Virus record (IMG/VR): IMGVR_UViG_3300013126_000026
Coordinates: 4,337-68,336 of that record
Source: a virus
DNA: 64,000 nucleotides
Reading direction: 5' to 3' (one strand)
Positions 1-64,000 of this stretch are shown here, piece after piece. The number at the start of each line of letters is the position of its first letter. Position 1 is the stretch's first letter. The translations under genes and the position numbers were made by a program. Below the pieces are notes generated by a model that did no database searches, had not been told where the DNA came from, and saw only the letters and a list, made by a program, of their open reading frames with translations.

Positions 1-3
1 GCT

Positions 4-32
4 ATTATACACCCATGTCCATTTATTGTCAA
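4..32 (-). promoter_or_regulatory. sigma70-type early promoter, TTGACA(ATAAAT)-N17-TATAAT
   Basis: Minus strand TTGACA 32-27, 17-nt spacer, TATAAT 9-4; the same motif recurs through the window. Confidence 0.75.
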
Positions 33-40
33 CCGTAGGA

Positions 41-349
41 TTATTGGGCAGAAATTACCATAGGACAACGACCATCTACTGTGGCACTTGGGCCTTGTGG
101 ACAAACAGCCTTAGTGCGATCAGTACCACATTTGGGGCAGACCCAACCTTTAGATTCTTCAACTCCGAAATGTTGTTTAATCTTGCCAACATAGGTGCTG
201 GCAGGCTCACGCTGATCCACAGCAGTTCCCACAACACCAGCACATTCCCGCACAATCAACAAGGCAAACTTTTCTTGATTAAACCAAGCAGGTTGACTTT
301 GCGATTCTTCCCAACAATGTTCGGCAAGTTCTCTAATTCGTTGGTTCAT
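41..349 (-). CDS. Hypothetical phage protein (MNxRIR...KFAxLI...HFG paralog family) with C-terminal CxxC
   Basis: ORF; shares motifs with 4016, 4344 and 22339. Confidence 0.7.
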   Translation of the reverse strand: MNQRIRELAEHCWEESQSQPAWFNQEKFALLIVRECAGVVGTAVDQREPASTYVGKIKQHFGVEESKGWVCPKCGTDRTKAVCPQGPSATVDGRCPMVISAQ

Positions 350-711
350 ACTTGACTCGCTGCCTTATTGGCTCGTTCTTCATCACTCATCTCAAAATCT
401 CTTTGGGCACGATCCGGTTGACGCAGTTCATCATATTTTGATCGTTCTGGATACTGTTTCTGAACAGTCTTGACCACTAACCATGTGACAAAAGCCATGC
501 TGACAATAGCCAAATGACCAAACACATTATAGCCAAGATAAATTATTTCGCCAGTGTATAAAGTAAATGCCAACGCCCAAAAACAGGCTAACCATATACT
601 GACAAGGTATTTGATCTGCATGGGTGCATTTTTCAAACCATTGAAGTTGGGATCCAGCAGTTGCCAAAAGGTCTTGAACAGCAGGCGTAAAAATTTTAAT
701 AAACCTATCAT
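346..711 (-). CDS. Hypothetical membrane protein
   Basis: Two hydrophobic segments; ATGA overlap with the next gene. Confidence 0.7.
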   Translation of the reverse strand: MIGLLKFLRLLFKTFWQLLDPNFNGLKNAPMQIKYLVSIWLACFWALAFTLYTGEIIYLGYNVFGHLAIVSMAFVTWLVVKTVQKQYPERSKYDELRQPDRAQRDFEMSDEERANKAASQV

Positions 712-713
712 GA

Positions 714-791
714 TTATACTCCAAAAACAAGAAAGAAAATAGGAATGCCTATTACAGCAAAGGCAAGAAGAAGTTTAGTCAACTCACTCAT
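714..791 (-). CDS. Small hydrophobic peptide MSELTKLLLAFAVIGIPIFFLVFGV (25 aa)
   Basis: Read manually; fills the gap between genes; below ORF-track cut-off. Confidence 0.5.
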   Translation of the reverse strand: MSELTKLLLAFAVIGIPIFFLVFGV

Positions 792-800
792 AATAATATT

Positions 801-881
801 CTACAAGAAATAACCGTAGTATACACTACAGAAAGCGATAGTGCTAATAACAATCAGCATGATATTGTCTTTATAATCCAT
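801..881 (-). CDS. Small hydrophobic peptide MDYKDNIMLIVISTIAFCSVYYGYFL (26 aa)
   Basis: Read manually; AAGGAG Shine-Dalgarno upstream. Confidence 0.55.
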   Translation of the reverse strand: MDYKDNIMLIVISTIAFCSVYYGYFL

Positions 882-884
882 GTA

Positions 885-1055
885 TTACTCCTTTTTAGTT
901 TCAGGTTCGGTTTTAGGGTTACCACAGAGGTCTGGGTAAAAGGTTTCATTACAGACATTGGTTACAGCATAGTGCTTGTCTTTTATAGTGTACAAGCCAA
1001 TACCAATAAGTACGGGTAGCCCAAAGGCTACAAATGCTGCAATTACAAATTTCAT
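885..1055 (-). CDS. Small membrane protein (56 aa, MKFVIAAFVAFGLPVLIGIG...)
   Basis: Read manually; N-terminal TM segment. Confidence 0.6.
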   Translation of the reverse strand: MKFVIAAFVAFGLPVLIGIGLYTIKDKHYAVTNVCNETFYPDLCGNPKTEPETKKE

Positions 1056-1062
1056 AATAAAT

Positions 1063-1359
1063 TTACTTTAAAGATAAAATATATGTAGCCAGGGTTTTAG
1101 CGTCAGCTTCTGTGACCTGTGGGTGCGGAGGCATAGGAATCTGACCCCAGTTGCCAGCCCCACCTGCTCTAATTTTTGCTGCCAATTTGGCAGTCATAGG
1201 CTGACCACGATACTTGTCTGCGACCATTTTGTAAGATGGGCCAACCAATTTCACAGCAGTTTGATGACAGGCCGTACAGTTGTACTTTTTGAGCAGTGCT
1301 TCGTCTGCTTGAGCAGATAAGGGCAATACCAGTAAAGTTGATAAAAGTAATTTATTCAT
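1063..1359 (-). CDS. Class I cytochrome c (c551/c552-like)
   Basis: Signal peptide, CTACH haem motif, VGPSY, WGxIPMPP with axial Met. Confidence 0.92.
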   Translation of the reverse strand: MNKLLLSTLLVLPLSAQADEALLKKYNCTACHQTAVKLVGPSYKMVADKYRGQPMTAKLAAKIRAGGAGNWGQIPMPPHPQVTEADAKTLATYILSLK

Positions 1360-1401
1360 AATGTCCTTTGTCTATGAGTTTGTCTAAATAAAGATTATAT
1401 A

Positions 1402-2034
1402 CTATTTAACTCCACTTGCCAAGACGATTTGGGCGATATGTTCGAGGCGTTCTATATGCTCAAATGCCCGCCAAGGTGTAGTATCAATGCTGACCACGCC
1501 GTGTCCTTTTATGCCCACAATGTCATAGGCTATGTTGCCAAATTCATCAAGTTCAAGGGCTTTGTGGCAATGGTCTGCCAGTTCTTGACTAATTGGTGCT
1601 ACATCTCCCACATTAGGGGCTACCTTAGTATAACGGCTAAGTTCAGGAAAGTCTTTTACCAAATCTTTGAGCATAATACCACGGTGCATGGCTGCTATGG
1701 TATAGGTAGGGTGTAGATGAACTACTACACGAATGTCTTCTGAGTGCTGACCCAACTGACGCTGTAGTCCCCAATGTAGTGGAAGTTCTCCACTGGGCTT
1801 GAGATTACCACTTATATCATCTTGTTCTATTACTTCGGGAAATTCTCTTGTACCATTGTTAGCAATACGAATTTTCTTGAACATATCGTATTGTAATTTT
1901 TGTTTGCGTACACCACTAGGTGTGATATAGAAATGATTTCTATCGTGATATCTTATACTAAGATTACCATCACGACTGGTAATCCAATTACGATGATATG
2001 CTTCTGTAAGCACATCACAGCAGGTTTCTAACAT
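1402..2034 (-). CDS. Class II aldolase/adducin family protein
   Basis: DGNLS, ITPSG, PSGELPLH, VVHLHP, GHG motifs. Confidence 0.9.
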   Translation of the reverse strand: MLETCCDVLTEAYHRNWITSRDGNLSIRYHDRNHFYITPSGVRKQKLQYDMFKKIRIANNGTREFPEVIEQDDISGNLKPSGELPLHWGLQRQLGQHSEDIRVVVHLHPTYTIAAMHRGIMLKDLVKDFPELSRYTKVAPNVGDVAPISQELADHCHKALELDEFGNIAYDIVGIKGHGVVSIDTTPWRAFEHIERLEHIAQIVLASGVK

Positions 2035-2049
2035 AATGTCTCCCTATGT

Positions 2050-2346
2050 TTATTTTTTTGTACTTAGTTCTTGACTTAATTGGCTTTCCTCACCTGCTCC
2101 CAGAACGCAGGCTGTACGACCTTTAAATTCTATAATAGTCCAACCTGTGGTTTCTTTATTATAGAAAATACTAAAGGTGTTATCTTTATTGTCAACTCCC
2201 ATCCAAAAAGGTTTTTCCTTATAGTCCTTGCCAGTAAGAGTTCTAATGACGTTTTCAGTTTCAGCACACACCACGACCTTATAGGCAGTTTGTTGAGCCT
2301 TAACAGATAAAGGAATAAGTAAAGAGCAAATAAGTAAATATTTCAT
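2050..2346 (-). CDS. Hypothetical exported protein
   Basis: Signal peptide, two Cys. Confidence 0.65.
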   Translation of the reverse strand: MKYLLICSLLIPLSVKAQQTAYKVVVCAETENVIRTLTGKDYKEKPFWMGVDNKDNTFSIFYNKETTGWTIIEFKGRTACVLGAGEESQLSQELSTKK

Positions 2347-2522
2347 CAGGAAAATAACTTTAATATAATAATAAATCCTTCGGCAAGACTATTGAATTTT
2401 GCTATATTTACTTGCATTCGTCCGTTTATATAAATTTCCTTAGTCATCTTAATAGACCATTTAAACCCAACAACCTTGGGCAGTCATACCAGCGTGATAC
2501 ATTAAACTTTCAAACCTATCAT

Positions 2523-2729
2523 TCATAGTTCGACTCCACAAAGTTCGGTGCCATCAGGATATTGATCCCAGGCTCTACATTTTTCACTAACTGGATCTAC
2601 TAACATCCAATTCCACAAATCATCTTCAATAGACCATTTTACATACTGATCTTTGGCAATTTCATACCATCGGCCATCTTTAGGTGTTTTAGCAAACGAA
2701 TTTGTTTGTGTTACCTCTTGGTTCATCAT
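2523..2729 (-). CDS. Hypothetical protein
   Basis: ORF in gene-dense run. Confidence 0.5.
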   Translation of the reverse strand: MMNQEVTQTNSFAKTPKDGRWYEIAKDQYVKWSIEDDLWNWMLVDPVSEKCRAWDQYPDGTELCGVEL

Positions 2730-2756
2730 TCAACTCCGAAATATTCTCTTGATTGT

Positions 2757-3371
2757 TTAATCTTTTGTTGATTCATTATCTTCCTTTAAATTTATGCTAG
2801 CATTAAAAGCTATAGAAATCCTATCTTCATCATATAAATTTGGTTCAACATAGTGCACTAAAAAGGCAGGAAAAATGTAAAGGTCGCTTATATTTGGTAC
2901 ATATCTAGCAGTTGAACTTACAAACTCATTGTAATCAATAATTGTGTCAGGATTAATATGGTATTGAAAATTAGTAGCAGGATGTTGAAATACAATACCA
3001 CTTCCATTAGTTTTACACTTTATGTAATAAACTCCCGAAAATGTTGCTCCAGGATGAACATGCGGTCTATTAAAGCCTGACTTAGGATTAATATTTATCC
3101 ATAAATTATCTATCGATATATAAGTTTTTTCATCTTTAAACTTCCAAAATTCTGCCACCTTTTCTACATGGTATCGTATTGTTGTAGCGAGTTTGGCAAC
3201 TTCTTCATTGACTAAAGTTAATGATTGACTTTGCCAAGCTCCTACATTACTATTAGTTGCAGCTTTAGTAGAATTTTTTAATTGGTAGCTATAAGCTATT
3301 AATTTCTCATTGTCAATATTGTCTAAATTTGTATAGGCAAGGAAACTAGTAAAAAAGGTTTCAATCTTCAT
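2757..3371 (-). CDS. 2OG-Fe(II) oxygenase (TIGR02466-like)
   Basis: WIN, HVH, SGVYY, FPxxLxH, RISIAFN. Confidence 0.88.
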   Translation of the reverse strand: MKIETFFTSFLAYTNLDNIDNEKLIAYSYQLKNSTKAATNSNVGAWQSQSLTLVNEEVAKLATTIRYHVEKVAEFWKFKDEKTYISIDNLWININPKSGFNRPHVHPGATFSGVYYIKCKTNGSGIVFQHPATNFQYHINPDTIIDYNEFVSSTARYVPNISDLYIFPAFLVHYVEPNLYDEDRISIAFNASINLKEDNESTKD

Positions 3372-3383
3372 AGTAATTTTATT

Positions 3384-4019
3384 TCATAATTCTTTTAAAT
3401 CTAAATTTAGATATTGAGTGCCTACTCCCATTTTTCCTTTTACAAAAAAATTAAATGCTACAGAATATCTATCAATAGTTGATTCGTTTTTAGTCACTCT
3501 ATGTGGCAATACAGATGGAAATAGAAATATATCATTATTTTTTGGTACTAAAGATAATTCTCTACCATTGTAAATATTATACTCAACTGATTCAAGTCTT
3601 ATTGTATCATAACGTCTAGGAGTTTCAAACATAATTTGTCCCGAATCTGGGGTAGTTTGTAAATAAGCTACACCACTATATAGAGCATTTTCATGTATGT
3701 GTGAATCACACTTATCCCCCTGTTTATGTTTATTAGCCCAAGATGTTGTAATTTCTAATTCTAAATTATCAGAAATTCTGAGAATATCTCGGAAATACAT
3801 TTTAGAACATAACAATATAGAATTCCTAAAATTACTTAAATTTGATAGATTTAAAATTGTCATACTTTTAGTGGTATAGCCACCACTATATGACTCCTCA
3901 TATTCTAAATCTTTTATAAATTCTAATTCATCCTGTGTAAAATTACATGTTGATTTAAAAAATGGATATCCAAACAAGGGTAACACATTGTCATTCATAA
4001 TGCTTCCTAGTTTGTTCAT
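3384..4019 (-). CDS. 2OG-Fe(II) oxygenase (TIGR02466-like)
   Basis: SWAN, HIH, SGVAY, FPSVLPH, RYSVAFN. Confidence 0.88.
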   Translation of the reverse strand: MNKLGSIMNDNVLPLFGYPFFKSTCNFTQDELEFIKDLEYEESYSGGYTTKSMTILNLSNLSNFRNSILLCSKMYFRDILRISDNLELEITTSWANKHKQGDKCDSHIHENALYSGVAYLQTTPDSGQIMFETPRRYDTIRLESVEYNIYNGRELSLVPKNNDIFLFPSVLPHRVTKNESTIDRYSVAFNFFVKGKMGVGTQYLNLDLKEL

Positions 4020-4252
4020 TCTTTTATTCCAAAATGTTTTTTTATTTTATTGGCACTGCGTTGGTAAAACTTCAATTCTACATCATAGTCTATCTCAGGT
4101 GCCATTGGATCAGGTTCTAAACTAAGTAAACACTCTTGAATGATAGCCTGAGCAAATCTATTTTTAGCAATTTCCCATTTATCATGATCCGTTCCCAAAC
4201 CATATACATCAATACGGCTATGTTTGGCAATTTGTCTTAATCGTTCGTTCAT
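4016..4252 (-). CDS. Hypothetical protein (MNxRIR paralog family)
   Basis: RFAQAIIQEC...IKKHFG. Confidence 0.7.
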   Translation of the reverse strand: MNERLRQIAKHSRIDVYGLGTDHDKWEIAKNRFAQAIIQECLLSLEPDPMAPEIDYDVELKFYQRSANKIKKHFGIKE

Positions 4253-4343
4253 TATACTTTCTTATTAAGTATAAATCCAACAAAGTATATAAAAAAGGCT
4301 TTGCCTGCCCTCATCATTTGCTTGTAATAATATTTACGGTAGG

Positions 4344-4556
4344 TCAATCTATTTCAAAATGTAATTTAGTGTTCCAAACAGCATCACCCAATCGCAATTT
4401 ATTATCATAAGCATGTTCCATAATACGGATACAGTCAGCAACAATTAATTCGGCGAACTTTTCCATCATATGATCTTGGTAATCGCTAGCATAAAAGTTT
4501 TGATTATCTGCCCATTGTTCAGCCTTATTGGCAATTAATCTAATTCGTTCTTTCAT
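4344..4556 (-). CDS. Hypothetical protein (MNxRIR paralog family)
   Basis: EKFAELIVADC...KLHF. Confidence 0.7.
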   Translation of the reverse strand: MKERIRLIANKAEQWADNQNFYASDYQDHMMEKFAELIVADCIRIMEHAYDNKLRLGDAVWNTKLHFEID

Positions 4557-4738
4557 AAAAATTTCCTATACTTAAACCAAGTCTTTACAGGCATCTGTAT
4601 CTTCTAACGGAAGTTTTTTAATATTGACAATAGTTTGGTTGAATAAAGTAGTAAATTCAGACCTTGCTATATCTTCATTTTCACAGGTGACAATATAATC
4701 TACATCAATACCTGTAATTACATATAATGCCTTTTCCA

Positions 4739-5008
4739 TTATTTGTCAACATAAGTAAAAAGTATCCACTTAGCACGATTGAGGGTTTGGCGAACATCCT
4801 CAACCACCATAAAATCGTAGGTCCCACCATTGTCATGGGCAAGCATTTCCTGACAATTGCTCATTAAACTAGCAGCATACATTGCCGGGCCACTGAAACG
4901 GAAAGTAAGGCTTTGTTCTACAGCCTCACGCATTTCAGGCTCAGTACACCCATACATGCGGACTTCACGCTTTTGTTGCTCGGTCATAGTTGCGTAAGAT
5001 ACAGACAT
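4739..5008 (-). CDS. Hypothetical early protein
   Basis: ORF directly downstream of an early promoter. Confidence 0.7.
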   Translation of the reverse strand: MSVSYATMTEQQKREVRMYGCTEPEMREAVEQSLTFRFSGPAMYAASLMSNCQEMLAHDNGGTYDFMVVEDVRQTLNRAKWILFTYVDK

Positions 5009-5041
5009 TTATTACCCCGTTTGTTTACTGTCAATGTTGCT

Positions 5042-5070
5042 ATTATAGTACCAAACCCATTTATTGTCAA
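5042..5070 (-). promoter_or_regulatory. sigma70-type early promoter
   Basis: TTGACAATAAAT...TATAAT, 17-nt spacer. Confidence 0.75.
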
Positions 5071-5108
5071 GCCTGTAGTATCTTTAACTAATATTATTTT
5101 CTTAATTA

Positions 5109-7616
5109 TTAGCCTGCTGGTGTACCATATGCAAAAATTGGGTCGCTTGGCCCGGCGCTAACTGCATAATAAGCATTACCTTGTTGATTTGTGTTATTAA
5201 ATCCAATTTGCACTGGACTATTTACATTTGCCATTGCACCTCCACCAAGACCAGAATACAGCACCCCATTTCCCCAAGCATACAAGGTATTATCTGATAA
5301 AATCCCAACCACCATGCCGTTATTTCTGGAAGCAACTGCTACCCAGCTACTTGACCCCACTTGTACAGGGCTGCTTACAGCAGAAGCACCACCAGTACCC
5401 AATGTTACTGCCGCTCCCCAAGTAAATAATTTATTATTAGCATCTATACCTTGAGAACTACTGGCGCTGCCATTTACAAACTTCCATATATTATTGCCTA
5501 TTTGTGTAGGCAAGGTTTTTGAGCTTGCTGTTCCGTCACCTAATGACCCTGACGTATTCGTTCCCCAACCAAATAATAATCCATCCATGCGTATAACCCA
5601 AGCCCCCGTCCCTCTACTTGAGACATATTGCCAATAGTCAGTGCCAATCTGCACTGGGCTGCTTCTGTCTGTCAACGTTCCGTCACCTAGTGCTGCCCCA
5701 TTGACAGACCTGCCCCATGACCACAAGGTTCGGTCTGATCTGATAGCATAAGTAGTATCACCTGTGCTAACCATATTCCAACTGCTAGAACCAATCTGAA
5801 CAGGGCTACTTTGATTAATTTGTGTCCCGTCACCCAATTGTCCGTAAAAATTATTACCCCATGCCCATAGTGTAAAGTCGTCACGAATAGCAAGTACAGA
5901 ACCTGAAAGACCTGTACTAACCATTTTCCAACTGTTAGTACCTAATTGTGTAAAGCTACTGCTATCGGTAGTGGTCCCATCTCCTAATGAACCAATTGAG
6001 TTTAATCCATAATTCCATAAAGTGTTGTCAGATTTAATAGCCTGAACTGTAAAAGGGGACACTGTAGTTTGTATACTTTTCCAAGTAGTTGAAGGAGTTA
6101 AACTATCAAACATACGAGTTAGCTGTCTTAATTGTGGTATAGAATTCTGTGTTATCTCTGTCCAAGTTGTATATAAGGATGTAGTTGATGTCATACCAAT
6201 GGCTAGTGGGACTGACCCTGCCAAATAAGCAGTAGAGTTTAAATCAGAATAAATAGCCCCACCAATATTGCCAGAACCCGTTGAAATTCCTGAAACAAAT
6301 TTTACATTTGAAGCAACTTGCGTAGGTATACTAACAGATACAGTATCTCCTGTACCCAACTGATATGTTTGGTTAGTCCCACATACATATAAATCATTAT
6401 TACTATCAACCATATATGATCTTTGCAAAGCCAGATTAGGACGAAGAAATACTGTTTTATCACTATTGGCTCTTATCCAATTATTTGCCGATCCCATTTG
6501 CACTGGGACAAGATAACTTAAAGTAGTATTTTGTCCTTGCCCTAGTTCATAACTTGAGTTTTGTCCCCAGCCCCATAATGTTCCATCATCTTTTACCGCT
6601 ACAACATGTGAATCTGCTAGTCCAACGTCTACCCAATTGCCTGACACTTGTACTGGAGTACTTGAATTTGTAGTATTACCTCTAGCTAACATACCTACTA
6701 ACCCTGATCCCCATATATATAATTGATTTTGATCATTTATCGCAGCCATATTAAATTTACCAGAATTTACAGTCACCCAATTATTTGCTGATCCTACTTG
6801 AACTGGACTGCTGTATGAAGTAGTACTTCCTACCCCCAAAACGCCACTTGTTCCTAACCCCCAAGTCCAAAGTGTATTATCCGATCGTATAGCTCCAGTA
6901 AAATTAGCACCACATGAAACCATATTCCAACTACTTGTTCCTATTTGTACAGGTGAACTAGCCCACGCTGTAGACCCTGTACCCAGAACACCATTTATTC
7001 CATTTCCCCAAGCCCAAAGCAAATTATTATTGTCGATAAATAGCACCGAATTAATAGATGTGGAATATTTTTTATAACTATCATCAGTTGATGTAGTAAC
7101 TTTACCAGGTATTTGTATAGGATAGGGTTGGGTCCCAGGTGCGATTGATGTGCTTCTAAAACTAGAGAAACCTTGAAAAATTCCATAGTTAGCAGTAAGA
7201 GAATTACCAACTATATTACCATAGTTAAAAAGATTCCCATTTGTGTCAATAAAATTTAACTGGCCTCCTGAGGATAAAGTCTGTGTAGGAAATCTGATAG
7301 GTACTTTAGGCACTTGAAGTGTATTATAGGCATCAGGGGAGGCTATTGCCACGTCGGTGAACCCAAACACTGTGTAAGCAGATATGGCAGGGACAGGAAC
7401 TGTCCCTGCCGCAGCAAATAATTGTCCTATATCAGATCCTACACTGGTAGAAAAAAAGTTAGTGGTTCCATATGCTGCCCCTGCGCTAGCTGGAGCATAA
7501 ACACTACCTAAATCATTACCTTGTATAGTGAATCCTGTATTTGCTCCTGGGGTAGCGTTACCAATTGGATCTAATAAACTATCTAAATCTATGCCATTTA
7601 CTGAATACCCAGCCAT
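5109..7616 (-). CDS. RCC1/BLIP-II repeat beta-propeller protein, probably virion- or tail-associated
   Basis: Many 'LWxWGxNxxGxLGxG...SSPVQ(I/V)G...W' repeats. Confidence 0.9.
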   Translation of the reverse strand: MAGYSVNGIDLDSLLDPIGNATPGANTGFTIQGNDLGSVYAPASAGAAYGTTNFFSTSVGSDIGQLFAAAGTVPVPAISAYTVFGFTDVAIASPDAYNTLQVPKVPIRFPTQTLSSGGQLNFIDTNGNLFNYGNIVGNSLTANYGIFQGFSSFRSTSIAPGTQPYPIQIPGKVTTSTDDSYKKYSTSINSVLFIDNNNLLWAWGNGINGVLGTGSTAWASSPVQIGTSSWNMVSCGANFTGAIRSDNTLWTWGLGTSGVLGVGSTTSYSSPVQVGSANNWVTVNSGKFNMAAINDQNQLYIWGSGLVGMLARGNTTNSSTPVQVSGNWVDVGLADSHVVAVKDDGTLWGWGQNSSYELGQGQNTTLSYLVPVQMGSANNWIRANSDKTVFLRPNLALQRSYMVDSNNDLYVCGTNQTYQLGTGDTVSVSIPTQVASNVKFVSGISTGSGNIGGAIYSDLNSTAYLAGSVPLAIGMTSTTSLYTTWTEITQNSIPQLRQLTRMFDSLTPSTTWKSIQTTVSPFTVQAIKSDNTLWNYGLNSIGSLGDGTTTDSSSFTQLGTNSWKMVSTGLSGSVLAIRDDFTLWAWGNNFYGQLGDGTQINQSSPVQIGSSSWNMVSTGDTTYAIRSDRTLWSWGRSVNGAALGDGTLTDRSSPVQIGTDYWQYVSSRGTGAWVIRMDGLLFGWGTNTSGSLGDGTASSKTLPTQIGNNIWKFVNGSASSSQGIDANNKLFTWGAAVTLGTGGASAVSSPVQVGSSSWVAVASRNNGMVVGILSDNTLYAWGNGVLYSGLGGGAMANVNSPVQIGFNNTNQQGNAYYAVSAGPSDPIFAYGTPAG

Positions 7617-7694
7617 TTATAATCTCCTGTAACATTATGTTACAAGTATTTATTAACATTAGGGCAAAAATATTCAAAAAAAAACTATTTAGAA

Positions 7695-7853
7695 TCAGTA
7701 CTTTACAATACGTAAAAATTGATTTTCTGATGGTTGAAGATAAGTATATGCCTTATTAAGTGCTCCTGCCCTACTATATGAACTTACAGTGAATTTGACA
7801 ATTAGTTTGTTGCTGTCATATTTATCAACTAACTCAACTAGATACTTTGTCAT
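7695..7853 (-). CDS. Small hypothetical protein (MTKYLVELV...)
   Basis: AAGGAG SD before the internal ATG of the track ORF. Confidence 0.5.
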   Translation of the reverse strand: MTKYLVELVDKYDSNKLIVKFTVSSYSRAGALNKAYTYLQPSENQFLRIVKY

Positions 7854-7907
7854 AATTGTCTCCTTGTACAGTAGCAACCTGTATATTAAACGAATATTTA
7901 TTACCTG

Positions 7908-8501
7908 TCAAGATTCACGACTATCAATAATTTTATCTACCAATCCAAAACTTACAGATTCTTCGGCACTCATGTATTTGTCACGCTGTGTTGCGGCAAT
8001 TAGTTCTTCCTCAGTTTTTCCTACTGAGTTATGCTTAACATAAATTTGAGTTAATGTGGTATTAAGTTTAATCATTTCTTCCATTTGAATTTTAGCATCC
8101 CATACTGTACCTCTAGAACCGCCAGAAACTGAATGTATCATATGGCGAGCATTAGGTAGAATATATCGTTTACCAGTACTTCCTGCTTGTGCTAACAAAC
8201 TACCCATACTACAAGCTTGCCCCATTACAATAGTGCTTACATCTGGTTTAATAAATTGCATGGTATCATAAATCGCAAGACCTGCGGTTACGCTACCACC
8301 TGGACTATTAATGTATAGTTGAACATCTTTGGAACTATCTTCACTTTCCAAAAACAATAATTGTGCTACAATAAGATTTGCCATTTGGTCATGTACTTCA
8401 CCTTCAAGCAAAATCACTCGATCCCGTAATAATCGGCTGTAAATATCGTAGCTACGTTCGCCTTTGCTTGTCTGTTCAAGCACCATTGGTACCAAAGTCA
8501 T
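7908..8501 (-). CDS. clpP: ATP-dependent Clp protease proteolytic subunit
   Basis: [19 protein letters not shown] (catalytic Ser), MIH. Confidence 0.97.
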
Positions 8502-8538
8502 AAGATTCCTTTTAAATTAATATCAATAAATATTATAT

Positions 8539-9630
8539 ATGAGATACTACGAAATTAAAAATCTTTTGGAAGAAGTAAACAAGGACGAAACCCCAGGGGT
8601 AGCACCTGCGCCCGTAACCAAGCAACAAGTAGAGCAAATACTAAGAGCCGCAGGATACGAACAGTTTAAAATAGCAAGAAATAAGATTAATGTTTTGGTT
8701 CAAATCCCCGATGGTCAGAAAAAAGCGGAATTTCGTAGTGCTATCCTAAGAGAAATATTAGCTACATTACAGCAAAAACTACCTGAGGGTGATGCTGAAT
8801 TTACTACTGACCCGGGCGTAAGTAGTATAGGCGGTATTGTTTTCACAGATAGTCCTGTTAGTGTAGTAGTCAAAGACGTTGGTAAACAAGGTGATCAAAG
8901 TGCGGGTGTAGCGAACGAATTAGAATTAGCTAGTTTATTACAATCAGTAATTGAAAAATACGGTAGCGCAAACGTTAGTTTTGTAGATGAACGCGGTAAA
9001 CGCATGACCATTAAAAATTGTACTAATGTAGATGTAGCCGGCCGTGACACATCAGGTCGTAAAAAAGCAGACGTTGTATTGACTAGTGAACGAGGATCAC
9101 TTCCTATTAGTATCAAAAAATTAGATGCTGACATGTGGGAAAGTGCTGACAATTTGTTTGGTGAACGTGCTAGAGGAATATTAGATAAACTAATCGCTAG
9201 CGGAGATATTAGATTAAACAAGATTGGTGACAGAAAAATGAAGACAGGTACCGTGCCTGTTTATGAACTAAGCAAAGAAATCGTCATGGAACCTACTGAA
9301 GAAGAAGCCATGCAAGCGATCTTTGGTAGTGATTTAAATCCTAAAGGCGGTGTTGTCATACAAACATTCAAACCCGAGCATTTTAAACAAGTTGACAACA
9401 ATATCACAGTGGATGCCCATGCGGTTATCACAAACAAGGCTGAAATTCCTGAAAGCCATTTAATGGTTTGGTTATTACGCAACGATAGCACACGCAATGG
9501 GGGTAGCTTAGGTATCGCCGGTATTAGACCACTGGGAGTTACATTAACTCGCGGTATAGGTAAGACCGGTAAAAAAGATGTTATTCTGGTTGATGTAAAC
9601 GGAAACGTTGTTAAGAATCCTAATATTTAA
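8539..9630 (+). CDS. Hypothetical protein, possible PD-(D/E)XK nuclease fold
   Basis: E...KADVV...ISIKK motif spacing; ATAAATA upstream. Confidence 0.6.
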   Translation: MRYYEIKNLLEEVNKDETPGVAPAPVTKQQVEQILRAAGYEQFKIARNKINVLVQIPDGQKKAEFRSAILREILATLQQKLPEGDAEFTTDPGVSSIGGIVFTDSPVSVVVKDVGKQGDQSAGVANELELASLLQSVIEKYGSANVSFVDERGKRMTIKNCTNVDVAGRDTSGRKKADVVLTSERGSLPISIKKLDADMWESADNLFGERARGILDKLIASGDIRLNKIGDRKMKTGTVPVYELSKEIVMEPTEEEAMQAIFGSDLNPKGGVVIQTFKPEHFKQVDNNITVDAHAVITNKAEIPESHLMVWLLRNDSTRNGGSLGIAGIRPLGVTLTRGIGKTGKKDVILVDVNGNVVKNPNI

Positions 9631-9720
9631 CATTTATCAAAGTTTTGTTTAGCGAACCACCTACGCATCATGTGTGCTCGTTTTAATGATATACCATAAA
9701 TACAGGAAAGTTATGAGTTG

Positions 9721-11268
9721 TCAAGACTTTTTGCGTTTTTCTCTACCCACACTTGGTTCTGGGGTCTTTTCTTTTTTACCTAATACACTTTTTGTTGTAA
9801 TGTCTTTAGCAGACTGTGTAAATTCTTCTTCATCTTCTACACTATCAATATCATCTACTCTTGGTTCGCCTGGTTCATAGCTTACACTATCATCTGTACG
9901 ACCTAATTTAAAACTAAACCCACCTGTAGTAGGTTCTTTGGCACTAGATTTATTTTCTAACGAAACTTTACCATCAAGTTTAGCTGGCCATTGTGTTTCA
10001 AAAGTAAACTCATATTTGTTTTTCTTTTGGTAATCAGTGTATTGCTGAACAAAATTCATTTCTAAAATTTCAAGAACCATAGCCCTAAATTCGGGCAGTG
10101 CTTCTTTATTATTAATAGCATCAGCAACTTCACGCTTAATAGCATATATAATTTTACCACCTGGAGTTGCCGTTTGACTTGCCACACTTCCTAAAATACT
10201 ATTCCATTCATTACCAAATGGTATTTTTTGTCCTTTCAGACTGGCAATTAATTTTTGTTTAAGTTCAGGATTTTTTCTAAATGGCAAAAAATTATGCCAA
10301 ACTTTATCAATTGATTTTGAATTTGCTTTATAAATTAAATCCATAGCATCAAATGCTTGGTCTAATGTACCTCTTTCTTTACATAACTTAACTAATTCTA
10401 CACCATTTTTTAGTTTAGGATCCTGCTCAATATGAGGAGGAATCTTTAAACCTGATATAGCAGGGGCTGCTCCACCGTCTTTGCCCTTACTTGATATATT
10501 AATATTATGATTAGTGTTTGGGTTACTTATCATACCAAAACTATCTGCCAAAGCAAAATTACTTGCTGATGGAAATTTTACAACTAATTCATCTGTAGAC
10601 GCACCTAACCATTCTTGGAAAGCTGCCCTCTTTGGAAATCTTGATCTACCATATAATAATGCTAGTACTCCCAAATACTCACCGGCATTATCTTGTATTG
10701 CTGCTCGTAGCTTATCATTTTGAGCAGTTTCAGGGCTAATTGATACTGACTCACCTGAAACAATATATCCTGCTAATTGTATAACGATCTTGCCATAATC
10801 AGTACTATTAAGTACAGGATTGCTTACTATGGTTTCATAAAAATCAGTAGCAGGTATGTCTCTATCTGTTATCCCAATTGCCTTTGGTGTCAATGCGTAA
10901 CTTGCTTTTCCACCTTGTGCTTGTGGCTCATCTAATCCTACACTAGCACCACCAAACTCTGTTGTCTTAAGTAATTTACTAAGTGGCATAACATTTTTGC
11001 CATTGTAATTTTCGCCTTGTGCTAATTTTATAAACTGAGCTTCCTTACTATCAGTAAAGTTTTCTATATCAGGATCCCATAATTGTTGATAACGCTCTGC
11101 TTCACTGGGGTCGATCATAACCTCTTGGTTATCTACTGTGGTAAATTTTCTTTGAGCAGCTATTTTTTTAATAAAAGAATCATAACGACTAGGTCTATTT
11201 TTAAACTCACTAGCAGCCAATGTAATACCCTCACTGAGGAAATCTATTAAATTAATTAAATCACGCAT
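9721..11268 (-). CDS. Hypothetical protein, possible PD-(D/E)XK-like fold
   Basis: Long ORF; GE...LADS...ISSKG. Confidence 0.6.
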   Translation of the reverse strand: MRDLINLIDFLSEGITLAASEFKNRPSRYDSFIKKIAAQRKFTTVDNQEVMIDPSEAERYQQLWDPDIENFTDSKEAQFIKLAQGENYNGKNVMPLSKLLKTTEFGGASVGLDEPQAQGGKASYALTPKAIGITDRDIPATDFYETIVSNPVLNSTDYGKIVIQLAGYIVSGESVSISPETAQNDKLRAAIQDNAGEYLGVLALLYGRSRFPKRAAFQEWLGASTDELVVKFPSASNFALADSFGMISNPNTNHNINISSKGKDGGAAPAISGLKIPPHIEQDPKLKNGVELVKLCKERGTLDQAFDAMDLIYKANSKSIDKVWHNFLPFRKNPELKQKLIASLKGQKIPFGNEWNSILGSVASQTATPGGKIIYAIKREVADAINNKEALPEFRAMVLEILEMNFVQQYTDYQKKNKYEFTFETQWPAKLDGKVSLENKSSAKEPTTGGFSFKLGRTDDSVSYEPGEPRVDDIDSVEDEEEFTQSAKDITTKSVLGKKEKTPEPSVGREKRKKS

Positions 11269-11277
11269 AATATATAT

Positions 11278-11763
11278 TTAGCACTTTAGTAAGTTTTGTT
11301 TATTGAACCATATTATACTATGTACTACTTTTTTTAATGGTATTTGGTGTTTTAAAAACTTCTTTCTGTGGATATAAAAAGTTGGCCCATGACTCATAAA
11401 TGGTTCTAATCCTTTTTTTATTCGCTTATATCCAAGTATATCCCATTGATATTGATGGGCCATTTCATGTGCTATAATCATAATTAACCATTGTTTACAG
11501 AAATGATTTTGTGTAACGATTAATTCACATCCTGATTTATATTTTGTAGGATTTTTTGTCCCTACACACATACCCCAATAATTTGTTATTCTATTTTTAA
11601 CTATTATTTTAGGAGTATGAAGTTTATCATTGAATAGTTCTGTATTAATAATCTTATATAATTTTTTAACCTCAGTTAAACTTGTTTTGTATGACTTTCG
11701 TTTTTGCTGACTTATAGTGGGAAGTTCGCAATTCATTAAATCTGTCAATTTGGAAGTTCTCAT
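11278..11763 (-). CDS. SprT-like zinc metalloprotease
   Basis: HEMAH and HGPTF motifs. Confidence 0.8.
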   Translation of the reverse strand: MRTSKLTDLMNCELPTISQQKRKSYKTSLTEVKKLYKIINTELFNDKLHTPKIIVKNRITNYWGMCVGTKNPTKYKSGCELIVTQNHFCKQWLIMIIAHEMAHQYQWDILGYKRIKKGLEPFMSHGPTFYIHRKKFLKHQIPLKKVVHSIIWFNKQNLLKC

Positions 11764-11770
11764 ATAAATA
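11763..11770 (+). promoter_or_regulatory. T4-type late promoter TATAAATA
   Basis: Exact consensus upstream of the AGGAG SD of ORF 11790. Confidence 0.6.
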
Positions 11771-11789
11771 TTTATTTAGGAGACACAAC

Positions 11790-12116
11790 ATGGAAATACT
11801 AATTGTAGTAGTCATATTAGTTATTGCCGTTGGAGCATATCTTTATTACAAGAACAAACTAGATACAAACAAAGATGGACATGTAAGCAAAGAAGAAGTA
11901 GCCCCAGTAGTAGAAGAAGTAAAAAAGGAAGTAGTTGAGGCTGTAAAAGCAGCAGCCGATGTTAACAAAGATGGTAAAGTAGATATTAAGGATGCTGTTG
12001 AAGTTGTGAAAAAAGCTAGAACTAAGAAAGCTCCAGCTACTAAACCAACAACTGAAAAACCTGCTGCTAAAAAACCAAGCAGACCAAGAAAACCCAAAAT
12101 GGCGGTAGCAAAGTAA
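11790..12116 (+). CDS. Membrane-anchored protein with EF-hand-like DxNxDG motifs and Lys/Pro-rich tail
   Basis: TM segment, DTNKDG and DVNKDG, basic C-terminus. Confidence 0.7.
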   Translation: MEILIVVVILVIAVGAYLYYKNKLDTNKDGHVSKEEVAPVVEEVKKEVVEAVKAAADVNKDGKVDIKDAVEVVKKARTKKAPATKPTTEKPAAKKPSRPRKPKMAVAK

Positions 12117-12824
12117 TTGAAGGAGATTGGTTTTGACATTATTAGTGATCTTTACCTAAGCCCAGATGATAGTTTTAACTGGGAAGGTAAAGCCACTAGT
12201 TTATATTGTATTGTAGCTGGTAATATAACAAATGATACAAGAACACTTATACTAACGTTAGCACACTTAAGTAAATTTTATCAAGGTGTGTTTTTTACTA
12301 CAGGTCCACACGATCTTGAAAACAAAGCTAATATACAAGATTTTAACTTACGATTAAGCAATAGCTTTAACAAAATACAAAATGTTAGGTCATTATATGA
12401 CAATTTAGTTATACTTGACGGTGTTGCACTAGTCGGAATAAATGGTTGGTATGGTGTTGAAAGAGATTTAGAAAAAGAACAAAACGCTCATAGTGATTTA
12501 GGATACCTTTATCATAGTATAAAAGATATTCAAAAACACTTAAATGTAAAAAGAGTAATTGTTGTAAGTGGGTGTGTACCTGGTAGAAGTTTATATTTTA
12601 ATGAAGAACCTAGTATAATAGAAACACAAATGCCACTACAATCTATATTAGCAGCAGATACAGAATTTAAGATTTCACATTGGATATTTGGTGGACTCAA
12701 AAAACAAGTGGATACGCAAATTGAAGGTATCCACTATATAAGCAATCCATATTATAAGCGCACATTAGACCCAAAACCTATACAAACGATTAATTGGGCT
12801 AAACGTATTGCTATTGATGTTTAA
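12117..12824 (+). CDS. Metallophosphoesterase-like protein with degenerate motifs
   Basis: ISDLY, VAGN, GPHD, HWIFG resemble calcineurin-like motifs. Confidence 0.65.
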   Translation: MKEIGFDIISDLYLSPDDSFNWEGKATSLYCIVAGNITNDTRTLILTLAHLSKFYQGVFFTTGPHDLENKANIQDFNLRLSNSFNKIQNVRSLYDNLVILDGVALVGINGWYGVERDLEKEQNAHSDLGYLYHSIKDIQKHLNVKRVIVVSGCVPGRSLYFNEEPSIIETQMPLQSILAADTEFKISHWIFGGLKKQVDTQIEGIHYISNPYYKRTLDPKPIQTINWAKRIAIDV

Positions 12825-13132
12825 GCATTCTCTGGTTCTACTTTAATTTGTAATGGGTACCCATGAGCCCTAGCATCAATAGTGACCTCAATACCCTTTT
12901 GTTCAGCAATTTCATATGGTAAAACTGCTACTACAGCACTTCCTTTATCGTGTATATCGAGTGTAATTGTTTTTGCTGTTTCATCAGTGTAATGAAAATA
13001 TTCTACTAATGAACTTACAACAAATTCCATTGTTGTATGATTATCATTAACATAAATGATTTTATACAATGGTGGTTCTTTTAATGCTAAATTTGGTTTA
13101 ATTTTTGTTTTAGTATCAGTGCCTGTAGCCAT
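12821..13132 (-). CDS. clpS: Clp protease adaptor ClpS
   Basis: EPPLYKIIYVNDNHTTMEFVV...IHxKG...YEIAE. Confidence 0.93.
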   Translation of the reverse strand: MATGTDTKTKIKPNLALKEPPLYKIIYVNDNHTTMEFVVSSLVEYFHYTDETAKTITLDIHDKGSAVVAVLPYEIAEQKGIEVTIDARAHGYPLQIKVEPENA

Positions 13133-13189
13133 TTTTCTACCTTTGTTAATTTGTGAGCATACAAACGTATGCTCACATACACTATTATA

Positions 13190-13633
13190 TTATTTATTAA
13201 ATGCAATAGCAATTTTCTTGGGTTTATCTTCTTCAGGTACTACACGCTGAAGGACAACTGTTAATATGCCATTCTCAATAAGAGCACTGGAAACTTCAAC
13301 ATAGTCACCAAGAATCCAACTACGTACAAAACTACGTGCGCTAATACCACGATGTAGATATTCTTTGTTTTCATTGATATCAGTAGCTTTTTCGCCACGT
13401 ACAATAAGTTGTTTTTTCTCAACTTCTACTTCAATTTCCCCATCTTTGAAACCAGCAACTGCCATTTCAATACTAAACTTATCCTCATCATGTTTCACAA
13501 CATTATATGGTGGATAGTTAGTTTGGTTCTGTGCTGAAGTAGCACGTAGTAATTCATCAAAAATTGAATCGAAACCGATACCAAATTTATGAATTGAAGG
13601 AATGTCTAAGGAACGTAATGTAAGATTTGTCAT
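13190..13633 (-). CDS. ibpA: Small heat shock protein Hsp20 (IbpA-like)
   Basis: IGFD, NYPPYN, AVAGF, YLHRGIS, NGIL. Confidence 0.93.
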   Translation of the reverse strand: MTNLTLRSLDIPSIHKFGIGFDSIFDELLRATSAQNQTNYPPYNVVKHDEDKFSIEMAVAGFKDGEIEVEVEKKQLIVRGEKATDINENKEYLHRGISARSFVRSWILGDYVEVSSALIENGILTVVLQRVVPEEDKPKKIAIAFNK

Positions 13634-13707
13634 GTTATTCTCCTTTATTAAGCAAGTATGACGTTTGAATGTAAACCCGACTATCGGCGTCTACACCTGT
13701 ATTTATA
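13634..13707 (-). promoter_or_regulatory. Late promoter TATAAATA plus ROSE-like structured 5' UTR of hsp20
   Basis: TATAAATA 13707-13700; hairpin TGTAGAC/GTTTACA; CTTGCT able to pair with the AAGGAG SD. Confidence 0.55.
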
Positions 13708-13737
13708 TTAACAAAATTGTGTAAAAAAATCTACTAT

Positions 13738-13992
13738 TTAGGTTAAATAGAACAACTCAACAATGATTGCCAAAGTGAGTAGGATAAGCAGTCCAACCTG
13801 TTTTCTTCGTGTTAATTCTTGAGTGATTAATTCAATATCTTCAGGTGCCATGTTCGTACGAACTTCTTTGGTAAGACTTTGACTGCCCGAAATAATCAAT
13901 GACAGTCCGATTATAAAAATAATTGTTAAAACAAAATATAACATTAGAATAATTTTTTGGGAAGTTGTTGACTTGCTAGATATTTTTTCCAA
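13738..13992 (-). CDS. Hypothetical membrane protein
   Basis: Two TM segments. Confidence 0.55.
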   Translation of the reverse strand: MEKISSKSTTSQKIILMLYFVLTIIFIIGLSLIISGSQSLTKEVRTNMAPEDIELITQELTRRKQVGLLILLTLAIIVELFYLT

Positions 13993-14165
13993 CGTTTTTC
14001 AGCATAAGATTTAGCTATTTTACGCTTAACGCTTGGTTTTGTAAATTGCTGACGGGTTTGTAGTTCTAGAAGCATGTTGGACTCTGATATCTTCTTCTTA
14101 AACTTTCTTAAAGCCTTTTCAAAGTTATCATCCTGTACTAAAACCTTTCTGCCTTTTAAAATCAT
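13944..14165 (-). CDS. rpsU: Ribosomal protein bS21
   Basis: FEKALRKFKKK...FTKPSVKRK. Confidence 0.88.
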   Translation of the reverse strand: MILKGRKVLVQDDNFEKALRKFKKKISESNMLLELQTRQQFTKPSVKRKIAKSYAEKRWKKYLASQQLPKKLF

Positions 14166-15352
14166 ATTACGTTTGGATTCTTTACTAATTCACGTGAAAT
14201 ATTTATCTGTTTTATGTTTTTTTCTTTATATATGCTTATATTATACATATGTGGCATTAGGACTTTTTCTATTTCTGTATGTAACCCACGTGCTCCAGTT
14301 TTAAGTGTAATACAATTATCAGCTAATTGTTCAATAGCCTTACTATCAAAAGTAAGCTCAATATTATCTAAACTAAACAAGTATTGATACTGTTTAATAA
14401 AGTTATTTTTTACTTCAGTTAGTACTTTAATCATTTCTTCTTTACTAAGTTCTTGTAATGTAATAGTAGTAGTAAATCTACCAATGAATTCAGGAATCAT
14501 TCCATAACGTGATAAATCGTCTGGAGTAATTTCATCTAGTCCAATATCATCAGTTTTACTTAGAACTTCAGCACCGAACCCAATTGTACTGCCTCTTATA
14601 CGATTTTTTATAATATCTTTTAGTCCAACAAACGCACCACCTGAAATAAACAATATGTTAGTGGTATCTATTTCAATCATTTCATTGTTGGGATGTTTTC
14701 TACCACCACTAGCACTAATTCTACAACGTGTTCCTTCAACTAACTTTAATAATGCTTGTTGTACGCCTTCCCCAGATACATCACGTGTAATACTAGTATT
14801 CTCACTTTTTCTAGCAATCTTGTCTATTTCATCAATAAAAACAATGCCACGTTGTGCTAGTTCTTTATCACCACCTGCGGCACTTAATAACATACTAATC
14901 ATGCTTTCAACATCATCACCAACATATCCAGCTTCAGTAAGTGAGGTAGCATCAGCAACTACAAACGGTACGTCTAAGTATTTGGCAACTGTTTTAGCTA
15001 ATAATGTTTTTCCAACACCAGTTGGTCCAACTAACATAACATTACCCTTGCTAATTGTAAAATCTTTTGGAGGAGATTTAATACGTTTATAATGATTGCT
15101 AATAGCAACACTTAGTACCATTTTAGCACTATCTTGTCCTATTACATGTTCATCTAAATAATTTTTTATAGCAATAGGATCAAATGACTTTTCAGAATTT
15201 TTACTAGGTTCTGATGTTTCATCTGTTAATAAATTATTACATAATTCTATACAGTCACTACATATAGCAACTTCATCACCTACTATTAATTTTTTTACAA
15301 CATCTTTGTGATTGCCACAAAAGGAGCAATGGCTTATTTTAGAATCTGACAT
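14162..15352 (-). CDS. clpX: Clp protease ATP-binding subunit ClpX
   Basis: CSFC zinc finger, GPTGVGKT, TEAGYVGDD, DEIDK, RDVSGEGVQQ, IGF loop. Confidence 0.97.
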   Translation of the reverse strand: MSDSKISHCSFCGNHKDVVKKLIVGDEVAICSDCIELCNNLLTDETSEPSKNSEKSFDPIAIKNYLDEHVIGQDSAKMVLSVAISNHYKRIKSPPKDFTISKGNVMLVGPTGVGKTLLAKTVAKYLDVPFVVADATSLTEAGYVGDDVESMISMLLSAAGGDKELAQRGIVFIDEIDKIARKSENTSITRDVSGEGVQQALLKLVEGTRCRISASGGRKHPNNEMIEIDTTNILFISGGAFVGLKDIIKNRIRGSTIGFGAEVLSKTDDIGLDEITPDDLSRYGMIPEFIGRFTTTITLQELSKEEMIKVLTEVKNNFIKQYQYLFSLDNIELTFDSKAIEQLADNCITLKTGARGLHTEIEKVLMPHMYNISIYKEKNIKQINISRELVKNPNVI

Positions 15353-15388
15353 GAAAATTATTTATAAATCAAAAGTTTACCTGCAGAA

Positions 15389-16954
15389 TTACTTAGTCTT
15401 TTTAAGAAATTCCTCTATTAACTGCTTTTCTGCTTCAGTTAACAACTCAACATCATATCGACCAGCGTCAATCTCAGTTATCAAGTATTCAATATATTTC
15501 TTATCAAGTAAATAAGAATCGGTATTTTGTTTAAATATTTCTATCCATTTACTTCCGTGATACTTAAACACACGATTTGGTAATACGTCAACACGCACAA
15601 ACATATCACCCTTTGACGCATACTTTGGAAATTTGGTACCAAAATTAGTAGAAATTTGTGATGTACTATCAGCAGTTAATCTAAACATCTCTGGGTATAG
15701 TGATAAGGCAGCACTTCTGCTCATTGACTTATCACCATATGTTATGTATCCACCATCAGTTTCTTTATAAGGAAGTGGTTCTGTAACATTTTCAGTTTCA
15801 ATAATAACTTCAGGTTTCTGCTCGACCTCTATAGTAGGTTCAGGTTCCATATACTCAACTGTATTATAAGTTGTACAACTTGTATTTGAACAAAATAACC
15901 CTAAATTACCAACTTGTTCTAATGGACTATTACATACATTACAATGTATTTGTTCAACTTCTTTTTCTGTAACCTCAGGGTTATATACTTGATGTCCAAA
16001 CAACTTTATCCCAGGTACTTTGTCCACCCATTTTTTATAAAGATAGGCTGGCTCTACCTGTTTAACAGGCTCTTCAACTACTTCTTCCTTAGGTTCATTT
16101 ATAGGTTCTGTAACCTTTTCTATTTCTTCAGGTTTAGTTTCTACAGTTGGTTCTTCTATAAGTGTGTGAGTAATTGTTGGTTTTTCTTTATCCCAACGTC
16201 TACTACTATTCGCAGCTAATACTAATGTTAATGCTAATGGATCAAAAACTAATACAATTAGTATAATGACCCAACGTACAGCACGTTCTAATAAGTTAGC
16301 ATCAGGATTATCACCATATATTAGTGCTGCTATATACTTAATCGGACCGACTTCGGCTTCAACCTTGCGTACTTCTGCCGCAATAGGTGCCCTTGCTTCG
16401 TTAAGTTCAGTAATCTTTTTCTGCTCGGCTTCGATATCACTAAGCAGGCGTGTGCGTTCTCTAGCCTGAGAGCGTCGAACCTGTACTGCCTTATCGGCTC
16501 CTTGTTCAGTCGTTGAGCGGCCCATTGTTTGGTCCACTGCTTCATCCAATTGTTTAAGACTACGCCTATTAGCATCGATGTTTTCCTTGGCTATTTTAAT
16601 TTTTTCATCAAACAATGCTATCTTAGCTACTACATCACCACTCACTAAACTTTGGTCACTATGTGCTTTACTTAAAAAACCAAATATTCCCATGCTGGTT
16701 AAAAGGGCAAGTGCTATAACAGATGTTGCCAAATATAATTTCATTGACCATTTTACACGGTCCCAATATTTGTGTAACCATACTGTAGTAACTACTTTAC
16801 TAAGTTCAAGCGCACCGCCCATTATAATAATAGGAATTACAGCAGCACTAAAAATAGCAATTAATCCTGCTATACTATACCATGCTGCTATACCGCTTAA
16901 CGATAATGCTACAACAAGTGTGAGATTAGTAAGGTTGAATATTTTAGAGAACAT
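15389..16954 (-). CDS. Membrane-anchored coiled-coil phage protein
   Basis: N-terminal TM segments, coiled coil, EVGPIKYIA, VFDPLA. Confidence 0.75.
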   Translation of the reverse strand: MFSKIFNLTNLTLVVALSLSGIAAWYSIAGLIAIFSAAVIPIIIMGGALELSKVVTTVWLHKYWDRVKWSMKLYLATSVIALALLTSMGIFGFLSKAHSDQSLVSGDVVAKIALFDEKIKIAKENIDANRRSLKQLDEAVDQTMGRSTTEQGADKAVQVRRSQARERTRLLSDIEAEQKKITELNEARAPIAAEVRKVEAEVGPIKYIAALIYGDNPDANLLERAVRWVIILIVLVFDPLALTLVLAANSSRRWDKEKPTITHTLIEEPTVETKPEEIEKVTEPINEPKEEVVEEPVKQVEPAYLYKKWVDKVPGIKLFGHQVYNPEVTEKEVEQIHCNVCNSPLEQVGNLGLFCSNTSCTTYNTVEYMEPEPTIEVEQKPEVIIETENVTEPLPYKETDGGYITYGDKSMSRSAALSLYPEMFRLTADSTSQISTNFGTKFPKYASKGDMFVRVDVLPNRVFKYHGSKWIEIFKQNTDSYLLDKKYIEYLITEIDAGRYDVELLTEAEKQLIEEFLKKTK

Positions 16955-17200
16955 TCAATTATTTAGCGAGTTATCTCCATCAATATCAGTAGATAATCCA
17001 AACAAGTGGCCGTATGAATCTAAGAACTCTTTTAATGGAAATACTAATTTTCTCGGAATGCCTGGTCCTTGTGTTATATGAACAGTAACTAATATATCTT
17101 CTTCACTACGGCTTTTAGCTTGTATTACTTCTATCTTGTCACCATCAGGAAACTTATAATGTTTCCCGATGATTGGTTTAATGATATCGATTGGTTTCAT
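16955..17200 (-). CDS. Hypothetical protein
   Basis: ORF abutting its neighbours. Confidence 0.65.
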   Translation of the reverse strand: MKPIDIIKPIIGKHYKFPDGDKIEVIQAKSRSEEDILVTVHITQGPGIPRKLVFPLKEFLDSYGHLFGLSTDIDGDNSLNN

Positions 17201-18531
17201 TTCTTTTTCTTAATATGATGTACTGAAAAATCACCATACTTACCTGACCAATCACCACCGTAATTTTCTAATTCTTCAGTATTATACTTAACTGCTTTGA
17301 TGTGAGTATTGCCTTCAAAATCAAATGTTTCAAAAGTTAAGTTTCTTAAGTCAAATACCTCACCCTCGGGCACTTCGACATTTGATTCAAAGTATGTACC
17401 TTTACCGCCTTGTGCCCAATATACATAATAACCTGGCTTAAGATCATATTCCATGTAAAATTCTTCAACTTCAACCATAGCTTCATAACTTTCTTCGCCA
17501 TGAACACTATCAACAAATTCACCTAATTCTTGGCTTATAATTTCATTACCATCATTATCAGTAATTACGATATAGCAGTAACTATCAGCTCCGAACCAAT
17601 ATCCTTCATCACAGTAATCATTATAATATTCAAACTCAAATCTTGCTTTCTTTGGTACTTTGTTATCATCATAATCATAGTCACCATTCAATGCTTCATA
17701 GAGGTCCTCACTATGTTCACTCCAATAGTCATATTGTGCTTTGCTGATTTTATTAATGCCACGCTCTTCACCTCTGCCACGCAATTCTATCTTAAAATTG
17801 CCTGGACCATATGATGGTACTAGTCTAACTTTTTCTTCAGTTGGTTCAGCATCTTTCCAAGGCCAAGCAGGTACACTATCTGCTAGTCTTTCACTTACAA
17901 TAGTCTCTAATTGATTTTTCAATTCTTCTTTATTGTGGATTTCATCTAACACTTTTTGTTGTTCAGCAAATTCCTCATCACTGGGAGGTGTACCTACATT
18001 TTCCATATCAATTTCTTCTAGTTCTTTATATAGCTTTTGTCTTTTTTCTTCTTCTAAAATACCTTCTTCAGTTAATTCTAACTTACTATCACACATTGGA
18101 CATACTTCTTCAGTATGATGAAATTCTAAATCATCTTCTTTATATACAGTCCCATCTATATTATAAAACTCGGTTCTACTTTCCCACTTAGATCCCTTCC
18201 AACGACAATTCGTACATTTATGTGTTTTGGGAGGTACATATTCTTCACGGTGTTTCCAATCTTCAACTTTGTATGTTACCTCATAACCACCTTTACGATC
18301 GGTCCACCAATCATCTTGGTCTAAGTAATCCCATTCAATGTCAATATTATTTTCGTAGGCATCTTCAATAACTTGATCAAGATCAACTGATCCATCAACA
18401 ATACCTTTTAACTTTTCTTCAAGTTCGTTTTCCTCTAATTCAGGATAAATTTCACCCAACAACTCAGTATCAAGTTCAAGTCCATAAACTTTTTCAACTT
18501 GATGCCACTCACTCTTTACAACCTTAACCAT
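17197..18531 (-). CDS. Acidic hypothetical protein with zinc ribbon
   Basis: CTNC...CPMC. Confidence 0.7.
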   Translation of the reverse strand: MVKVVKSEWHQVEKVYGLELDTELLGEIYPELEENELEEKLKGIVDGSVDLDQVIEDAYENNIDIEWDYLDQDDWWTDRKGGYEVTYKVEDWKHREEYVPPKTHKCTNCRWKGSKWESRTEFYNIDGTVYKEDDLEFHHTEEVCPMCDSKLELTEEGILEEEKRQKLYKELEEIDMENVGTPPSDEEFAEQQKVLDEIHNKEELKNQLETIVSERLADSVPAWPWKDAEPTEEKVRLVPSYGPGNFKIELRGRGEERGINKISKAQYDYWSEHSEDLYEALNGDYDYDDNKVPKKARFEFEYYNDYCDEGYWFGADSYCYIVITDNDGNEIISQELGEFVDSVHGEESYEAMVEVEEFYMEYDLKPGYYVYWAQGGKGTYFESNVEVPEGEVFDLRNLTFETFDFEGNTHIKAVKYNTEELENYGGDWSGKYGDFSVHHIKKKK

Positions 18532-18540
18532 ATAATTCTC

Positions 18541-18831
18541 CTAAAAGGGGCTGTATCTAATTGTATAATCCATACCAGCTTTGGTAGGAATGTGTTTTTT
18601 AACCAGTCTATTATAATTGCCTTTATACTTTAAACCAAGTTTATTGGGTGAATGACAAGCAAGATAATGTAATACCTTAAACGCTTTATTTAAAGCTTGA
18701 GGTTTATACTTATCTAAAATGTATTGTTGATATGGCACCCAGTTAAAACTTCTATGCTTTTGATGTTTCAAAAAAGCTTTGTGCTTATAACTGATCGGTA
18801 ATTGTAATGGTCTAAATTTACTTGTCATCAC
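18541..18831 (-). CDS. Hypothetical basic protein
   Basis: ORF. Confidence 0.55.
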   Translation of the reverse strand: MMTSKFRPLQLPISYKHKAFLKHQKHRSFNWVPYQQYILDKYKPQALNKAFKVLHYLACHSPNKLGLKYKGNYNRLVKKHIPTKAGMDYTIRYSPF

Positions 18832-20188
18832 GGAATCTTACAAAACGTGGGAAACGCAAACTATATGAACCATCACGGTTTTGTGTGATAATGTCACAAA
18901 GTATTTCTACAGTGCGCCCAACAACTAGGTTACTGTCTTCCCAATATGTGTCACGATCTTCATCACTATATCCACTGCCAACATTGACTTGAATGAACTT
19001 CCCGTCATCTTCACCCTCACAAATCAATGCTCCCAATCGTCCTTTGTTACGACCAGTGCCTTCTTGTAATCCTACTACTGTAAGGTCTACTGTAATAGTG
19101 GGCTTCCATTTCATCCAAAATGTATTACGCTTACATTCATATGGGGCATCCAAATCTTTAATCATGATGCCTTCAAACCCAGCATTCACTTGATCCTTAG
19201 CATAACGCATAAGTTGATCTTTACCTGCTGCAGTGTCCAAGTCTACCATAATATGTGGTAACAATTCAACATTAGGCATATCATCAATAATTGCTCGCAT
19301 ATCCTCAAGGATTTTAATACGCTTACTTAATTGAGCGTTCCAATGTCCCTCAGAAAAAGCAACTAATGGGATAATATCAAAGATATTGAATACACTATCC
19401 TCAGCTTGAACATTTTCCTTGCGTCTTGCCTGCCGCATCAACTCCTGAAAACTATTACCAATCACTTCGCCGTCAAGTACAAAACCCATGCTAAGATTAC
19501 TTGTACCTGCTTTGCGAACAAGTTTATGAAAATTCTCGCCAATTTGTTGTTCAATATGTGTAAAGTTTTCAAATACTTTACCATTGCGACTATAACTGGT
19601 AACATGTATATCACCCTTATAGTTACCTGGGTTAACAATCATAAGTACACGAACGCCATCTAATTTTGGTTCTAGGCGTTTGGTACCGCGCATTTCAGGA
19701 CGACCTTCACTATTGGTCGCTAATTGACACCCAAATACTGGGATTTCGTAGTCAGTTCCCTTACAGATTTTATTGATTGTTTTTTCGCTAATACCACATC
19801 TTAGGTCACGACGGATGACTGGAGCACAAAAGTTATTCCATTCTATGCTATCAAATCTTTCGCTCATTTCATCAATAGCTACTAATGCTTTGTTACCTGT
19901 CAGACCACGCTGACCAAGCTCAGATAACAAGTCATCGAATTCATCCCATGGATTCTCAGCATCAGTAATGCCAACTGTGTCAGGGACTTTGCGTACTCCA
20001 AATGTTATATATGGATTGTAAGTAACTTTGGTAAGTGTAAGGAACTTGATAGCATTAATAGACCCCAATACCGCAGCCTCTAGTGCTTGTTTGATAACAT
20101 CCTCTTTGTGTAAACGACTATCGGATTCTTGTAACTTAGCGATCCACGAAGCACTCATATCTATTCCTTTTAACTTAACAATACCCAT
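18818..20188 (-). CDS. lig: ATP-dependent DNA ligase
   Basis: KLDG motif I, LDGEV, FDII, EGIMIK, KWK, SLRFPRF; true start probably MSASW. Confidence 0.95.
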   Translation of the reverse strand: MGIVKLKGIDMSASWIAKLQESDSRLHKEDVIKQALEAAVLGSINAIKFLTLTKVTYNPYITFGVRKVPDTVGITDAENPWDEFDDLLSELGQRGLTGNKALVAIDEMSERFDSIEWNNFCAPVIRRDLRCGISEKTINKICKGTDYEIPVFGCQLATNSEGRPEMRGTKRLEPKLDGVRVLMIVNPGNYKGDIHVTSYSRNGKVFENFTHIEQQIGENFHKLVRKAGTSNLSMGFVLDGEVIGNSFQELMRQARRKENVQAEDSVFNIFDIIPLVAFSEGHWNAQLSKRIKILEDMRAIIDDMPNVELLPHIMVDLDTAAGKDQLMRYAKDQVNAGFEGIMIKDLDAPYECKRNTFWMKWKPTITVDLTVVGLQEGTGRNKGRLGALICEGEDDGKFIQVNVGSGYSDEDRDTYWEDSNLVVGRTVEILCDIITQNRDGSYSLRFPRFVRFRDDK

Positions 20189-20203
20189 ATTATAGCACAG
20201 GGA

Positions 20204-20554
20204 TTATTTACTGTCAACCTTTTCCGACTTTAGGATTTTCACCAATACCTCGTTGCGAAAGTCTTGTTCCTTACGGACTCTCTTTTCATCATGCTTTACG
20301 CCAAAAAGCATTCTATCGTACTTTCTAGCCCATTCAATACCTTCTAACCAACGTTCCAATTCATTAACAGTTCCTACAAAAATTTCAGCATCACGGCTAT
20401 AAGGAGGTAGTGATTGATTGTCTTTAGGGATTATAGCAAGATCACCAAACCCAAAACCATTATTGTAGTCTCTAACTTTGGTAATTAAAAAACCAAGCTC
20501 ATTACACTTTGCCTCAATTCTTTTAATCTGTAAAATTATTTCGTATCCACTCAT
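20204..20554 (-). CDS. Hypothetical protein
   Basis: ORF. Confidence 0.65.
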   Translation of the reverse strand: MSGYEIILQIKRIEAKCNELGFLITKVRDYNNGFGFGDLAIIPKDNQSLPPYSRDAEIFVGTVNELERWLEGIEWARKYDRMLFGVKHDEKRVRKEQDFRNEVLVKILKSEKVDSK

Positions 20555-20612
20555 ATATCACCAACTTGAATTGTAAAACACTTTGCGACCTAAAAACAAT
20601 TCTGCTTTAGCA

Positions 20613-20813
20613 TCAACTCCATTTCAATCCATAAAAAGTAACATATCGTTCATCAACAAAATAAAATTCCACTGAACTGGTACCGTGTGTAGAGGGAGCG
20701 AACCATGTCCATGCGAAGTCTTTATTAAGTTGTAGTCCGTCTTTTATAAGTTCATACTTTAATGCTAATGCGTCAAACGGTTTGAGCCCTTCTATTCTTA
20801 ATACATTATTCAC
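20613..20813 (-). CDS. Hypothetical protein (FxLKWS C-terminus)
   Basis: ORF overlapping its neighbour. Confidence 0.6.
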   Translation of the reverse strand: MNNVLRIEGLKPFDALALKYELIKDGLQLNKDFAWTWFAPSTHGTSSVEFYFVDERYVTFYGLKWS

Positions 20814-21016
20814 AAGTACCTATTTTTCAATTCTTTACGCACTGCCTCAATCGCTTTGTTCCAACCTTCATCATCACCTACCCATTTAATTTTAGTTAAT
20901 TCACTATCTAAATCTTTGACTATATGCTTTGCTATGCTACGGCATACAGCCATATCCTTGTAAGCACTATCAATACCTTTTATGCTTTCGTTTAGTATTC
21001 TTTCAAGATTAGTCAT
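20810..21016 (-). CDS. Hypothetical protein
   Basis: ORF overlapping both neighbours. Confidence 0.6.
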   Translation of the reverse strand: MTNLERILNESIKGIDSAYKDMAVCRSIAKHIVKDLDSELTKIKWVGDDEGWNKAIEAVRKELKNRYL

Positions 21017-21213
21017 TTGATTTTCGCTAACACTTCAATTGCCAAATCAGTATCATTTATAGTATCACAATAAGCTGCCATCATCATTTGATAAGCAATC
21101 TCAGCATCTGGTCCGTGTTTAGCAACAATCTTTCTAACTTCATTTTGATCCTTTGCTACCCAAAGTAAGTTAGCAATCATAGCTTGATTTTTATTTCCTA
21201 AATGAAGTTCCAT
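21013..21213 (-). CDS. Hypothetical protein
   Basis: ORF. Confidence 0.6.
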   Translation of the reverse strand: MELHLGNKNQAMIANLLWVAKDQNEVRKIVAKHGPDAEIAYQMMMAAYCDTINDTDLAIEVLAKIK

Positions 21214-21214
21214 A

Positions 21215-21940
21215 TTATAACACCTTTACACGATTAAGTTGGGTTTGATTGTCACGATGAGCCTTTACCGTACCATGGGCAACAATCAACTTGCCTGGAT
21301 CAATGGACTGCTTGTAACTGAAAAACACAGCCTGATCGTCAGTAGTCACACCACTAATAAAGTATGTATTCCATTGTTGGCTGAAGATACTACGCACCAC
21401 CTCTATATTGACACGAACCTTGTCACCAACACTACCGATAAAGCCACCAGTAGCATGTTCAAGTTTACGATTAATTGTATCACGCTTGACACCACGCTCA
21501 TAGCAACTTGGTAGACTTGCGATAATAGCAATGTCCAACATGTTTTCAATTTCATCACGGTTGCTTATGACCAACGCATTATTGTCAAACTCACTAAGAA
21601 GTTTACCTTGGAGGATCTTAAAAGTAAGCCCTTGATAATAGCTACGCACTAATTTAGCCTGCTCACGATCGGCATCGGTGATTTGACTAGGATCAGCAAG
21701 TAGTCGGGAAATAATCATACGATTAGTTTCCTTAGCTGGACCCTGTGGTGAGTTGGGTAGAATTTCTTCGGCTGCAGCGTATGAAGCTACCATTTTAACA
21801 TACCCACCGTTGATGCGTTGGGCAGCAACAGCACATACCCAAACTTCATCGGCATTGTATTTGATTTGTGTGGACTTTTTACTTGCTACTTTAGATATGT
21901 TTGCTGCTGAAAGGTTGTTGTATGACTTACGAAAGTACAT
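21215..21940 (-). CDS. Hypothetical early protein, C-terminal OB-fold-like
   Basis: GSVGDK...GTVKAH...TQLNRVK; early promoter upstream. Confidence 0.7.
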   Translation of the reverse strand: MYFRKSYNNLSAANISKVASKKSTQIKYNADEVWVCAVAAQRINGGYVKMVASYAAAEEILPNSPQGPAKETNRMIISRLLADPSQITDADREQAKLVRSYYQGLTFKILQGKLLSEFDNNALVISNRDEIENMLDIAIIASLPSCYERGVKRDTINRKLEHATGGFIGSVGDKVRVNIEVVRSIFSQQWNTYFISGVTTDDQAVFFSYKQSIDPGKLIVAHGTVKAHRDNQTQLNRVKVL

Positions 21941-21970
21941 AAAAATCTCCGTTTTTCACAATATGTAATC

Positions 21971-21999
21971 ATTATATACCCGTGTCCATTTATTGTCAA
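21971..21999 (-). promoter_or_regulatory. sigma70-type early promoter
   Basis: TTGACAATAAAT...TATAAT; near-identical to the copy at 4-32. Confidence 0.75.
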
Positions 22000-22005
22000 C
22001 CTAAT

Positions 22006-22230
22006 TTAGTGGTGTAAGTCTTCAATATTTTGATTAGTTGGGTTGGTAAATTGTTTGTATTTACACATATCCTCAAAAGTCTTCCACAGTTTGTCAAACT
22101 TGTGGTCATACAAAGTAGCCAAACTATTAAAATCATTAGGTGTTGCTTGTTGGTCTGCTAACAATTTAATATCGTCAGTGACTTTCCAACAGTCTAATAT
22201 ACTTTGTTCAAGGTCAAATCTATCACTCAT
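22006..22230 (-). CDS. Hypothetical protein (MSDRFDLEQ...)
   Basis: ORF, internal ATG used as start. Confidence 0.6.
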   Translation of the reverse strand: MSDRFDLEQSILDCWKVTDDIKLLADQQATPNDFNSLATLYDHKFDKLWKTFEDMCKYKQFTNPTNQNIEDLHH

Positions 22231-22338
22231 TTTTATCCCATTTATCAATATTGTTTTGACTACCGACAATTGCGAAACCAATCGCAACAATTAAACCAAA
22301 TAATGTACAAAGAAAAATTCCATAAATCATTCCGTCAC

Positions 22339-22536
22339 TCATTTACTTACTCCAAAATGTTTTTTCATTACTTCTCTACTTATGGTTGGTGTGTTATTTT
22401 CAGCAATAGTAGCACATTCACTAATTAGTAACTCAGCGAAACGGACAAGAAAGTTTTGTTTTGTTTCCCAACTTGTTTCAGATTGAACATGACTTGATGC
22501 TGCTTTATTCCATACTGTTTTAAGATTATCATTCAT
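22339..22536 (-). CDS. Hypothetical protein (MNxRIR paralog family)
   Basis: RFAELLISEC...MKKHFG. Confidence 0.65.
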   Translation of the reverse strand: MNDNLKTVWNKAASSHVQSETSWETKQNFLVRFAELLISECATIAENNTPTISREVMKKHFGVSK

Positions 22537-22576
22537 TTTGTTTCGCCTGCTAAAATTCCCCAACCTGTATCGTAGC

Positions 22577-22867
22577 TCATTTGATAGCCTCTTTTTGAAA
22601 CATAAGGAAAAGATGTTTTTTATGTCGTGGTTCCCATGCTTTTGCTTTTGGTCCACACATATTATCTATTCTCATTGAACTACAAAATTGATAAAAACTT
22701 GGTGTACTGCTTCCATTTACTGGGTCATATCTTGCCTGAATCATTGATTCTGGTAATGTACATCTAAAACCATGACTATTTCTTAAAAGCCTATCCATGA
22801 AACTGGCTTTGCTATGTTTACAATCACTACACTTAAAGGTGCGGTCATATTCTTTCTGAAAGTCCAT
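22577..22867 (-). CDS. Cys-rich hypothetical protein
   Basis: CSDC...C...C...C. Confidence 0.6.
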   Translation of the reverse strand: MDFQKEYDRTFKCSDCKHSKASFMDRLLRNSHGFRCTLPESMIQARYDPVNGSSTPSFYQFCSSMRIDNMCGPKAKAWEPRHKKHLFLMFQKEAIK

Positions 22868-23118
22868 AATTTCCTACCAATCAATTCTAATACGGGTATT
22901 TGCTTTTTGGTTCCAATACACTCATTGGTCAACCTGTTTGTTTTTGTGTTTTGGGGTACGCTTGTACCCATCTTTACGCTTAACAACTTTTGGTTTAAAG
23001 GGACTATCTTCACTAAACAACAAAAAGTGTTGGCGTGAATTAGGACGCTGAAACTTATGTGATTTTGTGTCGATCTTCATAATACCCTCAGTATAGCAGA
23101 GTGTTTATTTATTGTCAA

Positions 23119-23448
23119 TTACTTGAATGTGTTTAATACAGGGTCATGCTCTTTGATTAGTTGCGTTTCTACAACATGTGCCTCACGCTTACCACGAACT
23201 ACGTCCAAATAACTGAATGTAAACTGTTCAGGACCATATTTACGTAATGCTAAACTAAGCGACCAATTCTTGTCCTCAGTCATAGCACGTTGCAAATGCT
23301 TTTGCATACGACGGTGTAATGTCCTATAGATGTTGCCACTATATGATAATGCAGTCAATCCAATATACTCCATGCCTGTTTCAGTATGGGTAATCACGTA
23401 AATAACATGATTACGATCGGATCTGCGCTTGCGTGTTTTTGTCATCAT
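23119..23448 (-). CDS. Short GIY-YIG nuclease
   Basis: VIY...YIG, R, E, LN. Confidence 0.8.
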   Translation of the reverse strand: MMTKTRKRRSDRNHVIYVITHTETGMEYIGLTALSYSGNIYRTLHRRMQKHLQRAMTEDKNWSLSLALRKYGPEQFTFSYLDVVRGKREAHVVETQLIKEHDPVLNTFK

Positions 23449-23454
23449 GTATGC

Positions 23455-23483
23455 ATTATATGCCCAAACCCATTTATTGTCAA
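23455..23483 (-). promoter_or_regulatory. sigma70-type early promoter
   Basis: TTGACAATAAAT...TATAAT, 17-nt spacer. Confidence 0.75.
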
Positions 23484-23494
23484 TGCAAATTTGA

Positions 23495-23938
23495 CTATTT
23501 TTTAAGCAGGAAATCCAAGATTTTTTGTTGTTTTTTCACAACATCCAGTTCCCATGGCAACATTTTGTACTGATTATAGCACATATTCCTTAATTCTGTA
23601 AAGCTACAATATACCTTGTTTTCCCAAACATATTCCGCATTTCTGCTATAAGTCAATTGCCCTGTATGGATTTGGGATACATGTATCAACTCGTGTGAAA
23701 GCACATATACACATTCTTGGTAAGACAAATTACTGTTTAATCGTATGCGATTTTTTATCCTACTATCAAGCACTGTTTCGCCGTAATTGTTTTGTGCTAG
23801 GTTGCTAAACTCAATGATAATTTGATCTGGTAAAGATAATTCTGATTTTACTTTCTGACATACATTATTCAACAACTGCTCTTTTATATAATCATTTGGT
23901 ATGCCTTTATTGTATACGTATTTGACCTCCATAGCCAA
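23495..23938 (-). CDS. HEXXH metallopeptidase-like protein
   Basis: LSHELIHVSQ...PWE. Confidence 0.7.
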   Translation of the reverse strand: MAMEVKYVYNKGIPNDYIKEQLLNNVCQKVKSELSLPDQIIIEFSNLAQNNYGETVLDSRIKNRIRLNSNLSYQECVYVLSHELIHVSQIHTGQLTYSRNAEYVWENKVYCSFTELRNMCYNQYKMLPWELDVVKKQQKILDFLLKK

Positions 23939-23939
23939 T

Positions 23940-23959
23940 AAAAAAGGGGCAATAACCCC
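23940..23959 (-). terminator. Intrinsic terminator
   Basis: GGGG-TTATTG-CCCC followed by a U run. Confidence 0.55.
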
Positions 23960-23961
23960 AA

Positions 23962-24462
23962 TTAATAAAACGCCCCGTATATACTTAATCCTTCGTTTCG
24001 CATACGTTTAATAGTTGGGCACAATGAACTACATACCCCAAACGTACGTAAATTTACAGTGCTAAACAATCCACTATCATAACTTTCTGGTATTGCCATA
24101 ATACTATTACTATTGATTGGTTGTTCTGCGAATGTCCATAACTTACCATTGCTTACATTATACGAAGGTTGTAATGGTAATTGTACATAAAAATAATTTG
24201 GATAGTCTGCTTGGTTCTGCGATTGTAACCATGTATACATGTCCTCGTTATGAGCATAGATATAAAACCTACGTCCTTTTAAATATGCTGGAGTAACTTC
24301 TGTAGTAGGAACATCAGCCCCTAAGTAAATTTTGCCATCGACACGCCATGCATCAACCATAACACTAAAGCCTTGACCAAAGGCTTTTCCTATTTGTTTA
24401 GGAGTATTTTCTGTTTGTGGATCTTGCCCGTTAGTAAGACCTCTGAATGAAATATAGAGCAT
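23962..24462 (-). CDS. Hypothetical protein, GDPD/PLC-like phosphodiesterase fold possible
   Basis: ISxRG...EN...D pattern. Confidence 0.55.
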   Translation of the reverse strand: MLYISFRGLTNGQDPQTENTPKQIGKAFGQGFSVMVDAWRVDGKIYLGADVPTTEVTPAYLKGRRFYIYAHNEDMYTWLQSQNQADYPNYFYVQLPLQPSYNVSNGKLWTFAEQPINSNSIMAIPESYDSGLFSTVNLRTFGVCSSLCPTIKRMRNEGLSIYGAFY

Positions 24463-24469
24463 TCATTAT

Positions 24470-24967
24470 TTATTCTTTAATCTGCTCAACTTCCACTTTG
24501 CTTTGTTTTAAGAACTTAATACCACTGTCATCACGATATTGTTGTCCATAAAATACACGTTTGATTCCTGATTGATAGATCAATTTAGCGCAATCCAAAC
24601 AAGGACTATGTGTGATGAAAATATCAGCACCTAATCCTGATTCGGTTGATCTAGCTAATTTACTAATAGCGTTGCTTTCTGCATGTAAAACCTCACGTTT
24701 TGTAAGCAATCTATAGTGTGTATTGATTTCGTGATTTTCTAACCAAAACTTTCCAAACAATGGATAATCATCAGGTGATTTATCATGTGGCATAAACTCT
24801 ACAGTTTCACATTCATTATCCCAACCACTAGGCATGCCGTTGTATCCTATGCTTATTATTCTGTCATCTTTTACAACGATAGCCCCCACGTGTAAACGAT
24901 TGGCAGTACTCAGTTCAGCAAATCGTTTTGCTACATCCATATATGCTACTTTAAATTTATCTTTCAT
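24470..24967 (-). CDS. dCMP deaminase
   Basis: GYNG, HAE, PCLDC; start moved to MKDKF because the longer track ORF runs into a tRNA. Confidence 0.93.
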   Translation of the reverse strand: MKDKFKVAYMDVAKRFAELSTANRLHVGAIVVKDDRIISIGYNGMPSGWDNECETVEFMPHDKSPDDYPLFGKFWLENHEINTHYRLLTKREVLHAESNAISKLARSTESGLGADIFITHSPCLDCAKLIYQSGIKRVFYGQQYRDDSGIKFLKQSKVEVEQIKE

Positions 24968-24976
24968 ATTGATCTT

Positions 24977-25051
24977 TGGAGCGGGTAGTCGGATTCGAAC
25001 CGACGACATTTTCCTTGGCAAGGAAACATTCTACCCCTGAATTATACCCGC
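24977..25051 (-). tRNA. tRNA-Gly(GCC)
   Basis: Cloverleaf, anticodon loop TTGCCAA, encoded CCA. Confidence 0.9.
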
Positions 25052-25066
25052 AATAAAATTTACAAC

Positions 25067-25142
25067 TGGAGCGGGTAGTGGGATTCGAACCCATCTATTG
25101 AGGTTTGGAAGACCGCCGTGTAACCGTAAACACTTTACCCGC
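25067..25142 (-). tRNA. tRNA-Gly(TCC)
   Basis: Cloverleaf, loop CTTCCAA, CCA; 5' end overlaps the endonuclease stop. Confidence 0.9.
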
Positions 25143-25635
25143 TTTGTAATTTTTTTAAACGCCATACTTCTTTTTGTTTAGCTATTGACTCAGGGGATCT
25201 TTTTCTACCCTTTAGAGAATCTGATATCCGCAATTTACTTTCTTCGGTATGATTTTTTCCTTTGAAAGGAGTATTTCCAGGATGACCCATTTTAGATTTA
25301 GTTTCTTCTTTATGTCGTTTTCCTTTAAATTTAGCAATACCTGATTTATTAATGTAGTCAAATCCACCAGAACCACCTCTACGAAGATTGTAACAATCTT
25401 CTCGTTCAAGAAATTCTTCGGTTATTAATTCTTTTTCTCTTGCATACATTTCTTCTGAAGTGTCGAACGTTTCAAGTATTGTCTTTTTGAAATTTACAAT
25501 TCCGTATTTTTCGATAGCAGAGCAAATAATTTTTCCGCTACCCATATAACCATCATTTAAATTTTTGGTTTTATGAACACCAATGTAGATTTTATTATTC
25601 ACGAGATTCGTTATCTTATACAAGTAATAGAACAT
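25135..25635 (-). mobile_element. Free-standing GIY-YIG homing endonuclease (Seg-like, NUMOD3-type repeats)
   Basis: YLY...IYIG, YMGSG, repeated KGKxHxEE; TATAAATA at 25662-25655. Confidence 0.88.
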
Positions 25636-25683
25636 AGAAATTCCTCCTTAATTATATTTATAAAAAAATCCAAAAATGTGAAC

Positions 25684-25712
25684 GCTAAGTCCTCTCCCAG
25701 GAGAATACCCGC
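25684..25712 (-). pseudogene. Orphan 5' half of a tRNA-Gly
   Basis: GCGGGTA acceptor strand identical to the adjacent Gly tRNAs, CTC/GAG D-stem, ends at the anticodon stem. Confidence 0.55.
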
Positions 25713-25719
25713 ATGACTT

Positions 25720-26193
25720 TTATTTAATCACTAAGTTATAATCACTATATTTTTCTTTTGCGTATTTAATAATATTAGGATCTTTAGAATATACATGCAT
25801 TGAAACACCTAAAATTACACGTATGTTTTTTATCTTTTGCTGATTATACATATCTTCTACCCATTGTAATAACTCTACACTAGGTATCTTACCACCCATG
25901 TTAACATCTAAAAATTTATGTCCATCAATAATACGCTCAACTAGTATAACACCAATTTTATCAGGCTTAAAGTTTATTGGAACAATATTATTGTATTTCC
26001 AAAAACATTTAAATGTAACACATGGGTCGTATGGTCTGTAATCATAAATCATACAACCACTTGATCCTTTATAAGCACAAGGTTTACCTTGATAAAACTT
26101 ATGCCCATGAGCTACACCTGTCAACCAGCCATCACAACACTTAGTACACCCATCGCAATCACGCTCACTTTTAATAGGTATTACTAGTGCCAT
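25720..26193 (-). CDS. Cys-cluster protein (YkgJ-like CxxCxxCC)
   Basis: CDGCTKCC...C...CMIY..RP..C..F.C. Confidence 0.7.
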   Translation of the reverse strand: MALVIPIKSERDCDGCTKCCDGWLTGVAHGHKFYQGKPCAYKGSSGCMIYDYRPYDPCVTFKCFWKYNNIVPINFKPDKIGVILVERIIDGHKFLDVNMGGKIPSVELLQWVEDMYNQQKIKNIRVILGVSMHVYSKDPNIIKYAKEKYSDYNLVIK

Positions 26194-26630
26194 TACCTTA
26201 ATAAGTATTCATAATTAACTGTGTTGGCATTTTCACGTAATACAATAGCACCATTCTTTAAATGAAATCTTTTAGCCAGTTCAGTCTTTGGACTAAGTGT
26301 TACAAAACGATTAATTTTTGGATTATTGCTTTTAATAAAGTCTACACTATCTAATATAAGTTGACGACCAGCACCTGGCTTATAACTCCATATAGTATAA
26401 AATATAGCAACGACTGGTTCAATGTTCGATACAAACAACTCGTTTTCATCTGTAGGAACTTCACTAACGTAGCTAACACAAGTAATTGCTTGAACCTTGT
26501 CTTCTTCTGGCAACACAAAAATGTCTTTGTTATTTCCTATTCTATCTGTACTTGGAATATGTGGTCTTACTGGATCTTCTAGTAAATAATTAATAAATTT
26601 ATCTGATAAGTCTTGTATCAAGTGTAGCAT
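26193..26630 (-). CDS. Conserved phage protein, GNAT-like
   Basis: DPVRP, FYTIWSY..GAG, VTLSP, FHLKNGA. Confidence 0.65.
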   Translation of the reverse strand: MLHLIQDLSDKFINYLLEDPVRPHIPSTDRIGNNKDIFVLPEEDKVQAITCVSYVSEVPTDENELFVSNIEPVVAIFYTIWSYKPGAGRQLILDSVDFIKSNNPKINRFVTLSPKTELAKRFHLKNGAIVLRENANTVNYEYLLR

Positions 26631-26645
26631 GTTATTATAGTTATA

Positions 26646-26846
26646 AGTGTTTAGCTACTGACCCATTCAGCCCTAAACTGAGTTGTTTACCCTGTCCCAA
26701 CAGTATATATTATGGAAGTTACTGTAACTACCTAAGATTTTTCTATCACTCATGTATATTGAGTTTTGCGGTAGATCCTACACCGTGTAGTTATGGAAAC
26801 TACAATACCCACTTTGTATAACGGTAAAGTGTAACCCGGGGTCTGT
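26646..26846 (-). ncRNA. Unidentified multi-hairpin structured RNA downstream of a tRNA
   Basis: No ORF; at least five hairpins closed by GACCC/GGGTC. Confidence 0.55.
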
Positions 26847-26880
26847 TTATTTATACTATAAACTACTACTATTATAAATT

Positions 26881-26957
26881 TGGTGGTCAGGGCGATACTT
26901 GAAATCGCACATTCCAACTTATGAAATTGGTTCTACTTCCTCTTAAGATACCTGACC
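26881..26957 (-). tRNA. tRNA-CAT (Met or Ile2), atypical
   Basis: GGTCAGG/CCTGACC acceptor, loop TTCATAA, divergent T arm, CCA. Confidence 0.75.
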
Positions 26958-26966
26958 ATAAATTAT

Positions 26967-27043
26967 TGGTGCCCCCTCTCGGAATCGAACCAAGGACCCA
27001 CCGGTTATGAGCCGGGCGCTGCTAACCTCTGAGCTAAGGGGGC
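26967..27043 (-). tRNA. tRNA-CAT (Ile2-like)
   Basis: GCCCCCT acceptor, loop CTCATAA, CCA. Confidence 0.88.
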
Positions 27044-27048
27044 AAAAC

Positions 27049-27122
27049 TGGTCTCGGATGCAAGAATCGAACTTGCGCCTCATGCTCCCAAAGCACGAAT
27101 GATACCATTTCACCAATCCGAG
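27049..27122 (-). tRNA. tRNA-Pro(TGG)
   Basis: Cloverleaf, loop TTTGGGA, CCA. Confidence 0.9.
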
Positions 27123-27131
27123 ATACATCTT

Positions 27132-27207
27132 TGGTGGAGGATAACGGGTTCGAACCGATGACCTATAGCTTGCAAAGCTACCGCTCTCCCAACTGAGCTA
27201 ATCCCCC
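27132..27207 (-). tRNA. tRNA-Ala(TGC)
   Basis: G3:U70 pair, loop TTTGCAA, CCA. Confidence 0.93.
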
Positions 27208-27214
27208 AAAATAC

Positions 27215-27436
27215 TTAAATCTTTTTACTTTCTAAAGCTTTAAATGCTTCTTCTTCCTCTTGTGTTACTTCTTGTAATTTGTATTCATTTAGTTTAAAAT
27301 GATATTCTGTTTCTGTCAGTCCATGCCAACCAATACAATACCCAGTTGGGCTTCTACCACACCCACATTTACCAAACTGTTCTGAATTTTCTGTTACTCT
27401 AACTTGCACTTTTTCGCCTTCTAAATCTATATTCAA
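27215..27436 (-). CDS. CDGSH-type iron-sulfur domain protein
   Basis: CGCGRS...C.G.H. Confidence 0.7.
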   Translation of the reverse strand: MNIDLEGEKVQVRVTENSEQFGKCGCGRSPTGYCIGWHGLTETEYHFKLNEYKLQEVTQEEEEAFKALESKKI

Positions 27437-27716
27437 AATCTTCCATTATTGTACGGTTTTCATACCTTACACGGTCTCTACGATTTTCACTTGCTGTACC
27501 CCAATATAAATGTTTTGGATTACTACATTTTCCATTGTTACAAGCATGACATACATGTATCATATGCCCACTTGGTATTGTTGTCTCTAGTAAATGGGCA
27601 AGTAGACCTTTACAATATGTGCTACCACCGCCACGCTCAATACAGCAATCATCCAAGTCTAAATGCTCTTGTCTAATATCTTTTGGTAGTTTGATGTATT
27701 CGTAAATATCTTTCAT
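27399..27716 (-). CDS. Zinc-binding HNH/His-Cys-box-like protein
   Basis: VCHAC...CSNPKHLYWGT..EN. Confidence 0.7.
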   Translation of the reverse strand: MKDIYEYIKLPKDIRQEHLDLDDCCIERGGGSTYCKGLLAHLLETTIPSGHMIHVCHACNNGKCSNPKHLYWGTASENRRDRVRYENRTIMEDFEYRFRRRKSAS

Positions 27717-27731
27717 TCATTATTTATAGGT

Positions 27732-28331
27732 TTGGGTATCCAAATAAATAATTGTATGAATCCATATGAAATACTTGAAGTTGATAAAGATACATCAATT
27801 GAAGATATCAAAATCAAATACAAACAATTAGCAAACAAACATCATCCTGATAAAGGTGGTGATAGCGAAAAGTTTGTTTTGATTAATCTTGCGTATGACA
27901 TATTAACAGACCCAATTAAACGACAATCGTATGATGATCATGGAACCTTTTATGTTGATTCAAGTATTATAGTTGAAGCAAAACAAAAACTACACGATTT
28001 ATTCTATCAGTTTATCAATCCACATAATCCTGACAATCAAGATTTAATTATGACCATGAAGTTTGAACTAGAAAGTCAACATCAACGTAATCAAAGAAAA
28101 ATAGAACAAATTAAATCAAGCATTGAAAAATTAGACAAAGTAAAAAACAAACTAAAGTTAAAAAAGCAAACTATAAATCATATGGAAGAATTAGTTGACG
28201 AATCAATAAATCATTGTAAGTTAGATTTGGATACAGCGTTAAGAGAAGATAAAGTATTTTCCTATACCAAATTAATTCTTAACAATTATGATTATAGTGA
28301 TTTTGATTACTACGAAAAACTTCCAAAATAA
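27732..28331 (+). CDS. J-domain (DnaJ-like) protein
   Basis: NPYEIL...HHPDKGG...AY..L; start probably MNPYE. Confidence 0.88.
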   Translation: MGIQINNCMNPYEILEVDKDTSIEDIKIKYKQLANKHHPDKGGDSEKFVLINLAYDILTDPIKRQSYDDHGTFYVDSSIIVEAKQKLHDLFYQFINPHNPDNQDLIMTMKFELESQHQRNQRKIEQIKSSIEKLDKVKNKLKLKKQTINHMEELVDESINHCKLDLDTALREDKVFSYTKLILNNYDYSDFDYYEKLPK

Positions 28332-28340
28332 GTTGGATTC

Positions 28341-28622
28341 TTATAATAATCCACTAGCCCTACTTAAACCAACTATGTTGATACATATAGCATAAAATGT
28401 TGTCAATAATGGCCAAGCTAGTTTTCTACGTTTAACTGATAAAAAAGCACAAATTGCTCCCAATAAACTAAATGGATAGATATATACCATGTTAGGATCT
28501 TTTGCTGTAATAGCAAGCGACATACTTGCTGTCATATGGCAAAAAAAACTACATAGTTCTAAATAAAATGCTATTTTATCTGATGTATAACTGCTATGAA
28601 AAAAGTCACGTATTCTATGCAT
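28341..28622 (-). CDS. Small membrane protein
   Basis: Three hydrophobic segments. Confidence 0.65.
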   Translation of the reverse strand: MHRIRDFFHSSYTSDKIAFYLELCSFFCHMTASMSLAITAKDPNMVYIYPFSLLGAICAFLSVKRRKLAWPLLTTFYAICINIVGLSRASGLL

Positions 28623-28633
28623 ATAAGTAAGTT

Positions 28634-28710
28634 TGGTGCCCCAGGGGAGAGTCGAACTCCCAAAATTATGATCCTAAGTCATACACGTATGCCAGTTCCG
28701 TCACCGGGGC
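28634..28710 (-). tRNA. tRNA-Leu(TAG) with short variable arm
   Basis: 77 nt, loop CTTAGGA, CCA. Confidence 0.85.
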
Positions 28711-28778
28711 GTAAAAGAAAAATGCTACACGTTAGTATAGCATTTCTTATTTAAAAAGACAACTACTAAATTGTCCGT

Positions 28779-29228
28779 TTATTCTAAATTCAGTTTAGTA
28801 AACTCTCGTAATTCTTCCATAGAAGGACTAGATTGAACTTCAGTAGGATTATTCGTTACAAAGTTTTGAAAATCACTTTCTTCTGTGGCTCTTATTGATA
28901 ATTCATTACTATCAGGGAAAGCAAAAAGTTTTAGTCTATCTAAAGCAGCAACATAATTATTAATATTTGGATCTGTATCGCTAATATAATTACCTAAAGC
29001 TAACCAAGATTCAATTTCATTTTTAATTGACGGATGAACGTTTGGTTTAAGATTAGCTAACTTAGTTCTTAGTGTATTTTCCAATGGTTTATTTGGTAGT
29101 GTATAACCACTCATAAACGAATTATACGCCGAATCTTTCCTACTTTTACGATTTCTAAGTATTGCTAGGTATTCTGAAAAATAATATTTTTCTGCTACTT
29201 CATGTAAATTTTGATTATTAAACTTCAT
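28779..29228 (-). CDS. Hypothetical protein
   Basis: ORF. Confidence 0.6.
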   Translation of the reverse strand: MKFNNQNLHEVAEKYYFSEYLAILRNRKSRKDSAYNSFMSGYTLPNKPLENTLRTKLANLKPNVHPSIKNEIESWLALGNYISDTDPNINNYVAALDRLKLFAFPDSNELSIRATEESDFQNFVTNNPTEVQSSPSMEELREFTKLNLE

Positions 29229-29242
29229 TATTATTTTCCTTA

Positions 29243-30496
29243 TTAGTTTACGCTAACAACAAATTGTGAGGTGCCGGTTACTACAGTGCCAGGTGAAGTA
29301 GCATTACGTATTTTCCAAACAAATGAATAATCAGCTACATAACCTGTGAGTGAATTGCTAAGTAATAATCCAAATAGTACGCTATTTGAATTTGTTGTAT
29401 TAGAATTTGTTGGTGTAAAAAATACGTCATCACCTGCTACAAAGGATAAAGAAGTACCTACAAGCGACCCGTCTGGTCCTTGATCGTCTTGATTTTCAGT
29501 CCAATCAATAGCAAATTCATAGTTAAAATCAGGTGGTCTAGTAATATTAGAATAATTTCCAAAAGTTGGACTTCCTGAATTGCTACTACCTAATTGAAGA
29601 ATTTCCCAATAAGCCTGTCCACTCACTGGGGGATTAGTTGAACTATTTGTAATCAAACTAATAGAAGTACTTCCTCCTCCAGTATTACTAGCTGAAGTGT
29701 AAACTGCTCCCATACCTGGATCATTTTTAACACTTCCAACTAAAACAGTTTTTCCAATTGAATATTTGTCATAATTTGTATATCGTATTTCACCAGCAAA
29801 ACAATACGTGTGATTAGGAAATTCTTCACTAATCATTTTAATCATCCATACATGTGTAAGAATTTGTGGACTACCAATTTTTAATTCTCTGCCTAATGCT
29901 ATAAAATCACTTTGATCCCATAAACTTTCTGGACAGAATTTTTTAACAATAGGTACTAAATTGTGTTTCTTACAAAACTCATAAGCGTAATTTATATCAT
30001 ACCCATTAATCAATACACCTTGTGTGTCATACATCTCAAAAATTGCTAGTGCTGGTTTTACTCCAACATCTAAAAATGTTTGTAAAACTAATTCACTATC
30101 TATGCCACCACTATAAAACAATAATGGATTTTCAATTTTTGTTAATTGTTTCTTCAACAATTCTTTATAGCTTTCACCATCATTTTTATGTATCTCAAAT
30201 GCATGTGATGGTGTGTTCCATAAATCTCTATAGGCAGGAGGTACAGCAATTCTTCTAAAATTATCATCTTTAGCTTGTAGATATTCAAAGCCAGTTTTTT
30301 TAATTCTAGGTGTGAGCGTATAAAACTTATTATAAATTGCGCCTTTAATGGCATTGGTAAATTTTGCCCTTGAATTAGCAAACATGTCATATGTTTCTTT
30401 TACATAAGCATTTACAAGTTCATCAGTATGACCCAATGTGTTGTAAATTACTCTAATACCTTGTTTTTCGAAATATTCATCAATGTATTTTTTCAT
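29243..30496 (-). CDS. PP-loop ATP pyrophosphatase (asparagine-synthase-like) fused to a Ser/Thr/Gly-rich C-terminal domain
   Basis: LFYSGGIDS motif. Confidence 0.65.
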   Translation of the reverse strand: MKKYIDEYFEKQGIRVIYNTLGHTDELVNAYVKETYDMFANSRAKFTNAIKGAIYNKFYTLTPRIKKTGFEYLQAKDDNFRRIAVPPAYRDLWNTPSHAFEIHKNDGESYKELLKKQLTKIENPLLFYSGGIDSELVLQTFLDVGVKPALAIFEMYDTQGVLINGYDINYAYEFCKKHNLVPIVKKFCPESLWDQSDFIALGRELKIGSPQILTHVWMIKMISEEFPNHTYCFAGEIRYTNYDKYSIGKTVLVGSVKNDPGMGAVYTSASNTGGGSTSISLITNSSTNPPVSGQAYWEILQLGSSNSGSPTFGNYSNITRPPDFNYEFAIDWTENQDDQGPDGSLVGTSLSFVAGDDVFFTPTNSNTTNSNSVLFGLLLSNSLTGYVADYSFVWKIRNATSPGTVVTGTSQFVVSVN

Positions 30497-30522
30497 AGAT
30501 AACCCTAGAAATTATACTGTAT

Positions 30523-31086
30523 TTAGTCCAGTTTATTTTCTTTATGATAACTTTCTATCTGATTTTGTAAATTTTGTGGGTTATCCGATCTTAAACTATT
30601 AGCTAAAAACGCAGCATAAGTCACACAACTTGTGCTTGTTCCATGATATTTTACACCATCAATATATATATTAGTCCCAATAACATATACTAATTCTTTA
30701 GTTTTACTATAGTTACTATGTGAGGCTACTAGTAATTTCTTGTTATAAGCACCAACCACAATAACTTTTTTTGCTCTGGTTGGGCTGTAATCTTTTATAT
30801 CAACTGAAGAATTCCCTGCGCTAACGACTACATGACAAATATCACATAATCTATTACAATAATCATCAAGTAATATATCAATTTCTTTAGCCCAAGGAAT
30901 AGCGATTACATCAACTTTATTCACAATAGACAATAAGTTTTCAAATACTTCATACAAATCACTAATATCAATAACGTTTGGAACATTAATTTGTTTAAGT
31001 TCTACATCTGTATAATGTTCTATAACTTTAGTCATTACATAACCATGACTATATTCGTTAGTAAAATCATCTAATAAGTAAATCAT
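30523..31086 (-). CDS. Minimal subtilisin-like (S8) peptidase
   Basis: D, HG, SAGN, VGA, SNY, GTS motifs. Confidence 0.75.
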   Translation of the reverse strand: MIYLLDDFTNEYSHGYVMTKVIEHYTDVELKQINVPNVIDISDLYEVFENLLSIVNKVDVIAIPWAKEIDILLDDYCNRLCDICHVVVSAGNSSVDIKDYSPTRAKKVIVVGAYNKKLLVASHSNYSKTKELVYVIGTNIYIDGVKYHGTSTSCVTYAAFLANSLRSDNPQNLQNQIESYHKENKLD

Positions 31087-31100
31087 ATATTATTTAATTG

Positions 31101-31214
31101 TTTAGGGACACAAAGTTGCTGTTATTTAAGAGCTAGCGTAGGCTTCGGGTCTCCGCTTATCGTTATTACTAACTACTGCTCTCCCTGTTAGTTTGTCACC
31201 CTATCCTGGTGACT
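31101..31214 (-). ncRNA. Candidate structured RNA after tRNA-fMet
   Basis: Hairpins GTCACC/GGTGAC, CTAAC/GTTAG, AGCG/CGCT; no ORF. Confidence 0.4.
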
Positions 31215-31219
31215 GTATT

Positions 31220-31293
31220 TGGATGCGGGTCTAGGAGTCGAACCTAGAACAAAGGCTTATGAGACCTTTATGATACCCTTTCAACAACCCGCT
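31220..31293 (-). tRNA. tRNA-Met(CAT), initiator-like
   Basis: 1:72 mismatch, loop CTCATAA, CCA. Confidence 0.85.
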
Positions 31294-31294
31294 A

Positions 31295-31831
31295 TTAAAA
31301 CGACCATTCTTTATTAACACGTATGCCACCGACTAATACAAATTTGTTTTTTGTAGGCAATCCTTCATGTTCATACGCACTATTAAAGAATACAATCTTA
31401 TTTGCTTCAGGCTCAATATCAAAATAATTTATATCATTATAAAACCTAGTACTACCAACACAGCTATTTAAATACAATATAAATGAATGATCCTCGTTTT
31501 TACAATGGTTATGTTTAATTTGATATCCATCAACATATTTTATCATATGTAAATGATAAATGTCAACACTAAAGCTTAAGATTTTATTATAATATTGTTT
31601 CAAGTATTCATTAGCTAATGTCATTAATATTTGGTTGGTATTAATGTCAAATAAATGTACAATGTTAGTAGTTTGTGTTCCATTTACTGTTCCAAGACCA
31701 ACGTTGGAAGTAATTAATTTATCTTTAATAGCTAATTTATAAACTTCTTTTATCTTATTTGTGACTTGACTAGATATAAAATCAACGTATAAATTATTAC
31801 CTACAATTTTAAACATGATATATTTACACAA
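31295..31831 (-). CDS. 2OG-Fe(II) oxygenase-like protein
   Basis: HNH...SFILYLN...HEG. Confidence 0.65.
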   Translation of the reverse strand: MCKYIMFKIVGNNLYVDFISSQVTNKIKEVYKLAIKDKLITSNVGLGTVNGTQTTNIVHLFDINTNQILMTLANEYLKQYYNKILSFSVDIYHLHMIKYVDGYQIKHNHCKNEDHSFILYLNSCVGSTRFYNDINYFDIEPEANKIVFFNSAYEHEGLPTKNKFVLVGGIRVNKEWSF

Positions 31832-31852
31832 ACAAACAATAAGAAAACAATT

Positions 31853-31944
31853 TGGTGGAAGCGGTGAGATTCGAACTCACGGACCCGGTTACCCGAATCG
31901 ACAGGTTAGCAACCTGCTGCCTTAAGCCGCTCGGCCACGCTTCC
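31853..31944 (-). tRNA. tRNA-Ser(GCT)
   Basis: Long variable arm, loop TTGCTAA, CCA. Confidence 0.92.
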
Positions 31945-31956
31945 GTATACAATATT

Positions 31957-32496
31957 TCAATTATGAACTATAAACTTAAGACCTGCTTGATTAGCAATAA
32001 CTGCCCAAGCATCACTATGATCTTCGTTTACTGAAAAGCACACTGCCTGTGCTTGTGTGTTCTTTAATTGACTGTTGCCGTACTTGGCCCATTCTCTAGC
32101 AATTAATTTCCATACACCTTTATATTGACCACTAGCAGCATCATCTACCATAAGTTCAAGATATTTAGTATTATCTTCCATATAATAAAGTGGACTAACT
32201 ACAAAACTACATTCCCAATTTGGGTTGTCACGCATATTAAATACATCAATATCAAGTTCGCTAAAACGAATTTTAGGATCAGTTGTAGCCATTATAAAGA
32301 TATCATCTCGCCTTACACGAATTGGCACATTAGGATACAAACTGTTAAATGAATTTTTTACAACTTTAGCCATATATGCTGCTGCTTTCGGGGCCCAAGT
32401 TCTCATTAATTCTTGCTCCCACTCTTGGCCTAGTTTCTCGTCCATAGTGTTAGAAGCTTCATTTATAATATTAATATAGTATCGAATATCATTCAT
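31957..32496 (-). CDS. Hypothetical protein (MNDIRYYINIINEA...)
   Basis: ORF with ATAAATA upstream. Confidence 0.65.
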   Translation of the reverse strand: MNDIRYYINIINEASNTMDEKLGQEWEQELMRTWAPKAAAYMAKVVKNSFNSLYPNVPIRVRRDDIFIMATTDPKIRFSELDIDVFNMRDNPNWECSFVVSPLYYMEDNTKYLELMVDDAASGQYKGVWKLIAREWAKYGNSQLKNTQAQAVCFSVNEDHSDAWAVIANQAGLKFIVHN

Positions 32497-32517
32497 AATA
32501 ATATTTATCACAGTTTA

Positions 32518-32602
32518 CCATATTGAAACACACTCATCACACGCCGTACGGTAGGCGATCAACTCTACAGCCTGATAGGCATCAAAATGTGCTTCAATAT
32601 GG
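32518..32602 (-). ncRNA. Closing-stem RNA unit 1
   Basis: 17-bp stem CCATATTGAAGCACATT/AGTGTGTTTCAATATGG around a 51-nt core. Confidence 0.6.
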
Positions 32603-32918
32603 CGCCAGTCCCTAAACTGGCTTCATATTATCTTCTGTGTCTTGGACGACGGTCCTCAGGTCTCGAAATCCGTATGCGAAGTCCACCATCACTCGCATAT
32701 TTTAGTTGACGGGGCTTACACCCGCCTCGACCAAGTAAGCCGCTAACTCTAGGGATTTGAGCAACAGGCTTGTCGGGACTAATTTTTTAAATATAGTTGC
32801 CGGTTACAAAATCCGGCGTTACACTTTCGGAGTAACTGTTCTACCTATCCCGCCACCGACTTCGTTTAAGACTCGCCGCCTTTATACACGCTGATAGCCA
32901 CGTGTTCTGGTATTGTTA
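32603..32918 (-). ncRNA. GC-enriched structured non-coding block, probably two RNAs
   Basis: No ORF; hairpins GCCAGT/ACTGGC, ATGCGAG/TTCGCAT, GCCGG/CCGGC, GTTAC/GTAAC, ACACG/CGTGT. Confidence 0.5.
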
Positions 32919-33040
32919 CCATATTGAAACACACTACACTATTTGCTATGCTCATGCGGAATAGTCTAGAATTACCGCAATTATGTACATAGTTACTCAG
33001 GCATGATCAAGCCCATGGCTTGCAATGTGCTTCAATATGG
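32919..33040 (-). ncRNA. Closing-stem RNA unit 2
   Basis: Same 17-bp stem as unit 1 around a different 88-nt core. Confidence 0.6.
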
Positions 33041-33170
33041 TGACAGTCTTTCCCGTCTGTCAATAACGTCAATGTTACACCTGTATTTCTCATATCACTA
33101 TTGCAGATATGCAGTTCCCTGATTACCAAGCCACCAGTTAAGGGAGACGTTATCTCCACCCATCAATCCA
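33041..33170 (-). ncRNA. Structured RNA downstream of tRNA-Asp
   Basis: ATAACGTC/GACGTTAT closes a junction; 3' hairpin TGACAG/CTGTCA followed by CCA. Confidence 0.5.
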
Positions 33171-33175
33171 AACTT

Positions 33176-33250
33176 TGGCGATCCCGCGGGGAATCGAACC
33201 CCGATATCCGACTAGACAGGCCGGTATAATAACCACTATATGACGAGACC
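33176..33250 (-). tRNA. tRNA-Asp(GTC)
   Basis: Cloverleaf, loop CTGTCTA, CCA. Confidence 0.88.
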
Positions 33251-33255
33251 ATGTT

Positions 33256-33329
33256 TGGCATCCCGGGAGGGATTCGAACCCCCACAAACAGTTTTGGAGA
33301 CTGCTATGCTACCATTACACCACCGAGAC
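33256..33329 (-). tRNA. tRNA-Trp(CCA)
   Basis: Cloverleaf, loop CTCCAAA, CCA. Confidence 0.9.
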
Positions 33330-33341
33330 ATTGTTTGGAAC

Positions 33342-33950
33342 TTACCAGTGCTTTATTCTTTCAAGCAATTCATTTATAGTAATAGAATTCTTTTCTCGTT
33401 TACTTTGATTTTGTCGATGCAACATAAGTTTGCAGTTGGCAGGATGTTTAATGATTTCAGGATCTATTCCCAATTCAAATCCAGTCCTAACACTAACCAT
33501 ATGATCTTTTGATACACCGTTAAGATTGTTGCCTTTATTACTAGGACTATACCATCCGTATTGTTCGACTAGCATCAATTCGAATTTATTTGGATAGTCT
33601 TTAATATTAAAATCAAAATTACATCTTTGTCTGTACAAAATAAACGGTTGTTTGGTTTTTTCCGTATACTCAATCCAACATTTAGACGAACAAAATTTTT
33701 TATTAAAATGCGTCTTGTTGCACTCTAAACATTTTTTCTCAATTTTATTTTTTCTGTTAAAATTATTACCAAGTTCTATATTTTTAATATGCTCAGAGGA
33801 CAACTTTCTTCCAAAGAGTTTATTGGATACTTTTTGATTAATTTCCTGTCTCTTACTTTTAGTTGAGTAACCACGAGCACACTTAAGACTACAAAATCTT
33901 CCTGATCCATAATCACCATTATGGTGATTTTTACAATTTTCACAAATCAT
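33342..33950 (-). mobile_element. Free-standing HNH homing endonuclease with zinc fingers
   Basis: CxxC...FCSxxC twice; DH...HPAN...N...K; lies between two tRNAs. Confidence 0.78.
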
Positions 33951-33992
33951 TTGAACCCTCGCTTTTTATATATTTAGCATAAGTTCGTAATC

Positions 33993-34078
33993 TGGAGTGA
34001 GCGACAGGACTCGAACCTGCATTACCTTTCGGTGTTACGGATTTGCAATCCGGTGCGTCGCCATTCCGCCACGCTCAC
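33993..34078 (-). tRNA. tRNA-Cys(GCA) with long variable arm
   Basis: Loop TTGCAAA, U73, extra ACC-GAAA-GGT arm, CCA. Confidence 0.85.
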
Positions 34079-34087
34079 ATTAACATT

Positions 34088-34162
34088 TGGTAGGGGCAGC
34101 AGGGATTGAACCTGCGACCTCGATGTTAAAAGCATCTTGCTCTACCTCTGAGCTATACCCCC
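34088..34162 (-). tRNA. tRNA-Lys(TTT)
   Basis: Cloverleaf, loop CTTTTAA, CCA. Confidence 0.9.
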
Positions 34163-34193
34163 AAATAATTCTTTACATCTAATACAATAATGC

Positions 34194-34281
34194 TGGTGGG
34201 TGCTGATGGTAACGCTCCACGAACTCAACTTCCCATCTCTCAGAGTAACGGTTTTACAGACCGCCGACGGGGGCAACACCC
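34194..34281 (-). ncRNA. Non-canonical tRNA-Tyr(GTA)-like RNA lacking a D arm
   Basis: GGGTGTT/AGCACCC acceptor plus ACCA; anticodon hairpin GCGGT-CTGTAAA-ACCGT; T-loop replaced by AGCGTTA. Confidence 0.7.
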
Positions 34282-34295
34282 TTATTCTTTACATA

Positions 34296-34364
34296 CCATA
34301 TTATAGCACACTACTCATCGGTATACATCACCATTTGACTGTTCGGCAATGTGCTATAATATGG
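34296..34364 (-). ncRNA. Closing-stem RNA unit 3
   Basis: CCATATTATAGCACATT/AGTGTGCTATAATATGG, a compensatory variant of units 1-2. Confidence 0.6.
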
Positions 34365-34437
34365 GTACACCGTACGGGAGTCGAACCCATCTTTGCGCCT
34401 TGAAAGGGCGCCGTCCTAACCGATAGACGAACGGTGC
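34363..34437 (-). tRNA. tRNA-Glu(TTC)
   Basis: Cloverleaf, loop CTTTCAA. Confidence 0.9.
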
Positions 34438-34502
34438 GTATGTACATCAATTGTTAAAGATCCTGTTTACACTGAATTGCGTACAACTCAGTCAATAAAA
34501 GC

Positions 34503-34612
34503 ATTTTACACTAACTACGATTTATTGTCAACTTGTTTTTTACTACTCACTATAAACAACTTGCTCAATCAATCAATAAAAGCATTATATATTAAACAGG
34601 AATTATTGTCAA
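34503..34612 (-). promoter_or_regulatory. Tandem duplicated sigma70 promoters feeding the Glu-Tyr-Lys-Cys tRNA block
   Basis: TTGACA-17-TATAAT (34612-34584) and TTGACA-17-TAAAAT (34531-34503), each followed by GCTTTTATTGA. Confidence 0.75.
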
Positions 34613-34632
34613 ATTACTTGCTACTACTAATA

Positions 34633-35217
34633 TTACAAGGGTATAAAGTGATTGACTGATGGTATTTGAGTGATTGATTCGATTGGAATAATGTCAAAAG
34701 CAATCGTAATTCTTGGCATCGATTCATCATTCCATACTGAACTGCGATGTTGATCACCATTACTTTTACCAAACACTAAACGTCCATCTATACTAGGAAC
34801 TACAACATCATTTTGTGATCCAGGTATTCTATATGTTGTGTTACTATCACCAACTTGAACACAATAAAAACCATGCCATACACGTTTTTCAACTTCCCAG
34901 TGAGTATGCCAATCTATACTTTGTCCTACTCTATAAACATTCAACCAACTTTTTAACATACAGTAAGTATTACTTTCTAAATAAGGCTTAGTATGCTTAC
35001 GTATTTCATGATATAACTTATTCAACTCTATACATGGATAGGTCAGTAGGTTATAGTTATCATGTTGAGAGGTCGTAAACGTGCCATATTTCTTGCCTTG
35101 ATCCATTGTAAACTTTAATAGAAATTTTTCAAAGTCTAAACAAGTATTGGCTAATACTAGATTGTTTATGGTAGACAAATCGATACTATACAAATAATCG
35201 TCAAAATAAGTTACCAT
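34633..35217 (-). CDS. 2OG-Fe(II) oxygenase-like protein
   Basis: SWLN, WHTH, HRS, RITIAFD. Confidence 0.75.
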   Translation of the reverse strand: MVTYFDDYLYSIDLSTINNLVLANTCLDFEKFLLKFTMDQGKKYGTFTTSQHDNYNLLTYPCIELNKLYHEIRKHTKPYLESNTYCMLKSWLNVYRVGQSIDWHTHWEVEKRVWHGFYCVQVGDSNTTYRIPGSQNDVVVPSIDGRLVFGKSNGDQHRSSVWNDESMPRITIAFDIIPIESITQIPSVNHFIPL

Positions 35218-35226
35218 AATTTAAAT

Positions 35227-35312
35227 TGGTGCCCAGAGCCGGAGTCGAACCGGCACGCCTTTTCGGCGAGGGATTTTAAGTCCCTTGTGTCTACCTGTTT
35301 CACCATCCGGGC
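35227..35312 (-). tRNA. tRNA-Leu(TAA)
   Basis: Long variable arm, loop CTTAAAA, CCA. Confidence 0.92.
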
Positions 35313-35359
35313 AGTATTCAAGTATTATATACACACTACTATATATTGTCAATATGTTA

Positions 35360-35977
35360 TCAGAAATCTTTTACCAAAACACTAACACTACTATCACCGT
35401 TGCCTAATAATCCAACTGGGTAAAAGTTATAAGCAATACTATGTCTTATACTATTACTATCGTTAAGTCCTATTCTATGACTTAAATAGCTTGGAAAAAA
35501 CGCAATCAAATTACTTTGATATTGTAATATAAACTTATCAGAATTATATGTGTTATTAAATTCAGGGACAATGAAAAACTGCGAACCATGTGTATTCTCA
35601 AACTCTAAATTGCTTGGTTTATCTATGTTTTCCCAATACACAATACCACTATAATAACAATTCTTATGTGTATGAAACTGACTATATCCTTGTGGCAAAG
35701 TTTTAGTTGCCCAAGATGTAGTCATAACAAATTCAGTATTAGTTAATTTTAATACTTTGTTTTTAAAATCAGTAAAATAATTACAAATAATGTTCTTAAT
35801 GTTTGGAAAACTATCTAGTAAACGGAAATCTTTTGATACACTTGCTAGATAACTCCCATCGTTTCCCTTATCATTAAATTCACAATCTACAACGTTATGT
35901 AGTTCAGAGAGGTCTTCAGTGACTTTATAAGTGCCTAGTACTGAAGGGAAAAGTGGGTAAACAATACATTTATTCAT
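35360..35977 (-). CDS. 2OG-Fe(II) oxygenase (TIGR02466-like)
   Basis: SWAT, HTH, SGIVY, FPSYLSH, RHSIAYN. Confidence 0.85.
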   Translation of the reverse strand: MNKCIVYPLFPSVLGTYKVTEDLSELHNVVDCEFNDKGNDGSYLASVSKDFRLLDSFPNIKNIICNYFTDFKNKVLKLTNTEFVMTTSWATKTLPQGYSQFHTHKNCYYSGIVYWENIDKPSNLEFENTHGSQFFIVPEFNNTYNSDKFILQYQSNLIAFFPSYLSHRIGLNDSNSIRHSIAYNFYPVGLLGNGDSSVSVLVKDF

Positions 35978-35983
35978 AATTTA

Positions 35984-36058
35984 TGGTCCGACCGGAGGGA
36001 ATCGAACCCCCATTCTGGATTTAGAAGAACCATGTCCTATCCATTGAACGACGGTCAG
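35984..36058 (-). tRNA. tRNA-Arg(TCT)
   Basis: Loop CTTCTAA, CCA. Confidence 0.85.
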
Positions 36059-36063
36059 ATATT

Positions 36064-36142
36064 TGGCTCCGGACGTGAGGTTCGAACTCACCTAACCATG
36101 GATTAACAGTCCAGCCCATGCACCTAGCTCGGGTTCTCCGGA
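36064..36142 (-). tRNA. tRNA-Asn(GTT) with atypical D arm
   Basis: Loop CTGTTAA, TTCGAAC T-loop, GCCA end. Confidence 0.78.
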
Positions 36143-36148
36143 ATAATT

Positions 36149-36224
36149 TGGTGCTGCATGTCGGATTCGAACTGACCACCTACTGATTACAAATCAGTTG
36201 CTCTACCAAATGAGCTAATGCAGC
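36149..36224 (-). tRNA. tRNA-Thr(TGT)
   Basis: Cloverleaf, loop TTTGTAA, CCA. Confidence 0.92.
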
Positions 36225-36271
36225 ATGAATTTATTTACACGTAGTATACACGTGTGTTTATTTTTTGTCAA

Positions 36272-36910
36272 CTACTTATATGGGGGTCCAAGTGCCCATA
36301 TTACAATACTTTTTCTTACACCACTAAGTACAGGTTGAACTCTATGAAACATAAAACTTGGAAAGAAAATCACAGTTCCTTTTTCCTGAGTAATTTTTTT
36401 AGGGTCTAAAGGGTCATCTAATAATTCAAATTCACCACCTGAATATTCAGTACTATCACTAAGTACAATTGATAATGATAATTTTCTAGTATAATGTACT
36501 TCACTAGTTAATGGTGTACCTAATGGACAATCAGTATGCCAATTATAATAATCATTTACACCATAAGTAGTATACTGAAAATGATCATACCCAACTAAAT
36601 CAAACCCAAAGTAATCATTATTGATAGCTTCACAAATTTGAAACGTTTTTTGAAAAAACCAACTTGTTTCATTATTCATTGTGTGAAACTTTATCTTAGA
36701 TTTTCTAGGTTTTTCTTCATATGTTAGTGTAGGTTTACTTATAATGTTAATCGTATCAGTTAATACTGTAGAACCTGCGCTATTGTCTAATAAATTTTTA
36801 TCACAATAGTCACGTATTTTATCTAATTCATCAACAGTAAAAAATTTATTGCCAACAATAAATGCTGGCAATATTCTACCACGCAAATACACATTACTTG
36901 TTAATGTCAT
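36272..36910 (-). CDS. 2OG-Fe(II) oxygenase (PKHD/P4H-like)
   Basis: YNWHTD, RKLS, YSGGEF, FPSFMFHRV.PV..G.RKS. Confidence 0.9.
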   Translation of the reverse strand: MTLTSNVYLRGRILPAFIVGNKFFTVDELDKIRDYCDKNLLDNSAGSTVLTDTINIISKPTLTYEEKPRKSKIKFHTMNNETSWFFQKTFQICEAINNDYFGFDLVGYDHFQYTTYGVNDYYNWHTDCPLGTPLTSEVHYTRKLSLSIVLSDSTEYSGGEFELLDDPLDPKKITQEKGTVIFFPSFMFHRVQPVLSGVRKSIVIWALGPPYK

Positions 36911-37464
36911 GTGATAAGTCTGCTATGTTTAGGTATACCAGACATTAAATAATCCATTTGATCACTTAAGATATAACGATTTTGTAATATCATGTTTTCA
37001 AAATGGTTGGGAATATATGGTACATAAAGTAATTCCATACGTGATTCTTTTAATGTCTTACTGCCTTTATTACTATTACAATCTTTACAAGCAGTGACAA
37101 CATTCATCCATTCGTTTTTACCACCACGACTTTTGGGAATAATATGATCACGGCTTAAATTGTGATGGCTTACAAAATATTTACCACAATAGGCACAAAT
37201 GTGTCTGTCACGACCATATAATGTGCGATTTGTTAGTGCTACTTTACCGTGTTTATATGGATCAAATCCATGACCCTTGATGGCGATAATACTTGTTGTT
37301 TCAATACAACTTAGTTCCCCGTTGCGTTGAAATCCACCACGATATTTTGCTACAACTTCACCCATGCTCCATGCTACAGATTTTTTAGCATGATAGGTAA
37401 CAGCATCTTCAAACCCAATCCATTGTCTTGGGATGCCTGAAATATCTAACGCAAGTACAGCCAT
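36907..37464 (-). CDS. HNH endonuclease
   Basis: RD..CAYCG, DHIIPKSRGG, NVVTAC..CN..K. Confidence 0.9.
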   Translation of the reverse strand: MAVLALDISGIPRQWIGFEDAVTYHAKKSVAWSMGEVVAKYRGGFQRNGELSCIETTSIIAIKGHGFDPYKHGKVALTNRTLYGRDRHICAYCGKYFVSHHNLSRDHIIPKSRGGKNEWMNVVTACKDCNSNKGSKTLKESRMELLYVPYIPNHFENMILQNRYILSDQMDYLMSGIPKHSRLIT

Positions 37465-37474
37465 TTTACACTCC

Positions 37475-37642
37475 TTATTTTTTAACCTTTCGTAATGAAT
37501 CTTTGCGTACTAAAACTTCATGAGTTGTGCCATACTTAAAAACTCTTATGTAATCTATTCCATCAATAGTTTGTGTGTAAACTTTAGCTGGACTTACAAA
37601 TTTTTCTTTGTTGATAATATTTTCGTAAACTAATTGCTTCAT
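37475..37642 (-). CDS. Small hypothetical protein (MKQLVYEN...)
   Basis: AGGAG SD before the internal ATG. Confidence 0.55.
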   Translation of the reverse strand: MKQLVYENIINKEKFVSPAKVYTQTIDGIDYIRVFKYGTTHEVLVRKDSLRKVKK

Positions 37643-37670
37643 TATAGTCTCCTTTCTATTTTCCAGCAAT

Positions 37671-37697
37671 AAAAAAAGGTTAGATAGTCTAACCTTT
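37671..37697 (-). terminator. Intrinsic terminator
   Basis: AAAGGTTAGA/TCTAACCTTT stem followed by a U run. Confidence 0.6.
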
Positions 37698-37701
37698 GTA
37701 T

Positions 37702-38496
37702 TTAGAATCCCAAATTCTTTCGTCGAACAAAATCCAAATCATATGTTGTATACCCAATTGGATATGATTCATTATTGAAGGGATGTTTATATGGCTGTAA
37801 CCAACGCCAACCCTCACCCCATTTTTTTGTCATATACTCATGTTCATTGATGTATCTACCATTGTCAATCTTATCTTTTAATGACATGTCTTGTCGCCAA
37901 GTCTGTGATCCACTTACACCATAATCGTAAGTACCACCATGTTTATATGGGATATTAACGCTTAATTGCCGCATGATTGGTCTATGTACAAAACGCATTT
38001 CATAATCCGTATCTTCACTATAACCAGGATAAAAGTTTTCATCAAACAGTCCAAAGTCACGTATTACCCAATCACGTATTAAAAAAAGTGAGTAGCCACC
38101 CATAAGATTATTAGGCCCATACTGTCCATGCACTGTGCCAATTAATGGATTACTAGCATAATATAACATAACACTAAGAAACCCACTAGGAAATTCTATA
38201 TCATGATTAGCTATAATCCAAAATGGACTATTCATATAACATTTAATTATTGTGTTCCAAGCACCTGCGCATCCTGTATTACGTGGCATATGTACTGGTG
38301 TGAATTTTTTAATGTAGTTATGATTACGATTACATAAATCTTCTATTGATTGTGTAAGTTCACCACGTCCATTGTTGTTGATAATAACAAATTCATCAGT
38401 GGGATAATCTACACTATCGATTAATTTTTCTAGCCAACTTACTGTGTTTACAATTGCTGTACCAAGCAATGGAATTGACTTTGATTTTTCATTCAT
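37702..38496 (-). CDS. Glycosyltransferase family 2
   Basis: N.G.A.AWN, NHD, GLFDENF, EDTD. Confidence 0.8.
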   Translation of the reverse strand: MNEKSKSIPLLGTAIVNTVSWLEKLIDSVDYPTDEFVIINNNGRGELTQSIEDLCNRNHNYIKKFTPVHMPRNTGCAGAWNTIIKCYMNSPFWIIANHDIEFPSGFLSVMLYYASNPLIGTVHGQYGPNNLMGGYSLFLIRDWVIRDFGLFDENFYPGYSEDTDYEMRFVHRPIMRQLSVNIPYKHGGTYDYGVSGSQTWRQDMSLKDKIDNGRYINEHEYMTKKWGEGWRWLQPYKHPFNNESYPIGYTTYDLDFVRRKNLGF

Positions 38497-39839
38497 TTAT
38501 GTTCGGTGTCATGTAATACTGTAGTTTTATTTACACAAAAGCTACGTAGATTGTTTTTAATCATATGAATACGGCAACGTTCCCACAAATCCCCATCTGC
38601 TGGTAATGTTTGCTGATTACTAACACCAGTGTTTAACCAAAGATCCCTATATCTTAATGGTATTTTAGAAAAGTTCATACACACTGAACTATGAATTATA
38701 GCATTGTACATAGGATAAAATGGAATGTATTGTTCAGTTTTTTCTAATGTAAGTGGCAAATCTAATCCATTTACATGCTGCGCTTTTGTACAGATAAAGT
38801 CTGCCCCAGTTATTTCAATACATTTTACAATTTCTTGTAAATGATTGGTTGTCCAAACGTCATCATGATCCAAATGAGCTATATAATTAAACCCTTCTGT
38901 TTGTGCTAAATCAATGCTATGATTATATGAGTTTGTACCTCCATATTTCCATATCGTTTTTTTATCATTATGATATTTTCTCTCCCTACTGAAAGGCAAG
39001 TTTTTAAACAATATTCTATAAGTGGGATATTTTTTAAGTAAATTGATTATTTCTTCAGGCTTACTATAATCATCACCAATCAGAAATACTTTAAAATTAT
39101 TATATGTCTGATTAAACACGCTATCTAAAGTTTTTTCCAGCTTAATAATTGTAGTATCATCTTTACGATATGTAGCTATATTGACAGCAATAGGAACACT
39201 ATGTCCACGTTGTTTATCAAGTTTTTTAATGACAAAACAATTACCTAGTTGGTTGGTATTTTCTAATCCTTTAGCATTGTGTATATTTTTTACAGCACCT
39301 ATGATATCATAATCATTACGTAGTTGATTAGTTATATGATCCACTGCTGATTTTACCATAGGACTACTTATAAAGTCATTATAGTCATCAAAAACAATAT
39401 ATCCATTAGGTTTTACTAATTTACTGTAATTTAAAAAATCGTTCCATACACCAAAATAACTATGATCACCATCGATAAAAAGTATATCAGCTTGTACTGT
39501 TTTTACACGATTAATAGTTTCTGGTTCAGTGGAATTGCCTTTAATATAACTATAAGTATTACCAAACTTGTTATATTTCCAAACATTTTTCATAACAATA
39601 TTTGGATCTATGGGCCAACCTAAATCAATACTGATAATATCAGTGTTAGGTCTATGCATCATTAAACAAGCACTACCGCCCGCATATGCTCCAATTTCTA
39701 AATATGTTAGTTTATAATCGTCAGGATATAATTTAGCAATGTCATAAAGTATATGATAATGATGATGAAAGGTTTTGCCTTCCATATTACTACTTATATT
39801 CCTTACTATATCTAAGGAAGTTTGTGAGACAGTAATCAA
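38493..39839 (-). CDS. SAM methyltransferase (Methyltransf_24-like) fused to GT2
   Basis: LEIG..AGGS, FIDGDH, FDDY; C-terminal HLDHDD. Confidence 0.8.
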   Translation of the reverse strand: MITVSQTSLDIVRNISSNMEGKTFHHHYHILYDIAKLYPDDYKLTYLEIGAYAGGSACLMMHRPNTDIISIDLGWPIDPNIVMKNVWKYNKFGNTYSYIKGNSTEPETINRVKTVQADILFIDGDHSYFGVWNDFLNYSKLVKPNGYIVFDDYNDFISSPMVKSAVDHITNQLRNDYDIIGAVKNIHNAKGLENTNQLGNCFVIKKLDKQRGHSVPIAVNIATYRKDDTTIIKLEKTLDSVFNQTYNNFKVFLIGDDYSKPEEIINLLKKYPTYRILFKNLPFSRERKYHNDKKTIWKYGGTNSYNHSIDLAQTEGFNYIAHLDHDDVWTTNHLQEIVKCIEITGADFICTKAQHVNGLDLPLTLEKTEQYIPFYPMYNAIIHSSVCMNFSKIPLRYRDLWLNTGVSNQQTLPADGDLWERCRIHMIKNNLRSFCVNKTTVLHDTEHK

Positions 39840-40360
39840 TTTTTTGTTGCCTCAAGAATATATTGAATAGGCATTAAAAATCTATTTTCATTAGTAACTT
39901 CAGAAATTATGACATTATCAAATTTTTTGAATAAAATTTTTAATCCATGCTCTGTAAATCTCCAATTGTCTGGTAAAGGATTATGAATTCTAAAATCAAA
40001 CGGTGTTGTTACATATATTCTGCCTTTAGGTTTTAGTATTCGATGCATACTTTCTACACATTTAAAAGGATTTTCAGTATGTTCAAGTACCTCTGTACAG
40101 AAAATAATATCAAAATAGTTTTCAGGTACTAAATTTGCTTCTGCTAAATCACAAATATAATCTGCGTTGGAAGTAGGATCAATATCTAATGTTTTTACTA
40201 ACGCATTTTTAAAAAACTTTTTTGCTCCTACGTAGGTATGTGGTGCTATATCTAAAATTAAATAATTACTAATATCATTTGAAAGACTTACATGACGTAG
40301 CAAATTATCTATTTTGTTTCTAATTATAGTTAAATGTTTTATGTCAATGTCACTAATCAT
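39836..40360 (-). CDS. Class I SAM methyltransferase
   Basis: LDI, FDIIFCTEVLEH, LKPKG. Confidence 0.85.
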   Translation of the reverse strand: MISDIDIKHLTIIRNKIDNLLRHVSLSNDISNYLILDIAPHTYVGAKKFFKNALVKTLDIDPTSNADYICDLAEANLVPENYFDIIFCTEVLEHTENPFKCVESMHRILKPKGRIYVTTPFDFRIHNPLPDNWRFTEHGLKILFKKFDNVIISEVTNENRFLMPIQYILEATKN

Positions 40361-41619
40361 ATTATATAAGGTATGTTTTCTACAGAAAAAACTGGAATAT
40401 TAAGCATTCTTCTCACTTCTAGCCTCTCAACAAACGAATCATCAATAAAAATGGCATTTTTTTCTTTTATAAAATAGCTTTTTGGTTGATTACTAATATG
40501 AAAAATTTCAGAAAAAATGTTACTATCAATTTTTATACTCTTTAAAGTTTTTTTAACATCACTATTATGTCTAGTAATCAAATAAATTTTTTTATTAAAA
40601 TTCAAACACTCATATAAAAAACCAATTGCATCAACATTTACTTTACTTTCACAAATTATGGTATCATCTAAATCAATATATACATTATCAAAGGTTAAAT
40701 TAGAGATTACGTAAGTTTTTAAATTTTTAGCAATTTCAATTGAATAAGAATTTGTTAAAATACTAATGTCATTTGTTTCTTTTAAAACGTTTAGGTAAGC
40801 AAAATTAACTCCTAATATCCTATTAATTATTGATGACCCACCAAATCGGTCTGCTATCTCAAGCAAACAATAGTCATTATTTTTATCTAGCTTTAATTGA
40901 AAAAACCAAGGCCCTGAAATTTTAATATTGTCATTTATTATATTAGCAATAAGTTCAATTTTGTCATCTTTTATAAGTTTAGTATTTGTACTAATACCAT
41001 TTGTAATCCTTGTTCGTTCCCTAGCTGATACAAACAGTAACTTGTTATCTTTATGACTAAAACAATCAACTGTATACTCTTTTCCAGGCAAGTATTCTAA
41101 CAAAATATTATTTGGATACTTTTTTAGACAATAGGATAAATCAATCTCATCCTCAACTATCATTGTGTTTTTACTGCTTGATCCTATATCAGGTTTACTA
41201 AAAATAGGAAAAGTCAAAATGTCAGTATTACTAAAAACCTTAGGAGTCCTTATCAATGTTTTAAAATAATCATAGGTTAAACTTTTTTGAGAAAAAATTT
41301 TTACTGTCTTTAAATTAGAACCTAATACCTTACAACCTAGATCATTTTCGTATTCTTTAAGCTTAAGTAAAACAATGTCCATAGCAGGATACACATAATC
41401 TATTTTATGTTGAATAATAATGTTTTTCAAAGCTCCAATAAATTTTTCATCTTTTACATTTGGTATACCATCAATATAATTTTTATAAACAAATTTTCCT
41501 GTATCATCAACACTACTTGCTCCTATTAAATTAATGTTTTTTTGTAGGTGCAAGCAGTCATATACTTCAAAAGCAATTTCTGATCCACAAGGAAATACTA
41601 AAATATTAATTTTATTCAT
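40357..41619 (-). CDS. ATP-grasp protein fused to a HAD-like domain
   Basis: KP..G, EYLPGKEYTVD, LLEI..RF; DLDDT, FIDDS. Confidence 0.8.
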   Translation of the reverse strand: MNKINILVFPCGSEIAFEVYDCLHLQKNINLIGASSVDDTGKFVYKNYIDGIPNVKDEKFIGALKNIIIQHKIDYVYPAMDIVLLKLKEYENDLGCKVLGSNLKTVKIFSQKSLTYDYFKTLIRTPKVFSNTDILTFPIFSKPDIGSSSKNTMIVEDEIDLSYCLKKYPNNILLEYLPGKEYTVDCFSHKDNKLLFVSARERTRITNGISTNTKLIKDDKIELIANIINDNIKISGPWFFQLKLDKNNDYCLLEIADRFGGSSIINRILGVNFAYLNVLKETNDISILTNSYSIEIAKNLKTYVISNLTFDNVYIDLDDTIICESKVNVDAIGFLYECLNFNKKIYLITRHNSDVKKTLKSIKIDSNIFSEIFHISNQPKSYFIKEKNAIFIDDSFVERLEVRRMLNIPVFSVENIPYII

Positions 41620-41831
41620 TCGTAAAACCCTGCCTTTTCTCCATCTTTAGGGCTCGCTAAATAAACTACTTTGTACCCTTTGTGACTATTGATTCTTTCG
41701 ATTTGATTCCAAATACCAAAAAATAAAGCAGGTTCTGTATCAGAATAATAATCTTCTAATGGATATCTTTCAAGTAATTCCTTTCTAAAAAAAATAACAG
41801 TAGCATCTACACTAATCTGTTTAATTTTCAT
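41616..41831 (-). CDS. Short ORF, possibly a truncated gene
   Basis: 71 aa, ATGA overlaps on both sides. Confidence 0.45.
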   Translation of the reverse strand: MKIKQISVDATVIFFRKELLERYPLEDYYSDTEPALFFGIWNQIERINSHKGYKVVYLASPKDGEKAGFYE

Positions 41832-42460
41832 TGTTCATACACACTAAATTTGCTTAAATCAGGATATGCATGTTCAATATCCTCATTATGTTTCTTACTA
41901 TTATCATTAGCGTTATAAAACTGATTCATCAATAATAATCCACGTGCTGCTAATTCAGGCATCATATAAAAATTCCAACCCAACATGTCAAAATGATCTT
42001 CATGGTAACTGCATTCACGACGACCACTAAACCTAGCACGTTTAAACCAAAGCATTGCTTCATAGTTGTCTGTTAATATACAACCACCTTTACTCAACTT
42101 AAAATGCTTATATGGTCCTGTAAAACTACAACACATATAGCTACCTGGTATATACATATCAGCAGTAAATCTTAACGCACTATCATATACAGTGGTAGGT
42201 TCTAAACGATACGCACCTTTAATAGTACGTCCTTCTACATGACGAAAATTAACTTTTGCTCCAGCATGTATAATTTCACAAGGTACGCTAGGATATGTAC
42301 GTGATGGAATTGTGATTGTTTGATCCTTCACCCCAACATACATCAATGCTAAAAATAGTGCGTTACTTTGATTATCTACTGTGATAGCATAAGGTGCTCC
42401 TGTATAATCAGCTAATGCTTTTTCAAAATCTTCGGTTACTTTATAAATTCCATTTGCCAT
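41828..42460 (-). CDS. Short DegT/DnrJ/EryC1/StrS-like PLP aminotransferase
   Basis: FE..LA...G, DSA, SF...K, GG, GWN. Confidence 0.8.
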   Translation of the reverse strand: MANGIYKVTEDFEKALADYTGAPYAITVDNQSNALFLALMYVGVKDQTITIPSRTYPSVPCEIIHAGAKVNFRHVEGRTIKGAYRLEPTTVYDSALRFTADMYIPGSYMCCSFTGPYKHFKLSKGGCILTDNYEAMLWFKRARFSGRRECSYHEDHFDMLGWNFYMMPELAARGLLLMNQFYNANDNSKKHNEDIEHAYPDLSKFSVYEQ

Positions 42461-42471
42461 TTATATCTCTT

Positions 42472-42738
42472 TTAAATTTTTCCCATTACATATAATCCAA
42501 GATTTTTAGTACTTTCTGATTTCATAACCCATTTTGTACAATGATGATGTTGAAACTCATATAAAGCACGTTTATGCTCTGCTCTAATGCCATGACAAAT
42601 AATATAAGGTTGTTGAATATCACACAATTCCATAAGTTCATCATAAAATTCTGTATAATATTTTCCTTCCATTATATGTGCCACACCTGTATTATTTTGT
42701 GTATATACTGATTCAATAAAATTATCAAAGTCTTCCAT
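42472..42738 (-). CDS. Hypothetical protein
   Basis: AGGAG SD. Confidence 0.6.
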   Translation of the reverse strand: MEDFDNFIESVYTQNNTGVAHIMEGKYYTEFYDELMELCDIQQPYIICHGIRAEHKRALYEFQHHHCTKWVMKSESTKNLGLYVMGKI

Positions 42739-42762
42739 ATGTATCTCCTATTTAGATGTATA

Positions 42763-42838
42763 TGGTACCTGGGACTGGACTCGAACCAGTATCGCTCTCC
42801 GTGTAAAGGAGACGTATCACCTCTCTACGCACCCAGGT
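42763..42838 (-). tRNA. tRNA-Val(TAC)
   Basis: Loop TTTACAC, CCA; overlaps the 3' end of def. Confidence 0.85.
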
Positions 42839-43260
42839 ATATATCTTTCATGCATAGTTATGCCATTTAAATGATCAAGTTCATGCTGAAAACAACGACT
42901 TGCTAAACCTGCTAACCATTCAATTGTTTCAACACCATATGCGTTATAATATTTAACTAGTATTTTGTTAGGTCTAGAAATTTCTAATCTTTCACCAGGA
43001 AAACTTAAACATCCTTCTGTATAGTACATATTATCATCAGTTTTTTCAAGTATAACTGGGTTAAAACAATGATATATCTTATCATTTACTAACATAACAA
43101 ATATTCTATTATCAACACCCACTTGATTACTAGCAAGTCCTATGCCATTTTCTTTAAGCATAGTTTGAAACAGTTCTTGTGCTAACTTTAAATTTTGTTT
43201 GGGTTTGTCAAATGTAACCTCAACACAAACATTTTTTAATATTGTATTATCTAACTTCAT
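42817..43260 (-). CDS. def: Peptide deformylase
   Basis: GIGLASNQ, EGCLS, QHELDHLNG. Confidence 0.95.
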   Translation of the reverse strand: MKLDNTILKNVCVEVTFDKPKQNLKLAQELFQTMLKENGIGLASNQVGVDNRIFVMLVNDKIYHCFNPVILEKTDDNMYYTEGCLSFPGERLEISRPNKILVKYYNAYGVETIEWLAGLASRCFQHELDHLNGITMHERYIPGCVER

Positions 43261-43278
43261 ACAGTATTTAATATGTGT

Positions 43279-43354
43279 TGGTGCCGCCTCTAGGAATCGA
43301 ACCTAGTTCCACGATTCTTCAGACCGTTGCTATAACCATATCAGCTAAAGCGGC
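43279..43354 (-). tRNA. tRNA-Phe(GAA)
   Basis: Loop CTGAAGA, CCA. Confidence 0.88.
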
Positions 43355-43359
43355 ATATT

Positions 43360-43435
43360 TGGGGAGATTGAAGGGAGTCGAACCCTCACTTTACAGAATC
43401 ACAACCTGCGGCACTACCTTTATGCTACAATCTCC
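43360..43435 (-). tRNA. tRNA-His(GTG)
   Basis: G-1:C73 pair, loop TTGTGAT, CCA. Confidence 0.88.
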
Positions 43436-43441
43436 GTTGAT

Positions 43442-43517
43442 TGGTGCCTGTTCTTGGGTTTGAACCAAGGACCTTTCGATTATCGGTCGAATGCTCTTCC
43501 AACTGAGCTAAACAGGC
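43442..43517 (-). tRNA. tRNA-Ile(GAT)
   Basis: Cloverleaf, loop CCGATAA with C33, CCA. Confidence 0.85.
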
Positions 43518-44086
43518 TAATCTATAACTGGACCGTTGCCATTGCGAAAACCAATAACACCGCCTTCACTTACAATTCTTTTACTAACTTCTTCAAATAA
43601 AATAGGTGCGTAATCAGTTTGTTCTACACAAACACAATGGTACTTGGTATCAATATCACCAGTTACTGTTTTTACACGCTGATAATGTAAATGTCCATGT
43701 ATATTCACTCCAAAGCGTCCAAGACTATCTGGATGTACTGGTACATGACTAAGTATCATACCATTCATAACATGATATCCACGAATATCCCTAAAGTATT
43801 TTGTATAATCTTCTAGTTTAAAAATATCGTGGTTACCACGAATAAGCACTTTATCACCGTTAAGTCTGCTGAGTATGTTAAGAAACTTACGGTTAATAAC
43901 AGCATCGCCCAGATGATATATTTTGTCCTTAGGTTTAACACGCTCGTTCCAACGTTTTACCATTTCTTCATCCATTTCTTCAACGGATGAAAAGGGTCTT
44001 AGAGGTGTTCCGTCATCTCGTTTAAAACTGGTACAGGTTTTTTCGTGACCAAAATGTGTGTCACTCACAAGCCATGTTGCTGGCAT
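43517..44086 (-). CDS. Calcineurin-like metallophosphoesterase
   Basis: SDTHFGH, LGD, GNHD, SH, HGHLH. Confidence 0.92.
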   Translation of the reverse strand: MPATWLVSDTHFGHEKTCTSFKRDDGTPLRPFSSVEEMDEEMVKRWNERVKPKDKIYHLGDAVINRKFLNILSRLNGDKVLIRGNHDIFKLEDYTKYFRDIRGYHVMNGMILSHVPVHPDSLGRFGVNIHGHLHYQRVKTVTGDIDTKYHCVCVEQTDYAPILFEEVSKRIVSEGGVIGFRNGNGPVID

Positions 44087-44095
44087 AATAAACTC

Positions 44096-44674
44096 CTAAA
44101 TATCGCAATAATTTTTATCGTCGGTAAACCACATAGCAATAGTGGCTCGTATCCCACTAGTAACTTGTTTTACCCCATGTTCTGACTTTTCATCACTAGA
44201 AAAAGCTAGTAATGATCCAACTTTTGGGCATGATACATAGTCATTGTTATCATTTATTTTAACAACTGTTTCACCGCCTATGTAATCATTATTTAAATAA
44301 ATGATTGCGGAATAGGTTCTCATACACAAAACTTTTTGTAATTCATCTGATTGACCAAAGCCATTATCAACATGTCTTATCATGTATTGACCCTCTTTCC
44401 ACAAGACTAAATCACAAAAATGCGGATAATGCTGTATATTGATTGACTTAGATATTATCTCAGCTACTTTATAATTTATAGTTTTGAGGTGATTTTTTAA
44501 ATAAAAATCATCAACATCATGATAATAAATATTATTTCCTATATGCCACGGCATATCTGAATTATCATTACAAACTTTATTTGTTTTATTATAAAGATAA
44601 GAAAAATAAATTTGACAAAAATCTTTATCTAAAAAATTGTCAACAGTAATTATGTATTCACCGATTCTTGTCAT
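44096..44674 (-). CDS. 2OG-Fe(II) oxygenase (P4H-like)
   Basis: HVD, YLNNDYIGGE, HGV..V.SG.R. Confidence 0.88.
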   Translation of the reverse strand: MTRIGEYIITVDNFLDKDFCQIYFSYLYNKTNKVCNDNSDMPWHIGNNIYYHDVDDFYLKNHLKTINYKVAEIISKSINIQHYPHFCDLVLWKEGQYMIRHVDNGFGQSDELQKVLCMRTYSAIIYLNNDYIGGETVVKINDNNDYVSCPKVGSLLAFSSDEKSEHGVKQVTSGIRATIAMWFTDDKNYCDI

Positions 44675-44695
44675 TAGATTATTTAATAAAAATAG

Positions 44696-44769
44696 CACCA
44701 CCGGCAGGATTCAAACCCACGACCCCTTAGTTCGTAGCCAAGTGCTCTATTCAACTGAGCTACGGTGGT
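44696..44769 (-). tRNA. tRNA-Arg(ACG), possibly decaying
   Basis: Loop CTACGAA; D-loop lacks GG, T-loop TTTGAAT, ends CTA instead of CCA. Confidence 0.7.
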
Positions 44770-44770
44770 A

Positions 44771-44917
44771 TTAATCTTCTCTAGTATAATTTAATACGTT
44801 GCCAACACCATATTGTGCTTCGCCAAGCAATTTTGCTTCATAATCATTACTAGCCCACACATAGGTATTAGCAGTTTGATAATCATTAATGCGTACCCAT
44901 AATTTATATTTGTACAT
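44771..44917 (-). CDS. Small hypothetical protein (48 aa, MYKYKLWVRIND...)
   Basis: Read manually; AAGGA SD; fills the gap between two tRNAs. Confidence 0.6.
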   Translation of the reverse strand: MYKYKLWVRINDYQTANTYVWASNDYEAKLLGEAQYGVGNVLNYTRED

Positions 44918-44930
44918 TTTATTTCCTTGT

Positions 44931-45005
44931 TGGTGCTGATAAGTGGATTTGAACCACTGACTTCCATCTTACCAAGATGGCGATCTACCTCTGATCTATA
45001 TCAGC
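44931..45005 (-). tRNA. tRNA-Thr(GGT)
   Basis: Loop TTGGTAA, CCA. Confidence 0.88.
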
Positions 45006-45349
45006 TATTTCTTTTTAGTTGAACTAGCTTTTTTCTTTGGATTTAAAATCTTATATTCTTCACTTTTCATAAATTCTTTACGCATATCGTCCAAACTTGC
45101 TACTGATAATACCCAATATTTGTATCCTTCGATATCAGGATCACGTCCTAATAATTCTTTAAACATATTACTTACGTGAAATGCTCTAACTACTAACGCT
45201 TCGTGGGATTTAGCAAATTCTTTACGAATTTCATCAATGGGTGTTGGTGTGCTTACCCACCAAGCTAATCCATCAACATCAGGTTCACGACCTAATAATG
45301 TACGATATAACTCACTGATTTGCTCTTGTCTATCTGAACTCATAATCAA
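45005..45349 (-). CDS. DUF4214-like repeat protein
   Basis: Two 'LLGR.PD..G..(W/Y)W...F.KS.E' repeats. Confidence 0.7.
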   Translation of the reverse strand: MIMSSDRQEQISELYRTLLGREPDVDGLAWWVSTPTPIDEIRKEFAKSHEALVVRAFHVSNMFKELLGRDPDIEGYKYWVLSVASLDDMRKEFMKSEEYKILNPKKKASSTKKK

Positions 45350-45418
45350 CTCCTAAAAATGTATTTAATGAAGTAAAATTATTTTAAACAGTAAGTACAT
45401 AACTAGTATATTAGCAAT

Positions 45419-45492
45419 TGGAGCGGGTAGAGAGAATCGAACTCTCACACTAACCTTGGCAAGGTCACAGGCTACCTTTACATCATACCCGC
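45419..45492 (-). tRNA. tRNA-Gly(GCC), second copy
   Basis: Loop TTGCCAA, CCA. Confidence 0.88.
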
Positions 45493-45536
45493 ATATATTT
45501 TATTTAACATACAACCATTTATATTAAATTTTTAAT

Positions 45537-45627
45537 TGGTGGAAGCGGTGAGATTCGAACTCACGGACCCTTGTAGGATCGTCTGATTTCAAGTCAGGTG
45601 CAATAAACCGTGCTCTGCCACACTTCC
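45537..45627 (-). tRNA. tRNA-Ser(TGA)
   Basis: Long variable arm, loop CTTGAAA, CCA. Confidence 0.92.
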
Positions 45628-45631
45628 ATAA

Positions 45632-45705
45632 TGGCAGGGGTACCAGGAATCGAACCTAGAGCAGTGGAATCAAAATCTACTGTGTTACCATTACACCATA
45701 CCCCA
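45632..45705 (-). tRNA. tRNA-Gln(TTG)
   Basis: Loop TTTTGAT, CCA. Confidence 0.9.
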
Positions 45706-45719
45706 ATTGATACTATTAG

Positions 45720-45908
45720 CCATATAGCATTCTAAAATATAAACACTTACACTTTAGAATGCTATAAGTTATCTTATAGCATACTGGAGTCATGCCCCAG
45801 TCAGTAGTCTTACTTTATGTGTTATCACCACAAATTTCATGTAATACTGTCCGCCCGTTCATAGCAAGTTTATAGTGCTGCTTATCGGCCCTCGTTGCCT
45901 ATTCACAC
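45720..45908 (-). ncRNA. Structured RNA between the attenuator and the first tRNA
   Basis: No ORF; hairpins ACTGGGG/CTCCAGT, CAGTA/TACTG, TATAGCATTCTAAA/TTTAGAATGCTATA. Confidence 0.5.
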
Positions 45909-45912
45909 TTAC

Positions 45913-45951
45913 AAAACAAAAACCCTGAGAACTTTTTACTTTTCCCAGGGT
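45913..45951 (-). terminator. Intrinsic terminator (attenuator hairpin)
   Basis: ACCCTGGGAA/TTCTCAGGGT stem followed by TTTTGTTTT. Confidence 0.75.
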
Positions 45952-45975
45952 CTTAAATAATCTTTACTATGACTA

Positions 45976-46101
45976 CTATGTACCCTGGTACTCCTTAATT
46001 GATGTGCCACGATTATCTACACAATACATTGGCGCAAAACTATCACTGGCTAAATACTGCCATGATTGTTGTCTCAACGATGTAGATATATGTTTATTCA
46101 T
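45976..46101 (-). CDS. Putative attenuator leader peptide, 41 aa, containing all 20 amino acids
   Basis: MNKHISTSLRQQSWQYLASDSFAPMYCVDNRGTSIKEYQGT; lies between promoter and terminator; stops TAG TAG. Confidence 0.7.
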   Translation of the reverse strand: MNKHISTSLRQQSWQYLASDSFAPMYCVDNRGTSIKEYQGT

Positions 46102-46140
46102 AGTGTTTTATTTATGCCTTGTAAAAAATAATATGTTGTT

Positions 46141-46169
46141 ATACTAACAAAACTCTAATTAATTGTCAA
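46141..46169 (-). promoter_or_regulatory. sigma70-type promoter of the leader/tRNA operon
   Basis: TTGACA-17-TAGTAT; CATAAATA late-like box just upstream of the leader ATG. Confidence 0.65.
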
Positions 46170-46185
46170 ATACATATTTACCCAA

Positions 46186-46632
46186 TTATTGTAACGACAT
46201 GTAACAGTATGCGTTACTATCTGAGGTTTCAGTGTTATGCCAATTACTAGCAAGTTTGAAGCCTACACTATTATATGTTTTCCAGCTATCTAATCTGGGC
46301 AAACTCCAAATAAATTTTGCTTTTTCAAGTTTTGCTTGTTTAATGGTAGCTTTAAGTAATGCTATACCTAATCCCAATCCTCTAAATTGTTTCTTTAAAT
46401 ATAATCCACGACTACGATATGAGCCATCAGCACAACGATGTCCACTATTAACACCCATTACTTTTCCGCCTAATACATATCCAAATAATGTAGGATTGTA
46501 TTTCATATTATCCATGTTGTAACCAGACAAAAAATTCATAGCACTAGTTGATTCTATTTTGCTTGTTCTTGTTGGCCATAATTCTTTAGACCAAATTTCG
46601 TAAATTTCTTCCCAAGTTATTTGTTGTATCAT
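46186..46632 (-). CDS. GNAT acetyltransferase
   Basis: FRGLGLG...Y...GF. Confidence 0.82.
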   Translation of the reverse strand: MIQQITWEEIYEIWSKELWPTRTSKIESTSAMNFLSGYNMDNMKYNPTLFGYVLGGKVMGVNSGHRCADGSYRSRGLYLKKQFRGLGLGIALLKATIKQAKLEKAKFIWSLPRLDSWKTYNSVGFKLASNWHNTETSDSNAYCYMSLQ

Positions 46633-46642
46633 AAGTATATGT

Positions 46643-47191
46643 ATGGATTATACTGCATTTTCACATGGTCAAATTATCAGTAAAAACTGGTTACTAGACC
46701 ATATCGAATATTATTTATATACTGATATCAACATAATAATATTAGGTGGATGGTATAATATATTAGGATTTATGTTGCTAACAAGATTTCCTGAAAAAAT
46801 CAAACACATTACAAATATTGATATTGATAAAGTAGCTATAGACATTGCTAACAAGATTACTGAAGCATATGTAATGAATGGGAAAGTTACTAATGTTTGT
46901 GCTAATGCGGATACACTTAACAATTATAACTATGATCTAGTTATAAATTGTAGTCCTGAACATATGGCAGATGATAACTGGTTCAATCAAATAAAATCAA
47001 ATAAGTTAGTTTGTTTACAATCAAGCAATGTGACAACAATAGAAATGCCATGGAACTGTATCAATCCAAACCCATCATTATTATACTTTAAGAATCATTA
47101 CCCACTACTACAAGTTTTGTTTTTAGATACCTTACCTATAAGATATGAAAATAGTGGCTATGACAGGTATATGTTAATCGGAGTTAGTTGA
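46643..47191 (+). CDS. SAM methyltransferase-like protein
   Basis: ILGGWY, IDID, DLVINCSPEH. Confidence 0.75.
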   Translation: MDYTAFSHGQIISKNWLLDHIEYYLYTDINIIILGGWYNILGFMLLTRFPEKIKHITNIDIDKVAIDIANKITEAYVMNGKVTNVCANADTLNNYNYDLVINCSPEHMADDNWFNQIKSNKLVCLQSSNVTTIEMPWNCINPNPSLLYFKNHYPLLQVLFLDTLPIRYENSGYDRYMLIGVS

Positions 47192-47401
47192 GTATCTATC
47201 AATAAAGTTACGTACTTTATAATAGTCTTCAGGAGCATATTTAAAACTTGTGGTACCCATTGTTGTAAAAACTTCAGTAAAACTAATATTGTTGTTTCTA
47301 CAAAATTCTGTAATAGCTTTTCTACTAAAACTATCTATTGGCCATATTTCAAATAAAACCTCTGTAAAACTAGCATTAGGTTTTACAAAAAAACTACTCA
47401 T
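47174..47401 (-). CDS. Hypothetical protein (MSSFFVK...)
   Basis: Internal ATG of the track ORF. Confidence 0.45.
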   Translation of the reverse strand: MSSFFVKPNASFTEVLFEIWPIDSFSRKAITEFCRNNNISFTEVFTTMGTTSFKYAPEDYYKVRNFIDRYSTNSD

Positions 47402-47639
47402 CACCCAAATCCTGATCAAAACGTTTTTCTTGTATTGTTTTTTCTTTAAAGACTTTTCTTGGATTAGCACACATAACACACTTAGGATTGCCACAATTTA
47501 GTGCGTGTTTTTTAACTAGTTTATGTGGTTCAATAACTGGCATATGATGCGCTTTAGCTATCTTTACTTGTTTAACTACTGCGTTCTGATCTTTTAATAA
47601 TCTTTTACTATGCTTAATTTTATCTTCAGACGCACTCAT
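47394..47639 (-). CDS. Conserved basic phage protein (C.NP.C..C.NPR)
   Basis: AGGAG SD, Cys motif. Confidence 0.65.
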   Translation of the reverse strand: MSASEDKIKHSKRLLKDQNAVVKQVKIAKAHHMPVIEPHKLVKKHALNCGNPKCVMCANPRKVFKEKTIQEKRFDQDLGDE

Positions 47640-47651
47640 AATTAAACTCCT

Positions 47652-48032
47652 TTACTGTAATTGTTTATCTTTATAGTCCTTAATTGCTGCTTTAATAGCA
47701 TCTTCAGCTAGGATTGAGCAGTGGATTTTAACGGGGGGCAATGCGAGTTCTTCCGCAATTTCTGTATTTCTGATTCTTTCTGCCTCATCCAATGTTTTAC
47801 CTTTGACCCATTCTGTGACAAGGCTTGATGAAGCAATTGCCGACCCGCACCCATACGTTTTAAATTTTGCATCTGTTATTACTCCATCTACTACTTTTAT
47901 TTGTAACTTCATAACGTCCCCACATGCTGGGGCTCCAACCATACCTGTTCCAATGTGTTCTTCAGATTTGTTGAAACTTCCAACATTGCGTGGATTTTCA
48001 TAATGGTCAATCAATTGCGGCGAATATGACAT
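47652..48032 (-). CDS. iscU: Fe-S cluster scaffold IscU
   Basis: NPRNVG, GAPACGD, TYGCGSA, LPPVKIHC. Confidence 0.97.
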   Translation of the reverse strand: MSYSPQLIDHYENPRNVGSFNKSEEHIGTGMVGAPACGDVMKLQIKVVDGVITDAKFKTYGCGSAIASSSLVTEWVKGKTLDEAERIRNTEIAEELALPPVKIHCSILAEDAIKAAIKDYKDKQLQ

Positions 48033-48177
48033 TCTTGTTCCTCATAATAATCAAAAAACTTTGACAAAAACATTTGCCATTCTAATTGTTCTTGGGTAGG
48101 AGGTTCAACTTCTAGCCAAATTATCTTACTACTAGATTTAGCTTTTAAATATTCGGCTAAGTAAACAACATCACCCA

Positions 48178-48516
48178 TTATCGTTGTACACAGGTTCTTT
48201 CTTTTACAATCTGTCCATCAGCCTGCAGTACTTCACGCCATTCAGTACATTGTACTTGTACTGGTTGTGGTACTTGTTGTACTATAACTGGTTGGTCAAC
48301 AATAATTGGGTTAGGACGAGTTAATGCGTATGTTACTGCGCCACCAATAATTAATGGTGCTACCCAACCATGATTATGATGCCAATGATGATTGTTAAAA
48401 TGTCTATGTTGATAATGACCATGCCCGCCATAACCATGTCTATGACCACCTGCGACTGCTACTGAACATACTGATAGTGCTACTGCTGCTATCATTGATT
48501 TAATAAATGTACTCAT
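48178..48516 (-). CDS. Exported His/Gly-rich protein
   Basis: Signal peptide, His-rich segment. Confidence 0.65.
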   Translation of the reverse strand: MSTFIKSMIAAVALSVCSVAVAGGHRHGYGGHGHYQHRHFNNHHWHHNHGWVAPLIIGGAVTYALTRPNPIIVDQPVIVQQVPQPVQVQCTEWREVLQADGQIVKERTCVQR

Positions 48517-48535
48517 GGATATTTCTCCTGTACTG

Positions 48536-49099
48536 TTAATATTTATCTGTATCTACCACAATCCATCCTAATTGTAGTAAATCTTCACGAATTTCGTCAG
48601 TTACAACTGACTCACTGACATATTGTTTTGTAATTTCATATCTTTGTTTTTGTTCTACAGACCAAGTTTTTATCTCCTCAGGATTCTTAATATTAGAGTA
48701 ATTGATGCCACTACAATACCAATCAATATAATCACCCTGTTCACGCATATCAGCAATTATACCACCAGCGTAACGCCAACTACAACTCCAGTTAGTTTCT
48801 TGTAATAATGGCCATACTTCATTTTTTCTAAAGTCATTATTACATAACGCTGCGTACAAGTTTTGTGCGTAGGCATCACACGCCTTTGCTTTATCACAAA
48901 TCCATACTGTAGACCTTAAATCGTATTCTAAATTATGTATTTTCCATTCATCAGTGGCTTCACGTTGTTCCTTGTATTGTTTTTCTGATAATATTAAATC
49001 AATATAATCATTTGATTGATCCACTGTATGCTTGCCTTCATTAACTCGTTTCAGTAATCTATCAACTGGTAGTGTATATTTTTCCTCGCTACTATTCAT
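48536..49099 (-). CDS. Hypothetical protein
   Basis: ORF. Confidence 0.7.
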   Translation of the reverse strand: MNSSEEKYTLPVDRLLKRVNEGKHTVDQSNDYIDLILSEKQYKEQREATDEWKIHNLEYDLRSTVWICDKAKACDAYAQNLYAALCNNDFRKNEVWPLLQETNWSCSWRYAGGIIADMREQGDYIDWYCSGINYSNIKNPEEIKTWSVEQKQRYEITKQYVSESVVTDEIREDLLQLGWIVVDTDKY

Positions 49100-49628
49100 T
49101 TTCCACCTCTATCCAAGTATAATCACCCAACCATTTAACTTTACAAATATACTTATACTGTACTGGTGATCCCGTACTCCAATCATTAGGACCCAATAAT
49201 GATAATCTACTACAATTATCCTTTTCATCAAACAATAGCCAGTATATACTACCATGGCTTATTTTAAAACTATATTGGGCACCATGAACCAAATCAGTGA
49301 TTTCTAATCGTCTTTTTACACTTGCTGCTTGAGTTTGTAAGACACTGACCAACTCCATAATTCTATCATATTCTTGTTGGGCATGCATCCTAGCAACATT
49401 GACCATAATGTCTTTTTGTTGCTGAATGGGTATTAAATCAAATTTTGGACTACTTACTTCTGTAGGATATGGGGTAACATTTCTATTGATAAACTGTACT
49501 AGACTATTACCAATATTGGCATCAAAACTTTCTCGACCTTTTGATAGATTACTCTTGCTCACAGCTACAACTATCATCAAATAGATTTGTTGCTTCCCAT
49601 GGCAAGTAATCTTTGCCAAAATGACCAT
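49092..49628 (-). CDS. DUF2452-like hypothetical protein
   Basis: PYPT...LS...P..W...W pattern; start uncertain. Confidence 0.6.
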   Translation of the reverse strand: MVILAKITCHGKQQIYLMIVVAVSKSNLSKGRESFDANIGNSLVQFINRNVTPYPTEVSSPKFDLIPIQQQKDIMVNVARMHAQQEYDRIMELVSVLQTQAASVKRRLEITDLVHGAQYSFKISHGSIYWLLFDEKDNCSRLSLLGPNDWSTGSPVQYKYICKVKWLGDYTWIEVENE

Positions 49629-50679
49629 AGTTAGTTGTCATACTATAGATTGGTCTAAACAAATCAAATCTATCTATGATACCTTTAGGAGTTAAATCAA
49701 CGTTCTTCAATACCCATTCTGTTAAATCACTTTCTACTGTGCTATTATCAGTGCGTATATGAAAACTCATGGGTTCATGATGACCAATAGCATAACTAAT
49801 TTGACAAGTGGCCCAACTAGATTTTTTACCTGCTACAATATTTTTAGCAATATATCGCATCATATATGCTGCGCTACGATCAACTTTGGTAGGATCCTTA
49901 CCACTAAAAGCGCCGCCGCCATGTGGACTATATCCACCATATGTATCTACAATGATCTTACGACCAGTTAAACCTGTATCACCATCTGGTCCACCGATTA
50001 CAAATCTACCAGTTGGATTAATATAAAATTTTGTATGTTCATCTACATATTCTACTGGTAATACTTTTCTAATAATTTCTTCAACTAATTGTCGCAATTC
50101 ATCAATATTAATACTAGGATGATGTTGAGTTGAACAAACAACTTTATCAATTCTATAAGGTTTTAAAAATCCATCATCATATTCAAATGTTACCTGACTT
50201 TTAGCATCAGGTAAAAGAATATGTCCTAGACCATTTTTTCTAGCAGTAGATAATGCTTCAACTATACGATGTGAGTAATATATTGCTGCTGGCATATGTA
50301 CATCTGTTTCAGTACTAGCATATCCAAACATTAATCCTTGATCACCTGCTCCAAAGTTGTCCGTGCCTAAAGCAATGTCAGGGCTTTGTCCATGCATTAG
50401 GTTAGCGATGTTTAGTGTTTGCCAGTGAAACCCGTCTTGTTCATAACCAATGTTCTTAACTACTTTGCGTACAAGGTATTCAACATCTAACGTATCTAAT
50501 AAACCTTTATACTCTCCTGCGATAATAACTTGATTAGTGGTGACCATGGTTTCGCAAGCACAACGAAGCGCAGGATCTTGGTGTTGCATAAAACTATCTA
50601 AAATAGCATCACTAATACCGTCAGCGACTTTATCTGGATGCCCCTCACTAACACTTTCACTCGTAAAAAGATACTTCAT
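49549..50679 (-). CDS. metK: S-adenosylmethionine synthetase
   Basis: FTSESVSEGHPDK, GAGDQG, GGGAFSGKD, YGHFG. Confidence 0.97.
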   Translation of the reverse strand: MKYLFTSESVSEGHPDKVADGISDAILDSFMQHQDPALRCACETMVTTNQVIIAGEYKGLLDTLDVEYLVRKVVKNIGYEQDGFHWQTLNIANLMHGQSPDIALGTDNFGAGDQGLMFGYASTETDVHMPAAIYYSHRIVEALSTARKNGLGHILLPDAKSQVTFEYDDGFLKPYRIDKVVCSTQHHPSINIDELRQLVEEIIRKVLPVEYVDEHTKFYINPTGRFVIGGPDGDTGLTGRKIIVDTYGGYSPHGGGAFSGKDPTKVDRSAAYMMRYIAKNIVAGKKSSWATCQISYAIGHHEPMSFHIRTDNSTVESDLTEWVLKNVDLTPKGIIDRFDLFRPIYSMTTNYGHFGKDYLPWEATNLFDDSCSCEQE

Positions 50680-50687
50680 AATAACCT

Positions 50688-51023
50688 TTATTTAAAGAAA
50701 ATCAATGCCATCAACGTGGCTTGTGCCATAAAACCTAATCCAATCGTAATAAGATTTATACGATTCTTTTCAATAATAGCTTTCATAAACAATAAACCTA
50801 ATCCTGCCCATACAATTAGTACAAACTCAATTGGAGGCATATTATCTGTAAGTCCCAACATCAACCCCACTAAATTGGGAGCTGTAGCAGCATGAAAACA
50901 CAATACTGCCATCCAATGTATAGTTTCAGCACTAATATGTGTGATTTTTTCTTTGAAATCTTTACCGATCTCAGCGAACCAATTTAGTATGGCTGCTACA
51001 AATTTATTAACAAGTTCCATATT
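50688..51023 (-). CDS. Membrane protein
   Basis: Three TM segments. Confidence 0.65.
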   Translation of the reverse strand, partial: NMELVNKFVAAILNWFAEIGKDFKEKITHISAETIHWMAVLCFHAATAPNLVGLMLGLTDNMPPIEFVLIVWAGLGLLFMKAIIEKNRINLITIGLGFMAQATLMALIFFK

Positions 51024-51567
51024 AAATTTTAACCTTTTCGTTGTAAAAGATGTGTGATCCAATTTTAGCTACCCTTTCATGTTTCCAGTTTGGTTTGACA
51101 TAATCTGCGTGAAAATATAGTGCGTCTTTTAGTACAGTAAGCCTAAACCCTTCTAACAATACTTTTTTAGCTACCTCATAGCTTTCATTGTAAGCATCGT
51201 TATGTATAGGTCTTCTACGTGCTGCTGTATCACAATACCAACTAAATTGGCATACAACTTTTTCCATGATAACATTTTTCTGATATACAACTTGACAAAT
51301 ATCACTAGGAAAGCGTGGATCGTTGCTACGATTTAATGTAACCTGTGCTACAGCAACCTTGCCCTCAAAGGGCTCATGTCCTGCTTCTTTATAGATATTC
51401 ATTGCCAAGCAACTTAATCTTTTTTCAATAACATCAGTTGTAGGATGATTGTTAACAAACTGTTGTGACTTATAGTACTGAATCTTTTGTGTTCCTATTG
51501 TATAGGTTAATGTTGCTACTAATAATAAACCTATTGTATAATACAATCCTCTTAAGGATAATTCCAT
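51022..51567 (-). CDS. Cell wall hydrolase (SleB/Hydrolase_2)
   Basis: CLA.NIY.EA, VAQV.LNR, QFSW, IG.HIFY. Confidence 0.92.
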   Translation of the reverse strand: MELSLRGLYYTIGLLLVATLTYTIGTQKIQYYKSQQFVNNHPTTDVIEKRLSCLAMNIYKEAGHEPFEGKVAVAQVTLNRSNDPRFPSDICQVVYQKNVIMEKVVCQFSWYCDTAARRRPIHNDAYNESYEVAKKVLLEGFRLTVLKDALYFHADYVKPNWKHERVAKIGSHIFYNEKVKI

Positions 51568-51655
51568 TTTATTTCTCCTTTCGTTCGAACCTAATGTTCG
51601 GTAATTGGACAGATATAGTATATATCTATTCTTTTAATTAGTAAAGTTTAATGGA

Positions 51656-53236
51656 CTAGATGTTCCAACAATCACAGTTACAAAGAATAACTTGGTCAAT
51701 AGCTTCTTGTACTGATAATGTAGAACATAGCATCTGACTAGCAAAATATGCTTTATCAAGATTTGGCGTGAGTATTGGAGCAGTGATATTAAGTCCTCCT
51801 GGTGTGCTTGGTTGGGTTGCCACAATCGCTCCTGATTGTGGGCTTTGATCAGGATCAGTATATGGATTAATATATGGACCTGTTCCTACTTGGCTGTTAA
51901 CTGCCACAATACAATTATTAACAGTTACGCTATTTAAGATTGTTTCAATAGTTCCTGGTTGTTTTTCACCTAAGGCTACTAAAGGTATTTGATTACAGTT
52001 ATCATATACCATGTTGTTACATGGACTAATTTCTGTGTCGCCTATTTTATTAATGCTGTTTGGTGGCAAGGTGTATTGTGTAGTAGATGTTGAACCAATT
52101 GGACTTATACCTGTACCATTTACAGCAGCATCAACTGTACCATTTAACAATAGTTGTGCTGCTAAATTCGCATCTAAAGCATCACTTATAGAGTTGTCAA
52201 CTGGAACACCTGCTTCTGCTAATACTGCTTGATTTCTTGAACTACGCATCAATGCTATAATACTTTGACCACCAACTGTGTTCAAATCACTTATGTTTTC
52301 TAATGTTTGAGCACTCATATGCGGTAATGTTTCTTTAGCATAAGTTGGTATACTATCAACAAAAGCTTCAAACACTCCGGGAATAGGATTACTTCTATAA
52401 TCTTTAGGTATGGCTACTGGACTTATTCCTATATATCTAGCACGTTGTTCTACTTTTAATTGTTGTCCAATAACTTTATATAATTCATTTAGTGTGGTTG
52501 CTGTACTAGCAAGTGTAGCAAGTAAAGCATTAGCTTGATCAATATATCCCTGTACTACACTATTCATTCCAGGCCACCCACCAGTGCTGTCATCAGGTGG
52601 TATAGCAATAACAACTGCAGCACTTGCTCCTGAATAACTTATTGATATAACTTTACCATATGTTGACAAATCACTGGGATCTGTTCCTATTGTAGCAGTA
52701 GCAGGATTACCACCAACTGTTACAGTAGGAGCCACTGCTCCGCCTCTACCATATCCACCGCCATAACTTGTAAATGTAAATGTGGAACCGTCCCATGTAG
52801 CAACTGCTTGCTCCCAATTAACAGCCAAATAAAGTTCTTTATAGATGTTATAAAGATCACCATCTATTGGAGCAAACTTTTTAACTTGTTCATAAAATTC
52901 TTTCCATGGATAAGGTAGTCCGCTCATACATCCAAAGAAATCACTCATTGTGTAATTACCGTTAGGGCCACTACCTAAAGCAATTTTATTAAATCCTGCT
53001 GATTGTAGTGTACTATCTACAGGCTTATTTGTCCCGTTTGTTAAAGGTAATATGCTATTGTTTTCTAAAGAAAAAACTGCTTGACTAAAGCTTTCTATTT
53101 TAGCTGATTGAATATTTTTTATTTGACGTAGGCTATAACTTAATGCTCCTGCTGCTACAGCTTGATCTTGTGGAATTATCCCATATAAGTATGAACCATA
53201 CCCTTGATTTAATAATTGAAAATTTACTTCAGCCAT
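51656..53236 (-). CDS. Probable virion/baseplate structural protein
   Basis: Long Ser/Thr/Gly-rich ORF next to the PAAR gene. Confidence 0.6.
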   Translation of the reverse strand: MAEVNFQLLNQGYGSYLYGIIPQDQAVAAGALSYSLRQIKNIQSAKIESFSQAVFSLENNSILPLTNGTNKPVDSTLQSAGFNKIALGSGPNGNYTMSDFFGCMSGLPYPWKEFYEQVKKFAPIDGDLYNIYKELYLAVNWEQAVATWDGSTFTFTSYGGGYGRGGAVAPTVTVGGNPATATIGTDPSDLSTYGKVISISYSGASAAVVIAIPPDDSTGGWPGMNSVVQGYIDQANALLATLASTATTLNELYKVIGQQLKVEQRARYIGISPVAIPKDYRSNPIPGVFEAFVDSIPTYAKETLPHMSAQTLENISDLNTVGGQSIIALMRSSRNQAVLAEAGVPVDNSISDALDANLAAQLLLNGTVDAAVNGTGISPIGSTSTTQYTLPPNSINKIGDTEISPCNNMVYDNCNQIPLVALGEKQPGTIETILNSVTVNNCIVAVNSQVGTGPYINPYTDPDQSPQSGAIVATQPSTPGGLNITAPILTPNLDKAYFASQMLCSTLSVQEAIDQVILCNCDCWNI

Positions 53237-54609
53237 TATAATAAGTCCCTAAAATCACGCTTTCCGCCTATTCTATCTTGTATAGTTTGTGGGCGCAAAG
53301 GTCTTGTATCTGTGTCTAATGTCGTGGGACTTGGAACATTTACCGTATTAGTTGGCGGACTACCGGGTGGTAATTGACTGCCAATAGTTGTCGCAACACC
53401 TGCGCTTGTTATAGCAGGATTAACATCTTGATTTTTATAAATTGGATAATATGTTTTACTATTTGTTGGTCCAGGTTCTGTGTTGTATACGGGAACAGTT
53501 AATGTTGTATAACTATTAGGAAACATCTTTTTTACATTAAGTAAATCAGCTAAACTATCTAAGTTTTTAGTTTTACAATTTAATGGAATCAATACCTGTT
53601 CTAAGTTAGCACCTTGTACTAGTAAAAATGAACTATAGATTTGTGACTCTTGTAATGGTGTAGGAATAGTAGTTTCGTTTGTTATGCCTATAATATCAGT
53701 CAATTCCAATCCATTAGATAATAATGCTAAATTTAATTCTTCTGTAATAGCATTGAACCTAAACAATGTTTGTAGTAAAACACTAGGCAAACCAAAAGTA
53801 TCCAATTTAGATAAATTTATCACACTACCTAAATTAATTAAATCACTACCAAATGCTTGAGTTGCTAGACTTACACCAGTAACATCGCCTGTAATAAGGT
53901 CATTCATGTTACTAAACGTGCCCTCAAGAAAATCTTTACTATTATTTACAGCATTAATACTACGATTTGTGCTATTAATAAAACCATCTGCTGATTGAAA
54001 ACTTCCTATAAAATCAGCATAATGATCAGTGGCTGGATCAGGATTATTAAAGTTGAATTCATTAAATGCTTGTAACGAAAAACAATGTAAAAAACCCCAC
54101 TGAGTTATGCTCATATTGGGATTAGTTAGATCGTATGGATACCATGTAGCATATTGTCCTTGATAGGTTACTCCAGTAACTGGAAAACCTGAAGTAGCAG
54201 GTCCGGGATATGGACTTAAAAATCCTGCGCTAGTTGCTGCTTCTACTGCTTGTGTAGTCCATACCCCACTAGGATCAGTTACATCATACCCGGGTGATTT
54301 AGCTAATCCCAATGCTGGAATAGTTTGATTAGGACTTAGTCCTATACTTATTAAATTTGTATATGTAGCAGCGTTAACTGTAACAAAGGTGCCGTTATCA
54401 ATATCACTAGTGATATAAGCATTATTAATAGCATAAGCTAATAAATTTAAGGCTGTGTCACTAACAATTTTTCCCGGAGTATATGTATAATTGTCTGTGC
54501 TAGTTCCAACATATTCACTAACGATAGGATTAATAGTAAGTCCCTGCTCGTTCAATACTGAACCGAGCACATTAATACCAAGTGGATCTTGTTTACCTGT
54601 ATCTGCCAT
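53236..54609 (-). CDS. Probable virion/baseplate structural protein
   Basis: Long ORF downstream of PAAR; ATAAATA upstream. Confidence 0.6.
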   Translation of the reverse strand: MADTGKQDPLGINVLGSVLNEQGLTINPIVSEYVGTSTDNYTYTPGKIVSDTALNLLAYAINNAYITSDIDNGTFVTVNAATYTNLISIGLSPNQTIPALGLAKSPGYDVTDPSGVWTTQAVEAATSAGFLSPYPGPATSGFPVTGVTYQGQYATWYPYDLTNPNMSITQWGFLHCFSLQAFNEFNFNNPDPATDHYADFIGSFQSADGFINSTNRSINAVNNSKDFLEGTFSNMNDLITGDVTGVSLATQAFGSDLINLGSVINLSKLDTFGLPSVLLQTLFRFNAITEELNLALLSNGLELTDIIGITNETTIPTPLQESQIYSSFLLVQGANLEQVLIPLNCKTKNLDSLADLLNVKKMFPNSYTTLTVPVYNTEPGPTNSKTYYPIYKNQDVNPAITSAGVATTIGSQLPPGSPPTNTVNVPSPTTLDTDTRPLRPQTIQDRIGGKRDFRDLL

Positions 54610-54614
54610 AATAT

Positions 54615-54884
54615 TTATGGTACAAAAACATCAGGACTACCTTTAGCAATACTGTGACCACAGCTATTGCCTGACCCAACACGTAGGACAGGAACACCTT
54701 CACAAAATACAGTAGGACTTCCTTGTGTAGTTTTTGCTGCTTTATGCTTACTACCTTTAGGGTGTGGCGTGATAGGACTAACATGTAATCCTACTTTAAT
54801 ACCATTGGCAAATACCGTGTTTGCTCCACGTACTATTTTACCCCCTACTTGATTTGTATCACCTCTCCTACTTAAATTTGGCAT
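54615..54884 (-). CDS. PAAR-repeat spike tip protein (gp5.4-like)
   Basis: R.GD, G..TVF.NG, PH, GSPTVF, CGH, GSPDVF. Confidence 0.88.
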   Translation of the reverse strand: MPNLSRRGDTNQVGGKIVRGANTVFANGIKVGLHVSPITPHPKGSKHKAAKTTQGSPTVFCEGVPVLRVGSGNSCGHSIAKGSPDVFVP

Positions 54885-54885
54885 A

Positions 54886-55179
54886 TTATCCTAACACTAA
54901 TTTTTTACTAGGTACTGCTATTCCTGTTGTAGCCTGAATGTATTTGTTTTTAACACCTTCTTCAGTTTGTGAAACAATAGCAATACTCTTAGTATTTAGT
55001 TTAGTTTCAGCCTTAGGATCTGCGGTAAACATACTAGGAATAAGCCCTATTCCTTGTGGACCAGGTGCTACACTTACTGGTTCTTCGATTGTAATATAAT
55101 CATCAGAAATCTTAATAATCTTTGCGATTAACTCTTCACCACTATTTAATTTAAAACTGTAAATCTCATTAATATTCAT
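54886..55179 (-). CDS. Sm-like domain phage protein
   Basis: KL.SGEELIA...P...Y...T.GI.VP. Confidence 0.7.
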   Translation of the reverse strand: MNINEIYSFKLNSGEELIAKIIKISDDYITIEEPVSVAPGPQGIGLIPSMFTADPKAETKLNTKSIAIVSQTEEGVKNKYIQATTGIAVPSKKLVLG

Positions 55180-55187
55180 TATTTTCC

Positions 55188-55412
55188 TTATGCGGCTAGG
55201 CGCTTTTGTAATTCATTAAATCCACCAATATATTCTTCACCTAAGAATATTTGTGGTACTGTTCTTGCGTTTGGTACTACTTCTAGTAATTCTTCTTTAG
55301 TAAATCCATCTCCTATTTTACGTTCTTCAATTTCATAACCTCTAGATTTTAATAACAATTTTGCTTGGTCACAATATGGACAGTGGTAACGAGACCAAAT
55401 AATTGCTTTCAT
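55188..55412 (-). CDS. Glutaredoxin
   Basis: CPYC, TVPQIF, IGGF. Confidence 0.95.
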   Translation of the reverse strand: MKAIIWSRYHCPYCDQAKLLLKSRGYEIEERKIGDGFTKEELLEVVPNARTVPQIFLGEEYIGGFNELQKRLAA

Positions 55413-55422
55413 AGTTTTCTCC

Positions 55423-56535
55423 TTAAATCGTTGGTAATTCGTCGTAGTCTAGTTGGTCTGACATTACGCCGATTACATAATTTGTGCTTTCATTTTCTTG
55501 TAATGCTGTTTGCTTTTTACTAGGATCACTATGTTTGTTGAACCATGGAATAGGCGTTGTCTTAGGATGATTTTCTTTATAACGAATACCAATCTCTTTC
55601 AATGCTAGATTAGCAGTATAGTCAACAAAATCTTTAAGTATGTTTGCGTTAAGCCCAATCACAGGACCTTTCTTAAACAAATAATCAGCCCAATTTTTTT
55701 CTTCGTTTATAACATCTAGGTACATTTGATAAACTTCATGTTCACACTCACGTTTTGCATCAGCAAATCTACTATCTTCTTTGACAACAGTATTAATCAT
55801 ATAAGCAGTCCATTCTTTATGTAATACTTCATCCTGTAGTATTAATGCGATTATATTTCCATTGCCAATAAAGATTTTATTTTCTACCATAGCAAGACTT
55901 GTAGCAAAGCTTACCATAAATCTTAATGCTTCTAGTGCATAACTGGCATTAAGTGCTAACCAAATAGCCTTGATATGAGTTGATTCAAGAAACGGAAGGT
56001 TCGGAGGTTCGGAGGTTTCTTTAATACAATTTAATTTATGTAGGTTATCGTAATATTTTCCAACACTGCTAGCCATATCTACAATTTCTTTTGTATCATG
56101 TATTGTATTAAATACCTCTTTGGGCACATTATAGATATTACGTATAATATGGCTATAACTACGGCTATGTATGTTTGTTTCAAAAAATGTCCAATTATAC
56201 ACTAGTGCTTCTAGTTCAGGTAAACTAATAACGGGAGTAAAAATTTGACTTGGGCCTCGCCCCTGTATACTATCAAGTGCGGTTTGTCTTAACAAGTTGC
56301 TAGTAAAGATATGTTTCACTGCGTCACTTGCCTCTTTAAAGTCGCTTGCGTCTTTAGTCAGGCTTATTTCTTCAGGCACCCAAAAGAATCCACGTGCTGT
56401 AGTTTCAAAGTTTTGTATTTTGGGATACTTAACCTCTTCAAATCTTTGGATAGTGACTGGACCTTCGTTATCTAAAAACATTTTACGATGAAGGTAATCT
56501 GTCTTTGTGTGTAAGTTATATTGTTGTGTGCTCAT
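55423..56535 (-). CDS. nrdB: Ribonucleotide reductase class Ia beta subunit
   Basis: FFW.PEE, ETNIHSRSY, DEVLH. Confidence 0.97.
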   Translation of the reverse strand: MSTQQYNLHTKTDYLHRKMFLDNEGPVTIQRFEEVKYPKIQNFETTARGFFWVPEEISLTKDASDFKEASDAVKHIFTSNLLRQTALDSIQGRGPSQIFTPVISLPELEALVYNWTFFETNIHSRSYSHIIRNIYNVPKEVFNTIHDTKEIVDMASSVGKYYDNLHKLNCIKETSEPPNLPFLESTHIKAIWLALNASYALEALRFMVSFATSLAMVENKIFIGNGNIIALILQDEVLHKEWTAYMINTVVKEDSRFADAKRECEHEVYQMYLDVINEEKNWADYLFKKGPVIGLNANILKDFVDYTANLALKEIGIRYKENHPKTTPIPWFNKHSDPSKKQTALQENESTNYVIGVMSDQLDYDELPTI

Positions 56536-56547
56536 TTTTTTATACTC

Positions 56548-57561
56548 TTATAATTTACAACTCTCACAATCTTCTTCCAATTCTTGTACTACGAATGTTG
56601 GTTCTGTTTGTGCTGGTTCTTGACTTTTACTTCCTGCTTTATTAATTAAACTATAATAAAATGTTTTAATACCATAATGGTGTGCTAACATAAGATTTTT
56701 AGCAATCGTAGTGATAGGAACTTTTCTATTATGATAATATGCTGGATTGTAAAACGTGTTTGTGCTGATACTTTGATCTACATAAGCCTGTAATACAGCA
56801 GCCGTTTTGATATAGTCTAAACAATCCTTTTGTTCCCACATTAATTGATACTTGTTTTTAAGTTTGTGATATTCAGGAACAACTTGAGTTAAACTTGCTG
56901 CTTTGCTTTCTTTTACTGTAATTAAACTCATTGGTAGCTCAATACCATTTGTGCTGTTAATTACTACACTACTGCTTTCAACAGGCGCTATTGCCATTAA
57001 TGTAGCATTACGTACACCATATTGTTTCATGTTTTCTCTAAGTGGTTCCCAATCTAATTCAGATTTAAAATCGGCTAACTCATTTACACCGTTGGCTCTA
57101 CGTTCCCATGGGAAAATACCACGACCATAATATGTTTTATCACTATCAACACACTTACCGCGTTCTTTAGCAAGTTCCACAGTTGCCTCAGTCAAGTAAT
57201 ATGCCTGATGTTCCATCCAAGACTTTACATCACGTAGTGCTTCTTTTTCTCCGTATTTGTAGCCACGTTTTGCGTGCCAATACGCAAGATTTGTAACGCC
57301 AATACCAAGTGGTTGAATTTCATCGTTACTAAGTTGTGACTGTATGGACAAAAAATCTTGATAATCTAATATATTACAGAGACTACGATGTAATACACGA
57401 CATGCCCTACGCATATCTTCTGGATGACGGAATGCTCCCCAATTTATAGAGCCGAGTGTGCATAAGGCCACTCTGCCCTCCGCTTCATCAATTTCATAAT
57501 ATTCATATTCGTCATCTAACTCTTCGGGCAGATGTTCTATTTCTTCATATAGTTCGTTCAT
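56548..57561 (-). CDS. nrdA: Ribonucleotide reductase alpha subunit, C-terminal fragment
   Basis: ALCTL (C462 equivalent), LGIGV, IAP..SSS, DQSIS, KTFYY, C-terminal CESC. Confidence 0.93.
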   Translation of the reverse strand: MNELYEEIEHLPEELDDEYEYYEIDEAEGRVALCTLGSINWGAFRHPEDMRRACRVLHRSLCNILDYQDFLSIQSQLSNDEIQPLGIGVTNLAYWHAKRGYKYGEKEALRDVKSWMEHQAYYLTEATVELAKERGKCVDSDKTYYGRGIFPWERRANGVNELADFKSELDWEPLRENMKQYGVRNATLMAIAPVESSSVVINSTNGIELPMSLITVKESKAASLTQVVPEYHKLKNKYQLMWEQKDCLDYIKTAAVLQAYVDQSISTNTFYNPAYYHNRKVPITTIAKNLMLAHHYGIKTFYYSLINKAGSKSQEPAQTEPTFVVQELEEDCESCKL

Positions 57562-57563
57562 TT

Positions 57564-57731
57564 TTATTTTCCAAAAATATTAATTAGCATAAGCAAAGAT
57601 GGCATAGAAAACGATAATGCTAGTGCCCAAAACAAAGAACTTTTATACCACGGAGTATCCTTGAGTCCAAGAGTATCGCATAACTCTTTTTCAGACATTT
57701 TGCTAACATCAATATAATATATTTTTCTCAT
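57564..57731 (-). CDS. 55-aa membrane peptide inside the nrdA insertion
   Basis: Read manually; ATGA overlap with the endonuclease stop; ends 2 nt before the nrdA-C ATG. Confidence 0.65.
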   Translation of the reverse strand: MRKIYYIDVSKMSEKELCDTLGLKDTPWYKSSLFWALALSFSMPSLLMLINIFGK

Positions 57732-58495
57732 ACTCGTTTTCCATACTTTGTAATCAAATAGTAGCTTTTACCGGTCGCTTCTTTTGCTTCTGCAATGCTA
57801 CTGTACACAATACCATCGTATTCTATTTTCACCGCTTCGTGATGACTGCTACCCCTGGCTGCTAATTCTTTTAATTGCTGACTGCGGGCTTCTTTTCTCA
57901 TAAACACATACTCTTTGGGTTCATATACTACATCACGCTTGTTAGTTAATTTTTTACATTTATAACCTTTATACATGCTCTTTTTACCGCGAGCCACAGC
58001 ACTCATAGCACTGGCGTTTAACTTATGTTGTCGGCAAAATTCAAGCATATTGTTAATACGCAAAACTTCATTGACAGGTGTGATAACTTCCCAGTCATCC
58101 GCTAATTTAAGTTTTTGCTCATCTTTCATTGCCTTGCCTTTGTTATTGATTACTAAATCGCCAGAAGCAAACTTCCTTTTCTTTGTATAAGATATTTTAG
58201 GACCATTGCCACAATCGCCGCCACCTGCATTAGGAGCGATATTATAATACAAGGGGCTTTTAGCACACCCAATTGTATCTAAATAATGTTGCTCTCTTAT
58301 CAAAATATCCTCTTCTTTTTCTATATATTCTACAATAGTTCTTTCAAAATTCTCAATACCATATTTGTTCACAGCATTACTAAAGCGTTTACCACTACCA
58401 ATATATCCATCATCTATAGTACCTTTATGAGAACCCAAATATTTCATCCCGTCTAATTTGTTTGTCCATTCATATACAAAACCCGAATAGTTCAT
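57728..58495 (-). mobile_element. GIY-YIG homing endonuclease splitting nrdA
   Basis: GFVY...YLGSH...YIGSG...E...YN; NUMOD-like C-terminus; own AGGAGG SD. Confidence 0.9.
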
Positions 58496-58548
58496 ATGTG
58501 CCTCCTATACAGTTATTCATCAGTACTCTGTACTTTAGGCACATTTAA

Positions 58549-60021
58549 CTATCTAATTTTTCTAATGCTAATAATATCTGTTGGTTTATTTTTCATAAAT
58601 TCATCGACCTTGTTCTTTTTGACCTTAATTAATTTTCGTACTGGATCAATTTTTCTAAAACTCTTTGTAGGCAAAAGGACCTCTAAACAAAGATTGGATT
58701 GATAAATTGTATGGTAATCAGGATCGAATGGTCCTTGGTTCATAACATTATCAATGAATACTAGATAAATTCTACCAGTATCGGTGCGTTCTTTTAGAAT
58801 GCCACTTTGGAATACTTCTTCAGCACTCATTGACTTCTTTCTAAGGTCTTTACGCTTTTCGTATTTTACATAGAGTTCTTCAAAGAGTTCTGTATTTTTA
58901 TAGAAGGCTTCGTACAAATCGGGCACCTCGTTTGGATCGAAGAATGTGATATCTTCTTTGTTTTTAAATCTACGCCAAAAGAATGCTGATAATACGACTC
59001 CGTAGTCCATGTGGCGTACTCTAGTTTCTTCAGTCCCTTGATTGTTTTTAAGTACGATAAGATCATCAAACTGATGATGCCAAATTGGATAAAACACAGT
59101 AGCACTAGCATTTCGTATACCTCCTTGACTGCAACTACGCAAATCACCGAACCATTTCTTTAAGAAAGGAATCATACCAGTATGCATGATTTCTCCACCA
59201 CGAATAGGACTACCTAATGGACGTAATCTACCTATTTCTAATCCTATACCAGCACGTTTGCTAGCATACTTTGCCATCATTTCACCACTAGCAAAAATAC
59301 TATCAAGGTCGTCATCACTACGGATAAGAACGCAACTACTAAACTGTTTAGTTGGAGTGCCAAGCCCAGCCAGCACAGGAGTAGCAAGAGTGAAAAGACC
59401 ATCACTGGCAGCATTATAATATTCCTTTATGTAGCGCATTCTAGCATTGTTTGGTTCTTCTTTATGAAATACTGTAGCAGCAGCAATCATATAGCGCACT
59501 TGTGGTGTTTCATAGATTTCTTTTGTGCTACGATTTCTTACTAGATATTTTTCTATAAGTTGTTCGATGGCAGCATAGCTATATAATTCATCTTTACTAT
59601 GGTCTATCATGTCGTTCATTTTATTCCAATCTTCGACAGTATACCATTCTAATAGTTCCTGTGTGTACAGACCTACACTGACATTTTTCTTAACAATATC
59701 GTATAGATGTGGTACATTATAATCGCCGTATACATCTTTACGTAACATGCTTAGTCGCTGTTTTCCAGCGACATATTGATAATTTGTGTGCCCAATAGTT
59801 GGGTTATGCTCACAATCGATTAAATCAACAATAGCACGTAGTGTAAGTTCATCTATTTGTCTTGTAGTGATACCATCGTAAAAATGAGGACTTGCTTTGA
59901 TTTCTACCATGCTTTGGCTTACATCTGCTATACCTTTACATATTTTTGCTATTTGTGCTTGCCATTTTTCTAAATTAAGTTGTTCTTTTTCGCCTGATCT
60001 TTTTATTACTTTAATTGACAT
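58549..60021 (-). CDS. nrdA: Ribonucleotide reductase alpha subunit, N-terminal fragment
   Basis: ATP cone (VIKRSG), FSSC (C225), SNLCLE (C439/E441), then an early stop. Confidence 0.95.
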   Translation of the reverse strand: MSIKVIKRSGEKEQLNLEKWQAQIAKICKGIADVSQSMVEIKASPHFYDGITTRQIDELTLRAIVDLIDCEHNPTIGHTNYQYVAGKQRLSMLRKDVYGDYNVPHLYDIVKKNVSVGLYTQELLEWYTVEDWNKMNDMIDHSKDELYSYAAIEQLIEKYLVRNRSTKEIYETPQVRYMIAAATVFHKEEPNNARMRYIKEYYNAASDGLFTLATPVLAGLGTPTKQFSSCVLIRSDDDLDSIFASGEMMAKYASKRAGIGLEIGRLRPLGSPIRGGEIMHTGMIPFLKKWFGDLRSCSQGGIRNASATVFYPIWHHQFDDLIVLKNNQGTEETRVRHMDYGVVLSAFFWRRFKNKEDITFFDPNEVPDLYEAFYKNTELFEELYVKYEKRKDLRKKSMSAEEVFQSGILKERTDTGRIYLVFIDNVMNQGPFDPDYHTIYQSNLCLEVLLPTKSFRKIDPVRKLIKVKKNKVDEFMKNKPTDIISIRKIR

Positions 60022-60153
60022 ATCATTGTTCCGTTCATTATTATTACATACATTTTGAGATAGAACAATATTTAATGGTCACAAAGACCCATTGTAATAT
60101 AATATTTTACTTAATTTGTAATGCTATGTGTATAGGTTATTGATTAATTTAGA

Positions 60154-60714
60154 TTACCATAACCAACTTACAAAGCTGTATCTCTCCCCACTTGTAATAG
60201 TAGATACCCAATGTGGGTACATAAAATTACTAGGAAAAATATAAAGTTGACCTGCTTTAGTAGGATACTTCTTATCACATATATGCAAATCACCGCCTTC
60301 AAAGTCATCGTTTAAGAAACCAAGTAAGGTAAGAATAGGTACCCCTTTCTTTTTTCCATCAAAAATACTATGTATATGATCACAGTGACCCCTCATACTA
60401 CTGCCAACAGGATATTTATTTAATCTAGGTTGTGTGTACCCATGCCATTGAGTAAACCATGGATAATCGAAATATTCTAAATATTTCAAGATGTAATCAC
60501 GAAGATTCTGTTCAATATACAAAGTATAATAAGTACTATCACCATTCACAAAAAGATCATCTTCATATGAATCTTGGTGATCCCTTTGATAATCATAATA
60601 AGAATGCTTTTGCCAATCTAATAGCTTGAAAAAATTTACCATATCTTTACAGATTTCCTCTGATAAGAAATCGTAAGATTTTATATAATCACTAGTATTT
60701 TTATAAATCTTCAT
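60154..60714 (-). CDS. 2OG-Fe(II) oxygenase (P4H-like)
   Basis: HCD, LNDDFEGG, FPSNFMYPH, G.RYS. Confidence 0.88.
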   Translation of the reverse strand: MKIYKNTSDYIKSYDFLSEEICKDMVNFFKLLDWQKHSYYDYQRDHQDSYEDDLFVNGDSTYYTLYIEQNLRDYILKYLEYFDYPWFTQWHGYTQPRLNKYPVGSSMRGHCDHIHSIFDGKKKGVPILTLLGFLNDDFEGGDLHICDKKYPTKAGQLYIFPSNFMYPHWVSTITSGERYSFVSWLW

Positions 60715-61334
60715 AGAATTAATTCTGAGAGTTCAGTATTGTGTCCCAATATACCTGTTACAAAAGTATTAAAAGCCAAACTAACTCTAGCATATGGCGA
60801 ATTAAATGGTTTTACTTCATGAGATAAACTTGATGGGAAAATAATCAGTCTATTAGTGACAGCAGGTACATGGTAAGTACTACTAGTAAAATCATTATAT
60901 TCAGTAGATTCAAATATAAGCTGTTGATACACACCTTTATGAAAAACTATGTGCCCATCTGTTTCACTGCCCTCGGGATAAAAAACTCCACTTATTAACG
61001 AATTTGGATGGCTATGTAAATGATGATACATTTTATTAGGGTTGAAATTCAACCACGATTGTGTGATACGTATTTGATTTAAATATTTAGTCTTATAAAC
61101 AGCATGAAAGAAAGTTTGAACTTGATGCCAAATTAAATATTTCAAATCTGCTAACTGACTAGTATTCAAAATATAATTATTAACACTAGTAAAATTACCT
61201 TCATTATTACGCACTGGTTGAACTTTCATAAAGTTCAATTCTTCTTCAGTGAGATTCCTGGGTAATTGTGTTATTCCAATTGGTGTGGGGAAAATTCCTA
61301 TAATATCCATGAAAATATTTATTATTATCAACAA
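60711..61334 (-). CDS. 2OG-Fe(II) oxygenase (TIGR02466-like)
   Basis: QSWLN, HSHPNS..SGVFY, FPS.L.H, RVSLAFN. Confidence 0.9.
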   Translation of the reverse strand: MLIIINIFMDIIGIFPTPIGITQLPRNLTEEELNFMKVQPVRNNEGNFTSVNNYILNTSQLADLKYLIWHQVQTFFHAVYKTKYLNQIRITQSWLNFNPNKMYHHLHSHPNSLISGVFYPEGSETDGHIVFHKGVYQQLIFESTEYNDFTSSTYHVPAVTNRLIIFPSSLSHEVKPFNSPYARVSLAFNTFVTGILGHNTELSELIL

Positions 61335-61346
61335 CAGATAAAAAAT

Positions 61347-61892
61347 TTATACTTTTACAGATACACGATTGCCGTTTTCATCCCAATACACATGATACCA
61401 GCACAATTCATCTTCATTCCATTCGTAATACTTTTCTTCATAATCAGCAGGAATAGGAACAGGGGCCTCCCATTTTTGTGTTGTTTCATTAAATACCCAA
61501 CTAGGAAAAATTTGTTCATTATATATCACATACCAAACTTGATTTTTTTCATCCCAGTACCCCACTTGTGTAGGATCAGTAATTTCAGGACCAGGCACAG
61601 GTGGTAGCCATTCTTTTTGTACAGTATCTAAAATCCAACTAGGATAAGGTTGAGGGTAAATAAAAGCATCTAAATCCGAATAATATTTCCAACCTATTCT
61701 TGCATAATTTTTTCTAAAATTTGCGTTGATACTTGTCTGAACCCATACTTTATTTGGACCAAATAATTGATGTAAAAATGCTATACCCAAACTTTCTTGC
61801 TCAACACCGTTTTCATCCAACATATCTTCGTCATTGATTCTTTGAACATCAATAACAATATTGTTTTCATCTAATAATGCGAAATGTGCCAT
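61347..61892 (-). CDS. Tail-fibre-associated protein (MAHFA...WVQTS...PYPSW family)
   Basis: Trp/Pro repeats; adjacent to fibre genes. Confidence 0.65.
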   Translation of the reverse strand: MAHFALLDENNIVIDVQRINDEDMLDENGVEQESLGIAFLHQLFGPNKVWVQTSINANFRKNYARIGWKYYSDLDAFIYPQPYPSWILDTVQKEWLPPVPGPEITDPTQVGYWDEKNQVWYVIYNEQIFPSWVFNETTQKWEAPVPIPADYEEKYYEWNEDELCWYHVYWDENGNRVSVKV

Positions 61893-61894
61893 GA

Positions 61895-62959
61895 TTAACT
61901 TGTGATCGTAAAGGTTCCACCGCCTGTGAAGACATGGTATGTGTAACTTGGACTAGTTGTTACTGATCCACCAGTTGCTCGTTGTGGGCCATTATAACCA
62001 ATGATTACAACACCAGGAGCACCTGGTCCTCCTGTGTTACCACTTCCAGGGCAACCTGATCCTCCACCGCCTGTTCCCGGTGATCCAGATTGTCCACCAG
62101 CACCTGGAGCTGTGTTTGGACTATTTGTGGGGGCAGGTCCACCTCCACCAAAGCCACCTGGACCACCGCCTGTGGCTAATCCGCTATTTTTACCACCTCC
62201 ACCACCGCCCATGTTATAAACACTACGCCAAGATATACCACTACCGCCACTGCCACCGGCTTGACCGAACTGTCCACCTCCTACTGTCCCTCCACCGCCA
62301 CCACCTCGTTGTCCTACTAAAGCAGGTGGAGTTCCTGCACGTCCGCCAGCTGTCCCAATTGGGCCTGTTGCACCTCCACCCAACCCGTTACCGGAACCTG
62401 CACCTCCACCGCAACCACCTGGTCGTCCACTAGCAAATACAGTTGGGCCAGGAAAACCTGCATTTGGTGATAATTGTCCACCAGCACCTCCACCATTACT
62501 TGATGCTATACCTGTTATACTACTTCCTCCACCGCCACTTGACGCAATATTACCAGGAAATTGAGGAGAAGGGCCACCTACTCTACCGCCCCCGCCCCCT
62601 CCGCCAATACCAATAGTCCAACTAGCACCAGGAGAAAAAGGCATAACTACTGCGCCAGGATTAATAGAACTACCCGTATACGGTGCTGATAAATTTGTGT
62701 TAAAACCACCTGCCCCACCGCCGCCGCCAGCATTTGATCCGCCTCCTCCGCCACCGCTCATAATCGCATATTCTAAAGTAGGGGGAGGTGGACTAGGACT
62801 TTTTCCATAAAAATTAGATAACGATATTTGACCAGCTGGCACTCCAGCTAATGTTCTATAACTTGGACTATCAATTGAACTATTAGGATTAGTTCCAGAT
62901 ACTCCCAATTCAACATTAATAGCGTTAAATGATATCGGTCCTGATGGAGGTAATGGCAT
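61895..62959 (-). CDS. Glycine-rich tail-fibre/adhesin-like protein
   Basis: MPLP.SGPIS...IN.E...FYGK N-terminus; polyglycine runs. Confidence 0.75.
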   Translation of the reverse strand: MPLPPSGPISFNAINVELGVSGTNPNSSIDSPSYRTLAGVPAGQISLSNFYGKSPSPPPPTLEYAIMSGGGGGGSNAGGGGGAGGFNTNLSAPYTGSSINPGAVVMPFSPGASWTIGIGGGGGGGRVGGPSPQFPGNIASSGGGGSSITGIASSNGGGAGGQLSPNAGFPGPTVFASGRPGGCGGGAGSGNGLGGGATGPIGTAGGRAGTPPALVGQRGGGGGGTVGGGQFGQAGGSGGSGISWRSVYNMGGGGGGKNSGLATGGGPGGFGGGGPAPTNSPNTAPGAGGQSGSPGTGGGGSGCPGSGNTGGPGAPGVVIIGYNGPQRATGGSVTTSPSYTYHVFTGGGTFTITS

Positions 62960-62961
62960 GA

Positions 62962-64000
62962 TTAATTCCTTTCCTTTTTCAATTCATCAATAACTTCTGA
63001 AAGTTCTTTTATTGCTTCTATTAATAGAGGCACGATTTTTTCATAACGCACTGCTAAATAATCATCACTACGTTTAGCAACGACTTGGGGCAATACTGCT
63101 TGTACTTCTTGAGCAATCACACCAACATCATTTTTTCGTATGAAATATCCGTCTTCTCCTCCGTTTTTATTTATAAAATCTTCTGTCCAATCAAAGTTAA
63201 CACCTCTGATTTTTTTAAGTAAACTTACAGCATTTGCTATAACTTTAACATTTTCTTTTAACCTCATATCTGAACTATAATATGCTGTAATATTATTTGT
63301 AGCACGAATTTCACCAGTAGTACCTGATGCTGCTGTACCAACACCCAGTGATGAAGTTTGAGTATTTGTTAAACTACCTGTGCTTGTTATATTTGGTTGT
63401 GCGGCAGTTGTTACCGTAGCTGCGGTAGTAGCACTAGTAGCAGTACCTGCTGTTGCTACATTTAAATTTGCTACCTGTGTTGTTGAAGTTACTGTTAACG
63501 GGGCAGTACCTGTTACTACATTACTTATAATCACTGGAGCTGTTATGTTTGCTGTTGCCAATACTTGTTCTGCGCCTAAATTACCTACGTTAGCATTACC
63601 TGTTACATTTGCTGTTCCTGTTATATTAGCACCCGTTGTTGTAAACGTGGCAACTGCTGCTGTTCCCCCAACACCCACAGTAACATTGCCGCCGCTTGTA
63701 GCAATGTTAACGTTTGATGTGCCGTTGCTTATACTAGCTCCACCCCCACCTGCTATACCAGTCAATTGACTACCGTTACCAATAAAAAAGTTAGCAGTGA
63801 TATTCCCATCTGCATTTCTTTGAACAATACTATTTGCTGTTGCTGTAGTTGCTGGGGTATTTCCTTGCAAAGCATTGGCATTTAAATTAGCAACTACTGT
63901 GGTCGATGTAACAACTAACGGGGCTGTACCTGTTGTTACGTTTGAAATTATTTGCGGCGCTGTTATATTTGCTGTTGCTAATACTTGTGCTGTACCTAAA
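62962..64000 (-). CDS. Tail fibre with C-terminal intramolecular chaperone (peptidase S74); 5' part lies beyond the window
   Basis: SD.RLKEN, GVIAQEV, V.YEKIVPLLIEAIKEL; frame open to the window edge. Confidence 0.88.
   Translation of the reverse strand, partial: LGTAQVLATANITAPQIISNVTTGTAPLVVTSTTVVANLNANALQGNTPATTATANSIVQRNADGNITANFFIGNGSQLTGIAGGGGASISNGTSNVNIATSGGNVTVGVGGTAAVATFTTTGANITGTANVTGNANVGNLGAEQVLATANITAPVIISNVVTGTAPLTVTSTTQVANLNVATAGTATSATTAATVTTAAQPNITSTGSLTNTQTSSLGVGTAASGTTGEIRATNNITAYYSSDMRLKENVKVIANAVSLLKKIRGVNFDWTEDFINKNGGEDGYFIRKNDVGVIAQEVQAVLPQVVAKRSDDYLAVRYEKIVPLLIEAIKELSEVIDELKKERN

Follow-up and report, generated by a model that had tools for sequence, protein, structure and literature searches.

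The tRNA gene cluster of an uncultured jumbo (giant) phage carries small RNA units, each closed by a long terminal stem around a variable core. The closing stem is a real, conserved and covarying helix at the RNA level, and the cores, too, are conserved, structured and internally covarying RNAs. We established the structure, conservation, strand, junction geometry and modular reassortment of these units, as well as their absence from other collections. With moderate confidence, we propose that the small RNAs are co-transcribed with the tRNAs, and that the terminal helix of about 20 bp serves as a clamp for processing and stability that host RNase III probably cuts.

The window analyzed here is a stretch of 64,000 nucleotides, part of a 68-kb IMG/VR record of the phage. 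All 26 tRNAs that ARAGORN finds in the window lie on the minus strand, and the three units sit in this tRNA gene cluster; an HNH endonuclease gene also locates within the tRNA island. Pattern search and repeat search both confirmed the three stem-closed units of the original prediction. Allowing up to three mismatches, the pattern search returned exactly six arm copies in the window, compared with 0.42 expected by chance, and six copies were reached in 0 of 100 shuffles. An inverted-repeat search of the window recovered the same arm pairs. The units and the elements around them are as follows.

32518–32534, 32586–32602, 32919–32935, 33024–33040, 34296–34312 and 34348–34364: the six arm copies in the window
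32518–32602, minus strand: unit 1, with 5′ arm 32602–32586, core 32585–32535 and 3′ arm 32534–32518
32603–32778, minus strand: non-tRNA RNA 'X1 module B', upstream of unit 1
32797–32918, minus strand: non-tRNA RNA 'X1 module A', directly after unit 2
32919–33040, minus strand: unit 2, with 5′ arm 33040–33024, core 33023–32936 and 3′ arm 32935–32919
33041–33175, minus strand: non-tRNA RNA 'X2', upstream of unit 2
34296–34364, minus strand: unit 3, with 5′ arm 34364–34348 (variant UAUAGCAC), core 34347–34313 and 3′ arm 34312–34296
34364–34437, minus strand: tRNA-Glu (UUC), found by ARAGORN and scored at 54.8 bits by the Rfam tRNA model
34503–34612, minus strand: two sigma-70-type promoter-like sites upstream of tRNA-Glu, both kept in the closest relative, locus L065

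As predicted, units 1 and 2 have identical arms, and the three cores are mutually unrelated, falling into separate clusters (51 nt, family F10; 88 nt, family F4; 35 nt, family F0). In unit 3, stem positions 8, 9 and 11 are altered, each with a change in the partner base, as expected from the compensatory changes proposed for it. A basal G-U pair is added to unit 1 by G32603 and U32517, and an A-U pair to unit 2 by A33041 and U32918. The claim that the structure exists at the RNA level also held, with the minus-strand fold being the more stable one in all three units: −37.4 versus −26.4 kcal/mol on the plus strand for unit 1, −50.1 versus −46.1 kcal/mol for unit 2, and −30.0 versus −24.1 kcal/mol for unit 3 (minus-strand z-scores of −3.7, −5.6 and −4.5, respectively). 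This gap arises because G-U pairs turn into A-C mismatches on the plus strand.

Comparison of 221 unique units revealed that stem positions 7–9, 11–14 and 16 alternate between Watson-Crick pair types via G-U intermediates. The base before CCA, the discriminator (N73), forms a pair with a conserved U that follows the 3′ arm, as A-U in 134 of the 221 units and as G-U in 36, so that 170 units take both N73 and CCA into the helix. Since the discriminator base pairs too, the helix reaches at least 18 bp. The contiguous closing stem has a mode of 17–20 bp, plus the N73 pair, and extends to 21–24 bp in the unit-2 family. In the alignment of this family (A1), 17 of 24 closing pairs are altered on both sides, with 95.5% of cells paired; its covariation score of 0.503 compares with 0.190 in shuffled alignments (reached in 0 of 500), and slid controls stay at or below 0.119. 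An eight-member alignment of the unit-1 family shows covariation in the closing stem and the inner hairpin, with internal covariation in seven pairs. The feature that defines an RNase III processing stem, about 20 bp or more of dsRNA flanking an RNA, is thus found in the units. The listed tRNA-CCA contexts also give the impression that stems with non-canonical arms are A/U-rich at their base.

At least 119 viral loci contain the exact 17-nt 5′ arm, and the partner arm is present in 136 of its 143 occurrences. In a search of bacterial and archaeal genomes, none of 40 single 17-mer matches had the partner arm. Relatives of the window's DNA ligase are encoded on at least 272 viral contigs, and complete genomes with the exact arm encode a ligase that is 55% or 45% identical to that of the window, or undetectable. 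Canonical units number only one to three per complete genome. Most orientable units (220/237) lie on the majority tRNA strand, as do all 84 in a sample drawn without regard to arms. Two half-site matches in the window (20185–20201 and 21210–21226) lie inside ORFs without a partner arm and were treated as chance.

Among 50,697 records of named phages, no real unit was found: megablast returned nothing, blastn gave only tRNA matches among the best 30 rows of 92 records, and a 30-nt arm query with E up to 10 gave only nine short chance matches. The Rfam cmscan suggested in the original prediction matched the units to no existing family. At the gathering threshold, the whole window yielded only 25 tRNAs; with E up to 10, positions 32400–34500 yielded only tRNAs and chance-level miRNA-type hairpin matches; and across 14 related loci, every one of the 150 matches listed, out of 211, was a tRNA. 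In the literature, the 14-nt arm strings appeared in no paper and keyword searches gave no description of the architecture. A set of 8495 candidate structured RNAs from IMG/VR has been reported (PMC10690425); its passages on tRNA-like candidates describe no such design, and its supplementary tables may include members.

About 150 unrelated core clusters, spread over at least 112 viral loci, share the canonical arm pair. Conversely, in an arm-unbiased sample, the unit-2 core occurs at 85 loci within 37 distinct, fully complementary arms, which are canonical at only six of these loci. Homologous unit-1 cores bear other arms in two loci (L122 and L125), the unit-3 core bears unrelated complementary arms in L046, and the core in L074 is 96–99% identical to canonical-armed cores with wholly different arms. 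One arm pair on so many clusters, together with one core in so many stems, indicates that stems and cores reassort separately. The original prediction of a constant scaffold with exchangeable modules therefore stands in part: exchangeable modules on a common stem is a fair description, given the breadth of clusters on one pair and the conserved, structured cores, whereas a constant, sequence-specific stem is not.

The same reassortment is visible along the tRNA islands, which are mosaics with breakpoints at RNA-gene borders. Across loci, the same core has differing neighbors on both sides, and units are variably present or absent between relatives. The window and L065 are 92–96% identical, yet modules are swapped at 32917/32918 and at 32787. 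X1 module A precedes a unit in eight other loci; in the window a short degenerate stretch, CUAUAUUUAAAAAAUUAG (32796–32779), comes after it instead, and alignments of the module to L011, L012, L013, L024, L063, L068, L093, L107 and L121 all end at 32787. X1 module B is kept as an independent module in L017, L047, L065, L068, L071 and L111, and the RNA X2 is kept at 87–96% in L055, L065, L071 and L080.

Between the inverted repeats, core lengths range from 25 to 150 nt. The cores average 49% G+C, and the ORFs of the genome mostly 20–35%. A T-loop-like GUUCRANNC motif was rejected as a general core feature, being present in only 16 of 207 cores. Likewise, a shared K-turn-like motif at the stem-core junction was rejected, as it occurs in 6 of 207 units versus 4.1 expected and in the unit-1 family only. 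The cores had also been suggested to act as guides, and a guide function against the phage's own genes gained no support: the best complementary matches within the window are 9–11 nt, no better than those of shuffled cores (10.6–11.6).

Many units are joined to tRNAs. Of 269 canonical-arm units, 102 follow an ARAGORN tRNA and 167 follow none; in 100 of the 102, the tRNA's 3′ CCA forms the first three bases of the arm. For unit-2-type RNAs, the CCA fusion is found in only 38 of 85, while 47 follow no tRNA. Among 1195 unique tRNA-CCA contexts in these loci, 116 open a hairpin with at least 15 of 16 positions paired, compared with 5 of about 1198 random positions. In six other phages with 81 tRNAs, one scores 15/16 and one more 14/16. 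Of the 1419 tRNAs in these loci, no more than 102, or about 7%, precede a unit, and they are unevenly distributed by type, in counts uncorrected for shared ancestry: Glu 26/74, Lys 15/59, Tyr 9/46 and Leu 20/109, with 0/527 for Val, Asp, Ser, Met, Ala, Phe, His and Trp.

In the window, the arms had been predicted to start with a CCA directly after an upstream RNA. For units 1 and 2 this is correct: X1 module B terminates in a hairpin plus G, and X2 in a 5-bp hairpin plus A, so that the units follow hairpin-G-CCA and hairpin-A-CCA ends of non-tRNA RNAs. For unit 3 the statement needs a nuance. The 3′ end of tRNA-Glu leads directly into the 5′ arm, and at the junction, GUGUA-C-CCAUAUU, an additional C separates the tRNA-Glu discriminator from CCA. 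In L065, unit 3 has the exact tRNA-Glu junction, GUGUA-CCA.

The two promoter-like sites read TTGACA-17-TATAAT (12/12 matches) and TTGACA-17-TAAAAT (11/12), judged by the sigma-70 consensus. A search of the minus strand between 31700 and 34800 found no terminator-like site. X1 and the whole of unit 2 are covered by RNA-library contigs, one of which is 208 nt long and spans 32897–33042; contigs of this kind show neither ends nor strand, and DNA may be among them. Depth in RNA library X2 is highest at X1 module B (88–168), and RNA-library cover is nil in bins at ORFs 33394–33961 and at 32400–32470. We notice an adapter-like loose end at 32629 in the X2 library run. These contigs do no more than hint at stability of the unit RNAs, while position and strand fit stable RNAs of the T4 type.

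Based on these features, we propose that the units are small structured RNA genes within a polycistronic tRNA island, transcribed as one precursor on the tRNA strand from host-type promoters. Both ends of each RNA are locked in a terminal helix of about 18–24 bp, which in roughly half of cases starts exactly at the discriminator-CCA of a preceding tRNA or tRNA-like RNA. Bacterial RNase III cleaves dsRNA of about 20 bp, and RNase III processing is the most plausible use of an 18–24 bp helix. Such a long, perfect dsRNA helix would be the expected substrate of host RNase III, assuming that the enzyme is present. Cleavage of the stem would release the small RNA both from the tRNA before it, which would then be trimmed to CCA at its 3′ end, and from the RNA after it, whose 5′ end would be made by RNase P. 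The leftover stem may shield both ends of the core RNA from exonucleases. The cores would be the functional cargo, in many unrelated and individually conserved folds. Stems and cores recombine between phages as separate modules, which explains the spread of one arm pair over many core clusters and of one core over many stems.

On the other hand, a plain processing stem does not explain the exact 17-nt arm in phages with 45–55% or undetectable ligase identity, and a general processing role does not predict the low tRNA usage or the skew in tRNA type. As fewer than half of the unit-2-type RNAs are CCA-fused, the helix cannot serve solely to couple the units to tRNA 3′ maturation.

We searched for protein partners by domain in five unit-bearing records, three of which are at least 99% complete. 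TROVE/Ro60 (PF05731) was absent from all five, including the three near-complete ones, though a Ro60 might be supplied by the host. RtcB, the reverse transcriptase RVT_1 (PF00078) and a phage-encoded RNase III or dsRBD (dsrm) were each found in 0 of 5, and the ORFs neighboring the units also lack an RT domain. For recombination enzymes, the families searched were Phage_integrase/tyrosine recombinase (PF00589) and Y1_Tnp (PF01797), both with 0 of 5. The analogies to Y RNAs and retrons drawn earlier fail in their testable features, namely TROVE/Ro60, RtcB, RVT_1 and an Rfam match. With no phage RNase III or dsRBD in these records, the host enzyme becomes the default for the clamp.

Other readings of the helix were weighed against this evidence. 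It might be a ribonucleoprotein handle in which the stem, especially the canonical arms, binds a specific phage or host protein and presents the cores as decoys, sponges or aptamers, like Ro60 with Y RNAs. The exact arm, kept even in ligase-divergent genomes, exceeds structural need, and the breadth of unrelated clusters on one arm pair fits such a handle. We nevertheless regard it as fairly unlikely: the unit-2 cores are rarely canonical, cores 1 and 3 occur with other arms as well, and the fully paired helix has no conserved bulge or loop for specific recognition. TROVE and dsrm are absent from the five records, and no stem-adjacent motif is common to the cores, K-turn-like motifs being close to expectation. 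The inverted repeats might instead work at the DNA level, as homology or hairpin linkers that shuffle RNA-gene cassettes, leaving the RNA hairpin as a by-product. The mosaic islands with breakpoints at RNA-gene borders, the differing neighbors of the same core, the independent assortment of arms and cores, and the HNH endonuclease gene inside the island all point that way. We consider this unlikely in view of the strong strand bias, the G-U pattern specific to the tRNA strand, the low number of canonical units per genome and the absence of tyrosine recombinase and Y1 transposase. The cores are conserved, G+C-rich and covarying, and are therefore under RNA-level selection; moreover, shuffling can follow from repeated stems rather than be their purpose.

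A cis-acting role, in which the helix hides the discriminator and CCA so as to delay or control tRNA maturation or charging, or to shield the acceptor, with the core as a spacer or timer, draws on the inclusion of N73 and CCA in most helices, the exact junction in 100 of 102 cases and the use of only some tRNA types (uncorrected for ancestry). Yet about half of the units follow no tRNA, and a spacer need not be conserved, structured and diverse as the cores are, which makes this role quite unlikely in our judgment. Finally, inverted repeats around a variable center and varying presence between relatives are a loose fit to a non-autonomous mobile or reverse-transcribed element resembling a retron, a MITE or an integron attC site. 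This origin is highly improbable, as RVT_1, Phage_integrase and Y1_Tnp are absent in all five records, including three complete genomes, the units are few, confined to tRNA islands and in a single orientation, and matches in bacterial genomes lack the partner arm.

The clamp reading has precedents. In the RNase III stems of rRNA operons, 23S intervening sequences and T7 early RNA, flanking sequences pair into a long helix within a polycistronic precursor. As in these stems, the helix of the units is needed as a structure, not as a sequence, and evolves through compensatory changes. In contrast to them, the RNAs flanked in the units are 25–150 nt and of many unrelated kinds, the helix begins at a tRNA CCA, cleavage is predicted, and one helix sequence is common to about 150 core clusters across distant phages. 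Y RNAs and YrlA likewise have a long stem of 5′ and 3′ ends that closes a variable, sometimes tRNA-like module; the units differ in having no TROVE in the five phage records, no Rfam match, and a stem that is perfectly paired and interchangeable. Terminal inverted repeats of 17–24 bp are shared with the a1/a2 repeats of retron msr-msd, a feature that alone is not retron-specific, whereas an adjacent reverse transcriptase is missing. In murine gammaherpesvirus 68, a tRNA-like gene is followed directly by pre-miRNA hairpins in one transcript, made with pol III, tRNase Z and Dicer. The proposed transcript of the units has the same order, and in the virus the tRNA directly before the stem-loop lets tRNA 3′ processing set the 5′ end of the hairpin RNA. 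The viral RNAs are eukaryotic, simple hairpins, while the units have a bacterial setting, an encoded and paired CCA and large structured cores.

Correia repeat-enclosed elements of Neisseria are bounded by inverted repeats, and their transcript hairpin binds RNase III (PMC2649163). Correia elements are high-copy transposable DNA with a conserved core, found in either orientation, whereas the units are low-copy and single-orientation with a variable core; the many copies in both orientations typical of MITEs and Correia elements are not seen. The T4 RNAs RNAC and RNAD (species 1 and 2), whose biological roles are given as unknown in a review (PMC3014915), are also small stable RNAs inside a phage tRNA cluster, on the tRNA strand, packed against tRNAs and with tRNA-like ends. 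Their closest counterparts here are the hairpin-N-CCA 'X' RNAs in front of units 1 and 2. Unlike the units, they have no terminal helix starting at the preceding CCA (the eight T4 tRNAs score at most 12/16), no shared arm family and no sign of stem/core reassortment. No homology of rnaC or rnaD to the window was seen, the named-phage matches being only tRNA among the rows listed.

More broadly, we tentatively raise the possible, though doubtful, view of a combinatorial RNA cassette system in the tRNA islands of an abundant uncultured jumbo phage clade. Interchangeable helices of about 20 bp would reassort freely with a large and fast-turning set of structured cores, of which one stem alone has about 150 clusters. 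With the helices docked on the CCA ends of selected tRNAs (Glu, Lys, Tyr and Leu), the two would make up a plug-and-play scaffold that deploys decoy or aptamer RNAs against host factors, tRNA-targeting defenses for example, and ties their release to tRNA processing.

Ever since T4, phage tRNA clusters have been known to encode small stable RNAs. Our findings show that one widespread environmental jumbo phage group carries a far larger set of such cluster RNAs than was known. Their organizing rule, a long terminal helix that is often fused to a tRNA CCA, is simple and recognizable, and provides a handle to find hundreds of new structured RNAs in viral metagenomes. The units offer a natural case in which stems and cores evolve as separate modules, and the rule provides a concrete, testable link between tRNA 3′ processing and the way phage small RNAs are released. 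Should the cores turn out to act as decoys or regulators, the bias for Glu, Lys, Tyr and Leu would tie them to the question of why phages carry tRNAs.

The three units lie on the minus strand of a tRNA island, and each consists of two 17-nt arms that close a stem around a core of 51, 88 or 35 nt. All six arms occur where the original prediction placed them (0.42 expected by chance; 0 of 100 shuffles reach six). The arms of units 1 and 2 are indeed identical and are referred to as the canonical arms, while unit 3 differs at 3 stem positions, with the partner base changed each time. Every unit folds as a single long closing stem enclosing a structured core. As had been proposed, the minus-strand fold is the more stable one, with −37.4 versus −26.4 kcal/mol on the plus strand for unit 1, −50.1 versus −46.1 for unit 2 and −30.0 versus −24.1 for unit 3. 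In minus-strand order, the island reads as follows.

34612-34584 and 34531-34503, minus strand: two consensus promoters
Minus strand: tRNA-Glu
34296-34364, minus strand: unit 3
34194-34281, minus strand: X3, an 88-nt tRNA-like RNA
Minus strand: tRNA-Lys, tRNA-Cys
33342-33950, minus strand: HNH-type ORF
Minus strand: tRNA-Trp, tRNA-Asp
Minus strand: X2, a 135-nt RNA
32919-33040, minus strand: unit 2
32797-32918 and 32603-32778, minus strand: X1, 316-nt non-coding, with two RNA modules, A (X1-A) and B (X1-B)
32518-32602, minus strand: unit 1
Minus strand: ORF, then tRNA-Ser

Both X2 and X1-B finish at the 3′ end with a short hairpin, then a single unpaired base, then the CCA with which the following unit begins, in agreement with the terminal hairpins predicted there. 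Past its acceptor stem (34362-34366, minus strand), the window tRNA-Glu reads A-C-C-C-A, so that its CCA is not encoded in register; L065, the closest relative of the window, has A-C-C-A, one C fewer. Both ARAGORN and the Rfam tRNA model pass over X3. Its acceptor-type stem of 8 bp leads into A-CCA, a D arm would not fit, and a long arm closes with the 7-nt loop CUGUAAA, which places GUA where an anticodon would be; no tRNA-Tyr is called in the window. X3 is conserved in L065 and also in the related locus L042, there with a unit attached. The HNH-type ORF encodes 202 aa and matches phrog_23051 (unknown function). Read by eye, it shows Cys-rich and D-H...N...H motifs of the kind typical for homing endonucleases of the HNH type. 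The ORF is missing from L065 and from all four sequencing runs examined. Three 2OG-Fe(II) oxygenase-family ORFs (31295-31831, 35360-35977 and 36272-36910, minus strand) also lie among the tRNA genes, which number 26 in the window, all on the minus strand.

The window spans bases 4337-68336 of its source IMG/VR record, which is 68,336 bp long with a CheckV completeness of about 20%; this points to a jumbo phage. Megablast of the window against 50,697 phage records gave no match, and more sensitive blastn gave tRNA-sized matches only, among the 30 rows listed of 92 records. The ATP-dependent DNA ligase of the window is at most 35% identical to that of any named phage. Relatives of this ligase are encoded on at least 272 IMG/VR stretches, the best 80 of which are 73-90% identical. 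The phage has no close cultured relative, and its clade is abundant and uncultured.

The exact 17-nt canonical 5′ arm is found on at least 119 IMG/VR stretches, 112 of which hold at least one complete unit. It occurs 143 times there: the 3′ arm follows within 345 nt in 136 cases, the locus ends too early in 3, and no partner is present in 4. In 596 Gb of bacterial and archaeal genomes the 17-mer occurs 40 times, never with the partner arm, and in named phage records it forms no unit. Complete genomes of 344, 400 and 150 kb carry only 1-3 canonical units each. The ligase is 55% identical to that of the window in the first, 45% in the second and undetectable in the third, so the arm sequence is far better conserved than the proteins.

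To describe the anatomy, we used 269 unit instances with canonical-type arms, 221 of them unique. An ARAGORN tRNA precedes 102 of the 269, and for 100 of the 102 the arm opens with the three bases of the tRNA CCA. The discriminator base before CCA (N73) pairs with a conserved U past the 3′ arm (221 units: 134 A-U, 36 G-U); the helix thus starts at N73. When the upstream context is not a tRNA, a hairpin of at least 5 bp ends 0-2 nt before CCA in 54 of 106 unique contexts versus 19 of 106 shuffled ones, counted for units with unambiguous orientation and at most 2 stem mismatches. The majority tRNA strand holds 220 of 237 orientable units. Watson-Crick types switch via G-U at stem positions 7-9, 11-14 and 16. 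The 217 unique cores fall into 150 clusters (118 singletons), with an average G+C of 49% (207 units, up to 190 nt and 2 mismatches). Units follow Glu (26/74), Lys (15/59), Tyr (9/46) and Leu (20/109) tRNAs, counts that ignore shared ancestry. In loci L009-L127 and the window, Ile and Gln tRNAs also precede units, and none follows the 527 Val, Asp, Ser, Met, Ala, Phe, His or Trp tRNAs (shared ancestry again ignored). Several of the favoured types are known anticodon nuclease targets.

The original prediction took the stem as the constant element around exchangeable cores. Scanning blind to the arms, with a 16-nt invariant piece of the unit-2 core, gave 112 loci, of which we kept 85 with a core match of at least 60 nt and dropped 27. 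Only 6 of the 85 have canonical arms. The others carry 36 further 5′-arm 17-mers of at least 10 unrelated types, each paired at 19-24 of 24 positions. Stems and cores are therefore separate modules, and this is the key correction to the first reading. Aligning 11 unit-2 family sequences with five stem types (13 matches, 2 duplicates dropped) confirmed the expected covariation of the closing stem: both sides changed in 17 of 24 pairs, and 95.5% of stem cells are paired. The covariation score is 0.503, versus 0.190 for shuffles (0 of 500 reach 0.503) and at most 0.119 for slid controls. In locus L074, the core is 96-99% identical to canonical-armed cores and the arms are entirely different, which points to recombinational replacement rather than gradual drift. 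Other arms are also found on the unit-1 and unit-3 cores. Of the 85 units sampled blind to the arms, 38 are joined to the CCA of a tRNA (32 Glu, 4 Asn, 2 Leu), and the orientation matches that of the tRNAs in 84 of 84.

Within the unit-1 family, 7 pairs of an inner hairpin covary. At the stem-core junction of unit 1 (core 32535-32585, minus strand) we notice a possible K-turn-like motif, with a UUU bulge, tandem G-A pairs, a U-U pair and UGAUG on both strands; it is conserved in the unit-1 family only.

In L065, which is 92-96% identical to the window, all three units are retained; other modules have been exchanged in between or behind them, and the breakpoints coincide exactly with the borders of RNA genes. 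Module A aligns with nine loci, all alignments ending at 32787, and a unit comes next in 8 of the 9. At 32779-32796 (minus strand), the window has just the 18-nt CUAUAUUUAAAAAAUUAG where the eight related loci have a full unit; a similar stretch precedes module B in L065. CUAUAUUUAAAAAAUUAG may be a collapsed unit, or a leader resembling the first 7 nt of the arm. X1-A and X1-B are G+C-rich and without Rfam match, and each recurs independently in many related contigs. L065 also has a fourth, diverged unit (2545-2627, minus strand; arms UUAUAUUAAAACACAUU / AGUGUGUUUAAAUAUGA) after a non-tRNA RNA; the corresponding window region holds a 184-aa ORF (31957-32511).

The architecture is more general than a single arm sequence. 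We scored 1195 unique tRNA-CCA contexts in the loci for a hairpin starting there: 116 pair at 15 or more of 16 positions, versus 5 of about 1198 random positions. At a score of at least 14 there are 133; in 50 of these the arms depart from the canonical one at 3 or more of the 16 positions, with compensation that keeps the pairing. The CCA-started helix is not a general phage feature: 81 tRNAs in six other phages (T4, a 635-kb uncultured phage, S-SRM01, vB_OspM_OC, DU_PP_V and a Vibrio phage) gave one match at 15 and one at 14.

Four public runs contain 5-8% of the sampled words, and two of these are metatranscriptomes with contigs over X1 (32636-32915; contigs do not resolve RNA ends, and DNA carry-over is possible). 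A 208-nt contig over 32897-33042, with one mismatch and the same possible carry-over, spans unit 2 in full. Module B reaches the greatest depth of the examined stretch (88-168), in a riverine metatranscriptome. These RNA-library contigs hint at expression of X1 and unit 2.

Together, these data show an RNA helix of 18-24 bp, specific to one strand, that can vary in sequence as long as it stays paired. Many small RNAs, unrelated to one another and each conserved, are closed by it in a dense array of RNA genes under host-type promoters. A clamp for processing and stability is the most economical mechanism. Host double-strand-specific RNase III would cut the precursor within the helix, RNase P and exonucleases would finish the adjoining tRNAs, and the leftover stem would shield the released RNA at both ends. 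With the helix fused to N73-CCA, no single-stranded spacer would remain, so that one cut could serve both RNAs. The repeated stems would become recombination sites, which would account for the mosaic pattern and the spread of one successful arm pair over about 150 core clusters. The clamp explains neither the extreme degree to which distant phages conserve the canonical arm nor the tRNA-Glu/Lys/Tyr/Leu skew, and for this reason the helix as a protein handle, a tRNA mask or a recombination module stays alive as a reading. Co-occurrence with partners of similar RNAs, raised as a lead, did not hold: TROVE/Ro60, RtcB and RVT_1 are each found in 0 of 5 unit-bearing records, as are RNase III, dsrm, Phage_integrase and Y1_Tnp (three records at least 99% complete; positive controls detected in every search). 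Guide-like cores had also been suggested, and none has complementarity to the window above shuffled controls.

As anticipated, the units match no Rfam family, and an Rfam scan of the window finds tRNAs only. The arm sequence appears in no paper, and a literature keyword search, which took in passages of PMC10690425 on tRNA-like candidates, turned up no account of this design. T4 RNAC and RNAD, to which PMC3014915 assigns no known role, come nearest among described RNAs; both differ in having no CCA-initiated terminal helix. The units touch known kinds, namely small RNAs within the tRNA clusters of phages and RNAs that have processing stems on either side. Their stem-core modularity is unusual, and they would form a new category if a dedicated function were shown.

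What the first reader, a model, noticed from the sequence alone, without database searches (positions are those of the whole stretch)
45913..46169. Candidate pan-amino-acid (all-20) ribosome-sensing attenuator heading the phage tRNA array
Seen on the minus strand: promoter TTGACA-17-TAGTAT (46169-46141), then an unannotated 41-codon ORF (46101-45976, MNKHISTSLRQQSWQYLASDSFAPMYCVDNRGTSIKEYQGT). It contains every one of the 20 amino acids and 31 different codons, including four Ser codons, AGA+CGT, ATA+ATT, TTA+TTG, AAA+AAG and CAA+CAG. Next comes an intrinsic terminator (ACCCUGGGAA/UUCUCAGGGU plus U tract), then ncRNA and tRNA genes. The leader's last codons carry CCAGGGU (45988-45982), an exact complement of the terminator's 5' arm ACCCUGG (45951-45945). 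Known: trp/his/leu attenuators use this geometry with runs of one amino acid. Inference: a ribosome reaching the stop covers CCAGGGU and the terminator forms. A stall at an upstream codon frees it, allowing read-through into an array that itself covers all 20 amino acids. That would be a general sensor of tRNA loss, for example from host anticodon nucleases (PrrC, RloC, PARIS AriB, retron PtuAB) or starvation, inducing replacement tRNAs on demand. Caveats: Glu occurs only near the 3' end where a stall may still mask the antiterminator, there is no strong SD, and internal promoters plus a terminator at about 37.7 kb mean it may directly control only the first tRNA block.
Basis: partly seen in the sequence, partly recalled or inferred. 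Interest (0 to 1): 0.92.

Follow-up and report, generated by a model that had tools for sequence, protein, structure and literature searches.

The report
All-amino-acid leader switch before phage tRNAs
An uncultured giant phage starts its tRNA gene cluster with a tiny translated gene that is kept stocked with all 20 amino acids and that ends inside an RNA hairpin competing with a transcription stop signal, so it probably lets transcription run on into the tRNA genes whenever ribosomes decode poorly.

Summary
All of these are in the window at the stated coordinates: a sigma-70-type promoter, a 41-codon ORF with all 20 amino acids, a hairpin plus T tract, and CCAGGGU complementary to the terminator's 5' arm.

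Comparison makes it much stronger.
- The ORF belongs to a family of 89 distinct peptides (41-51 aa) from uncultured giant phages. 71 have all 20 amino-acid types, 16 have 19 and 2 have 18. Chance gives 1-7%.
- A randomisation that keeps the tree and the substituted sites never reaches the observed numbers.
- In 46 of 51 loci a same-strand tRNA array follows. The other 5 are cut short.
- Both the terminator and a three-tier antiterminator that contains the stop codon show compensatory changes.
- The last six codons almost never supply a new amino-acid type.

Best reading, at 0.6: a ribosome-mediated transcription attenuator that gauges overall decoding.

Caveats:
- Nothing is shown experimentally.
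- The peptide core is itself conserved.
- 39 of 50 relatives carry a second promoter behind the terminator. The window does not.
- 5 of 50 lack a good U tract.
- The window's only Glu lies in the masked zone.
- ARAGORN finds tRNAs for 18 amino acids, not 20.

The closest known system is the mycobacterial whiB7 uORF. This scan had already noted the same family on other DNA. I found no published description.

The parts
46141..46169 (-). P1, a sigma-70-type promoter: TTGACA-17-TAGTAT with TG before the -10
   Evidence: A TTGAC(A/T/G)-16..18-TAnnnT site lies at the equivalent place in 49 of 50 loci that have 170 nt upstream; only L007 lacks it.
46102..46134 (-). 5' UTR with the conserved motif AGGCATAAATAAA (46119-46107) and ACTATG at the start codon. 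There is no Shine-Dalgarno sequence at normal spacing.
   Evidence: AGG-NN-TAAATAAA..ACTATG is conserved across lineages. The start of the UTR is estimated from the -10 hexamer.
45976..46101 (-). Leader ORF: 41 codons plus TAG, containing all 20 amino-acid types
   Evidence: It belongs to a family of 89 distinct peptides. pN/pS is below 1, and length differences between members are in whole codons.
45945..45988 (-). Antiterminator hairpin. Outer stem: CCAGGGU (45988-45982) with ACCCUGG (45951-45945). Inner stem: AGUAGUC (45977-45971, holding the AG of the stop codon) with GAUUAUU (45962-45956).
   Evidence: -19.3 kcal/mol, z = -4.87, and 0 of 200 shuffles fold as well. The same architecture appears in 10 of 10 lineage representatives. 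Covariation is shown.
45913..45954 (-). Intrinsic terminator: 5' arm AAGACCCUGGGAA, 10-nt loop, 3' arm UUCUCAGGGUUUU, then U5-G-U4. It shares ACCCUGG with the antiterminator.
   Evidence: (-14.6 kcal/mol). In alignment A7, 96.1% of cells are paired and 4 of 11 pairs show changes on both sides.
45706..45910 (-). Conserved structured RNA of unknown family, the first thing transcribed after the terminator
   Evidence: It is conserved in all lineages, with hairpins that covary. There is no Rfam match at E up to 1 in the window or in 5 relatives.
42763..45705 (-). First block of the tRNA array (Gln, Ser, Gly, Thr, Arg, Ile, His, Phe, Val), interleaved with small protein genes
   Evidence: No sigma-70-type promoter was found within 230 nt behind the terminator in the window.

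Best explanation
This is a ribosome-mediated transcription attenuator whose leader ORF works as a gauge of overall decoding capacity.

Proposed steps:
1. Host RNA polymerase starts at P1.
2. The 41-codon leader is translated.
3. As the polymerase moves on, the last codons (CCAGGGU), the stop-codon region and the spacer fold with ACCCUGG into a three-tier antiterminator hairpin.
4. If the leading ribosome keeps pace and enters the last ~6 codons, it melts the 5' half of that hairpin. ACCCUGG then pairs with the 3' arm, the terminator forms and the transcript ends at the U tract.
5. If the ribosome lags at any earlier codon, the antiterminator persists. The polymerase then reads through into the conserved RNA and the tRNA genes, and in most relatives also into a small protein gene, ORF2.

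Because the leader carries every amino-acid type ahead of the masked zone, shortage of almost any charged tRNA would be reported.

Shown here by computation: the anatomy, its conservation, covariation of both helices, selection for compositional completeness, and the linkage to tRNA arrays. Inferred only: translation of the ORF, termination, and any response to starvation or tRNA loss.
For: 1. Compositional completeness is a conserved and selected trait.
- 47 of 51 loci encode an all-20 peptide.
- Of 89 distinct full-length peptides of 41-51 aa, 71 have 20 types, 16 have 19 and 2 have 18.
- Of 30 cluster representatives at 50% identity or less, 22 have 20, 6 have 19 and 2 have 18.
- The chance of all 20 is 0.014 at 41 aa, 0.028 at 45 aa and 0.066 at 51 aa.
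- Only 1 of 240 other ORFs of this size in the same loci has all 20.
- I ran a randomisation that keeps the tree, the sites and the number of substitutions but redraws the target residues. On 50 peptides it gave a mean of 22 with all 20 (maximum 37 in 2000 runs), against 41 observed. On 89 peptides it gave a mean of 5.9 against 71 observed; for 19 or more types it gave 28.9 (maximum 67) against 87 observed.
- Singleton types move between columns in different lineages. Cys sits in column 6, 30 or 13; His in 12 or 5; Glu in seven different columns.

2. The leader heads a tRNA array.
- A same-strand tRNA array starts 250-1170 nt downstream in 46 of 51 loci. The other 5 have 616 nt or less of downstream sequence.

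3. Two mutually exclusive helices are both supported.
- All 50 loci with enough sequence have the hairpin and a 6-8 nt complement of its 5' arm in the last codons.
- There are compensatory changes: CTCGGGG with CCCTGAG (L051/L054, L053), CCGGGG with CCCCGG (L049), CGGGGGCT with AGCCCCTG (L007) and CCAGGGT with ACCCTGG (the window).
- On a covariance-model alignment of 40 loci, the antiterminator has 89.4% of cells paired and 8 of 19 pairs changed on both sides. Its covariation score is 0.123, against 0.048 or less with slid partners.
- The terminator has 96.1% of cells paired and 4 of 11 pairs changed on both sides. Its score is 0.165, against 0.100 or less slid.
- The motif CCGGGG is kept even where it is read in another frame..PRGTE and ..YRGTE against ..GPGTR.
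- The antiterminator segment folds the same way in 10 of 10 lineages, with z from -2.0 to -4.9.

4. The last codons behave like a masked zone.
- The last residue that adds a new amino-acid type lies 7 or more codons from the end in 86 of 89 peptides. With the residue order shuffled, a mean of 61 of 89 peptides would have one in the last 6.

5. The ORF is probably translated.
- pN/pS is 0.33 in the N-terminal part, 0.21 in the core and 0.74 in the tail.
- Length differences between members are in whole codons.

6. ORF2 appears to need read-through.
- ORF2 is present in 42 of 51 loci. No promoter lies between the terminator and its ribosome-binding site, so its expression appears to depend on read-through.
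Against: - No experiment or usable expression data exists. Only assembled contigs were on hand.
- The peptide is conserved in sequence, not just in composition. A pure composition sensor does not explain this.
- A consensus promoter (TTGACA-17/18-TAnAAT) lies just behind the terminator in 39 of 50 relatives. There the tRNAs could be made regardless of the switch. It is absent in the window, L016, L011, L064, L007, L051, L054, L033-35 and L039.
- 5 of 50 loci have a poor U tract or none: L011, L064, L057, L058 and L059.
- No upstream 'protector' hairpin of the trp type (1:2) was seen, so an untranslated leader would read through.
- The window's only Glu lies 5 codons from the stop, where a stalled ribosome would cover part of CCAGGGU.
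- The leader's codons match the phage's own tRNAs no better than other genes do: 33 of 41 against 75%.
- Synonymous codon diversity is only mildly raised.
- The covariation counts were made on an alignment fitted to the antiterminator structure.
- In the 89-peptide randomisation the reconstructed root had 19 types. This lowers the simulated all-20 counts.
Confidence: 0.6

Rival explanations
1. It is a stand-alone early gene for a small (41-51 aa) trans-acting protein, with its own promoter and terminator. The tRNA operon is transcribed from its own promoter, and the neighbourhood is only synteny.
For: - The peptide core SF[VA]P[AV]YPTSIRG and the tail GPGTR are conserved, with pN/pS of 0.21-0.33.
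- 39 of 50 relatives show the ordinary layout gene, terminator, promoter.
Against: - It does not explain why all 20 amino-acid types are kept while their positions move.
- It does not explain why the last six codons add no new type.
- It does not explain why a hairpin that excludes the terminator, and contains the stop codon, covaries.
- The window, L016, L011, L064, L051 and L054 have no second promoter.
- There is no match to any Pfam or PHROG family, and no usable look-alike in the protein atlas.
Confidence: 0.15
2. It is a sequence-specific arrest-peptide sensor of the TnaC, SecM or SpeFL kind. The conserved nascent core interacts with the ribosome exit tunnel and stalls translation in response to one particular ligand or condition. 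The stall position then sets terminator against antiterminator.
For: - The core is conserved with an invariant Pro and Tyr, while codons vary between lineages (CCA, CCG and CCC for Pro).
- The core lies 12-24 residues before the stop, which would place it in the exit tunnel when the ribosome reaches the end. That geometry rests on recalled knowledge of exit-tunnel length.
Against: - It does not explain compositional completeness or the moving singleton residues.
- The divergent members, namely the window, L007 and P0058, change most of the core yet keep all 20 types.
- No known arrest motif was identified. The resemblance of IRG to SecM is from recall only.
Confidence: 0.1
3. The two alternative hairpins act after transcription. 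They could be a processing or stability site that separates the leader from the tRNA precursor, or a control of translation termination or mRNA decay, rather than a switch for RNA polymerase.
For: - 5 of 50 loci keep the hairpin but lack a proper U tract.
- tRNA precursors are processed by nucleases, which is established knowledge.
- In most full-length sequences the terminator state is the minimum-energy fold whatever happens.
Against: - 45 of 50 loci have a canonical GC-rich stem followed by a U run.
- This reading gives no reason for the all-20 content or for the pattern in the last six codons.
Confidence: 0.1

Closest known systems
[quoted passage not shown]
   Same: Both have a translated upstream ORF followed by antiterminator and terminator structures, and stalling anywhere in the uORF gives read-through. 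[quoted passage not shown] Genes for 18 of 20 amino acids activate it. Removing Trp or His from the uORF greatly reduces (Trp) or abolishes (His) the response to starvation for that amino acid. So a leader that senses many amino acids is an established principle.
   Different: There is no sequence relationship. whiB7 is a bacterial chromosomal gene for a transcription factor, not a phage tRNA array. According to that paper, the whiB7 uORF varies widely, is enriched in Ala, and in M. tuberculosis lacks several amino acids. Here completeness itself is kept (71 of 89 with all 20, 87 of 89 with 19 or more), in only 41-51 codons.
Leader-peptide attenuators of enterobacterial amino-acid operons (trpL, hisL, leuL, pheL, thrL, ilvL); recalled textbook knowledge
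   Same: Both have a short translated leader, an intrinsic terminator and an antiterminator whose 5' strand lies where a ribosome finishing the leader would cover it. In both, a slow ribosome gives read-through.
   Different: Those leaders carry runs of one to three regulatory amino acids, have 14-32 codons and have a 1:2 pause or protector hairpin, and they control biosynthetic enzymes. This leader has each amino acid once or a few times and no 1:2 hairpin was found. Its antiterminator has three tiers and includes the stop codon, and it precedes RNA genes. No Rfam leader family matches it.
T-box riboswitches; recalled knowledge
   Same: The logic is the same: poor tRNA charging leads to antitermination of genes for the translation apparatus.
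   Different: A T-box binds one specific uncharged tRNA directly and needs no translation. There is no Rfam T-box match here.
Leaders that sense general translation stress (ermCL-type and similar antibiotic-responsive uORFs); recalled, not read here
   Same: A stalled ribosome in a short ORF changes downstream RNA folding.
   Different: Those respond to drugs through specific nascent-peptide and drug contacts. Most act on translation or on Rho, not through a complete set of amino acids.

Membership tests
Ribosome-mediated (leader-peptide) transcription attenuator | A short ORF in the 5' leader that is translated | tested here: inconclusive
   The ORF is kept open in 51 of 51 loci. pN/pS is 0.21-0.74, and length differences are in whole codons. 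There is no Shine-Dalgarno sequence at normal spacing. No ribosome-profiling or proteomic data are available.
Ribosome-mediated (leader-peptide) transcription attenuator | An intrinsic terminator between the leader ORF and the controlled genes | tested here: met
   In the window: a 13-pair stem with a G-U pair, -14.6 kcal/mol, followed by U5-G-U4. Among relatives, 45 of 50 loci have a stem plus U run and 5 of 50 have a stem only. Compensatory changes are shown.
Ribosome-mediated (leader-peptide) transcription attenuator | An antiterminator that excludes the terminator and whose 5' strand lies in the last codons | tested here: met
   The pairing is found in 50 of 50 loci, 8 of 19 pairs change on both sides, and z is -2.0 to -4.9 in 10 of 10 lineages.
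Ribosome-mediated (leader-peptide) transcription attenuator | Regulatory codons that match the signal being sensed | tested here: met
   This is met in an unusual form. All 20 types are kept, beyond what phylogeny predicts, and they are placed ahead of the last six codons in 86 of 89 peptides.
Ribosome-mediated (leader-peptide) transcription attenuator | An upstream 1:2 pause or protector hairpin, as in trp | tested here: not met
   Whole-leader folds show no partner for CCNGGGG upstream. An internal ORF hairpin (TGGCTAAC/GTTAGCCA in relatives) exists but does not pair with region 2. This hairpin is a feature of the trp type, not of all leader attenuators.
Ribosome-mediated (leader-peptide) transcription attenuator | Read-through rises when decoding is slowed | not testable with these tools
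   This needs a reporter or a coupled in vitro system. The public runs that hold the region are assembled contigs only.
whiB7/wblC uORF attenuator family | Homology, or the same genomic context (upstream of a WhiB-like regulator in Actinobacteria) | tested here: not met
   The context here is a phage tRNA array. The peptide family has no Pfam or PHROG match. The two are analogous, not related.
Rfam leader, T-box and riboswitch families | A match to a curated covariance model | tested here: not met
   Over the leader region, nothing matches at E up to 1 in the window (24000-48000) or in 5 relatives; elsewhere only tRNA and chance hits appear.

The most novel reading that the evidence does not exclude
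Giant phages carry a cis-acting gauge of the whole aminoacyl-tRNA pool. It is a minimal ORF that selection keeps complete for all 20 amino acids. It turns any decoding failure, such as tRNA cleavage by host anticodon nucleases or host shut-off of charging, into read-through transcription of the phage's own replacement tRNAs, a conserved structured RNA and a small protein (ORF2). In effect it would be a viral, RNA-encoded counterpart of the stringent-response sensor.
Probability: 0.3. Interest if true: 0.9.

Novelty: new variant of a known kind. Interest (0 to 1): 0.85.

Why it matters
Why phages carry tRNA arrays, and how those arrays are controlled, is a long-standing question. This element would give the arrays an input signal: the state of translation itself.

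It would also be the first leader peptide in which completeness for all 20 amino acids, rather than a run of one amino acid, is the selected trait. It is compact enough (about 190 nt from promoter to terminator) to test directly. A coupled transcription-translation system, leaving out one amino acid or tRNA at a time, would do.

If the reading is right, the element is also a ready-made general reporter of decoding stress.

My six literature searches found no description of such a leader before phage tRNA genes. Subscription-only papers and supplementary files were not searchable.

Tried and rejected
Relatives among cultured phages.
- blastn of the region found only tRNA matches.
- tblastn of the window's peptide gave only chance hits, with E of 4 or more.
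- tblastn of a main-group peptide gave none.
- The upstream GNAT gene has one relative, at 42% identity, in a Ralstonia jumbo phage.

Relatives through neighbouring genes.
- The GNAT protein gave no locus.
- The DUF4214 protein gave two contigs that both begin 9 nt before the RNA motif, so they lack the leader.

An exact pattern of the window's two terminator arms found nothing in viral contigs.

A promoter for the structured RNA. CACTATAAA and AGGNNTAAATAAA are not repeated motifs in the window. CACTATAAA is not conserved in the T-type relatives. I therefore dropped the idea of a phage-specific promoter there.

Codon match to the phage's own tRNAs showed no signal: 33 of 41 leader codons against 75% in long ORFs.

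Protein atlas: no usable look-alike.

Expression.
- The one search for sequencing runs gave 24 runs, all kept as assembled contigs.
- I laid four of them.
- The one run on record as RNA has a 328-nt contig over tRNA-Gln plus the structured RNA (45632-45882) and no contig over the leader.
- Contigs cannot show levels or ends, and DNA may be present in that library, so this says nothing either way.

The whole-leader RNAalifold gave, apart from the terminator, long-range pairs that I do not trust.

The second randomisation started from a reconstructed root with 19 types, so its all-20 figure is biased low. The 19-or-more figure and the first randomisation do not share that problem.
Full report
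WHAT IS IN THE WINDOW

The following is read on the minus strand.
- A sigma-70-type promoter, TTGACA-17-TAGTAT with a TG before the -10, lies at 46169-46141.
- It is followed by a 41-codon ORF at 46101-45976.
- After a 21-nt spacer comes a hairpin (AAGACCCUGGGAA, 10-nt loop, UUCUCAGGGUUUU) with a U5-G-U4 tail at 45954-45913.
- Next come about 200 nt of RNA with no Rfam match, then tRNA-Gln at 45705 and the rest of a tRNA array.
- The ORF has all 20 amino-acid types and 31 distinct codons.
- CCAGGGU in its last codons (45988-45982) is the exact complement of ACCCUGG in the terminator's 5' arm (45951-45945).

One detail does not hold. ARAGORN and Rfam each find 26 tRNAs in the window, for 18 amino acids, with none for Asn or Tyr.

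The window is part of a 68-kb virus record that CheckV rates about 20% complete, so this is a giant phage.

IS THE WINDOW'S ORF ALONE MORE THAN CHANCE?

Only mildly.
- A 41-codon ORF drawn from the window's codon usage has all 20 types with P = 0.010.
- Promoter-like sites are as common as in shuffled sequence.
- The number of distinct codons is ordinary once the peptide sequence is given (P = 0.21).

The case rests on relatives.

RELATIVES

A 16-nt motif of the downstream RNA led to related viral and metagenome contigs. In those, the small ORF is conserved as a peptide.

A profile search of 5.8 billion proteins gave 35 small proteins. An HMM search of 1.84 billion cluster representatives gave 30.

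Two scans of viral contigs with peptide patterns gave 28 and 19 loci. Some of these contigs are 348-524 kb long.

No cultured phage in the GenBank phage collection has the family. It matches no Pfam or PHROG family.

COMPLETENESS IS THE CONSERVED TRAIT
- 47 of 51 loci encode a peptide with all 20 types.
- After trimming calls that start too far upstream and dropping four N-terminally truncated calls, there are 89 distinct peptides of 41-51 aa. Of these, 71 have 20 types, 16 have 19 and 2 have 18.
- Among the 30 representatives of clusters at 50% identity or less, the figures are 22, 6 and 2.
- Random peptides with the composition of these phages reach 20 types with P = 0.014 to 0.066, depending on length.
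- Of 240 other ORFs of this size in the same loci, 1 reaches 20 types.

Relatives inherit composition, so I built a tree and mapped substitutions by parsimony. I then redrew only the target residues, either from BLOSUM62-conditional frequencies or from background frequencies.
- With 50 peptides and an all-20 root, the simulations gave a mean of 22 all-20 tips (maximum 37 in 2000), against 41 observed. None kept all tips at 19 or more, as observed.
- With 89 peptides the simulations gave 5.9 all-20 tips against 71 observed. For 19 or more types they gave 28.9 (maximum 67) against 87. In that run the reconstructed root had 19 types, which biases the first figure low.

The singleton types move about between lineages. 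Cys is in alignment column 6 in the main group, 30 in the window and 13 in the L007 group. His is in column 12 or 5. Glu occupies seven different columns.

The types that are missing in some members are Cys (most often), Asp, Val, His and Phe.

THE RNA SWITCH

When the 3' arm of the terminator is left out, every lineage folds into the same three-tier hairpin:
- an outer stem of 6-8 pairs between the last codons (CCNGGGG) and the terminator's 5' arm (CCCUGGG);
- a middle stem made of the stop-codon region and the spacer;
- a small apical stem.

This fold gives -15.7 to -23.3 kcal/mol, with z from -2.0 to -4.9 in 10 of 10 representatives. The window gives -19.3 kcal/mol and z = -4.87.

The middle stems differ in sequence between lineages but keep their pairing.

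All 50 loci with enough sequence have both the hairpin and the complement. The compensatory changes are clear: CTCGGGG with CCCTGAG in L051/L054 and in L053, CCGGGG with CCCCGG in L049, CGGGGGCT with AGCCCCTG in L007, and CCAGGGT or CCGGGGT with ACCCTGG in the window and L016.

I also made a covariance-model alignment of 40 loci.
- The antiterminator has 89.4% of cells paired and 8 of 19 pairs changed on both sides. Its covariation score is 0.123, against 0.048 or less when partners are slid.
- The terminator has 96.1% of cells paired and 4 of 11 pairs changed on both sides. Its score is 0.165, against 0.100 or less slid.
- That alignment was fitted to the antiterminator, so the first set of numbers leans towards it.

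CCGGGG is kept even where it is read in a different frame..TPRGTE and ..GYRGTE against ..GPGTR. This points to a constraint at the RNA level.

In most full-length sequences the terminator state is the minimum-energy fold. The antiterminator would therefore act kinetically, because it is transcribed first.

THE LAST SIX CODONS

A ribosome near the stop would cover the 5' strand of the antiterminator, so stalls in the last few codons could not be reported.

In 86 of 89 peptides, the last residue that adds a new amino-acid type lies 7 or more codons from the end: -7 in 31 peptides, -8 in 15 and -9 in 26. With residue order shuffled, a mean of 61 of 89 peptides would have such a residue in the last six.

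In the main group, region 2 starts 14 nt before the stop. From memory, the ribosome unwinds mRNA up to about +11 from the P site. On that figure, a stall with codon -7 in the A site would leave six of the seven outer pairs free.

Two caveats apply. The conserved tail GPGTR is inherited, so this is not 89 independent trials. And the window itself is one of the three exceptions, with its only Glu at -5.

LINKAGE TO tRNA GENES

A same-strand tRNA array begins 250-1170 nt after the stop in 46 of 51 loci. The other five have 616 nt or less of downstream sequence. Within the upstream flank held, only one locus has a tRNA (L007).

Between the terminator and the first tRNA, every lineage has the conserved structured RNA. 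In addition, 42 of 51 loci have a small protein gene, ORF2 (48-55 aa, pN/pS 0.61, no family match).

WHAT COUNTS AGAINST A SIMPLE STORY
- The peptide is conserved in sequence (core SF[VA]P[AV]YPTSIRG, with invariant Pro and Tyr, and pN/pS of 0.21 in the core).
- A consensus promoter, TTGACA-17/18-TAnAAT, lies just behind the terminator in 39 of 50 relatives and overlaps the start of ORF2. In those phages the tRNAs can probably be made without read-through, and only ORF2 would depend on it.
- The window, L016, L011, L064, L007, L051, L054, L033-35 and L039 lack that promoter.
- Five of 50 loci have no good U tract.
- No trp-like 1:2 hairpin was found.
- The leader's codons are read by the window's own tRNAs no more often than codons of other genes.
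- No expression data could be had.

MECHANISM PROPOSED
1. Transcription starts at P1, and the leader is translated.
2. If the ribosome keeps pace and reaches the last codons, it melts the antiterminator. The terminator then forms and the transcript ends.
3. If the ribosome is slowed at any earlier codon, the antiterminator persists. The polymerase then continues into the structured RNA and the tRNA genes, and in relatives into ORF2.

Anatomy, conservation, covariation and selection for completeness are shown by computation. Translation, termination and the response itself are inferred.

I put this at 0.6. The rivals are:
- a stand-alone small-protein gene (0.15);
- a sequence-specific arrest peptide (0.1);
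- a post-transcriptional processing or stability element (0.1).

COMPARISON WITH WHAT IS KNOWN

The closest known system is the whiB7 uORF attenuator of mycobacteria. In M. smegmatis the uORF has every amino acid but Cys, genes for 18 of 20 amino acids activate it, and removing Trp or His greatly reduces or abolishes that one response (PMC10274678; abstract and one results section read). So sensing many amino acids through one leader is known.

What is new here is that completeness itself is the conserved trait, packed into 41-51 codons. The element is also viral, and it sits before tRNA genes.

It works like the trp, his and leu attenuators, but it matches none of the curated leader families and lacks their 1:2 hairpin.

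Six full-text searches found no description of such a leader before phage tRNA genes.

EARLIER NOTES OF THIS SCAN

Earlier notes of this scan describe look-alikes of this leader in 7 windows of 4 genomes. Their follow-ups reached much the same reading, and one of them gave me the whiB7 lead. Those are unchecked AI notes. I had made my own tests before seeing them and do not count them as support.

VERDICT

This is a new variant of a known kind. Interest is high.

Noticed in passing
window 45706-45910 (-), and the equivalent stretch in L007, L010, L011, L013, L014, L016 and the T-type loci: A conserved structured RNA of about 200-330 nt lies between the terminator (or ORF2) and the first tRNA. 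Conserved blocks are GUGAAUAGGCAACGAGRGCC, AAUGGGCGGACAG or AUGAACGGGCGGACAG, and GUAAGACUACUGG. It has hairpins that covary and a closing stem AUUCUAAAACA..UGUUUUAGAAU. There is no Rfam match at E up to 1.
   Followed up: partly
relatives, 69-99 nt after the leader's stop codon (for example L018, L038, L046-L063): A second consensus promoter, TTGACA-17/18-TA(C/G/A)AAT, lies directly behind the terminator in 39 of 50 loci. Its -35 hexamer sits between ORF2's ribosome-binding site and its ATG, and its -10 sits in codons 5-7 of ORF2. It is absent from the window.
   Followed up: partly
relatives, between the terminator and the structured RNA (42 of 51 loci); absent from the window: ORF2 is a conserved small protein of 48-55 aa with the motif W..H.L[TS].EQ...LI..K..RA. 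It is probably helical, has no Pfam or PHROG family, and has pN/pS of 0.61 among 12 T-type copies.
   Followed up: partly
relatives, 5' UTR of the leader (alignment): There is a 5' UTR hairpin with covariation: GTGTAAA/TTTACAC, GTGCAAA/TTTGCAC and ACATC/GATGT. It is followed by the conserved AACCAGGACTAAATAAAAGACTATG. The window keeps only AGGCATAAATAAA..ACTATG.
   Followed up: no
L008 and L012 (the same contigs as L004 and L003): Two different contigs from one metagenome both begin exactly 9 nt before the RNA motif, just downstream of where the terminator would be. This could be an assembly break at a shared or variable sequence, or a real end.
   Followed up: no
window 46186-46632 (-): The gene just upstream of the leader is a GNAT acetyltransferase (PF00583, E = 1.1e-6). 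It is also present upstream in the close relative L016. Its only relative among cultured phages is in a 344-kb Ralstonia jumbo phage, at 42% identity.
   Followed up: no
window 36243-36271 (-): The second tRNA block (tRNA-Thr at 36224) has its own promoter, TTGACA-17-TATACT (11 of 12 matches). This is the same hexamer pair as P1 of most relatives, and no leader ORF lies between it and the tRNA.
   Followed up: no
window 24977-45705 (-): ARAGORN and Rfam agree on 26 tRNAs for 18 amino acids, with no tRNA-Asn or tRNA-Tyr detected. Three tRNAs have the anticodon CAU.
   Followed up: no
relatives, inside the leader ORF at the codons W-L-T-L-A: There is an inverted repeat TGGCTAAC/GTTAGCCA (TGGC..GCCA in the window) within the coding region. 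It might be a pause or folding element.
   Followed up: no
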